Source: a virus. From it: a stretch of DNA of 5,429 bases. Below, in pieces: positions 1 through 5,429 of this stretch. The number at the start of each line of letters is the position of its first letter. Positions within the stretch are counted from its first letter, which is position 1. The DNA lies in IMG/VR virus record IMGVR_UViG_3300009391_000094, positions 1-5,429 of that record; one strand, 5' to 3'. The translations under genes were made by a program, and so were the position numbers. The notes under the pieces are model-generated. The model saw only the letters and a list, made by a program, of their open reading frames with translations. It was not told where the DNA came from and searched no databases.

Positions 1-127
1 AAATATTTTTACTAGTAAATCTTTAGATATATATACAGAAACATTTATTGTAAATAAAATAGCATTAGCTTCTTTTAGTTTAAGGATACATGAACAAAAT
101 TCAGCTTATTGTATTTATGGTGGTCAA
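1..127. repeat. Terminal overlap copy 1 (circularisation signature)
   Basis: Base-by-base identical to 5303-5429. It lies inside an open reading frame that continues seamlessly across the junction. Confidence 0.97.
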
Positions 128-940
128 GGTGTGGGAGGTATAAGTTCAAGTTCTTCAAGCAAATTTACTCCTATTAATTGGACTATATATGAACATATGA
201 TACCACAATCAGATTCTTCTACTATATCTGTAAATATATCATCAGATGCAGGTGTATTAGATGGAAATTTTAATCCTGACGATACTGAACCTATAATGTT
301 ACCGCCACCATTTTTTCCTGATATAAATTTAAAAGAAAGAACTAATTCTGACGGAAGTATATCAAAATATTTTGATGGTACTATTGATGATTATATGGGT
401 AATGTTGCTGATAATAATACTTATTCTGATGTCGAAACATATTTACAAACAGGTACAAACACAACTTCTTTAACTGATACAGGTACGGGAACTTTAACAG
501 TAGGAGATTTTAACGTAGATGGTTTACCATATCCAGAAGTTGGTACATCTGCTCCAACTGATGTTTTAACAGGTATAGGAGGTATAACAGGATTATTACA
601 AGGAATAACAAATTGGATTGCAAATTTATTAAAAACTTTAACAAATATATTTGTAATACCTACAGATTTAGCATTAAATTTTGATAGTTTACGTCTTGTT
701 GATTTTAGAAATAAATTTCCTTTTAGTATACCTTGGGATTTATACAATGCTATAAAATCATTTGCAAATTCTCCATCAACACCTAATTTAGCTATTGATT
801 TAGATACTCAATATTTTTCAGTATATCAGCCTATTGATTTATCAAGTATTAGTTTACCAATAGCATTTGCAAGATATACATCAGTTGTATTTTTTATAAT
901 ATTCTTAATTTCAAAAACAAGAGATTTTATAAAATGGTAG
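2..940 (+). CDS. C-terminal part of the same pIII-like protein (2-127 duplicates 5304-5429; unique part is 128-940)
   Basis: The frame is open from base 2 and in phase with 4782-5429 (648 nt = 216 codons, next codon at 128). Gly/Ser/Thr-rich linkers are present (GGQGVGGISSSSSSK; TGTNTTSLTDTGTGTLT). The C-terminal hydrophobic anchor YTSVVFFIIFLIS is followed by basic KTRDFIKW. The GTG at 131 used by the ORF track is an internal codon. Confidence 0.65.
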   Translation, partial: NIFTSKSLDIYTETFIVNKIALASFSLRIHEQNSAYCIYGGQGVGGISSSSSSKFTPINWTIYEHMIPQSDSSTISVNISSDAGVLDGNFNPDDTEPIMLPPPFFPDINLKERTNSDGSISKYFDGTIDDYMGNVADNNTYSDVETYLQTGTNTTSLTDTGTGTLTVGDFNVDGLPYPEVGTSAPTDVLTGIGGITGLLQGITNWIANLLKTLTNIFVIPTDLALNFDSLRLVDFRNKFPFSIPWDLYNAIKSFANSPSTPNLAIDLDTQYFSVYQPIDLSSISLPIAFARYTSVVFFIIFLISKTRDFIKW

Positions 941-949
941 GAGGTTAAT

Positions 950-1207
950 ATGTTAATTAGTGGTTTATTCTTTGTTATAAATAAAGTAATAGAATTAGTT
1001 GGTTCTGTAATTTCTATATTGTATAATCTACTTCCAACTTCACCTTTTAGGATTATAGAAAATTCTCAGTTTTCGGATCTAATTTCTCAGATAAATTATT
1101 TCTTGCCAATTTATGAATTTGTTTCAATAATGGAAACCTGGCTTGTGTCTGTTGGAATATTTTATTTATACAGCATTTTTGCAAGATGGATAAAAGCAAT
1201 TGAATAG
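950..1207 (+). CDS. Small hydrophobic membrane protein, pVI-like minor coat candidate (85 aa)
   Basis: GGAGG at 940-944 overlaps the upstream TAG stop. Hydrophobic segments are LISGLFFVINKVIELVGSVISILYNLL and WLVSVGIFYLYSIFARWI. It lies between the pIII-like gene and the pI-like gene, as gVI does in Ff. Confidence 0.5.
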   Translation: MLISGLFFVINKVIELVGSVISILYNLLPTSPFRIIENSQFSDLISQINYFLPIYEFVSIMETWLVSVGIFYLYSIFARWIKAIE

Positions 1208-1218
1208 GAGGTATTTAT

Positions 1219-1878
1219 ATGATTTGGTTATATAGTGGTACACCTGGTAGTGGTAAGAGTTATCATGCAGTTTATAAAATTTATTATAGATTGAAACAAA
1301 AAAAATTTAATAGAGTAATTGCAAATTTTGAATTAAATTTCCCTGGTGATTTAGATAAAAATTTAACATATTGGGATAATTCCGAAGTTACCATTGATAA
1401 ATTAATTGAATTTGATAAAAAAAATCATGTTTCAATGATAGAGGGCCAAACTTTGGTTGTATTAGATGAAGCACAAATTCTTTTTAATTGCAGAGATTGG
1501 GGAACAAATTCTAAGCTTAGAATGTCTTGGATAAAGTTTTTTAGTCAGCATAGAAAATATCATTTCAATTTTATTTTAATTTGTCAATTTGATAAAATGA
1601 TTGATAAACAAATACGTTCTTTGGTCGAGTATGAAGTTTCACATATGAAAATGAATAATTTTTTTTGGTTTTTACCATTTTCATATTTTCTATGTATAGA
1701 AAGATGGTATGGCCAACGTATGAAAATATCGCATGAGATAATACGTTATACCAAGAAAATATCAAATTTTTATAATTCTTATAAGACATTTGATGATAAA
1801 AAAATTGATGATAAAACAAGCGAATTGGAGCAGAGGAGCGATAGCGAGGAATGCTCTAATTCGCTTGTTTCTATTTAA
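1219..1878 (+). CDS. Zot / pI-type P-loop NTPase, filamentous-phage assembly ATPase (219 aa)
   Basis: AGGAGG at 1206-1211. The N-terminal MIWLYSGTPGSGKSYHAV carries a Walker A motif (GxxGSGKS) at the extreme N-terminus, as in the Zot family. Walker B-like TLVVLDEAQ is present. A hydrophobic stretch FFWFLPFSYFLCI follows the NTPase core. Confidence 0.88.
   Translation: MIWLYSGTPGSGKSYHAVYKIYYRLKQKKFNRVIANFELNFPGDLDKNLTYWDNSEVTIDKLIEFDKKNHVSMIEGQTLVVLDEAQILFNCRDWGTNSKLRMSWIKFFSQHRKYHFNFILICQFDKMIDKQIRSLVEYEVSHMKMNNFFWFLPFSYFLCIERWYGQRMKISHEIIRYTKKISNFYNSYKTFDDKKIDDKTSELEQRSDSEECSNSLVSI
1814..1870 (+). other. Long hairpin (19-bp stem, 19-nt loop) inside the 3' end of the ATPase gene; candidate ssoA-like minus-strand origin, packaging signal or terminator
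   Basis: 1814-1832 pairs with 1852-1870 (18 Watson-Crick pairs plus one G-T at 1827/1857). The loop 1833-1851 is gaggagcgatagcgaggaa and contains TAGCGA (1842-1847) and a 17-nt perfect mirror repeat (1834-1850). This is the most GC-rich patch of the gene. T-rich sequence follows. Confidence 0.6.
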
Positions 1879-1919
1879 AATTATTTATAAAAATATTTAT
1901 AAAATATTAAAAAAACCTC

Positions 1920-1948
1920 TTGACACCTAGACGTCTATATGTTATAAT
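1920..1948 (+). promoter_or_regulatory. Consensus sigma-70/sigma-A promoter with extended -10 and an operator-like palindrome in the spacer
   Basis: TTGACA (1920-1925), a 17-nt spacer, then TATAAT (1943-1948), with TG at 1940-1941 (TGnTATAAT). An AT-rich tandem TATTTATAAAA repeat lies upstream (1882-1904). The 10-bp perfect palindrome TAGACGTCTA is at 1928-1937. Confidence 0.75.
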
Positions 1949-1983
1949 AAGTTATAAATAAAAAACACCTGGAGGTAATAAAA

Positions 1984-2175
1984 ATGTTAGATTTTTATGA
2001 AAGTATTTTAGATAATGTTAATGAATTTATTTATGAAATTAGAAAAGAAAATGATAAAACTATGAAAGCTATAATTGCAATAAAAGGTAAGCAATATGTT
2101 AATGAATGTTTATTTAAAAATGAAATTACGTTAGAACAACATACAGAATTAAGAAATTTAATTACTAATAGATAA
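1984..2175 (+). CDS. Hypothetical small protein (63 aa), no recognisable motif
   Basis: GGAGG at 1971-1975, 8 nt before the ATG. It is the first gene downstream of the consensus promoter. Confidence 0.7.
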   Translation: MLDFYESILDNVNEFIYEIRKENDKTMKAIIAIKGKQYVNECLFKNEITLEQHTELRNLITNR

Positions 2176-2207
2176 AACATAAATTTTAATATATAGGAGG
2201 TTTTAAA

Positions 2208-2414
2208 ATGTATGATAATTATATGCAAATTGAAATTAATGAAACTCTATTAAATTGCAAAACAAGTTATGATAATATTTTAGAAATGAAAGTTTTTAAT
2301 AATCATTTGTTTATAAAAGATATTAATGATTGGTCGACAAATATAGAAATTAATGAAAAAGTAGTAGTTACAGTAAATTTCTATAATTATGATGAAGAAG
2401 ATTATAATTATTAA
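2208..2414 (+). CDS. Hypothetical small protein (68 aa) with an acidic Tyr-rich C-terminus, no recognisable motif
   Basis: AGGAGG at 2195-2200, 7 nt before the ATG. It is in the same operon as 1984-2175. Confidence 0.7.
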   Translation: MYDNYMQIEINETLLNCKTSYDNILEMKVFNNHLFIKDINDWSTNIEINEKVVVTVNFYNYDEEDYNY

Positions 2415-2482
2415 ATTTATCAAATAAAACAATTAATTTAATGGTTTGCGGTAAACCATAAAACCGCTTAGGAGGCTAATAT

Positions 2483-2677
2483 ATGGAAAAATCTAAATTT
2501 ACACTACGTGTTGATAATGAAATACTTAAAGATATGAAAATATTCGCTATACGTCAAAATATGCCCTTAAATGAAATGTTAATACAATGTTATGATATGT
2601 ATAAAAAAAAATATGAGGCTATACAAAATGGTGACATTTTACCAAGTGTTGAAGAATTGGAGGTTGACGACTTTTAA
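2483..2677 (+). CDS. Ribbon-helix-helix (CopG/Arc/MetJ-like) DNA-binding protein (64 aa)
   Basis: AGGAGG at 2470-2475. The N-terminal KFTLRVDNEILKDMKIFAIRQNMPLNEMLIQCY fits a beta-strand / helix / helix RHH layout. It sits upstream of a pMV158-type rep, as copG does. Confidence 0.65.
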   Translation: MEKSKFTLRVDNEILKDMKIFAIRQNMPLNEMLIQCYDMYKKKYEAIQNGDILPSVEELEVDDF

Positions 2678-2810
2678 CCCTAAAAAAAAATAAAAAATCG
2701 TAAGACTATTGGAACCGATAAAACCCGCAGACGTACCGAAGTACTTTTGGAACGCGTAACTTAAAAAAAAGGTAAATAACTCTAACTTAACAAAAAAATT
2801 GAAATTTTGA

Positions 2811-2825
2811 GCGAGCTAGGCTCGC
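2811..2825 (+). other. GC-rich hairpin GCGAGC-tag-GCTCGC in the origin region
   Basis: A perfect 6-bp GC-rich stem with a 3-nt loop, about 40 bp upstream of the nick hairpin. No adjacent T-run on the + strand, so it is not a canonical terminator. Confidence 0.5.
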
Positions 2826-2864
2826 AAATGATGTATTTTTTAAAAAGGTTTTTAAATTTTTTTG

Positions 2865-2890
2865 TGGGGGGGAACTACGACACCCCCCCA
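2865..2890 (+). promoter_or_regulatory. Predicted double-strand origin (dso) nick hairpin of the pMV158 type
   Basis: T-G7 (2865-2872) pairs with C7-A (2883-2890). The 10-nt loop aACTACGACa resembles the remembered pMV158-family nick sequence TACTACG/AC followed by a C-run. The predicted nick is between G2879 and A2880 on the + strand. Confidence 0.7.
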
Positions 2891-2892
2891 TG

Positions 2893-2913
2893 TGTTCAGT
2901 GTTCACTGTTCAT
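2893..2913 (+). repeat. Three tandem 7-bp direct repeats TGTTCAN (candidate Rep-binding iterons)
   Basis: TGTTCAG (2893-2899), TGTTCAC (2900-2906) and TGTTCAT (2907-2913), starting 3 nt after the nick hairpin. Confidence 0.7.
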
Positions 2914-2977
2914 TGAATTGATTATTTTGGGTAATTAAAAACAGTAAATATTAAGAACTGTGAGGTAATTATATTAA

Positions 2978-3595
2978 ATGTCTGATAAAAAAGCAACAAC
3001 TAGAACTAGGAATTTTGCTACAGTAGTTTACTTGGATAGTGCTCCATCAGATTGGCAAGAAATATTACAGTCATTTTGTGTTCAATCTTTTATTTCTCCT
3101 TATCATGATAAAGATTTAAACCCTACTGGAGAGGTTAAAAAGTCTCATTATCATGTAATGATGATGTATGATACTGTTAAAACTATTGAACAGGCAACTG
3201 AAAATTTTAAAAAAATTGGTGGAGTTGGATGTGAAATAATAAATTCTACTAGAGGTTATGCAAGATATTTATGTCATTTGGACAACCCAGAAAAACAACA
3301 ATATTCTCAAGTTGATGTAAAATCTATTTGTGGTGCTGATTATGTTGGTATTATAGGTTTAGTGACAGATAAATACATAATAATGGGAGAAATGCAGGAC
3401 TTTTGTGAAAAATATAATGTAGTATCATTTTATTTACTTTGTAATTATGCTAGGAAAAATCGTTCTGATTGGTATAGGTCACTTTGTGATAATTCATCTT
3501 TTTATATGAAAGAGTATTTAAAATCTAAATTATGGTCACAAGATAGTAAAAATAATCAAATAATTGATTTAGAAACTGGCGAGGTTATAGGGTAG
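2978..3595 (+). CDS. repB: Rolling-circle replication initiator, HUH endonuclease of the pMV158 RepB (Rep_2) family (205 aa)
   Basis: GAGG at 2962-2965. By eye it aligns with RepB of pMV158: RNFATVVYLDSAPSDW vs RYFTFLLYPESIPSDW; ISPYHDKD vs ISPLHDKD (metal ligands); SHYHVMM vs AHYHVLY (HUH, His57/His59, codon 3146-3148 = His57); GYARYLCH vs MYLYLTH (catalytic Tyr candidate Tyr97, codon 3266-3268). Confidence 0.88.
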   Translation: MSDKKATTRTRNFATVVYLDSAPSDWQEILQSFCVQSFISPYHDKDLNPTGEVKKSHYHVMMMYDTVKTIEQATENFKKIGGVGCEIINSTRGYARYLCHLDNPEKQQYSQVDVKSICGADYVGIIGLVTDKYIIMGEMQDFCEKYNVVSFYLLCNYARKNRSDWYRSLCDNSSFYMKEYLKSKLWSQDSKNNQIIDLETGEVIG

Positions 3596-3613
3596 TTAAT
3601 ACTACCCTTTTTT
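3589..3613 (+). terminator. Intrinsic terminator for rep; the hairpin contains the stop codons of both convergent genes
   Basis: AGGGTAGT (3589-3596) pairs with ACTACCCT (3601-3608) around the loop taat, followed by T5 (3609-3613). The rep TAG is at 3593-3595 and the minus-strand gene stop is at 3602-3604. Confidence 0.7.
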
Positions 3614-3796
3614 GATATCATCAATGTCGATTTTTAAAATTTTAAGCATGTTTAAAAAAACATCAAAATTTTCAAGATGTTTTCCATTTATCCATCTACT
3701 AACAGTATTTACATTAATATTTAGCTTTTCTGCAAGCTCTTTAACTGTCAATTCGTTTTCCAACATAGCAATTTTAATTTTAATATGATTAATCAT
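3602..3796 (-). CDS. XRE / Cro-CI-type helix-turn-helix transcriptional regulator (64 aa)
   Basis: LTVKELAEKLNINVNTVSRWINGK is a classic HTH_3 motif. I place the start at ATG 3796-3794, because AAGGAG (3810-3805) lies 8 nt upstream of it. The GTG at 3805 used by the ORF track overlaps that Shine-Dalgarno. Confidence 0.85.
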   Translation of the reverse strand: MINHIKIKIAMLENELTVKELAEKLNINVNTVSRWINGKHLENFDVFLNMLKILKIDIDDIKKG

Positions 3797-3817
3797 ATTA
3801 TTCACTCCTTTAATTTA

Positions 3818-3865
3818 ATTATACCCCATTTTTACATATTATATGTCAAAATGTATATTAGTAAA
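3818..3865 (-). promoter_or_regulatory. Candidate promoter(s) for the HTH regulator gene
   Basis: On the minus strand, TATAAT (3843-3838) has TTTACT (3865-3860) 16 nt upstream. Alternatively, TTGACA (3849-3844) pairs with TATAAT (3823-3818) at an over-long 20-nt spacing. Both overlap the palindrome ACATAT-T-ATATGT (3834-3846). Confidence 0.35.
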
Positions 3866-3880
3866 TAAAAATGTTTAAAA

Positions 3881-3918
3881 CAATACATAAATGTATTGAC
3901 ATATACATTTATGTATTG
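3881..3918. promoter_or_regulatory. Two operator-like palindromes sharing the half-site ATGTATTG
   Basis: CAATACAT-aa-ATGTATTG (3881-3898, perfect 8-bp arms) and ATATACAT-tt-ATGTATTG (3901-3918, 6 of 8 symmetric). Their centres are 20 bp apart. They cover the -35 and the spacer of the structural-operon promoter. Confidence 0.6.
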
Positions 3919-3924
3919 TATAAT
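3896..3924 (+). promoter_or_regulatory. Consensus promoter of the structural (virion) operon
   Basis: TTGACA (3896-3901), a 17-nt spacer, then TATAAT (3919-3924), about 30 nt upstream of the ATG at 3954. Confidence 0.75.
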
Positions 3925-3953
3925 AAAGAAAATATATTTTATAGGAGGTAATT

Positions 3954-4208
3954 ATGCGATTTGAAGAGAAAAAAATTATAACAGGCATAACACGAAAAGT
4001 GTCTAAAAAAACTAATAAAGAGTATACTATGGCAAATTTCCTAAATGATGATGGTACTTCTTTTTCAAGTTTAGTTGCTGATGGAGTTTTAATACCACAA
4101 GACATTAAACAATTATCACAAGTAAAAGTAATGTTTGAAGTAACTTTTTATAATGGTAATATTAACGGTCTTAGAACAGTTAATTTAGAGCTTTTAAAGA
4201 CGGCTTAA
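3954..4208 (+). CDS. Small beta-rich protein (84 aa), candidate pV-like ssDNA-binding protein
   Basis: AGGAGG at 3943-3948. Its size is close to Ff gVp (87 aa). It alternates hydrophobic and basic residues (ITGITRKVSKKTNKEYTMANF; VKVMFEVTFYNGNINGLRTVNLELL). It is the first gene of the structural operon, immediately before the tiny membrane proteins and the coat gene. The function call rests on position and size only. Confidence 0.45.
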   Translation: MRFEEKKIITGITRKVSKKTNKEYTMANFLNDDGTSFSSLVADGVLIPQDIKQLSQVKVMFEVTFYNGNINGLRTVNLELLKTA

Positions 4209-4211
4209 AAA

Positions 4212-4391
4212 ATGGAAACTTTAATAGACTATACATCATCATTTGCAGAAGTTAATAATTTGTTAGGTCAATTAATAACTTTACAAGCAAAATCAAATGT
4301 ATATTCTGAATGGATATTTGGTATAGAAGTTGCAATTTTCATTATTTCTATAGTTTTAATATTTGCAATATTCTTCTCCAATACAAGGTGA
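4212..4391 (+). CDS. Tiny membrane protein (59 aa), pVII/pIX-position minor coat candidate; not in the ORF track
   Basis: The ATG lies 4 nt after the upstream TAA, which suggests translational coupling; there is no clear SD. Product is METLIDYTSSFAEVNNLLGQLITLQAKSNVYSEWIFGIEVAIFIISIVLIFAIFFSNTR, with one C-terminal transmembrane segment. It ends at TGA 4389-4391. Confidence 0.5.
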   Translation: METLIDYTSSFAEVNNLLGQLITLQAKSNVYSEWIFGIEVAIFIISIVLIFAIFFSNTR

Positions 4392-4395
4392 TTTT

Positions 4396-4545
4396 ATGGA
4401 TTTACAAACAATTGAAACTTTAGCTAATTTCCATTGTCAACAAATTTTTAATGATGTTTCATTATCAATTTTAGAAATGTCATTTTTAATCGTAATTTTA
4501 TTATATTTTGCTTTGTTGGCTATGAGATTTCTTAAAGATATATAA
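4396..4545 (+). CDS. Tiny membrane protein (49 aa), pVII/pIX-position minor coat candidate
   Basis: AAGGTG at 4385-4390, 5 nt before ATG 4396. Product is MDLQTIETLANFHCQQIFNDVSLSILEMSFLIVILLYFALLAMRFLKDI, with one transmembrane segment and a basic tail. The ORF-track start at 4363 is a TTG with no SD and overlaps the previous gene. Confidence 0.55.
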   Translation: MDLQTIETLANFHCQQIFNDVSLSILEMSFLIVILLYFALLAMRFLKDI

Positions 4546-4571
4546 AAATTAAAATTTTTGGAGGTATTTAT

Positions 4572-4724
4572 ATGGATACAAATGCAGTAGTAACTGCCAT
4601 CACAGGTCAAGCATCAAGTTTAACATCAGACGCAGCTCCAGTAATAGCAGCTGCAATTGGACTTAGTGCATTATTCTTCGGAGCTAAATTGCTTTGGAGA
4701 AAATTTAGAGGCATGGCTTCATAA
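4572..4724 (+). CDS. Major coat protein candidate, pVIII-like (50 aa); not in the ORF track
   Basis: GGAGG at 4560-4564, 7 nt before the ATG. Product is MDTNAVVTAITGQASSLTSDAAPVIAAAIGLSALFFGAKLLWRKFRGMAS. It has a polar and slightly acidic N-terminal part, an Ala/Gly-rich hydrophobic helix, and a basic C-terminus (K, R, K, R) suited to contacting DNA. A strong terminator follows. Confidence 0.75.
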   Translation: MDTNAVVTAITGQASSLTSDAAPVIAAAIGLSALFFGAKLLWRKFRGMAS

Positions 4725-4734
4725 AAGCCAAATT

Positions 4735-4762
4735 AAAAGAGGTGGCTTACACCTCTTTTTTT
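4735..4762 (+). terminator. Rho-independent terminator after the coat gene
   Basis: The stem AAAAGAGGTG (4735-4744) pairs with CACCTCTTTT (4750-4759) around the loop gctta. The T-run extends to 4762 (7 T after the GC core). Confidence 0.85.
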
Positions 4763-4781
4763 AATTTATAGGAGGTAATTT

Positions 4782-5429
4782 ATGTATAATAATAAATTTA
4801 TTTTAATTATCACAATTTTATTAATTATAAATTCAATAATAACACCTGTTTATGCTATTGATAATTCTTTTGCATCAGTTTTTGGAGGTAATGGTAAAGA
4901 GGCTCTAGCATTTATGACTGTAGTTACTGGTTTAGGATTAACTTTTGCTAGTCAATCAGATGCAGTTGCAGTTTATAACGAATTAAAAGAAACAGCTCCT
5001 TTAGTTATTCAAAATATGGTAGCTATAACAAAATCTACTTGGTTAGGTGCTTATAATACTGTTAGTAATGAATTAATTTCTGTAAAAAATTCTGTATATG
5101 ATTATTTATTAAGTAAGTTTGGAACTGTTACAAGTGGTTTAAATATATCACCGTCAACTAATATAAAAGGTAGTATTTTAGATGGTAATACTACTTCTTC
5201 ATTTGAAAATATTAGTACAGGAACATATTCACATTATAATAAATACGGTTCTATAAGAGCAACATTAACTAATTATAATGAAACACAATTAAAAATTACA
5301 TTAAATATTTTTACTAGTAAATCTTTAGATATATATACAGAAACATTTATTGTAAATAAAATAGCATTAGCTTCTTTTAGTTTAAGGATACATGAACAAA
5401 ATTCAGCTTATTGTATTTATGGTGGTCAA
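4782..5429 (+). CDS. N-terminal 216 codons of a pIII-like minor coat / host-adsorption protein; continues at base 128 after circular closure, 486 aa in total
   Basis: GGAGG at 4771-4775, 6 nt before ATG 4782. The frame stays open to the window end, which is why the ORF track omits it. The N-terminus MYNNKFILIITILLIINSIITPVYA/IDNS looks like a Sec signal peptide with an AXA-like cleavage site. It sits directly after the coat gene and its terminator, as gIII does in Ff. Confidence 0.65.
   Translation, partial: MYNNKFILIITILLIINSIITPVYAIDNSFASVFGGNGKEALAFMTVVTGLGLTFASQSDAVAVYNELKETAPLVIQNMVAITKSTWLGAYNTVSNELISVKNSVYDYLLSKFGTVTSGLNISPSTNIKGSILDGNTTSSFENISTGTYSHYNKYGSIRATLTNYNETQLKITLNIFTSKSLDIYTETFIVNKIALASFSLRIHEQNSAYCIYGGQ
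5303..5429. repeat. Terminal overlap copy 2 (circularisation signature)
   Basis: Identical to 1-127. The length of 127 nt is typical of a de Bruijn assembler k-mer overlap. Confidence 0.97.

Follow-up and report, generated by a model that had tools for sequence, protein, structure and literature searches.

A probable episomal filamentous phage of low-GC Gram-positive bacteria with a CAK1-like morphogenesis module and a pMV158-type replicon

The window analyzed here (IMG/VR record IMGVR_UViG_3300009391_000094, the whole 5,429-nt stretch) very probably represents a complete 5,302-nt episomal filamentous phage (Tubulavirales) infecting low-GC Gram-positive bacteria (Bacillota) and combining a CAK1-like morphogenesis module with a pMV158-type rolling-circle replicon. 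A preliminary description had read it as a whole circular inovirus-like replicon, an interpretation supported by its circularity, its Zot/pI gene and its Ff/CAK1-like gene order. The replication and regulation third, absent from that description, was found to encode an XRE repressor, a probable RHH protein and two small ORFs that evolve fast, alongside a RepB and an origin of pMV158 type (Table 1).

Table 1 Features of the window
Feature	Position	Strand	Details
Terminal direct repeat	1..127	.	exact 127-nt match to 5303-5429
pIII-like adsorption/terminal cap protein, 3' part	1..940	+	C-terminal membrane anchor aa 459-477
pVI-like small membrane protein	950..1207	+	85 aa; homologous to CAK1_09, E 2.5e-14
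pI/Zot morphogenesis ATPase	1219..1878	+	219 aa; Walker A GTPGSGKS
Hairpin	1814..1870	+	19-bp stem, 19-nt loop; in 3' tail of pI ORF
Promoter (putative)	1920..1948	+	TTGACA-17-TATAAT, extended -10 TG; 12/12 consensus match
orf63, small soluble protein	1984..2175	+	GGAGG RBS
orf68, small acidic protein	2208..2414	+	GGAGG RBS
orf64, probable ribbon-helix-helix (Arc/CopG-like) DNA-binding protein	2483..2677	+	
Conserved non-coding block	2698..2830	+	small hairpin 2811-2825 (GCGAGC-TAG-GCTCGC)
Double-strand (leading-strand) origin (predicted)	2865..2913	+	hairpin and three tandem heptamers
Rolling-circle initiator, pMV158 RepB family	2978..3595	+	205 aa; Pfam Rep_OBD 2e-40, RepB_C 2.7e-12
Intrinsic-terminator-like hairpin	3589..3608	.	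8-bp stem and T-run; between convergent rep and repressor genes
XRE/Cro-C1-type HTH repressor	3602..3796	-	64 aa; ATG at 3796, AGGAG 8 nt upstream
Promoter-like site, repressor gene (putative function)	3838..3865	-	TTTACT-16-TATAAT; 10/12 match
Putative operator and late promoter	3880..3924	+	perfect 17-bp inverted repeat 3880-3896 / 3903-3919
gV-like ssDNA-binding protein (putative)	3954..4208	+	84 aa; predicted five-stranded OB-like barrel
59-aa single-TM protein	4212..4391	+	TM aa 35-53; homologues in L004, L006
49-aa single-TM protein	4396..4545	+	TM by hydropathy; homologues in L004, L006
Major coat protein	4572..4724	+	50 aa; PHROG 1859 'major head protein' 6.6e-5
Intrinsic terminator	4735..4759	+	10-bp stem and T-run; directly after coat gene
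pIII-like protein, 5' part	4782..5302	+	continues via junction to 940

The exact end overlap noted previously was confirmed, leaving a unit of 5,302 bp (positions 1-5302, the true genome), and the repeat arises where the assembly of a circular molecule overlaps itself. In the circularized sequence, the ORF described as reading through the junction was recovered in frame as one 486-aa gene with GGAGG 6 nt upstream. A JGI contig, Ga0111547_1000790 (sample 3300007908, 5,401 bp), has a terminal repeat of 99 nt and a 5,302-bp unit that matches the window circle with 0 mismatches, which bears out the claim of a complete circular genome. Its breakpoint corresponds to window position 1366, within the Zot gene, and the 486-aa gene is unbroken in it (L093). 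The overlap alone could be a software signature, because 127 and 99 nt are both commonly used de Bruijn k-mer sizes. On this ground the sequence might be linear or contain repeats, with the terminal repeat an artefact of its assembly and the genome incomplete, but this is hardly credible: the contigs are broken at separate places (window positions 1 and 1366) and still yield identical units, each junction restores an ORF, and a divergent relative aligns collinearly along the full circle. This relative, L004 (Logan SRR15035647), shares 73-90% nt identity with the window and is itself closed into a circle by a 30-nt overlap.

GC skew was positive across nearly the whole circle, dipping locally only once, at the repressor gene on the minus strand. 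GGAGG occurred 12 times, always on the + strand (1.9 expected; 0 of 200 shuffles reached 12), and 8 of the 12 were located 6-9 nt upstream of start codons. This agrees with the low-GC host proposed previously from these sites and with a host of Gram-positive type. Many relatives lie in Bacillota chromosomes beside a tyrosine recombinase (L006, L008, L014, L016 and others), and the circle could correspondingly be an excised or tandemly duplicated integrated prophage and not a free-living episomal replicon. We regard this as very improbable, as no integrase, transposase or att-like repeat was found within the 5,302 bp, the integrated relatives have an integrase and another Rep (REP_ORF2-G2P), and two assemblies close the identical circle without flanks.

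Every gene listed in the preliminary description was found: a gV-like gene, two encoding single-TM proteins, the coat gene with its terminator, a pIII-like gene, one for an 85-aa membrane protein, and Zot. The Ff-like order (gV-gVII-gIX-gVIII-(terminator)-gIII-gVI-gI, as in M13/f1/fd) likewise held, and the order also matched that of Clostridium phage CAK1 gene for gene. As in Ff, the structural, assembly and replication genes are on one strand, the repressor gene of the window being alone on the other. Unlike Ff, the genome lacks a gII/gX-type initiator and any secretin, gIV included, its coat protein has no signal peptide, it carries a putative repressor-operator switch, and its pI has 219 aa and no classical TMD (Ff pI has 348 aa, with a C-terminal TM segment and a periplasmic domain).

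No significant profile matches were found for the pIII-like, gV-like and two small TM proteins, which were assigned from position, architecture and predicted fold. The OB-like fold proposed for the gV-like protein was confidently modelled by AF2 (pLDDT 92.4), and the closest PDB folds were RPA, Rim1 mtSSB, PriB, SSB and LEF-3 (TM 0.5-0.68, E about 1e-2). It had no sequence match in Pfam or the PDB and no BLAST similarity to the CAK1 SSB; its fold and gene position suggest an ssDNA-binding role. The 59-aa and 49-aa proteins are candidate minor coat proteins at the pVII/pIX position, and the start of the latter at 4396 agrees with the gene call in L093. The coat protein has an acidic N-terminus (D2, D20), a hydrophobic core and a basic C-terminus (K39, R43, K44, R46), comparable to the 50-aa Ff coat with its acidic N-terminus and basic C-terminus, and its homologues occupy the same position in L004, L006, L008 and L014-L021. 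The terminator lies directly behind it, as after gene VIII in Ff, and is one of 4 terminator-like sites in the genome (0.8 expected). The pIII-like protein, without a profile match in Pfam or PHROG searches, has a signal peptide predicted by hydropathy (hydrophobic aa 6-24, ...PVYA/ID) and linkers rich in Gly/Ser/Thr, and its homologues adjoin pVI/Zot in L004, L006, L008 and L014-L018. The homologue of the pVI-like protein, CAK1_09, is annotated as a g6p-like minor coat protein, and the pVI-like gene adjoins Zot in 77 of 80 genome loci. The core genes are under purifying selection (dN/dS 0.05 for pI, 0.09 for pVI and gV, 0.27 for the coat), and the pIII-like gene evolves fast (0.53).

The Zot/pI hallmark gene was recovered where it had been proposed, with a Pfam Zot (PF05707) match of 58 bits against a cut-off of 20.3. 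It also matched PHROG 197 (3e-22) and PHROG 1675 'protein I of M13' (2e-14), its P-loop being N-terminal as in Ff pI, and the family profile matched PDB 2R2A at 1e-10. A hydropathy scan of this protein showed no segment of TM-level hydropathy; an internal hydrophobic segment is located at aa ~147-162. The CAK1 pI is similar: no C-terminal TMD is clearly present, and a hydrophobic segment lies at the corresponding internal site. Roux et al. demanded 1-2 TMDs of pI-like clusters (PMC6813254), and set against this the pI of the window is an oddity for a filamentous phage.

The closest cultured system is CAK1 (OX639564, 6,557 nt), a filamentous particle from Clostridium beijerinckii, whereas the window is known from sequence alone. 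CAK1 has a similarly low GC content (28.5%) and the same order of Rep, divergent regulator, SSB, small TM proteins, coat, g3p, 85-aa g6p and g1p. The pVI-like proteins and the pI proteins (38% identity) of the two are homologous. CAK1 differs in having another, larger Rep, annotated as phiLf G2P-like, an additional FtsK-like 'assembly-export' gene and no RepB-type origin (no ACTACGAC). The previous statement that no close cultured relative is evident stands; uncultured ones are numerous and published, and the label 'minimal', like a reading of no close relative at all, overstated the novelty (PMC6813254, PMC9723715, PMC11281440, PMC10061712). Nor is the genome near a lower size limit for the group: 5.3 kb is typical of the clade, with many close relatives on contigs of 5.0-5.4 kb and complete GenBank relatives of 4.2-5.3 kb.

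Hundreds of relatives were found in faecal viromes and as Bacillota prophages. They are spread across Bacillota, the closest in sequence and GC being a 27%-GC contig in a Bacilli MAG. The uncultured faecal inoviruses, which include the bajarodino viruses (rodent faeces), Dulem viruses (lemur; PMC11281440), Inovirus sp. (pig) and pig-virome inoviruses (PMC9723715), are circular genomes of 4.2-7 kb like the window, with a short Zot of up to 47% identity. A subset has RepB-type Reps (up to 59% identity) and the same ACTACGAC hairpin origin. They differ in that nucleotide similarity covers just some 300 nt within rep, several genomes have a far higher GC, the accessory ORFs are different and the origin is downstream of rep in some (L003, L011). 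Their predicted hosts are Firmicutes (PMC11281440, PMC9723715), and purification of virions from pig faeces has yielded such genomes (PMC9723715). In the integrated Bacillota inoviruses (for example Eubacteriaceae GCA_900066695.1, Tissierellaceae, Intestinibacillus and Blautia loci), considered together with Enterocloster inoviruses that are secreted as particles (PMC10061712), homologues of the coat, pIII, 85-aa pVI and short Zot are in the same order, and there is a divergent HTH repressor; small-TM homologues are also found at the same positions in the integrated Bacillota relatives. These viruses differ in being chromosomal, with a tyrosine integrase and a REP_ORF2-G2P-type Rep. The genome is a well-resolved, fairly ordinary addition to a group known from gut and environmental viromes.

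The replication module is not Ff-like but consists of a pMV158-type RepB and origin. Like RepB of this streptococcal rolling-circle plasmid, Rep has two domains, an HUH endonuclease/origin-binding domain and a C-terminal oligomerisation domain. It matches PDB 3DKX RepB at 7e-11 across aa 8-176, and all five catalytic residues, metal ligands and Tyr included, are kept (H43, D46, H57, H59 and Y97, aligned with RepB His39, Asp42, His55, His57 and Tyr99; dN/dS 0.21). The origin hairpin T-G7 / C7-A (2865-2872 / 2883-2890) shows AACTACGACA in its loop by sequence and fold, and is followed 3' by the heptamers TGTTCAG/C/T in tandem at 2893-2913. The nick site is predicted between G2879 and A2880 (ACTACG/AC), that is, with Rep cleavage between G and A in GGGGGGGAACTACGACACCCCCCC. 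In pMV158, the nick sequence TACTACG/AC is in the IR-I loop with 7-bp repeats adjacent (PMC1851628); the nick motifs match at 8 of 9 positions (AACTACGAC in the window, TACTACGAC in pMV158), both in a G/C hairpin loop with 7-bp direct repeats immediately 3'. ACTACGAC occurs once in the window (0.03 expected) and as one + strand copy in 5 of 5 RepB-encoding relatives, and is absent from every other locus. In these five the stems covary through compensatory changes and the iterons differ.

Unlike in pMV158, no distal 11-bp repeats, antisense RNA, ssoA or ssoU were identified in the window, its RHH gene is upstream of the origin and not between origin and rep, and phage structural genes take the place of mob/tet. 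No lagging-strand origin was confidently identified in the genome, an ssoA CS-6-like TAGCGA being not conserved. The block at 2698-2830, a local GC rise with high identity to L004 and one compensatory G-C to A-T change in its hairpin, is a candidate lagging-strand origin or rep control region.

This plasmid-type third (RepB, dso, a possible CopG-like RHH protein, no integrase) could also mean that the circle is a pMV158-family plasmid with a captured inovirus morphogenesis cassette that has lost, or never had, the ability to form infectious filaments, whether plasmid, defective phage or helper-dependent satellite-like element. The pI without a classical TMD and the missing FtsK-like gene of CAK1 fit such an element, and rolling-circle plasmids are reported to act as inovirus satellites (bioRxiv 10.1101/2023.11.28.569023). 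We nevertheless consider it unlikely. The set of structural and assembly genes is full, tightly packed, equipped with strong RBSs and under the purifying selection given above, a TMD-poor pI is the norm among hundreds of similar-size relatives, and among inovirus replication modules the Rep_2-type initiator is already established (iPF_00199), Rep_2-type inoviruses having been catalogued in 2019.

Regulation was analyzed in the same third. The XRE repressor (Pfam HTH_3 7.6e-9; PHROG 3 'transcriptional repressor' 4.5e-11; dN/dS 0.29) is encoded divergently from the structural operon. The late promoter is a perfect consensus (TTGACA 3896-3901, TATAAT 3919-3924), with its -35 enclosed and its -10 abutted by the palindrome. 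Its hexamers are kept in L004, the nearest relative, and the palindrome is not, in agreement with the 46% identity of the repressors. The 1920-1948 site, upstream of orf63-orf68-orf64-rep, is a putative promoter, since consensus matches overall were no commoner than in shuffles. The product of orf64 (dN/dS 0.18) is probably an RHH DNA-binding protein, judged by a match to PHROG 3180 'Arc-like repressor' (6.5e-4) and below-threshold matches to Pfam DUF6364/HicB, and is a candidate regulator of rep. The neighbouring orf63 (dN/dS 0.81 against L004) had a below-cut-off match to Pfam ParD (E 0.006), while orf68 (dN/dS 1.35) had no matches in profile (Pfam, PHROG) or further searches, and the relative order of orf68 and orf64 is swapped in L004.

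For an episomal filamentous phage, these features suggest the following cycle. The 50-aa coat protein would form a sheath around the packaged + strand, and adsorption would be mediated by the 486-aa pIII-like protein, as suggested by its architecture and fast evolution. The host may then convert the ssDNA into duplex at a hairpin origin, either in the block at 2698-2830 or at the 1814-1870 hairpin. Rolling-circle production of + strands would begin when the RepB-like HUH protein, bound at the TGTTCAN iterons, nicks ACTACG/AC in the loop of the extruded G7/C7 hairpin; the motifs and the catalytic residues are both present and conserved. These strands would be sequestered by the gV-like protein with its predicted OB fold, and pI/Zot, the pVI-like protein and the two small TM proteins would extrude the filament through a single membrane, where a secretin is unneeded. 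The XRE repressor on the late-promoter palindrome, possibly with the RHH protein acting on rep, could maintain a quiet plasmid-like carrier state, with no integrase.

The 1814-1870 hairpin, an oddity of the genome like the TMD-poor pI, is its strongest single-strand hairpin (scans of 80 and 100 nt gave a dG of about -19 to -20 kcal/mol; z was -8.7 in the 100-nt scan and -5.4 for the fold of a 201-nt region). The protein tail encoded there is disordered and non-conserved (pLDDT below 50). The hairpin is kept in L004 and L005, is a candidate late-operon terminator and/or packaging signal, and in 57 of 90 related loci the hairpin in the pI 3' tail is stronger than the rest of the ORF.

The window begins and ends with the same 127 nt, an exact repeat that leaves a 5,302-bp unit. 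Because such an overlap could by itself be an assembler signature, we sought independent evidence. A gV-like protein identical to that of the window was found on the JGI contig Ga0111547_1000790 (sample 3300007908, 5,401 bp). This contig has a 99-nt terminal repeat and is opened at window position 1366, within the Zot gene, and its 5,302-bp unit matches the window circle at every base. Two assemblies with differing overlap lengths and breakpoints thus yield the same circle. In addition, a related genome (L004, Logan SRR15035647), with 73-90% nucleotide identity to the window, is collinear with it round the entire circle and itself closes through an overlap of 30 nt. On the circularised sequence, the ORF of the pIII-like protein reads across the junction behind a GGAGG RBS. 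The repeat, the second contig and the relative together bear out the complete circular 5,302-bp genome proposed in the preliminary description.

The circle carries 12 short, densely packed genes, with 85% of its length coding and 11 of the 12 genes on one strand. This agrees with the small circles (~5-10.5 kb) with short packed genes that characterize inovirus genomes, for which reviews give 5-10.5 kb as the normal range. The genome had also been placed near the size minimum for filamentous phages. This was not upheld, as relatives of 4.2-5.3 kb exist and the size is typical of the clade. The GC content is 26%, and GC skew is positive round nearly the whole circle, with a single local dip at the minus-strand repressor gene. 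GGAGG was found 12 times, on the + strand only, against 1.9 expected, and 8 of the 12 occurrences lie upstream of start codons. No integrase, transposase or secretin was found in the 5,302-bp genome, and Rfam and tRNA scans of it gave no matches.

Features of the phage genome, with window positions
Feature	Position	Size	Description
gV-like protein	3954-4208	84 aa	assigned from predicted fold
Two single-TM proteins		59 aa, 49 aa	TM segment in each
Major coat protein		50 aa	acidic N-terminus, hydrophobic core, four basic C-terminal residues
Intrinsic terminator	4735-4759		
pIII-like protein	4782..940 via junction	486 aa	signal peptide, Gly/Ser/Thr linkers, C-terminal anchor
pVI-like protein		85 aa	
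pI/Zot ATPase	1219-1878	219 aa	Pfam Zot
Hairpin in pI 3' tail	1814-1870		perfect 19-bp stem, 19-nt loop, z -8.7
Second perfect promoter	1920-1948		precedes orf63-orf68-orf64(RHH-like)-rep
orf63 and orf68	1984-2414		strong RBSs
Non-coding block	2698-2830	~130 nt	upstream of origin; kept in L004; GC above surroundings
Putative origin hairpin	2865-2890		T-GGGGGGG-AACTACGACA-CCCCCCC-A; ~100 nt upstream of rep ORF; from sequence and fold
RepB-type initiator	2978-3595		Rep_OBD (PF01719) 2e-40, RepB_C 2.7e-12
XRE-type HTH protein	3602-3796	64 aa	divergent from structural operon
Perfect inverted repeat	3880-3919	17 bp	encloses -35 and abuts -10 of perfect TTGACA-17-TATAAT promoter

An inovirus is expected to encode a pI-like morphogenesis ATPase whose closest domain is Zot, and we found one. 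The protein matches the Pfam Zot profile at 58 bits (cut-off 20.3), PHROG 197 at 3e-22 and PHROG 1675, 'protein I of M13', at 2e-14, and its family profile matches PDB 2R2A at 1e-10. Short structural proteins of the inovirus kind (30-90 aa with a single TMD, including the coat) are also present, with a TM segment in each of the 59-, 49-, 50- and 85-aa proteins. The coat protein matches PHROG 1859 (6.6e-5), and its match to Pfam Inovirus_capsid was not significant (E 0.81). The gV-like protein matched no sequence in Pfam, PHROG, NCBIfam or PDB, nor was it similar by BLAST to the SSB of Clostridium phage CAK1. Its AlphaFold2 model is a five-stranded barrel (pLDDT 92) whose nearest solved folds are OB-fold ssDNA binders (RPA, Rim1, PriB, SSB and LEF-3; TM 0.5-0.68, E ~1e-2), and its matches in a viral fold library were mostly unnamed. 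The gV-like assignment is thus a putative one, made from the predicted fold. The Zot-type ATPase and the small OB-like protein at the head of the gene order, both noted in the preliminary description, were recovered here, and its reading of a whole inovirus-like replicon stands with corrections on size, replication type and relatives. Between the window and L004, dN/dS is 0.05-0.3 for pI, pVI, gV, coat, Rep, RHH and repressor. The pIII-like protein has a dN/dS of 0.53, which fits the expectation for a receptor-binding protein.

The proposed likeness to Ff holds for the structural and assembly module but not for the replication module, which encodes a plasmid-type RepB rather than an Ff-type initiator. 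Rep aligns with the RepB crystal structure 3DKX over residues 8-176. Its residues H43, D46, H57, H59 and Y97 align with RepB His39, Asp42, His55 and His57, which are metal ligands, and with the catalytic Tyr99 (PMC5030251). RepB of the streptococcal rolling-circle plasmid pMV158 nicks 5'-TACTACG/AC-3' in the loop of the IR-I hairpin, which is flanked by 7-bp proximal direct repeats (PMC1851628). In the window, AACTACGACA sits in the loop of an 8-bp G/C stem and the hairpin is directly followed by three TGTTCAN repeats (TGTTCAG TGTTCAC TGTTCAT). The nick motif and the pMV158 nick sequence are identical at 8 of 9 positions. The sequence ACTACGAC is unique in the window (0.03 expected). Of 12 loci, the five encoding a RepB-type Rep each have a single + strand copy, and the other seven have none. 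In all five RepB loci the motif lies in a hairpin loop and the stems covary (GGGGGAG/CTCCCCC, CTGGGGC/GCCCCAG), and the heptamer repeats after the hairpin vary among the five genomes (TGCTCAA, TGATCA, TGGCCA). The two-domain Rep, the conserved metal ligands and tyrosine, and the dso with a nick motif and direct repeats are those of the pMV158 family. The hairpin and iterons are a well-supported leading-strand origin, with the nick predicted within GGGGGGGAACTACGACACCCCCCC, between G2879 and A2880. As this is the coding strand, the + strand would be displaced and packaged, as in Ff.

The position of the origin hairpin varies among RepB inoviruses. It was found immediately downstream of rep in the related loci L003 (1406) and L011 (2908) and upstream of rep in the window (2874), L004 (751), L010 (643) and L012 (1120). 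This suggested that Rep and origin are rearranged as a unit with variable polarity.

The non-coding block preceding the origin contains a hairpin, GCGAGC-TAG-GCTCGC, with a compensatory G-C to A-T change in L004. The block had no Rfam match. It may be a lagging-strand origin or a rep control element or RNA. For the copy control of pMV158 (a CopG-type RHH repressor and an antisense RNA) and its ssoA/ssoU lagging-strand origin, we found that the CS-6-like TAGCGA is not kept among relatives, that the RHH matches of orf64 are sub-threshold, and that there is no Rfam match.

The genome's most stable ssDNA hairpin falls within the C-terminal tail of pI, which is non-conserved and predicted to be disordered, and the hairpin is kept in L004 and in the related locus L005. 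In 57 of 90 related loci, which are not all independent and whose tails are somewhat GC-richer, the hairpin in the pI 3' tail is stronger than any elsewhere in the ORF, where about 1 in 5 would be expected by chance. Since it travels with pI whatever the Rep type, we infer that it is a candidate late-operon terminator and/or packaging signal. The loop of the hairpin contains TAGCGA, which we take to be a CS-6-like motif of ssoA. An ssoA-type lagging-strand origin at this site was considered and dropped, as the nearest relative has AAGCGA.

Promoter-like matches in general were no commoner than in shuffled sequence, and the promoters put forward here as probable are the two perfect 12/12 sites and a divergent one. 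At the late promoter, the hexamers and RBS are kept between the window and L004, whereas the palindrome has diverged (window 3880-3924, L004 ~1740-1790). The XRE repressors of the two phages have 46% identity. This pattern resembles that of immunity regions and may mark a specificity region in a 5-kb phage. Downstream of the second promoter, orf63 and orf68 have dN/dS values of 0.81 and 1.35 against L004, i.e. about 1 (near-neutral), and had no database matches. The small ORFs had no match in NCBIfam or PADLOC, and the repressor and Zot had below-cut-off or generic ones. Both orf63 and orf68 may act in host interaction or superinfection and evolve fast, or their proteins may not be under selection.

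In L004, orf68 and the RHH-like orf64 have changed places (window 2208-2677, L004 171-730), the genomes being otherwise collinear. The orf68 homologue of L004 lies between the conserved non-coding block and the origin. This relocation suggests a small mobile cassette.

We compared the phage with named systems. The annotated map of CAK1, the nearest cultured relative, has the same order of Rep, divergent regulator, SSB, small TM proteins, coat, g3p, 85-aa g6p and g1p, and its g6p and g1p are homologous to the window proteins. The Rep of CAK1 is of another type, and CAK1 has an additional FtsK-like gene. By the marks of the Ff type (genus Inovirus, M13/f1/fd), namely a gII-type initiator, a gIV secretin and a pI with a C-terminal TM/periplasmic domain (pXI), the window falls outside that type. 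Its Rep is RepB-type, its pI has 219 aa and no TMD in the hydropathy scan, and no window ORF had a secretin or other outer-membrane match. The Spiroplasma plectroviruses (Plectroviridae) have mollicute hosts that use genetic code 4, in which TGA is Trp. In the window, code 11 yields a complete packed gene set, and the 59-aa gene ends in TGA, with the next start codon 4 nt further on. This excludes code-4 hosts and leaves code-11 mollicutes (e.g. Acholeplasma) as conceivable hosts. The tblastn matches were Clostridium, Thermus and Vibrio phages and faecal inoviruses, with no plectroviruses among them.

Roux et al. required one or two TMDs for pI-like clusters (PMC6813254, Methods). The window pI has no segment of this kind, with a maximum Kyte-Doolittle 19-residue score of 1.06 against a threshold of 1.6 in a simple hydropathy scan rather than a dedicated TM predictor. 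The phage's own membrane proteins score 1.9-2.9. Likewise, 118 of the 120 closest pI homologues are without a TM-level segment. Among more distant relatives, 17 of 90 reach 1.6-2.15 at the same internal position (aa ~147-172, between 'H.K.NN' and 'WYG'), and CAK1 pI scores 1.52 there. Hydropathy across relatives thus indicates that pI of this family carries a hydrophobic insertion, internal and of varying strength, in place of the C-terminal TMD of Ff.

At aa ~147-162, where more distant relatives have the TM-strength insertion, the window pI has a conserved Pro-containing hydrophobic segment, NNFFWFLPFSYFLCI. A membrane helix was considered for this segment and not adopted, as the AF2 model (pLDDT 69, medium confidence overall) places it, with low confidence, in a loop and β-hairpin; either conformation may apply.

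A joint reading, offered tentatively and in our view rather unlikely as a whole, is that the clade has an assembly machine unlike that of Ff. The pI of ~220 aa would be soluble or peripheral, without a C-terminal TMD, pXI or secretin, and would couple to the membrane through the short internal hydrophobic loop or through the always-adjacent 85-aa pVI-like protein. The packaging signal would be the hairpin in the dispensable 3' tail of pI, linked physically with the assembly module instead of the origin.

Gut viromes are rich in filamentous phages that infect Gram-positive bacteria, yet these are almost unstudied, those characterised being B5, Philemon, CAK1 and a few Enterocloster phages. A 2019 catalogue by Roux et al. 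reportedly contains more than 10,000 inovirus-like sequences. Its Supplementary Table 5 lists iPF_00199, an inovirus Rep_2 RCR initiator family of 71 members, and the same study found that replication modules are freely exchanged with plasmids (PMC6813254). Further circular inovirus genomes came from pig faecal viromes (272, mostly with predicted Firmicutes hosts; PMC9723715) and lemur viromes (34 more; PMC11281440), and Enterocloster inoviruses are secreted in vitro and in vivo (PMC10061712). The window is a well-resolved addition to this known group, with a size typical of its clade, and does not change what is known of the group. Its main interest is its clean anatomy and the question of how a pI poor in TMDs can power export from Gram-positive hosts. 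Nearly every base of the compact genome can be given a probable role, with a nick site and iterons for RepB, a consensus promoter under a repressor-operator switch, two terminators and a hairpin that may be the packaging signal. It could serve as a template for testing single-membrane filament assembly without a secretin and with such a pI, and for phage-display or delivery vectors in low-GC Firmicutes on a pMV158-type replicon. Vectors for Gram-positive bacteria already draw on the pMV158 family (PMC8056398). The genome would also aid the annotation of many similar ~5-kb contigs in public data.

We searched for relatives of the phage. By tblastn against GenBank phages, Zot homologues were found in 48 records, including faecal 'bajarodino' and 'Dulem' viruses (≤47% identity), Vibrio and Thermus phages, and CAK1 (38%). 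No Propionibacterium phage was among the matches listed at E ≤ 1e-3. Rep homologues in GenBank phages reached 59% identity, and ~300 nt of rep was the sole blastn match there. An IMG/VR scan with the single Zot protein gave no relatives, and a search for an identical Zot protein matched no record. A large protein search uncovered 814 Zot homologues at E ≤ 1e-10, mostly of 190-260 aa and many on contigs of ~5.0-5.4 kb. The absence of a close cultured relative, as proposed earlier, holds, CAK1 being the nearest at 38% Zot identity; uncultured relatives are many.

A scan of species-representative genomes uncovered 141 loci, overwhelmingly from Bacillota (Lachnospiraceae, Oscillospiraceae, Tissierellaceae, Peptostreptococcaceae and Bacilli), with some from Coriobacteriia. 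The closest matches (67%) were a 2.9-kb contig of 27% GC binned with a Bacilli MAG and a Tissierellaceae prophage. This suggests that the host is a low-GC Bacillota bacterium and agrees with the low-GC host first proposed. Many of the 141 loci lie inside long chromosomal contigs, including those of cultured isolates, and the integrated relatives examined have a tyrosine integrase and a different Rep. In two integrated relatives (L006, 5914-7469; L008, 4576-6099), IS elements with rve- or DDE-type transposases lie next to or within the regulatory/SSB end, suggesting that some of these prophages may be decaying.

Follow-up and report, generated by a model that had tools for sequence, protein, structure and literature searches.

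The window analysed here, which is the whole stretch of 5,429 nt available from an IMG/VR virus record, derives from a circular inovirus genome of ~5.3 kb with 26% GC and harbours a long hairpin hidden in a reading frame. The hairpin covers codons 199–217 of the gene encoding the assembly ATPase Zot, past the conserved domain, which ends at about residue 191, and the question raised by this locus is whether it merely follows from the encoded protein or acts as a nucleic acid and, in the latter case, in which process. A preliminary description of this DNA had proposed an ssoA-like minus-strand origin and/or a packaging signal, or else an element that simply terminates the operon. The features concerned are collected in Table 1.

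Table 1. Features of the window that bear on the zot hairpin, with positions, strand and details.
Feature	Position	Strand	Details
Zot (assembly ATPase) ORF	1219–1878	+	219 aa; Pfam Zot domain = residues 1–189
Hypervariable Zot C-terminal tail	1792–1878	+	reads through the hairpin
Possible A+T-rich lower-stem extension	1796–1888	+	inverted repeat with arms of 37 nt (76% complementarity); T-rich sequence after it
Hairpin 5' arm	1814–1832	+	AAACAAGCGAATTGGAGCA; pairs with 1852–1870 in ssDNA and RNA MFE folds
Hairpin apical loop, 19 nt	1833–1851	+	GAGGAGCGATAGCGAGGAA; GAGGA-GCGATAGC-GAGGAA
Mini-hairpin	1838–1845	+	GCGATAGC, fits the GCGNNAGC motif ("mini-hairpin DNA"); contains most of TAGCGA
Hairpin 3' arm	1852–1870	+	TGCTCTAATTCGCTTGTTT
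Sigma-70-type promoter	1920–1948	+	TTGACA-17-TATAAT with TG; 12/12 match; kept in L081
Second conserved non-coding block	2678–2865	+	recurs at L081:366–515
Double-strand origin (dso) for RepB	2866–2915	+	G7/C7 hairpin, loop AACTACGACA, then three 7-nt iterons

Sequence and folds bore out the structure given in the preliminary description, a stem of 19 pairs including one G·T and a loop of 19 nt, in total 57 nt, and the loop does contain TAGCGA (1842–1847) as well as the mirror repeat AGGAGCGA-T-AGCGAGGA. No inverted repeat of the genome is longer and no other 70-nt window more stable than the hairpin, and it coincides with the GC spike that had been pointed out, the hairpin having 46% GC and its loop 58% compared to the 26% of the genome. 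When positions 1800–1885 were folded as ssDNA, as had been suggested, the energy was -18.9 kcal/mol against -6.7 ± 1.9 kcal/mol for shuffled sequences (z = -6.4), none of 200 shuffles folding as well, and the same region folded as RNA gave -33.9 kcal/mol (z = -7.2). The fold of the minus strand is weaker (-16.5 kcal/mol). The lower-stem extension is weak, since the extended 93-nt fold reaches -19.6 kcal/mol.

A scan of IMG/VR with the Zot protein of the window as single query retrieved no relatives, its exact sequence had no match in the contig index, and a blastn search of GenBank phages with the whole genome gave two weak rep matches only; the relatives compared here were instead obtained from IMG/VR by an alignment-based Zot scan. 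The relatives available amount to 816 protein hits. Two of those compared, L081 and L309, encode Zot proteins with 97% and 66% identity, respectively, to that of the window. Between the window and L309, 8 of the 19 stem pairs show compensatory double changes and a further three single changes are compensatory, 98% of the cells being paired, a value matched by none of 500 shuffles, and the sequence of the 5' arm differs in L309 with its pairing intact. The compensatory changes whose absence was to speak against the hairpin are thus present, and they are also found family-wide. In L081 a C-to-T change at position 1862 turns a pair into a G·T wobble, a change that only the + strand tolerates. The loop is unchanged among the three sequences save at the two N positions of GCGNNAGC, where the variants are GCGAAAGC in L081 and GCGTAAGC in L309, while the putative tip proteins of the window and L309 share 37–49% identity and similarity between the ssb products is undetectable. 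The apex is therefore far more conserved than the tip proteins, so that a host factor or Zot fits better than these as the partner recognising it. At the protein level the Zot tails of 40 homologues are unalignable, range from 0 to about 100 aa and are often rich in G/E/P/S, and conservation is confined to the residues QRSxSEEC, for which the loop codes.

The hairpin belongs to a widespread and apparently undescribed family that is found where the assembly ATPase gene ends in filamentous phages of gut Firmicutes. In 48 of the 78 contigs related to the window, no hairpin of the contig is stronger than the one at the Zot 3' end (3.9 expected), and in CAK1, a cultured Clostridium inovirus, a long hairpin is likewise located at the end of the last morphogenesis gene. 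Most family apices are G-rich (GGGGG ... GGGGG) and lack TAGCG, consisting of two G-runs with or without an inner mini-hairpin and ending in an invariant CCC(C) that is base-paired in the predicted fold. From 54 members with what was here defined as the Type 1 apex, GGGG-N3-4-GGGGG-W-CCCC, a covariance model (R1) was built; these apices covary, with 206 double-change cells compared to 115 in shuffles and a slide control peaking at 0, and the model finds one copy per locus, in 29 of 29 cases on the gene strand. Strand specificity is also seen in the folds, that of the + strand being the more stable in 84 of 96 cases, and in the stems, where 182 G·T pairs were counted against 20 A·C mismatches. 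The window hairpin itself is not recognised by R1 (5.4 bits, E = 6.7) and represents a divergent subtype with GAGGA and GAGGAA in place of the G-runs; its membership in the family hence rests on position, on architecture, including the inner mini-hairpin of Type 2, and on the intermediate forms L183, L181, L003 and L001.

The view that the hairpin has no function as a nucleic acid, being a by-product of an acidic, Ser-rich tail or the result of chance, deserves next to no credence. The hairpin does lie within an ORF, and TAGCGW as such is not enriched (two sites in the window, 1.3 expected), but chance does not account for a fold that none of the 200 shuffles equalled or for a position conserved among the relatives, and coding does not account for stem codons that change freely with the pairing kept and for tail residues that are conserved only where they are encoded by the loop. 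The hairpin is real and under selection as nucleic acid, and it is a functional, strand-specific element in the dispensable tail of the ATPase, as had been presumed from the window.

When comparing the replication genes of phages with the hairpin in or next to zot, differing modules were found: RepB in the window, Phage_CRI in L182, L184 and L186, an integrase module in L181 and L183, and REP_ORF2-G2P in L310. The dso, unlike the hairpin, travels with rep; in the window it stands upstream of repB (2978–3595), whose product contains the domains Rep_OBD and RepB_C, its hairpin core and iteron layout are kept in L081 and L001, and its loop resembles the nick sequence of pMV158. Since the hairpin persists across four replication modules it is not a Rep-specific origin. 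This bears directly on the proposal of a true ssoA of the pMV158/pT181 kind, in which RNA polymerase binds the RSB and the primer RNA ends at CS-6 (TAGCGA). The genome does replicate with a RepB of the pMV158 family, the hairpin is strand-specific like those of ssoA plasmids, the TAGCGA of the terminal loop fits CS-6 = TAGCG(A/T) (PMC6395029), and on the same strand a 12/15 match to the RSB is found 83 nt upstream. The T of CS-6 is, however, not conserved, the sequence reading AAGCGA in both L081 and L309, and TAGCG is absent from most family apices. Seen in its context TAGCGA forms the 3' half of the GCGNNAGC DNA mini-hairpin, its T being one of the two free N positions. The match to the RSB (TTTATGCCGAGAAAA, PMC6395029), the best in the window, is situated at 1745–1759, outside the hairpin and in conserved Zot codons (RYTKKI), and is at chance level, an equal match occurring somewhere in the window in 59 of 200 shuffles. 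The length of 57 nt, which the weak extension brings to 93 nt, is to be compared with about 160 nt for ssoA (PMC5703833), and blastn against the 72,556 plasmids of PLSDB (pMV158, NC_010096, not included) gave no matches across the hairpin, only A+T-rich or G+C-rich noise being obtained with the window hairpin and a Type-2 hairpin as queries. With these criteria, drawn from secondary papers (PMC5703833, PMC6395029), and the same hairpin present beside modules other than RepB, the lack of an RSB, of ssoA length and of plasmid similarity leads us to reject membership in ssoA, which is very improbable. A scan of the window and seven relatives against Rfam (E up to 10 for the window, gathering threshold for the relatives) gave nothing relevant.

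A terminator, or a stabiliser of the 3' end of the morphogenesis operon mRNA, would make the hairpin act as RNA. In the window TTGTTTCTATTT comes after the stem, and 50 nt past the hairpin stands the perfect promoter that begins the next transcription unit, so that the limit between two transcripts is to be expected at this point. Folded as RNA the hairpin is highly stable, every family member is carried by the transcribed strand, and at the RNA level GAAA and GUAA would form GNRA tetraloops. A terminator scan of the window did not call the hairpin, however, which has a 19-nt loop and, with the tail CTATTTAAAA, no clean T-run, and, of the 95 family hairpins, 49 are contained entirely in the Zot ORF, that of L309 ending 75 nt ahead of the stop codon, while a T-run follows in only 7 of 95. 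In L011 the hairpin is placed between an ssb-like gene and the structural genes, and a terminator needs neither an invariant 19-nt loop nor a conserved G-rich apex. Termination of the operon is for these reasons quite unlikely as the role of the family. A Shine-Dalgarno-like GAGGAG in the loop was also considered and dropped, no ORF being suitably placed.

The loop points to a further comparison. Two purine pentamers flank a single copy of GCGNNAGC, which in the window occurs only here, as GCGATAGC (0.10 expected). This 8-nt motif occurs at the priming sites of G4, St-1 and alpha3 (PMC13037366), where GCGNNAGC or GCGNAGC stands exactly at the primase start sites, as GCGAAAGC in G4 and GCGTTAGC in St-1 and alpha3, and it is likewise present in ssiA of RSF1010 (PMC13037366). 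The window hairpin thus resembles the oric of these Microviridae in carrying the motif at the tip of a hairpin in viral-strand ssDNA. In the family 18 of 95 apices contain a motif of this type, L081 carrying the very sequence of G4 and L006 that of St-1 and alpha3 (GCGTTAGC).

By this likeness the hairpin may be a complementary (minus)-strand origin of a kind other than ssoA, a reading we consider possible but doubtful, the chief rival of the one preferred below, and one that leaves room for a packaging role as well. On + strands that are entering the cell or have just been displaced, and that host SSB coats, the hairpin would stay folded, and a host enzyme, either DnaG primase as at the oric of phage G4 or RNA polymerase as in M13, would begin an RNA primer there or close by. 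DnaG of Clostridium difficile prefers to initiate at the trinucleotide 5'-CCC (PMC5204125), a triplet that is rare in these A+T-rich genomes and that forms the invariant end of most apices, and the conservation of the apex across very divergent phages of Clostridia hosts is what is expected of a site for a host factor. In L001, L182 and L186 the hairpin directly adjoins the dso on its 5' side, where an sso is usually situated, and L182, L184 and L185, whose genomes are compact, have no further strong hairpin apart from the dso and terminators. Against this, known minus origins are larger and have several hairpins; those of the G4 type comprise more than one (Hairpin I and others) with a defined primase start site, whereas the window subtype is one hairpin without the conserved initiation trinucleotide. 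The CCC of the family is base-paired in the predicted fold and is missing from the window subtype, where CTA (1857–1859 and 1871–1873) was considered as a start site replacing it and dropped as it is not kept in L309. The stem sequence is unconstrained and therefore lacks promoter-like -35 and -10 boxes for RNA polymerase. A minus origin would also leave unexplained why the hairpin is linked to zot rather than to rep and the dso, and the window and L081 own a second conserved non-coding block by the dso that could serve as sso.

The hairpin is best explained as a signal that acts in cis on the viral (+) strand in its single-stranded form and that goes with the morphogenesis module in Firmicutes inoviruses. 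For the nature of this signal the reading preferred here, with a probability of roughly 0.45, is a packaging or assembly-initiation signal like hairpin A of Ff. The packaging signals of f1 and Ike are single hairpins of 54 nt and 57 nt (bioRxiv 10.1101/2023.12.30.573655), and in Ff pV leaves this hairpin uncovered and pVII/pIX engage it at pI/pXI (PMC10175506). The window hairpin shares with those of Ff (f1/M13/fd) and Ike that it is a single hairpin of this size on the viral + strand. Hairpin A is imperfect, comes next to the last morphogenesis gene on its 3' side and ahead of the origins, remains double-stranded when the genome is coated and is orientation-specific. There is no sequence similarity between the two, and in contrast to hairpin A the window hairpin overlaps the ATPase reading frame and has a loop with a conserved purine-rich mini-hairpin apex, in a phage of a Gram-positive host whose genome is without a secretin gene. 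Packaging hairpins inside coding regions have a precedent in Xanthomonas phage phiLf-UK and its relatives, where they are experimentally defined, sequence-specific, dependent on essential conserved nucleotides and interchangeable among related phages (bioRxiv 10.1101/2023.12.30.573655). These signals differ from the present family in being 20–26 nt long with the stem consensus GGX(A/-)CCG(C/T)G and C/T loops, in lying in gII and not in the zot tail, and in that their orientation is reported as not critical.

The mechanism that we infer, as regards both the packaging role and the identity of the binding partner, would begin with rolling-circle synthesis of a + strand that is coated by the phage ssDNA-binding protein. 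The 19-bp stem would remain double-stranded and protrude from the coated strand, its apex displaying two purine pentamers (GAGGA ... GAGGAA, in most relatives GGGGG ... GGGGG) spaced by the presumably rigid GCGNNAGC mini-hairpin. Zot and/or the small tip proteins could then recognise the apex at the membrane, by which orientation would be set and extrusion started. The window encodes two small hydrophobic proteins (4212–4391 and 4396–4545) and an ssb-like protein of 84 aa.

A packaging signal is expected to be a stable hairpin present once on the + strand and linked to the end of the morphogenesis module, as is the case here with the exceptions of L011, L019 and L001. One copy, + strand and hairpin form are, however, equally expected of a complementary-strand origin and count against a reading of packaging only. 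The location away from the zot end in L011 and L019 also speaks against packaging, as does the GCGNNAGC mini-hairpin, a motif familiar above all from sites of primase priming, and so does an apex better conserved than the tip proteins. The hairpin that represents the family in L001 adjoins the dso, and another long hairpin separates it from zot, an arrangement in which the order of Ff would make the family hairpin the minus origin. A pattern scan of IMG/VR for GGGGGNNGGGGGNCCCC returned mostly poly-G assembly artefacts and G+C-rich chance matches, with Zot at two loci only, both already in the set, and is for this reason uninformative on packaging signal versus sso; a sequence scan for the exact window-type loop, GAGGAGCGNNAGCGAGGAA, gave four chance matches, none of them within a hairpin. 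Packaging signal and minus-strand origin, the pair proposed at the outset, thus still appear to be the right candidates once the ssoA and CS-6 form of the latter is given up. The hairpin may have priming of complementary-strand synthesis as a second role, but that it combines a packaging signal with a primase-type complementary-strand origin in one undescribed purine-pentamer/GCGNNAGC motif is unlikely. If true, such a dual role would account for the scarcely any intergenic DNA that Firmicutes inoviruses of ~5 kb need.

Next to nothing is known of the signals that act in cis in filamentous phages of Gram-positive bacteria; the accounts of Enterocloster and Propionibacterium inoviruses consulted here mention no hairpin, packaging signal or origin, and Rfam holds no family matching the hairpin. 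A family conserved in more than 100 inoviruses of gut and anaerobe origin is a concrete candidate for a packaging signal or minus origin, and provides a marker in sequence and structure by which such phages could be found and oriented in metagenomes. It explains the odd G/E/P/S-rich "tails" annotated on Zot, for example in bajarodino virus 24, adds a natural context for DNA mini-hairpins of the Hirao type and may offer a minimal cis element for phagemid or transducing-particle tools in Clostridia.

The second conserved non-coding block is a candidate for whichever of the two functions, sso or packaging signal, the hairpin at 1814 does not carry. It holds a hairpin, GCGAGC-TAG-GCTCGC (2812–2826), inside a 15-nt A+T inverted repeat (2790–2804/2851–2865); the region 2780–2870 folds with z = -4.1, and the counterpart of this hairpin in L081 has a compensatory GCAAGC/GCTTGC stem.

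The first 129 bases of the window recur at positions 5301-5429, which makes it a circular genome of ~5.3 kb; its G+C content is 26% and its gene order is the layout of Gram-positive filamentous phages. Relatives are found among Clostridia MAGs and genomes and among inoviruses from rodent and lemur faeces; Clostridium phage CAK1 is a distant one. The promoter at 3896-3924, which lies between the repressor gene and the structural operon, is overlapped by a perfect 17-nt palindrome (ACAATACATAAATGTAT / ATACATTTATGTATTGT, 3880-3919) that is probably the operator of the HTH repressor.

Features of the window and, in the last row, of two related genomes with a CRI-type replication protein
Feature	Position	Description
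Zot/pI ATPase	1219-1878	219 aa
Hairpin, stem	1814-1832 with 1852-1870	19 pairs, one G·T
Hairpin, loop		19 nt, GAGGAGCGATAGCGAGGAA
Sigma-70-type promoters (two)	1920-1948 and 3896-3924	perfect
RepB double-strand origin (predicted)	2866-2915	hairpin GGGGGGG-AACTACGACA-CCCCCCC, then three 7-nt iterons
RepB-type initiator	2978-3595	Rep_OBD and RepB_C domains
Divergent HTH repressor	3602-3805	minus strand
ssb-like gene; small hydrophobic ORFs		84 aa (ssb-like)
Coat gene		50 aa
g3-like gene	spans circular junction	large
g6-like gene		85 aa
CRI small hairpin	L182:1040-1100, L186:990-1050	CGTCGGGG-TATAGTAAC-ACCCGACG / CGTAGGGG-TATAGTAGC-ACCCTACG, compensatory changes

Folding of the region 1800-1885 confirmed the 57-nt hairpin with its 19 pairs and 19-nt loop that the preliminary description had placed at 1814-1870, and showed it to be far more stable than shuffled sequences, both as ssDNA (-18.9 kcal/mol versus -6.7 +/- 1.9, z = -6.4) and as RNA (-33.9 kcal/mol, z = -7.2); folding is weaker on the minus strand (-16.5 kcal/mol). 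No inverted repeat of the genome is longer and no 70-nt window more stable. The 17-nt mirror repeat also described there is present but is a by-product of two GAGGA direct repeats around a palindromic GC...GC.

The hairpin occupies Zot codons 199-217, past the Pfam domain (residues 1-189). Among 40 homologues, conservation of Zot runs to about residue 191 (YNSYxxFD), after which the tails can no longer be aligned; they range from 0 to ~100 residues and many are G/E/P/S-rich. When comparing the hairpin with those of the contigs L081 and L082 (97% Zot identity) two differences appeared, T to A in the loop and C to T in the stem, the latter giving a G·T wobble. In L309 and L310 (66% Zot identity) the loop is the same except that GCGATAGC is replaced by GCGTAAGC, and the stem is nearly all rewritten, with both sides changed in 8 of the 19 pairs and three further one-side changes that retain pairing. 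Here 98% of the cells are paired, which none of 500 shuffles matched and which falls to 32-44% in the slide control, so that the covariation proposed as a check on the hairpin is borne out. The L309 hairpin ends 75 nt upstream of the Zot stop codon, and the only conserved tail residues are QRSxSEEC, those encoded by the loop, which places the constraint on DNA or RNA and not on the protein. These comparisons indicate that the hairpin is under selection as a nucleic acid; that it has no function is scarcely credible.

The centre of the loop, GCGATAGC, fits the motif GCGNNAGC, the 'mini-hairpin DNA' of Hirao et al., which is exceptionally stable through two G-C pairs and a sheared G·A pair (PMC13037366). 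The motif occurs once in the window (0.10 copies expected), and its variants in the window, in L081 (GCGAAAGC) and in L309 differ at the two N positions only. The TAGCGA of the loop had been read as a possible CS-6 element of an ssoA-like single-strand origin; its T falls on one of these variable N positions, and the reading therefore fails. According to the ssoA criteria of PMC6395029 and PMC5703833, the best match to the RSB element (TTTATGCCGAGAAAA) is GTTATACCAAGAAAA (12/15, 1745-1759), no better than chance. It is located on the hairpin's strand but outside the hairpin, 83 nt upstream of TAGCGA, and was judged coincidental since it codes for conserved residues of Zot (RYTKKI). An ssoA is ~160 nt long, against 57 nt here, and blastn against 72,556 plasmids revealed no similarity. 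Chance-level RSB, unconserved CS-6, length and lack of plasmid similarity together lead us to reject ssoA membership, which we regard as very improbable.

A search of IMG/VR, metagenomes, genomes and Logan/ENA contigs revealed a family of such hairpins. In 48 of 78 IMG/VR contigs (3.9 by chance) no 70-nt hairpin anywhere on the contig is as strong as the one at the Zot 3' end, taken as the end of the Zot domain to 150 nt beyond the stop. The stems (15-35 pairs) are unrelated in sequence and the apex is conserved, either as GGGG(G)-N3-4-GGGGG-(A/T)-CCCC (Type 1, e.g. ATGGGGGTAGGGGGTCCCCAT) or with the two G-runs split by an inner mini-hairpin (Type 2, e.g. GGGGGAA-CCGCGTAGCGG-T-GGGAGCCC), and the motif is kept even in A+T-rich genomes (TTTGGGGGTTAGGGGGACCCAAA in L104, 23% GC). 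The stem flanking the Type-1 apex (n = 54) contains 206 double-change cells compared with 115 +/- 9 in shuffles (0/500), the slide control peaking at 0, and a covariance model of these 54 members gave a single match per locus, on the gene strand in 29/29. In 84 of 96 comparisons the + strand gives a more stable fold than the minus strand (Wilcoxon p = 4e-12), with 182 G·T against 20 A·C mismatches. Among 95 non-redundant hairpins, 49 are contained entirely in the Zot ORF, 36 overlap its stop codon and 10 are downstream; a T-run follows only seven, and an RNA-level terminator or stabiliser appears improbable. In many Type-1 hairpins (e.g. L021:1820-1864, L018, L039, L056) an internal loop rich in purines (GGA or AGA facing GAA or GNA) lies three pairs under the apex, often with GAAGC on the 3' side; it may form tandem sheared G·A pairs or be an additional recognition feature.

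The window hairpin itself is not recognised by the Type-1 model (5.4 bits, E = 6.7), since GAGGA and GAGGAA stand in place of the two G-runs and GAGCA/TGCTC in place of the closing GGGG/CCCC. It is nevertheless tied to the family by its position, by the inner mini-hairpin shared with Type 2 and by intermediate apices in L183 (GTGGGACGGGTAGCGAGGGCCCCAC), L181, L003 (GGGGGAGAGG-CTCCGCCATGCGGAG-AGGTG) and L001, and on this basis is classed as a divergent subtype. In all the close relatives L181-L186 (64-70% Zot identity) the strongest hairpin starts within ~30 nt of the Zot domain end.

The predicted RepB origin lies away from the hairpin, 60 nt upstream of repB, with the iterons GTGTTCA, GTGTTCA and CTGTTCA; it is conserved in L081 (core identical) and in L001 (GGGGGGG-CACTACGACA-CCCCC followed by TTATCCA x3). 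Its loop resembles the pMV158 nick sequence, and we take it to be of pMV158 type. The Zot-linked hairpin is found with RepB (window, L081, L001), Phage_CRI (L182, L184, L186), a tyrosine-integrase module (L181, L183) or REP_ORF2-G2P (L310); as it stays by zot while the replication module varies, it is not Rep-specific. Between this hairpin and rep, the CRI-type genomes harbour a further, small hairpin whose loop reads GTATAGTA, likely the + origin nick site. L182 and L186 have a second hairpin in the same interval, and the two are probably nick site and Rep-binding site.

The evidence agrees with the window hairpin being a cis-acting signal of the viral ssDNA, and two known roles suit it, packaging signal and complementary-strand origin (sso). 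The former is our leading, still tentative, reading (probability roughly 0.45). The hairpin remains linked to the morphogenesis module through the replication-module swaps; the packaging signal is likewise a single hairpin of similar size in f1, where it measures 54 nt, and in Ike, with 57 nt. As in Ff phages, the hairpin comes directly after the last morphogenesis gene, and CAK1, too, has a long hairpin where its own last morphogenesis gene ends. Xanthomonas phages provide a precedent for sequence-specific packaging signals within coding regions (bioRxiv 10.1101/2023.12.30.573655), and in the Ff model the packaging hairpin remains free of pV, and pVII/pIX meet it at pI/pXI (PMC10175506).

A minus origin of non-ssoA kind, perhaps combined with packaging, is possible though doubtful. 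It would agree with the GCGNNAGC mini-hairpins marking primase start sites of G4, St-1 and alpha3 (PMC13037366), with the invariant CCC(C) of the family, the start trinucleotide preferred by C. difficile DnaG (PMC5204125), with an apex conserved beyond tip-like proteins, and with L001, where the family hairpin abuts the double-strand origin and another long hairpin is closer to zot. However, the window subtype lacks both CCC and a conserved CTA, and the unconstrained stems argue against a promoter mimic. The sso could instead be another conserved stretch of non-coding DNA next to the double-strand origin, a block of ~150 nt common to window 2678-2865 and L081:366-515 between differing ORFs. 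Within its 15-nt A+T inverted repeat is a hairpin GCGAGC-TAG-GCTCGC (2812-2826), GCAAGC-TAG-GCTTGC by compensatory change in L081, and the block may act as sso or in regulation.

Hairpin signals of this general kind are already known in inoviruses; no match to the family, its apex motif or its habitual overlap with the Zot frame was found in Rfam or in a limited literature search on Gram-positive inoviruses. Unannotated members occur in published genomes, at 617-692 of bajarodino virus 24 (PQ006170) within the annotated 287-aa Zot CDS, with the Type-2 apex GGGGGGGACCGCGCAAGCGGTGGGGCCCC, and as a 75-nt hairpin at the end of CAK1_11 in CAK1 (OX639564, 6076-6150). Downstream of zot, G-rich repeats form another long hairpin in L001 (2549-2650, GGGGCTTGT x3) and L310 (1360-1392, TGGGGCTTGGGGAGGGG-TGC-CCCCTCCCCA). 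In L084, a prophage on a 208-kb contig (67% Zot identity), a G-rich-apex hairpin lies 350 nt past the zot stop and a tRNA-like fold, which may mark the integration site, ~2.4 kb further (7051-7130 and 9511-9590, respectively).

Follow-up and report, generated by a model that had tools for sequence, protein, structure and literature searches.

A pMV158/pE194-type replication module in the 5.3-kb genome of a gut-type filamentous phage

Results and Discussion

Genome organization

The window, namely the whole stretch of 5,429 nt of viral DNA that was analyzed, closes as a circle of 5302 bp, with the ends of the contig overlapping by 127 nt. Judged by its sequence, it is a genuine, circular genome of a filamentous phage (inovirus). 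This identification is based on the inovirus hallmark gene for the pI/Zot morphogenesis ATPase (1219–1878, plus strand), the product of which was matched to the Zot family of Pfam (1.2e-15, 58 bits against a cutoff of 20.3 bits) and to PHROGs 197 (3.3e-22) and 1675, the latter being described as protein I of M13 (2e-14). A strand-biased operon on the circle encodes the structural proteins. These include a coat candidate of 50 aa (PHROG 1859, 6.6e-5; the match to the Pfam family Inovirus_capsid is weak, E = 0.81), a pIII-like protein of 486 aa with a signal peptide and a C-terminal anchor, whose ORF wraps around the contig ends, and a pVI-like protein of 85 aa, with further small membrane proteins also being encoded. 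The filamentous-phage context which had been described in an earlier reading of the sequence was therefore confirmed.

The first gene of the structural operon (3954–4208, plus strand) encodes an 84-aa protein with an OB fold. Its AlphaFold2 (AF2) model, built with an alignment of 11 sequences, is a five-strand barrel (pLDDT 92), for which Foldseek returned the OB folds of SSB/Rim1, RPA, PriB, LEF-3 and S12. The model suggests that this is likely a gene-V-type single-stranded DNA-binding protein that would sequester displaced plus strands. The gene keeps its position in three collinear relatives from independent samples (L005, L006 and L011, with Reps 82, 77, and 72% identical to that of the window, respectively), and the structural gene order is common to all four genomes.

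Eleven of the twelve genes lie on the same strand as the nick motif described below, as is expected for a packaged plus strand, and the cumulative GC skew climbs along this strand. No integrase was found in the 5.3-kb genome, either in the ORF list or with Pfam, and NCBIfam held no family for the Rep, ribbon-helix-helix, OB-fold or pI proteins. The host of the phage is probably a low-GC Firmicute of gut type. As the window is a metagenomic contig (JGI 3300007908), the wrong joining of a phage contig to a plasmid contig was also considered. However, the same gene order was found in independent JGI, Logan, ENA, IMG/VR and GenBank assemblies, composition and skew are uniform, and the circle closes cleanly, leaving such an assembly artefact a practically negligible probability.

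The Rep initiator

The rep gene (2978–3595, plus strand) encodes a rolling-circle initiator of 205 aa. Its N-terminal part was assigned to the Rep_OBD family (PF01719) with E = 2e-40 and 138.2 bits (cutoff 24.6), covering profile positions 2–120 of 121, and its C-terminal part to RepB_C (PF21861; E = 2.7e-12, 46.9 bits, cutoff 27.3). The predicted layout is thus that of pMV158 RepB, with an HUH endonuclease/origin-binding domain followed by an oligomerization domain. These two were the only Pfam families matched at E ≤ 1, with no match to Phage_CRI, Phage_X, any other pII family or Rep_trans. The best solved structure was that of pMV158 RepB (3dkx, E = 7e-11), and the two proteins share 27% identity over 181 aa, with the protein identity in the comparison to pMV158 RepB being only 27–31%.

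The motifs PSDW, SPxHDKD, HYHV and YLxH (here YLCH), which had been recognized from the sequence as landmarks of RepB, all align with those of the pMV158 protein. The predicted metal ligands H43, D46, H57 and H59 and the predicted catalytic residue Y97 correspond to H39, D42, H55, H57 and Y99 of RepB, and form invariant columns of the Rep alignment (A1), pMV158 RepB included. On the basis of these matches, the Rep is assigned to the pMV158/pE194 family of initiators and not to the pII type of the Ff phages. No PHROGs v4 family was found for it (E ≤ 0.01), which suggests that this type of Rep is not common among cultured phages.

The double-strand origin

A hairpin resembling the nick site of pMV158 is located at 2864–2891 on the plus strand, with G2864, T2865 and G2866–G2872 pairing with C2883–C2889, A2890 and T2891. 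Its core has the form GGGGGGG-AACTACGACA-CCCCCCC, the 10-nt loop being AACTACGACA, with the pMV158 counterpart being GGGGGGG-CTACTACGA-CCCCCCC. The pattern is unique in the window, was matched in none of 200 shuffled sequences, and the hairpin is stable in single-stranded DNA folds. The pMV158-family nick motif that had been reported at the origin was in this way upheld. Given the pMV158 nick sequence TACTACG/AC (PMC1851628), the nick is predicted to fall between G2879 and A2880 of the coding-sense strand. The sequence ACTACGAC was found to be invariant across 79 aligned origins, that of pMV158 included.

The stem covaries among related origins, with both sides changing in ten of ten pairs and 97 compensatory cells counted against 50 ± 5 in shuffles, a fixed-register count that is blurred by register shifts of 1–2 nt and by G/C runs, and a control slid by −1 scored equally. 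For this reason, stems were also searched for sequence by sequence, with shuffled flanks. A hairpin followed by repeats is likewise the arrangement of 78 distinct segments from related origins, in which the stems covary and the repeats are lineage-specific.

Immediately next to the right hairpin arm lie three tandem direct repeats of 7 nt (2892–2912, plus strand; GTGTTCA GTGTTCA CTGTTCA). They were detected by TRF with a period of 7 and 3 copies, and in none of 200 shuffles. In each of the 78 related origins, the hairpin has two to four such repeats directly 3′ of it, their sequence varying by lineage, with L006, for example, having repeats of the type TGGTCAN. By analogy with the proximal direct repeats of pMV158, which are 7 bp long and occupy the same position (PMC1851628), they are predicted to be the Rep binding site. 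The origin differs from that of pMV158 in the repeat sequence, which is GTGTTCA in three copies rather than GTGCCPuA, and in the lack of a distal bind locus between origin and rep, the 11-bp repeats of pMV158 lying 84 bp away. As in pMV158, rep follows the origin on the strand that is nicked, and here the origin lies about 90 nt 5′ of its start codon. This origin unit is conserved beside the Rep genes of phages and of plasmids alike.

The non-coding stretch between the ribbon-helix-helix gene and the nick hairpin (2678–2863, plus strand) holds no ORF with family support. It forms local hairpins, for example GAGCGAGC/GCTCGC at 2808–2823, and the single-stranded fold of 2678–2977 gave z = −2.1. 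A comparison of the 190–300 nt located 5′ of the nick hairpin in the window, L005, L006 and L011 detected no consensus structure for a single-strand origin or packaging signal. The stretch is a possible site of the complementary-strand origin.

Transcription signals and the ribbon-helix-helix protein

A consensus sigma-70 promoter (TTGACA-17-TATAAT, 12 of 12 hexamer positions matching) was found at 1920–1948 on the plus strand, heading a group of three genes, orf63, orf68 and that of a ribbon-helix-helix (RHH) protein. It possibly also serves rep by read-through. Downstream of the origin, no convincing promoter was detected ahead of the rep start codon. Within the spacer of the promoter lies a palindrome, TAGACGTCTA (1928–1937), which may be an operator and is conserved in three related loci (L003, L004 and L005), where the element reads TAGCCGTCTA. 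An intrinsic terminator hairpin (3589–3608, plus strand) lies at the end of rep and is shared with a convergent XRE gene. The interval between pI and rep varies among the relatives, with L005 being without orf68 and L006 and L011 without the RHH gene.

The RHH gene itself (2483–2677, plus strand) encodes a protein of 64 aa. Its AF2 model, made from the single sequence, has a pLDDT of 80, with a coil at residues 1–11 and helices at 12–24 and 29–48. The top 50 Foldseek matches in the PDB were almost all RHH proteins, although with weak E-values of 0.6–5, and were led by CopG (1b01/2cpg/1ea4), Arc, CdbA, MatP-C, VapB, ParD, PutA and ParG. Likeness to CopG and to RHH proteins of the Arc/MetJ type extends to the predicted fold (TM 0.65–0.88 to CopG, Arc, PutA and CopA(SO)), the size of the DNA-binding core and an N-terminal strand-type segment, KFTLRV. 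In terms of sequence, the matches to families were weak, namely DUF6364 (1.2e-3, below the cutoff), HicB (0.03) and an Arc-like PHROG (6.5e-4). No match to RHH_1 of Pfam was obtained at E ≤ 1, BLASTP against CopG gave no alignment, and a profile of the RHH alignment gave spurious eIF4A matches alone against the PDB. The models thus indicate that the protein has the RHH fold, a conclusion made at the level of fold. Of the earlier proposal of a CopG-like RHH gene before rep, the fold was supported and membership of RHH_1/CopG by sequence was not.

Homologs of the RHH protein were identified in the window, L003, L004 and L005 (54 aa in the last, by jackhmmer), that is in 4 of about 100 related loci, and RHH-type families are sporadic among the 118 ORFs found upstream of rep, occurring in just a handful. 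In the window the RHH stop codon (2677), the origin (2864–2912) and the rep start codon (2978) follow one another, leaving a gap of 300 nt (2678–2977) that holds the origin. In pMV158 the order is dso (~432–570), copG (655–792) and repB (853), with only 60 nt between copG and repB. Rfam gave nothing relevant and no known countertranscript RNA at E ≤ 1, and no minus-strand pair of promoter and terminator was detected in 2678–2977, such that no RNA II candidate was found, although scans of this kind cannot prove absence. The window thus differs from pMV158 in having neither copG directly before rep nor RNA II, and its RHH protein from CopG in lacking sequence similarity, in carrying an acidic C-terminal tail of 16 aa, in its placement relative to origin and rep, and in not being conserved with rep across the clade. 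On these grounds, the copG-repB copy-control cassette which had been proposed for this segment was not supported.

Instead, the fold model and distribution suggest that the protein is a lineage-specific accessory DNA-binding regulator and not a CopG homolog by sequence. Most likely it acts as a transcription regulator on the promoter at 1920–1948 of its own operon, and through read-through it could modulate rep. The protein may instead have no connection to replication, as a phage transcription regulator of general scope or as the product of an antitoxin-like accessory gene that happens to lie in a variable region, a serious competing possibility that we consider somewhat less likely than not. 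Its weak matches indeed go to the antitoxin-type families HicB and DUF6364, the pI–rep interval in which it lies is variable, and RHH-bearing inovirus families have been placed under other or unknown functions (Roux et al., 2019). Against this, no toxin partner is evident, the gene keeps its orientation and its place just 5′ of the origin in the window, L003/L004 and L005, and the promoter of the operon to which it belongs, which may feed rep too, holds a conserved palindrome.

Distribution of the Rep type

Among the related Rep genes, 49 of 99 are accompanied by a same-strand Zot gene at a distance of no more than 6 kb, and the motif CTACGAC lies near 87 of the 99. In metagenomes, the Reps number roughly 3,200. 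Relatives from isolates and metagenome-assembled genomes were obtained with an alignment-based scan, a single-protein scan having given none. The Rep type of the window is carried by 38 inovirus genomes deposited in GenBank, and an inovirus family annotated as "RCR, Rep_2" (iPF_00199) has 71 members (Roux et al., 2019, Supplementary Table 5). This type of Rep and origin is therefore common among the filamentous phages of gut Clostridia and already catalogued. A quick neighbor-joining tree of the Reps, which carries no support values, places the window within an all-Zot subclade. The nearest relatives of the window are collinear phages, which suggests that the Rep was inherited within the phage lineage, and in L005, L006 and L011 the divergence of Rep is paralleled by that of pI, the pVI-like protein and the OB-fold protein.

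It had been proposed that the element is a chimera, and this may be set out as a recent graft of a whole plasmid copG-repB cassette onto an inovirus morphogenesis block, with CopG-type repression of rep permitting persistence as a plasmid without integration. The Rep and origin are of a plasmid family, an RHH-fold gene does lie upstream of rep, the 5.3-kb genome has no integrase, and in two classical plasmids of the Rep family (L105 and L107) an annotated CopG gene adjoins rep. However, the RHH protein is without CopG sequence similarity and is confined to the few loci named above, its order relative to the origin is not that of origin, cop and rep, and countertranscript signals were not found. 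The co-divergence of the four phage proteins speaks against a graft of recent date, and the same Rep is also found in relatives embedded in chromosomal contigs of 60–350 kb, some of them in tandem. Such a recent chimera is therefore improbable, and with Zot beside about half of the Reps the combination can hardly be treated as a special event. The chromosomal relatives also speak against persistence without integration as a consequence of the Rep type. To our knowledge, any non-integrating inovirus maintains a plasmid-like replicative form.

Two close relatives, pRGI00384 and pTRACA66, were deposited as plasmids, and many Rep-only circles of 1.5–2.8 kb belong to the same Rep clade. It could be argued from this that the window forms no virions, being instead a cryptic plasmid of rolling-circle type, or the defective remnant of a phage, which holds inovirus-derived genes. 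This is highly improbable in view of the intact, compact morphogenesis set (OB-fold protein, membrane proteins, coat, pIII-like and pVI-like proteins, pI/Zot), which is kept in the collinear relatives; pRGI00384, too, carries Zot. The Rep-only circles were also considered as miniphage or satellite derivatives, which was rejected because they share only rep and the nick hairpin with the Zot loci. One locus (L070) is just a fragment of a phage resembling L017.

The window was also compared to the Rep_2-type gut inoviruses, represented by iPF_00199, the bajarodino viruses, Dulem virus 59, porcine "Inovirus sp." and pRGI00384. It shares with them a Zot/pI and a Rep_OBD/RepB_C Rep on one strand of a circle of 4–7 kb, a nick hairpin with 7-nt repeats beside rep, and hosts among the low-GC gut Clostridia. 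It differs in that the best Rep among the deposited phages is 59% identical, with the nucleotide match being limited to rep (6% of the genome), and in that only its nearest relatives share its RHH gene and the accessory ORFs of the pI–rep interval. Against pMV158, which bears mob and tet, the replicon of the window bears phage morphogenesis genes.

The swapping of replication modules among inoviruses is already established (Kazlauskas et al., 2019; Roux et al., 2019). Propionibacterium phage B5 has a pUB110-like Rep and Pf3 a pVT736-1-like Rep (Kazlauskas et al., 2019), and like these the window has an HUH Rep of plasmid-family type beside its inovirus morphogenesis module, in keeping with repeated exchange of replication modules, although its Rep family is another one. 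Kazlauskas et al. (2019) described the pE194/pMV158-like cluster as confined to plasmids, in a supercluster separate from that of the inovirus Reps. Since Rep_2-type inovirus Reps had been catalogued before, current understanding is unchanged by the window. What it adds is a fully annotated inovirus of Gram-positive type that is predicted to replicate with a pMV158-family initiator, and the survey around it documents the free movement of this Rep type among phages, plasmids and chromosomal elements of Clostridia. The phage-borne origins retain the exact grammar of the plasmid origin (nick loop, covarying hairpin and 7-nt repeats differing by lineage). Hundreds of uncultivated gut inoviruses and tiny plasmids could be searched for their origins with this simple signature.

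Proposed mode of replication

The segment is very probably the pMV158/pE194-type replication module of a 5.3-kb Firmicute phage, inherited within a large lineage of gut-Clostridia inoviruses that use this type. Rep would be expected to bind the supercoiled replicative form at the repeats and at the right hairpin arm. The hairpin would be extruded, and Y97 would cleave ACTACG/AC on the coding-sense strand. The 3′ end would then be extended by host helicase and polymerase, and after one round Rep would recircularize the displaced plus strand. This circle could be converted to the double-stranded form from a putative complementary-strand origin or, alternatively, leave the cell via the pI/Zot machinery in a coat of the 84-aa OB-fold protein. 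Such a scheme resembles that of genes II, X and V of the Ff phages (M13/f1/fd), in which the plus strand of the replicative form is nicked site-specifically for rolling-circle synthesis, with plus strands being channeled into assembly by a small OB-fold protein. In contrast to Ff, the initiator is unrelated, the origin is of another kind, and an in-frame equivalent of gene X is lacking.

Phages and Rep-only mini-circles of the same gut communities share the invariant nick loop and the lineage-specific 7-nt repeats, and owing to this shared grammar phage Reps might replicate or mobilize mini-plasmids in trans. Both this idea of phage Reps serving matching mini-plasmids and a separate one, that the RHH protein and its palindrome form an independently recruited copy control resembling that of CopG, are speculative and unlikely. 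In such a copy control, rep transcription would need to read through the origin hairpin, coupling the supply of initiator to the state of the origin.

Genome organization

The first and last 127 nt of the window are identical (1–127 and 5303–5429), and the window therefore represents a circle of 5,302 bp with a 127-nt overlap. Its G+C content is approximately 26%, all of its genes except one lie on the + strand, and the cumulative GC skew of this strand climbs almost throughout. The genome is that of a filamentous phage (inovirus), encoding on the + strand a pI/Zot morphogenesis ATPase (1219–1878; Pfam Zot, 1.2e-15; PHROG 'Zot-like', 3e-22; PHROG 'protein I of M13', 2e-14), a hydrophobic coat protein of 50 aa (4572–4724; PHROG 1859, 6.6e-5), a 486-aa protein whose ORF runs across the contig ends (4782 to 940) and which carries a signal peptide and C-terminal anchor, and an 85-aa pVI-like protein (950–1207). 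An 84-aa protein without a family match (3954–4208, +) was modeled as a five-stranded barrel (pLDDT 92) matching OB-fold ssDNA binders, and is likely a gene-V-type ssDNA-binding protein. Its gene is the first after the putative repressor gene and is kept in the nearest collinear relatives (L005, L006 and L011). No integrase or transposase was found among the genes of the circle. In a nucleotide search of the phage collection the sole match fell inside the rep gene. The genome is new and was not deposited before; its kind is already known, as it belongs to the inoviruses of gut Firmicutes that carry a replication module of the pMV158 family.

The operon encoding the OB-fold, coat, pIII, pVI and pI proteins is headed by a perfect TTGACA-17-TATAAT promoter (within 3883–3924), the −35 box of which is bracketed by two 14-bp palindromes, ATACATAAATGTAT (3883–3896) and ATACATTTATGTAT (3903–3916). 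A divergent XRE-family HTH gene (3602–3805, −) adjoins this promoter, and the arrangement resembles a repressor-operator switch controlling virion production. At its 3′ end the pI gene overlaps a hairpin with a 19-bp stem (1814–1870; ssDNA fold z = −5.4, 0/200 shuffles), a candidate for a packaging signal or a complementary-strand origin. G+C-rich hairpins of other sequence occupy the equivalent position in the related loci L003 and L005, with none in L006 and L011.

Replication initiator and origin

The region 2483–3595 was found to hold exactly the content described for it by the sequence-only reading. Rep (205 aa; 2978–3595, +) matches Pfam Rep_OBD (PF01719, formerly Rep_2; E = 2e-40) and RepB_C (2.7e-12), and these were the only Pfam families at E ≤ 1, with no Phage_CRI, Phage_X or Rep_trans; a better score to a pII or Rep_trans family was thus not found. 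The PHROGs search returned no family for Rep. The top solved structure was RepB of pMV158 (3dkx, E = 7e-11), with 27% identity across 181 residues. In an alignment of 17 relatives and pMV158 RepB, the RepB landmarks PSDW, SPxHDKD, HYHV and YLxH that had been reported were all found in Rep, and H43, D46, H57, H59 and Y97, the equivalents of the RepB metal ligands and catalytic tyrosine, were invariant.

The pMV158-family nick motif reported ahead of rep was also borne out. A hairpin with G7/C7 arms and AACTACGACA in its loop lies at 2864–2891, the coding-sense (+) strand carrying the nick motif, and the combined hairpin and motif pattern was present in 0/200 shuffles. The pMV158 nick site is likewise GGGGGGG-CTACTACGA-CCCCCCC, with RepB cutting TACTACG/AC within the hairpin loop (PMC1851628). 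Directly 3′ of the hairpin are three 7-nt repeats (GTGTTCA GTGTTCA CTGTTCA; 2892–2912), which equal in position and unit length the 7-bp proximal direct repeats contacted by RepB in pMV158, although the latter number two (PMC1851628). No strong promoter was detected between the origin and rep.

The Rep domains and catalytic residues, the hairpin and repeats with their conservation and covariation, the nick strand, the morphogenesis set and the OB-fold protein are shown by the sequence analysis, and a replication cycle can be proposed from them by analogy with pMV158 (PMC1851628) and with the Ff phages. On the supercoiled replicative form, Rep would bind the 7-nt repeats and right hairpin arm; the hairpin would extrude and Y97 would cut between G2879 and A2880. 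The plus strand would be displaced by host helicase and polymerase and reclosed by Rep, and the OB-fold protein may then divert plus strands to pI-dependent extrusion.

Conservation of the origin

For comparison, 109 loci were gathered from the closest metagenomic homologues of Rep, IMG/VR, GTDB genomes and the phage and plasmid collections of GenBank. CTACGAC was found near rep, on the rep strand, for 87 of 99 Rep genes, and upstream in 74. Across 79 aligned origins including pMV158, ACTACGAC was invariant while the flanking arms varied, all ten stem pairs being altered on both sides; compensatory cells numbered 97 against 50 ± 5 in column shuffles (observed value reached in 0/500). A per-sequence search gave 66 distinct arm sequences and a mean stem of 10.5 bp, compared with 3.9 bp for shuffled flanks. 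Every origin is followed 3′ by two to four tandem 7-nt repeats of lineage-dependent sequence (TGTTCAN, TGGTCRT, TGATCAW, TGCCAWG and others), the pattern that would be expected of initiator-specific binding sites. Judged from these alignments, the origin has been conserved as a functional unit, and the most useful by-product of the analysis is one origin grammar common to phages and mini-plasmids.

The nick hairpin is found immediately 3′ of rep, and not 5′, in 12 of the 99 cases, among them L001 (PQ006100.1, 798–1413), L032, L038, L045, L082, L088 and L094–L096; family members therefore differ in the order of origin and rep.

The RHH protein and its promoter

The 64-aa protein (2483–2677, +) had been described as ribbon-helix-helix (RHH), which was supported by its fold model and not by sequence. 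The model (pLDDT 80) shows two helices preceded by an extended segment at the N-terminus, and the top structural matches were essentially all RHH proteins, including CopG, Arc, CdbA, VapB, ParD, PutA and ParG (target-length-normalised TM-scores 0.65–0.88, with weak E-values). Sequence-level matches were marginal (Pfam, PHROG).

The suggestion of a copG-repB copy-control cassette was not supported. Sequence comparison detected no similarity to CopG, and no countertranscript signal was found. The RHH gene and rep are 300 nt apart with the origin in this gap, giving the order RHH-origin-rep instead of the origin-copG-repB of pMV158. RHH-type ORFs 5′ of rep are sporadic across the clade, homologues of this one being confined, among the collected loci, to the window, L003, L004 and L005. 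The only upstream consensus promoter, a perfect sigma-70 promoter (1920–1948, +), heads orf63-orf68-RHH, and its spacer contains a G+C-rich palindrome, TAGACGTCTA (1928–1937), kept as TAGCCGTCTA in the same three relatives, the only ones with the RHH gene. Hypothetically, if rep is fed by read-through from this promoter, the RHH protein could influence rep.

Lineage of the replication module

The proposal of a chimera between an inovirus morphogenesis block and a plasmid replication block stands in a deep evolutionary sense and not as a special case. For 49 of 99 related Rep genes, a Zot gene is found on the same strand no more than 6 kb away, and 38 GenBank inovirus records, including bajarodino viruses, Dulem virus 59 and porcine 'Inovirus sp.', encode a Rep of the same type (identity up to 59%). 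The inovirus family iPF_00199, with 71 members, was annotated 'DNA replication, RCR, Rep_2' (Roux et al., 2019), and replication genes are those most frequently exchanged among inoviruses (Roux et al., 2019). Inovirus Reps form five HUH clusters, each plasmid-derived, with the pE194/pMV158 cluster of that reference set consisting of plasmids only (Kazlauskas et al., 2019). The nearest relatives by Rep identity, L005 (82%), L006 (77%) and L011 (72%), are collinear, Zot-bearing and from other samples; the genes for pI, pVI and the OB-fold protein diverge in step with Rep, and a neighbour-joining Rep tree placed these loci and the window in an all-Zot subclade. Rep was therefore inherited within a phage lineage. 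Elsewhere in the tree Zot-bearing and Zot-less elements interleave. This Rep type has been exchanged with plasmids many times, though not recently in the case of this genome. Overall, the sequence-only reading is confirmed in its observation and partly supported in its interpretation.

Integrated, Rep-only and misfiled relatives

Persistence without integration, also proposed, is not implied by the Rep type. Contigs of 60–350 kb contain relatives that share this Rep and Zot, some of them in tandem. Tandem Zot and Rep units are 5.5–7.3 kb apart in L042 (Rep at 6938 and 14196) and L076 (Rep at 6965 and 12482). These two loci and L043, also tandem, lie within MAG contigs of 92–211 kb, which points to prophages of this type being arrayed in tandem, even though no integrase gene is present in the window.

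A large Rep subclade without Zot (L016, L051–L060, L066, L068, L071 and L072) occurs on Lachnospiraceae chromosomal contigs, for example the CP143549.1 chromosome (1606015–1620548; L072), with the nick hairpin and two repeats directly 5′ of rep. Tiny Rep-only circles of 1.5–2.8 kb (L081, L091, L062, L100, L086 and L094), with which L095 and L096 were grouped, also have this Rep family and the nick hairpin. Two of the Rep-only circles occur in cultured isolates, Atopobium sp. BS2 and Mogibacterium timidum ATCC 33093. There was no sign of a packaging region shared between the Rep-only circles and the phages, only rep and the origin being common. Finally, HG796313.1 (pRGI00384; L103, 2023–2748), an 'uncultured bacterium plasmid' by its record and derived from a plasmid metagenome of rat caecum, has a gene for a Zot/pI protein beside that for Rep and is therefore an inovirus genome deposited as a plasmid.

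Follow-up and report, generated by a model that had tools for sequence, protein, structure and literature searches.

A predicted pMV158-type rolling-circle origin in the genome of a small filamentous phage

The genome, its initiator gene and the hairpin upstream of it

The stretch of DNA analysed here (the window, 5,429 nt) begins and ends with an exact terminal redundancy of 127 nt, positions 1–127 being identical to positions 5303–5429, and is thus a circular genome of 5302 nt in circularly permuted form. Its GC content is 26%, and the + strand is the coding strand of every gene except one (Table 1). The features by which an inovirus genome is recognised are all present: a Zot/pI-type ATPase, a small coat-like protein and a small circular genome. 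The closest matches of the Rep protein are in annotated Inoviridae genomes; these relatives were detected at the protein level only, as whole-genome megablast against GenBank phages gave no match. Since the Zot/pI-type ATPase and the coat-like protein occur together with a Rep_OBD/RepB_C protein, the window is read, on its gene content, as a small filamentous phage (inovirus) with an initiator of the pMV158/pE194 plasmid family. An AT-rich array with a period of about 11–12 (TATTTATAAAA) is present at 1872–1915. Directly 3′ of it, at about 1920–1948, TTGACA-17 nt-TATAAT forms a near-consensus promoter; the small genes that lead towards the hairpin and rep come after this promoter.

Table 1. 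Genes and sequence features of the window discussed in the text
Feature	Position	Strand	Remarks
Zot/pI-type morphogenesis ATPase	1219–1878		Pfam Zot, 1.2e-15
Arc-like RHH protein	2483–2677	+	upstream of the origin; weak match to phrog_3180
A/T-rich tract TATTTTTTAAAAAGGTTTTTAAATTTTTTT	2834–2863		directly 5′ of the hairpin; read from sequence
Hairpin left arm, T-G7 (T2865; G7 at 2866–2872)	2865–2872	+	equivalent to pMV158 IR-I(L)
Loop AACTACGACA, carrying the nick sequence	2873–2882	+	predicted Rep cleavage G2879/A2880
Hairpin right arm, C7-A (C7 at 2883–2889; A2890)	2883–2890	+	equivalent to pMV158 IR-I(R)
Three tandem 7-bp repeats, predicted Rep binding site	2892–2913	+	corresponds in position to the pMV158 proximal direct repeats
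rep, RepB/pMV158-family HUH initiator, 205 aa	2978–3595	+	Pfam Rep_OBD (PF01719), 2e-40
HTH_3 repressor	3602–3805	−	divergent from the structural operon
50-aa coat-like protein	4572–4724		match to phrog_1859

The Rep protein also carries the C-terminal oligomerisation domain RepB_C (residues 129–183; Pfam, 2.7e-12), and it is matched by the RepB structure in the PDB (3DKX, 7.4e-11). Residues H39, D42, H55, H57 and Y99 of RepB align with H43, D46, H57, H59 and Y97 of Rep, i.e., the Mn2+ ligands and the nucleophile, and all five occupy invariant columns in eight relatives. Motif III of Rep reads YLCH; the signature YLxH was noted for the pE194/pMV158-like cluster by Kazlauskas et al. 2019 (PMC6668415). 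The only families that Pfam recognises in Rep are the plasmid families Rep_OBD and RepB_C, with no phage (gpII-type) initiator family among them, and no family of PHROG v4 was matched at E ≤ 0.001. A strong Rep_OBD match without any PHROG family suggests that RepB-type initiators are absent from the phage genomes of PHROG. No other initiator gene was detected in the window, either among its open reading frames or by Pfam.

Upstream of rep, the + strand reads TTGT-G7-AACTACG/ACA-C7-AT-GTGTTCA-GTGTTCA-CTGTTCA, in which G2879 and A2880 are the G and A of ACTACG/AC. The sequence-only reading had described, at 2865–2913, an 8-bp T-G7/C7-A stem, a loop with ACTACG/AC and the tandem series TGTTCAG-TGTTCAC-TGTTCAT, and all of these are recovered from the sequence itself, by inverted-repeat search, by folding and by TRF. 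It had placed the repeats 3 nt later, which holds when the distance is counted from the C run; they begin 2 nt after the last base of the stem, A2890. The inverted-repeat search returned I16, with arms of 8 nt that are 100% complementary and a spacer of 10 nt. Folding of the region as single-stranded DNA gives the same hairpin (centroid −9.4 kcal/mol, MFE −11.1 kcal/mol) with z = −2.07, 6 of 200 dinucleotide shuffles folding as well; this single-sequence significance is moderate because dinucleotide shuffles retain the G and C runs. TRF reports a repeat of period 7 at 2892–2912, with 3.0 copies and the consensus GTGTTCA. The repeats can be written in two registers, GTGTTCA GTGTTCA CTGTTCA from 2892 or TGTTCAG TGTTCAC TGTTCAT at 2893–2913, and they are 20/21 identical, next to a perfect stem.

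The runs of seven G and seven C had been singled out as conspicuous in so AT-rich a genome, and they are: at 26% GC the hairpin arms are the sole runs of G or C of at least 5 in the window, where the expected numbers of runs of seven are 0.009 and 0.001. The exact motif ACTACGAC occurs once in the window, with 0.057 occurrences expected, and there is a single case of a hexamer present three times at period 7, an arrangement seen in 2 of 2000 shuffles. A chance origin of the G and C runs, of ACTACGAC and of the triple repeat is excluded.

About 64–65 nt separate the last repeat from the rep start codon. Two short open reading frames that overlie the region (2807–2938 on the + strand and 2787–2906 on the − strand) are probably spurious, because both cross the conserved hairpin and repeats. 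The A/T-rich tract at 2834–2863 may ease melting of the hairpin or extrusion of a cruciform. The segment 2678–2977 has 32% GC, compared with 26% for the genome, and a small hairpin, GCGAGC-TAG-GCTCGC, is present at 2812–2826, inside the non-coding stretch 2678–2864. This stretch of 187 nt is not significantly structured (z = −1.2) and has no match in Rfam. None of the intergenic regions of the window is conserved in relatives, and one relative, L006, has no counterpart of the stretch 2678–2864. Folding, Rfam and intergenic conservation in relatives revealed neither a minus-strand origin nor a packaging signal in the window.

Related loci in phages, plasmids and genomes of gut Clostridia

A tblastn search with Rep recovered 412 plasmid records that contain a homologue, and 38 phage records; the latter, from bajarodino viruses, Dulem viruses and Inovirus sp., all belong to Inoviridae. 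Scans of IMG/VR and of GTDB genomes added 11 and 80 loci, respectively. Several of the GTDB loci are integrated; most come from MAGs of Lachnospiraceae, Oscillospiraceae and Acutalibacteraceae from the gut. A perfect hairpin of 5–18 bp that presents CTACGA on the rep strand was found in 89 of 102 sources with a Rep homologue (several of the remaining sources are contigs cut near rep). A covariance model added two origins: the stem of the first is imperfect, and the second is divided across a circular junction. The sources that bear the origin include bajarodino, Dulem and Inovirus sp. phages, plasmids of L. reuteri and E. faecium, and MAGs of gut Clostridia. The covariance model finds one match in the window and, likewise, a single match per locus elsewhere, except for one small circular contig in which the origin is read at both ends. 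The origin precedes rep in some genomes and follows it in others, which implies that rep and origin travel as a module.

One locus, L095 (906–964, minus strand), is the sole case in which the origin module lies opposite to the rep strand; it is on a MAG contig of 1744 bp, and its orientation may be due to misassembly or to a real inversion. On two Acetatifactor MAG contigs, CAJUAB010000015.1 (L039/L040) and CAJUQT010000011.1 (L041/L042), relatives are present as two tandem prophage copies. The tandem copies diverge right past a shared motif, TTTAACG(A/C)ATAGTT(G), which is absent from the window. Rep-mediated integration of these relatives at the nick site was considered and rejected, the junctions being about 1.7 kb (L039/L040) and about 460 nt (L041) from the hairpin.

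The motif ACTACGAC does not vary among the 18 aligned origins. The stem does: arms other than G runs are also seen, e.g., CCCTATGGGG/CCCCATAGGG, TTCCTTGAGGG/CCCTCAAGGAA and CATTTGGTTGGT/ACCAACCAAATG. Among 84 distinct origins, 90.9% of the cells are paired, and double-sided changes, in 150 cells altogether, affect 9 of 9 pairs. The covariation score is 0.503, compared with 0.119 in shuffles (0 of 500 reach 0.503) and with 0.05–0.13 when the partners are slid. Pairs were counted in the covariance-model alignment (A3), together with an independent Python scan, instead of in the MAFFT alignment (A2), which is unsuited to direct pair counting because loop lengths differ. Such varied stems, with covariation in all nine pairs, indicate that selection keeps the structure of the stem and not the G run itself. 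It is this comparison, and not the fold of a single sequence, that provides what we take as the decisive evidence for the hairpin of the predicted origin.

The best repeat after the hairpin has a period of 7 in 88 of 89 loci; there are two copies in 53 loci and three copies in 36, starting 0–7 nt past the stem. The sequence of the repeat varies by lineage (TGTTCA, TGATCA, TGGTCA, TGGCCA, TGTCCA, GTGCCA), and its core co-varies with the Rep residue aligned with V67 of the window (codon 3176–3178). The equivalent residue in RepB is P65, which belongs to the loop preceding the α2 recognition helix; in the OBD-DDR crystal structure it is this helix that enters the major groove (PMC9943647). The core TG(T/A)TCA accompanies the Rep residues V-K-T/S in 52 of 55 loci, TGGTCA accompanies K-K-S/T (17/17), TGGCCA accompanies H-K (3/3), TGTCCA accompanies N-K-S (2/2), and GTGCCA accompanies P-x-T in 4 of 4 loci, pMV158 included. 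This co-variation argues that Rep reads the 7-bp repeats; the correlation is partly confounded by shared ancestry, and as evidence it is good but not conclusive. Six K-type Reps resemble a V-type Rep more closely than any K-type Rep of less than 90% identity, and in a rough, poorly resolved NJ tree the K-type lineages are scattered among the V-type, both of which argue for repeated coupled switches instead of one split between clades. The pairing of Lys with G and of Val with T is chemically sensible, and a possible code would be Val with T/A, Lys with G, His with GC and Asn with TC.

In pMV158, RepB binds weakly to a site made up of the right arm of the hairpin and two proximal direct repeats of 7 bp (GTGCCPuA), whereas three 11-bp distal repeats, 84 bp downstream, form the high-affinity site (PMC1851628); this distal bind locus is required in vivo. 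Proximal direct repeats are reported directly 3′ of IR-I in all members of the family (PMC1851628), and distal repeats in most but not all of them. A scan that recovered the pMV158 DDR at +84, its positive control, gave no triple repeat with a period of 8–13 in the first 230 nt or so downstream, either in the window or at 88 other loci, plasmids among them, and TRF revealed no distal bind locus in the window. A pair of GGTAATTA copies (2930 and 2964) was rejected as such a locus: the copies are not in tandem, and the second coincides in part with the rep ribosome-binding site, itself conserved in L006. Without a distal bind locus, loading of Rep must depend on the proximal repeats alone, which in pMV158 are weak binders of RepB. 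It can be proposed, tentatively and at somewhat less than even odds, that in a large subfamily comprising inoviruses of gut Clostridia and small plasmids the proximal repeats are the only Rep-loading site, that the residue at the V67 position specifies the third base of the repeat, and that the two have repeatedly switched together. If so, the code would keep the replication specificities of phages and plasmids apart where they reside together, and would answer how initiators of the RepB family recognise the nic-proximal repeats, a question from the structural work on pMV158. The co-variation of residue and repeat is also a cheap mutational handle on origin specificity, in a family that is used for Gram-positive vectors.

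Proposed initiation of replication and its alternatives

The RepB nick in pMV158, 5′-TACTACG/AC-3′, has been mapped by experiment and must be unpaired, in the loop of IR-I (PMC1851628); the RepB footprints on the pMV158 dso, which include the right arm of IR-I, have also been mapped by experiment (PMC1851628; PMC9943647). These published data agree with what the sequence-only reading had stated of the nick sequence, its place in the loop and the direct repeats next to it; the C run that it named beside the pMV158 hairpin is borne out by the pMV158 record, which carries G7/C7 arms. What defines the family is, for the most part, found in the window: a Rep_2/Rep_OBD initiator with the HUH ligands and the Tyr, the nick sequence, its position in the loop, and the proximal repeats. 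The distal direct repeats (the bind locus), another mark of the family, are missing. With a probability of about 0.9, positions 2865–2913 are a rolling-circle origin of the pMV158 type, and the phage would have acquired a replication module of the pMV158/pE194 type.

Initiation can be pictured as follows. On the supercoiled replicative form, Rep would bind the three 7-bp repeats (2892–2913) and the right arm of the inverted repeat, and extrusion of the G7/C7 cruciform would present ACTACGAC as single-stranded DNA in the loop. Tyr97, with Mn2+ held by H43, H57 and H59, would then cut the + strand; from the alignment with pMV158, the cleaved bond is predicted to be G2879/A2880. Rep would remain on the 5′ phosphate, while the 3′-OH would prime leading-strand synthesis and the old + strand would be displaced. 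After one round, Rep would cut the regenerated site and rejoin the ends, thereby releasing a circular + strand that could either be converted to double-stranded DNA via a minus-strand origin or be coated and packaged. Because rolling-circle synthesis makes circles of the nicked strand only, the + strand should be the one that is packaged. In annotated relatives, rep and zot share the strand of the nick motif. The window has a GC skew of +0.15 and an AT skew of +0.02, values that a coding-strand bias would produce equally.

A perfect, GC-rich, intergenic hairpin upstream of a gene might also terminate or attenuate transcription on the way from the upstream genes into rep, the repeats being incidental. 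However, the stem has no T run after it on either strand, a terminator scan of 2400–3700 does not list it, and the loop does not vary and matches a mapped nick site exactly; the missing T tail, the negative scan and the invariant loop rule this explanation out, and, with the module also lying downstream of rep in relatives, its probability is negligible. It is very improbable, too, that the hairpin functions chiefly in the single-stranded + strand, as a packaging signal or sso and not as a nick site. Such a hairpin would form in packaged single-stranded DNA, the window has yielded no other packaging signal or sso, and there is a parallel in Ff, whose packaging hairpin adjoins the origin; yet hairpin, loop and repeats are also present in plasmids that are not phages, including pMV158, where they are the dso. 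The hairpin may have a second role in packaging, but such a role cannot account for the conservation of the nick motif.

The position of the repeats, 65–85 nt upstream of the rep start codon, would suit an operator for control of rep transcription by Rep itself or by the RHH or HTH repressors, and autoregulation via origin repeats, known in other replicons, offers a precedent. That this, and not loading at the origin, is their main function is improbable: in L001, L003 and L005, whose origin is downstream of rep, the repeats come 0–3 nt past the hairpin as well, and a sigma-70-like promoter on the + strand was not found at 2890–2977. A role as operator is compatible with origin binding and is secondary to it, because the repeats trail the hairpin even when the origin is downstream of rep. 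Finally, the missing distal bind locus could be taken to mean that the phage replicates from another site and that the module is no more than what remains, inactive, of a captured plasmid. This has next to no probability, given that Rep is intact with every catalytic residue present, that neither the perfect hairpin nor the near-identical repeats (20/21) are decayed, that no second initiator gene was detected, and that the compact module has been retained in about 90 loci.

The original reading of 2865–2913 as a rolling-circle origin thus gains support from a RepB-family Rep with its catalytic residues and from the same module at about 90 loci with a Rep homologue. It provides a base-precise predicted origin and nick site for uncultured filamentous phages of gut Clostridia, and shows that a complete pMV158-type module (Rep, hairpin and repeats) moves between plasmids and inoviruses as a unit. 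It also defines the strand expected in the virion, which helps strand-specific analysis of viromes. The parts of most note are the putative code between residue and repeat and the wide spread of the module in inoviruses of gut Clostridia.

Comparison with known replication origins

The pMV158 record, itself recovered by tblastn, reads ATAT-G7-CTACTACG/A-C7-TATA-GTGCCGA-GTGCCAA, with G7-CTACTACGA-C7 as its hairpin, and has the DDR, three copies of TCGGCGACTTT, beyond the proximal repeats. The A-T tract of its dso is 3′ of the PDR (PMC1851628). The window resembles pMV158 in having an initiator with identical Pfam families and catalytic residues, G7/C7 arms, the nick core ACTACG/AC in the loop, and tandem 7-bp repeats 2–4 nt past the right arm, on the rep strand. 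Alignment with dso regions of the pMV158 family, which had been suggested as a check, revealed the same hairpin, nick core and 7-bp repeats. The two differ in several respects. The 9-mer of the window, AACTACGAC, is 8/9 identical to that of pMV158, the first base being A in the window and T in pMV158; the loop of the window is 10 nt, with all of ACTACGAC unpaired; and there are three proximal repeats of the type GTGTTCA, compared with two of the type GTGCCPuA. The window has neither the distal bind locus of three 11-bp repeats nor a copG gene between origin and rep. The RHH protein encoded upstream of the origin was considered as a homologue of CopG and ruled out, as it has no similarity to pMV158 CopG. 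Moreover, the replicon of the window is a phage genome, whereas pMV158 is a plasmid.

The compact layout of the window has an identical counterpart in small plasmids of the pMV158/pE194 family, e.g., E. faecium pNUITMV12_9 and an L. reuteri RE225 plasmid, in which a hairpin with ACTACGAC in its loop is followed by three 7-bp repeats (TGGTCAT or AGGTCAA) and, as in the window, there are no distal repeats. Their Reps are 37–39% identical to that of the window. The repeat core GGTCA is paired with Lys in these plasmids, whereas the window has Val at that position, and, unlike the window, they have no phage morphogenesis genes.

In the Ff phages (M13/f1/fd), gpII nicks the + strand in the intergenic region, and rolling-circle replication displaces, circularises and packages the + strand, which is the coding strand. 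The likeness to Ff is in the functional logic of nick, displacement and packaging of the + strand, as predicted for the window. The nick sequence and binding repeats of Ff are not those of the window, which is not a member of this group, and gpII is presumably a different kind of protein from the Rep of the window.

CRESS-DNA viruses and geminiviruses also present the nick site in a stem-loop with adjoining iterons and have an HUH Rep with a YLxH motif III, and pE194/pMV158-like Reps have been linked to the CRESS-DNA assemblage by Kazlauskas et al. 2019 (PMC6668415). They differ in that their nonanucleotide is unlike the nick sequence of the window, their Reps have an SF3 helicase domain in place of the RepB oligomerisation domain, and their hosts are eukaryotes. 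In the same survey of HUH proteins, the Reps of inoviruses form five clusters that belong to a single supercluster; the pE194/pMV158-like cluster belongs to a different one and was treated as a plasmid family only (PMC6668415). A literature search found no paper describing a RepB-type origin in inoviruses or bajarodino phages. Thus, the type of origin is a known one and is that expected for the RepB family of initiators, whereas its inovirus carrier and its form with proximal repeats only are less familiar.

Follow-up and report, generated by a model that had tools for sequence, protein, structure and literature searches.

A putative XRE repressor-operator cassette at the virion promoter of an inovirus-like phage

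In an inovirus-like phage genome, a 64-aa XRE protein encoded opposite the virion operon is quite likely a repressor acting on two operators, O1 and O2, which would shut off that operon, leave rep under separate control and form, with the repressor gene, a swappable immunity cassette. The anatomy of this region, its statistical excess of signals and its covariation among relatives can be read directly from the sequences.

Genome, replicon and host

We analysed a window (the whole stretch of viral DNA, 5,429 nt) that represents a circular inovirus-like genome of 5302 bp. A Zot/pI ATPase (Zot at 1219-1878; Pfam Zot match, E 1.2e-15) occurs together with a small candidate coat protein, the genome is small and circular, and almost all genes share one strand, as in inovirus-like filamentous phages (Tubulavirales). 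The search with Zot yielded 816 relatives, many of them on 5-6 kb contigs, and cultured Clostridium and Clostridioides harbour inovirus-like relatives in the form of small circular 'plasmids'. The host side is anaerobic Gram-positive bacteria (Bacillota). Blastn against phage and plasmid collections returned short rep and zot matches only, with no close genome.

An earlier note made from the letters of this DNA had claimed a plasmid-type rep module and the lack of an integrase, and both claims were borne out. The product of rep (2978-3595) matched Rep_OBD (E 2e-40) and RepB_C (E 2.7e-12) in Pfam, as a RepB-type initiator of the pMV158 family. Upstream of rep, the nick-like sequence ACTACGAC (2874-2881) agrees with the family consensus TACTACGAC at 8/9 positions (PMC3387028). 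It lies in a hairpin read by eye, without statistics, that consists of G7 (2866-2872), the loop AACTACGACA and C7 (2883-2889), with direct repeats adjoining. A second 12/12 promoter (1920-1948), with its own, different spacer palindrome, is also located upstream of rep. Between this promoter and rep, a 64-aa ORF (2483-2677) is ribbon-helix-helix-like by weak matches only (Arc-like PHROG, E 6.5e-4; DUF6364 and HicB sub-threshold), and 1984-2175 encodes a weak ParD-like protein, another small candidate DNA binder. No integrase was encoded in the window according to the ORF list, Pfam and gene calls. In a narrow test, the best dif-like XerCD site matched 20/28 positions of the B. subtilis dif 28-mer, which is within the shuffle range and provides no sign of integration.

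The divergent regulator and its intergenic region

The features of the regulator gene and of the region between it and the virion operon are as follows.

3602-3796, minus strand: XRE/Cro-C1-type helix-turn-helix (HTH) protein of 64 aa, putative repressor (ORF list; Pfam, PHROG and PDB matches)
3589-3608, scored on the plus strand only: terminator-like hairpin AGGGTAGT-TAAT-ACTACCCT followed by a T-run (terminator scan)
3838-3865, minus strand: candidate regulator promoter, -35 TTTACT (3865-3860), 16-nt spacer, -10 TATAAT (3843-3838), 10/12 in the promoter scan
3834-3846, no strand: palindrome ACATAT-T-ATATGT overlapping the -10 of the regulator promoter (3843-3838), a weak candidate
3849-3858, plus strand: extra half-site AAATGTATAT, exact reverse complement of 3901-3910, in the spacer of the regulator promoter
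3896-3924, plus strand: promoter of the virion/ssDNA-binding operon, TTGACA (3896-3901), 17-nt spacer, TATAAT (3919-3924), 12/12
3881-3898, no strand: putative operator O1, CAATACAT-AA-ATGTATTG, a perfect 8-2-8 palindrome covering the first three bases of the -35
3901-3918, no strand: putative operator O2, atATACAT-TT-ATGTATtg, with a perfect 6-2-6 core ATACAT-TT-ATGTAT at 3903-3916
3880-3919, no strand: perfect 17-6-17 inverted repeat formed by O1 and O2, centred on the -35 region, the longest in the genome

The XRE-type HTH gene, described earlier as divergent from the structural operon, was confirmed on the minus strand. Its ATG (3796-3794) follows the ribosome-binding site AAGGAG (3810-3805) by 8 nt, and an alternative GTG start at 3805 would give 67 aa. 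In the 67-aa translation, residues 10-64 matched HTH_3 (PF01381) over profile positions 1-55 of 55 with 35.9 bits against a cutoff of 23, and HTH_26 scored 32.8 bits against a cutoff of 22. The protein also matched PHROG families of transcriptional repressors and regulators and, by sequence, the XRE/PbsX-type PDB entries 3bs3 and 9k3w. Since the HTH profile covers the 64-aa protein wholly, it has no S24 peptidase or C-terminal dimerisation domain of the lambda CI/LexA type; neither was a sensor, oligomerisation or cleavage domain found in it, nor was an antirepressor recognised among the other ORFs by Pfam or PHROG. The hairpin at 3589-3608 sits where the rep and HTH genes converge and, judging by this position, the HTH transcript would end there.

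The gap between the HTH gene and the next plus-strand gene (ATG at 3954) is 148 bp, as previously given, when counted from the GTG start, and 157 bp from the ATG start. The perfect TTGACA-17-TATAAT promoter claimed for this gap was found exactly as such, and the genome holds two 12/12 promoters against a mean of 0.04 in dinucleotide shuffles. This promoter is kept in the related loci L003, L165, L254, L255, L258 and L261. Back to back with it, at a distance of ~30 bp, is the minus-strand regulator promoter, whose 10/12 match alone is not significant and whose AGTAAA and ATTATA recur, identically spaced, in L255 and L258.

The two palindromes that the earlier note had placed over the -35 and the spacer are both present, 20 bp apart from centre to centre and with the shared right half ATGTATTG; the second is perfect only as a 6-2-6 repeat, with its outer two positions unpaired. 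O2 spans the promoter spacer: it starts on the final -35 base and stops just short of the -10. The two sites share ATACAT-NN-ATGTAT, and the 14-mer ATACATNNATGTAT occurs only at O1 and O2, with no other copy at two or fewer mismatches in the window. The 17-nt arm of the joint inverted repeat was unreached by shuffles, the longest arm being 12 in 300 genome shuffles and 14 in 2000 intergenic shuffles. The repeat itself had gone undescribed in the earlier note.

The third palindrome does lie on the candidate promoter of the regulator, as had been pointed out. Perfect inverted repeats with arms of at least 6 nt and a spacer of at most 2 nt are expected about once in the intergenic region and ~12 times in the genome, and the left half of this one is not conserved in the relatives, which keep the -10 hexamer only. 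The proposed autoregulation is therefore unsupported. We also considered an array of four operators. AAATGTWT-like motifs start at 3849, 3869, 3889 and 3909, phased at 20 bp, and the phased-pattern search gave 8 matches, a number reached in 0/200 shuffles. The phasing is degenerate, and too degenerate for Tandem Repeats Finder, which reported no tandem array in 3780-3960. Neither the extra half-site nor the phased series is conserved in L255 or L258, and the four-operator candidate was dropped.

The operon behind the 12/12 promoter has the following features.

3954-4208, plus strand: 84-aa all-beta OB-fold protein in the gene V position, putative ssDNA-binding protein, ribosome-binding site AGGAGG at 3943-3948 (AlphaFold2 model)
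4212-4391 and 4396-4545, plus strand: two small membrane-type proteins (ORFs, gene calls)
4572-4724, plus strand: candidate major coat protein of 50 aa (PHROG 1859, E 6.6e-5; size and position)
4735-4759, plus strand: intrinsic terminator-like hairpin after the coat gene (terminator scan)

The 84-aa protein had no match in Pfam or PHROGs and no significant one in a PDB sequence search, so that its OB fold was seen only via the structure model (pLDDT 92.4, five strands). The best fold matches in the PDB were OB-fold proteins (TM 0.5-0.68, at weak E values of ~1e-2), including ribosomal S12 chains and the ssDNA binders RPA, Rim1 SSB, PriB and LEF-3. The first gene of the controlled operon thus encodes, as predicted by the model, a putative gene-V-like ssDNA-binding protein. 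PHROG 1859 is labelled 'major head protein' in the library, and the coat assignment takes the 50-aa size and the position into account as well. Downstream of the hairpin that follows the coat gene come the larger genes for adsorption and assembly, Zot/pI among them.

Comparison with relatives and alternative readings

The HTH protein belongs to a small family of ~62-65 aa. A word-indexed protein search with it returned only the protein itself, and scanning viral contigs with the HTH yielded a single unrelated match (34%); we therefore collected relatives via the 84-aa protein and via Zot. When viral contigs were scanned for the exact O1-O2 pattern, there was no match. The closest relative, L003, is 97% identical to the window in Zot, 92% in p85, 92% in p84, 88% in p59, 78% in the major coat protein and 77% in Rep, whereas the two HTH proteins are only 45% identical. 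In these HTH proteins the window type reads NINVNTVSRW and the L003 type NLSVNTISKW. DNA identity falls to ~55% over ~3590-3920, between flanks of 95-98% on both sides, and the left edge of this swapped segment is the hairpin at 3589-3608. Within the 44-bp promoter/operator core, 20/44 positions match, 12 of which are the two promoter hexamers, and L003 has no inverted repeat at the position of the 17-6-17 repeat. The converse was observed for L255 and L258. Their virion proteins are only 45-67% identical to those of the window, their HTH proteins are 64% identical with the recognition helix NT[VI]SRW[IL]NGK, and their cores match the window at 37/44 and 34/44 positions, respectively. Among the relatives compared, the operators track the similarity of the HTH protein, not that of the rest of the genome.

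Conservation within the sites follows a consistent pattern. TATACA and TGTAT of O2 are invariant or nearly so in six relatives, with the central 4 nt variable. L254, L257, L261 and L165 keep the TATACA...TGTAT half-sites, with an O1-O2 interval free of indels and again a varying central 4 nt. The O1 half-sites are kept in L254, L255, L257 and L261, and O1 is degenerate in L258 and L165. As far as the alignments go, kept half-sites around a variable centre are the pattern expected of a protein-DNA contact footprint. These comparisons support the view that the HTH gene and the operator zone would make up one exchangeable unit, like an immunity cassette. The earlier claim of a repressor-operator pair on the virion promoter thus gains comparative support, from the cassette swap relative to L003 and from the same half-sites, spacing and promoter being found with a similar recognition helix. 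Across Zot-related loci, 69/76 non-redundant XRE domains are antisense to zot/virion genes, and 40/55 divergent regions hold a promoter of at least 10/12. Inverted repeats with p ≤ 0.05 were found in 14/55 divergent regions against 2.75 expected, a moderate and not universal enrichment. Many of the divergent regions bear two or three repeated palindromes on the promoter, each time with a different sequence.

The palindromes could instead be read by another factor, either a host regulator or a different phage protein, for instance one of the ribbon-helix-helix-like proteins, with the HTH protein regulating something else. The small candidate DNA binders (Arc-like and weakly ParD-like) would suit such a role, and L254 has two perfect ATACATATATGTAT operators on the same promoter, yet its stretch from rep to the p84 homologue lacks an HTH gene. 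This contig, from SRR8925820, is only 933 bp long, however, so an HTH gene could sit elsewhere in the genome or act in trans. We consider the other-factor explanation improbable, in view of an operator zone that changes with the HTH gene at sharp edges within conserved surroundings and of operators that follow HTH similarity rather than that of the remaining genome. Moreover, no further operator-like copy for the HTH protein is present in the genome, and the consensus promoter at 1920-1948 has a different palindrome of its own that would suit the other small proteins. Less credible still is a function of the 40-nt repeat as a hairpin in single-stranded viral DNA. Hairpins serve as packaging signal and complementary-strand origin in the Ff phages, this is likewise an ssDNA phage genome, and the repeat folds into a 17-bp stem on the plus strand (MFE -21.5 kcal/mol, z = -4.8). 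A packaging signal for the same machinery should nevertheless be conserved, and the repeat is missing from L003 despite its near-identical assembly ATPase and virion proteins of 78-92% identity; it was mainly on this ground that we rejected the hairpin function. L165 and L259 retain O2 alone, as a 7-4-7 repeat, and what is kept is half-sites with a variable centre rather than stem length or stability. Nor would the hairpin mimic a promoter, since the -35 is largely in the loop and the -10 lies outside the stem.

Another reading retains the same binding and changes its consequence. In a phage that produces particles chronically, the HTH protein could act as a constitutive throttle that also provides superinfection immunity, holding the gene-V-like and coat proteins at a low steady level at which the host survives and phages of the same immunity are blocked, with no on/off silent carrier state. 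We regard this as a serious contender, somewhat short of an even chance. It agrees with a bare 64-aa HTH protein that has neither sensor nor S24 peptidase domain and with no antirepressor having been recognised among the other ORFs. A cassette swap between near-identical phages is a signature of selection for immunity specificity, as with RstR (PMC11509585), and filamentous phages by default live by chronic production (PMC10534721). Two operators over the -35 and spacer of a consensus promoter, on the other hand, suggest tight rather than partial repression. The two regimes are not distinguished by the sequence, and the data agree no less well with a steady throttle or a role in superinfection immunity than with a switch. 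The silent carrier state able to switch to particle production, which the earlier note had put forward, would be one possible outcome of the proposed repression.

Proposed mechanism and known systems

From the arrangement described above we infer binding, dimer-of-dimers cooperativity, repression and a biological role for the repressor-operator pair. The 64-aa XRE protein would most likely bind, in dimeric form, two palindromic operators of 16-18 bp (consensus AATACA-N4-TGTATT), O1 over the -35 and O2 in the spacer of a sigma-A/sigma-70 promoter. O1 and O2 would lie on the same face of the DNA, since their centres are 20 bp, or about two helical turns, apart; the kept spacing hints at cooperative binding and only suggests it. 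A 12/12 consensus promoter needs no activator, and a site filling its spacer can therefore only plausibly repress. Occupied operators would keep RNA polymerase off the promoter, so that the operon of the OB-fold gene-V-like protein, the small membrane proteins and the major coat protein would be off, and the adsorption and assembly genes would also be lowered through less read-through. RepB would be wired separately, with a pMV158-type origin and its own consensus promoter at 1920-1948. Repression of the virion operon should therefore leave the element to survive as a plasmid-like episome of the rolling-circle type. Repressor gene and operators would move together as one cassette and thereby create immunity types among related phages.

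A bolder and rather doubtful extension of this repression model is that one swappable XRE-operator cassette forms the sole gate between the plasmid and virion lifestyles, with replication under a second, orthogonal swappable module at 1920-1948. With the gate closed, the gene-V-like OB-fold protein and the coat would be absent and the element would lead a pMV158-type rolling-circle plasmid life; with the gate open, single strands would be captured and extruded as virions. Variants that have operators and no repressor gene, L254 for example, might be cheaters or satellites under trans control from a phage of like immunity type in the same cell.

Almost all that is known of filamentous phages in Gram-positive anaerobes comes from metagenomes, and the regulation of these phages is unstudied. 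The present system offers a compact, testable regulatory map of one 64-aa protein, two 18-bp sites and one consensus promoter, with natural controls already in databases, namely a near-identical phage with a different cassette and distant phages with the same operators. If confirmed, it would allow immunity typing of Gram-positive inoviruses, provide a small orthogonal repressor-operator pair for Clostridia and other Bacillota, and explain how such elements may come to be listed as cryptic plasmids in cultured Clostridium strains.

An XRE repressor on a phage promoter is a textbook principle and already known, with filamentous precedents in RstR of CTXphi, FpsR of SW1 and Pf4r. The lambdoid CI/Cro systems with OR, and the small Cro proteins of the 434/P22 type, likewise combine an XRE-fold HTH, palindromic operators over divergent promoters and swappable immunity cassettes. 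They differ from the present system, which has a single HTH protein with no second antagonist and an OB-fold protein as the first rightward gene. Because the S24 peptidase domain is absent, no RecA-mediated induction route exists here. Pf4r (repressor C of Pseudomonas Pf4) acts in an integrated prophage with an excisionase/integrase circuit and host-gene regulation, neither of which is evident here. The replicon resembles the pMV158-family plasmids in its RepB with Rep_OBD and RepB_C, the nick sequence in a hairpin loop, the adjoining direct repeats and, tentatively, a small putative ribbon-helix-helix-like gene before rep. Unlike the pMV158 family (RepB, CopG, RNAII), it is part of a phage that also carries coat, adsorption and Zot/pI genes, and Rfam matched no antisense or other RNA family in the window; pMV158, in turn, has no counterpart of the XRE switch.

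FpsR of Shewanella phage SW1, a Cro/CI-like HTH protein without a protease domain encoded opposite to the main operon, binds the main operon promoter in EMSA (PMC4762005). The SW1 regulatory region measures 621 bp with long overlapping 5' UTRs, whereas the promoters here are back to back ~30 bp apart; FpsR leaves its own promoter unbound, and the replication gene is part of the SW1 operon. Of the known systems, RstR/ig-2 of CTXphi comes closest. In that module the controlled promoter drives rep, whereas here rep stands behind the 1920-1948 promoter, with read-through around the circle being possible, and the controlled operon begins with the OB-fold protein and coat genes. The hosts are Bacillota here and Proteobacteria there, and the present phage has a pMV158-type replicon and no integration module. 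RstR and the HTH protein of the window have the general XRE fold in common, and they are likened here by fold and arrangement. RstR is divergently transcribed, has three sites in the 138-bp ig-2 and confers allele-specific immunity (PMC11509585, PMC4762005), and it forms cooperative tetrameric complexes (Kimsey and Waldor 2004, as cited in PMC4762005). Both systems thus place a small Cro/CI-type HTH protein without a cleavage domain divergently from the main promoter, with several operators packed into a short intergenic region (138 bp in CTXphi and 157 bp here). In both, joint divergence of the repressor gene and this region sets otherwise similar phages apart, which defines the immunity types of CTXphi and may do so here.

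Genome organization and the divergent promoter region

Positions 1–127 of the window are identical to positions 5303–5429, and this exact 127-bp terminal overlap makes the contig a complete circle of 5302 bp; the same sequence is also present in a second record of 5401 bp. The source of the contig is JGI metagenome 3300007908. All genes but one lie on the + strand, and several further small ORFs accompany the features below.

1219–1878, + strand, Zot/pI assembly ATPase (Pfam Zot, E 1.2e-15)
1920–1948, another 12/12 promoter, TTGACA-17-TATAAT, its -10 preceded by TG (L003 4996–5024; L004 771–799)
2978–3595, + strand, RepB-type rolling-circle initiator, rep (Rep_OBD, E 2e-40; RepB_C, E 2.7e-12)
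3602–3796, - strand, XRE helix-turn-helix (HTH) gene, 64 aa, the sole minus-strand gene (Pfam HTH_3, 35.9 bits, cutoff 23)
3865–3860 and 3843–3838, - strand, 10/12 promoter, TTTACT, 16-nt spacer, TATAAT
3896–3901 and 3919–3924, + strand, 12/12 promoter, TTGACA, 17-nt spacer, TATAAT
3954–4208, + strand, first gene after this 12/12 promoter, 84 aa
4572–4724, + strand, coat candidate, 50 aa
4735–4759, scored on both strands, strong terminator-like hairpin directly 3' of the coat gene

Of the 816 relatives of the Zot protein, many lie on 5–6-kb contigs and others within genomes of Clostridia and other Bacillota, which identifies the window as a small phage of Gram-positive anaerobes, inovirus-like in type. 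The window encodes no integrase. A tyrosine integrase adjoins the phage genes in L245 (3385–4326; Zot identity 66%), so integration modules do exist in this clade.

The HTH start codon is preceded by AAGGAG at the usual distance, and 157 bp separate the gene from the next + strand gene. This gap contains one of the genome's two 12/12 promoters (0.04 expected from dinucleotide shuffles). Candidate operator O1 (3881–3898) is a perfect 8-2-8 palindrome, CAATACAT-AA-ATGTATTG, and O2 (3901–3918) is perfect as ATACAT-TT-ATGTAT, with 20 bp between their centres. Jointly they make up one perfect 17-6-17 inverted repeat (3880–3919), the longest in the genome; arms reached no more than 12 nt across 300 genome shuffles and no more than 14 nt when the intergenic region was shuffled 2000 times. 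The 14-mer ATACATNNATGTAT is confined to O1 and O2, with no other copy in the window at up to two mismatches. The divergent HTH gene, the perfect promoter and the palindromes in the gap described in the earlier note were thus confirmed, and the pair on the promoter lies far above the shuffled controls (17-nt arm vs a maximum of 14).

The third palindrome, ACATAT-T-ATATGT (3834–3846), is also present and overlaps the -10 of the minus-strand promoter. About one palindrome of this size is expected by chance in this AT-rich gap, and in the related loci L255 and L258 conservation is limited to the -10 hexamer that forms its right part. Autoregulation through this site, also proposed in the earlier note, is therefore weak and unproven. 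Two further features are peculiar to the window: an extra half-site, AAATGTATAT (3849–3858), and AAATGTWT motifs phased at 20 bp. The HTH start codon lies within a perfect 20-bp palindrome, TAATATGATTAATCATATTA (3781–3800), the second-longest of the genome (rough chance estimate about 0.05 per genome). It is not kept in the compared regions of L255, L258 or L003 and may represent a hairpin in the mRNA, an additional binding site or a chance occurrence.

Covariation of the HTH protein and its candidate operators

A word-indexed protein search with the HTH protein found no close relative, and related loci were therefore gathered through Zot and the 84-aa protein (p84). The closest genome, L003 (Logan SRR15035647), shares 97% identity in Zot, 92% in p85, 92% in p84, 88% in p59, 78% in the coat protein and 77% in Rep; HTH identity is only 45%. 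In a sliding identity profile, DNA identity is 95–98% at the rep end, about 55% from ~3590 to ~3920, and back at 98% from the -10 hexamer onward. L003 retains the perfect TTGACA-17-TATAAT at the corresponding place, and its sequence over and upstream of the promoter shows no relationship to that of the window (20/44 matching positions, 12 of which belong to the promoter hexamers).

L255/L256 and L258 show the reverse: their virion proteins are only 45–67% identical to those of the window, HTH identity is 64%, and the recognition helix (NTVSRWLNGK or NTISRWINGK) is almost identical to NTVSRWINGK of the window. The 44-bp promoter/operator core matches at 37/44 positions in L255/L256 and 34/44 in L258, compared with 31/44 in L165/L259 (HTH 56% identical), 34/44 in L257 and 38/44 in L254; L261 retains window-type operators. 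Across a six-region alignment, TTGACA, the half-sites TATACA and TGTAT, and TATAAT are invariant or nearly so, no indel occurs from O1 to O2, and the central four bases of each palindrome vary freely. Kept half-sites with variable centres are, at the level of sequence, the hallmark of contacts made by a protein, and the operators track the HTH type, not the remaining genome. This covariation lends good support to the core reading of the earlier note, repression of the virion operon by the HTH protein, and we regard such a repressor-operator pair as quite likely.

L254 cuts against the simple model. Its 84-aa protein is 80% identical to that of the window, and in its promoter region (526–613) two perfect ATACATATATGTAT operators are spaced by 20 bp. 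This region comes immediately after the rep stop codon, and the interval from rep to the OB-fold gene holds no HTH gene. The contig is just 933 bp, so an HTH gene may be encoded in another part of this genome; alternatively, L254 may have no repressor of its own and be under control in trans.

For the window, we infer HTH binding, cooperativity and repression. HTH dimers would occupy O1 and O2 on the same helix face, two turns apart, and would cover the -35 hexamer and the entire spacer, excluding RNA polymerase. As a 12/12 promoter needs no activation, repression would be the sole sensible regulatory logic.

An HMM built from six of these HTH proteins was searched against all ORFs of ~250 Zot-related loci. 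XRE domains lay opposite in strand to zot in 69 of 76 non-redundant cases. A + strand promoter of at least 10/12 was present in 40 of the 55 analysable divergent regions. The longest perfect inverted repeat reached shuffle p ≤ 0.05 in 14/55 regions (2.75 expected) and p ≤ 0.01 in 9/55, and the top repeat overlapped a promoter of at least 10/12 in 21/40 (13.4 expected). On inspection, many loci have a palindrome of their own in two or three copies, placed over a near-consensus promoter or shortly after it, alongside differing Rep types (RepB and Phage_CRI). These patterns argue that the XRE-operator module is common in this clade, with an operator sequence that diversifies. In the Zot-related phages L089, L096, L214, L222, L042 and L065, the promoter opposite an antisense XRE gene bears striking double or triple palindromes, which differ by locus (for example, TAGCGATA..TCGCTA three times in L089, TTACCGGATAA.TCCGGTAA in L096, TATCAAAA..TTGATA three times in L214).

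The probable target operon and the rep module

The 84-aa protein gave no match in Pfam, PHROG and PDB sequence searches. Its AlphaFold2 model (11 homologues) is confident (pLDDT 92.4) and is made up of five beta strands, and the best PDB fold matches are OB-fold proteins (TM 0.5–0.68, with weak E-values near 1e-2), including many ribosomal S12 chains and ssDNA binders, among them RPA, Rim1 SSB, PriB and LEF-3. Together with gene position, these matches suggest a gene-V-like ssDNA-binding protein. It is followed by two small membrane-type ORFs, the coat gene, the terminator-like hairpin, and the adsorption and assembly genes. Ff phages carry a terminator after gene VIII, at the matching position; the hairpin would raise expression of the coat and OB-fold genes above that of the adsorption and assembly genes downstream.

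Rep does not lie directly behind the HTH-side promoter; it is downstream of the 1920–1948 promoter, which precedes orf63, orf68, an RHH-like ORF and rep and has a 10-bp palindrome, TAGACGTCTA (1929–1938), in its spacer. L003 and L004 have identical flanks but the spacer palindrome ACATATG-TG-CATATGT instead, and their first downstream gene is strongly diverged. This pattern suggests a second promoter-operator cassette that is exchanged independently of the first. Upstream of rep, ORFs 2483–2677 (Arc-like PHROG, E 6.5e-4) and 1984–2175 (ParD, E 0.006) have weak ribbon-helix-helix-type matches, making them candidates for CopG-like regulation of the rep promoter. Between this promoter and rep, the loop AACTACGACA of a G7/C7 hairpin (2866–2889) contains ACTACGAC, which agrees at 8/9 positions with the pMV158-family nick consensus TACTACGAC (PMC3387028); three 7-bp direct repeats follow (TGTTCAG, TGTTCAC, TGTTCAT; 2893–2913). 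Positions 2865–2913 are a probable double-strand origin.

Carriage of the phage and known repressor systems

With the OB-fold and coat genes off, new single strands would be reconverted to double strands and replication of the element would resemble that of a pMV158-type plasmid. Two plasmids of cultured strains match the zot region of the window: pCBU3 of Clostridium butyricum (NZ_AP019719.1, 6059 bp), with an annotated Zot-domain gene and no antisense HTH listed in its annotation, and pCd1_4 of Clostridioides difficile (NZ_CP037847.1, 6830 bp), where the match falls in a stretch without a listed gene. Both probably represent replicative forms of inoviruses that were catalogued as plasmids, and such small circular Zot-encoding 'plasmids' indicate that episomal carriage occurs in this group. 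The silent carrier state able to switch to particle production, as proposed in the earlier note, is unproven: it is no more likely than a steady throttle combined with immunity, which fits equally well. The HTH protein has no sensor or cleavage domain, and no antirepressor was found among the window ORFs.

The closest known system is RstR of CTXphi with ig-2, in which a small divergent HTH repressor acts at three sites in the 138-bp ig-2 region, and rstR and ig-2 diverge together with allele-specific immunity (PMC11509585; PMC4762005); the repressor forms cooperative tetrameric complexes (PMC4762005 and references therein). SW1 FpsR (PMC4762005) and Pf4r (PMC8402870) are further filamentous-phage precedents. 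The window differs in host phylum, in its pMV158-type replicon and in being without an integration module. The wiring also differs: rep is not among the genes of the putatively repressed promoter and is served by a promoter and palindrome of its own, so control of the replication gene promoter, the defining feature of RstR/ig-2, is absent here. The likeness to RstR/ig-2 would be one of mode of working. The module adds no new principle; it is a clear-cut case that can be put to the test, in a phage group not yet studied.
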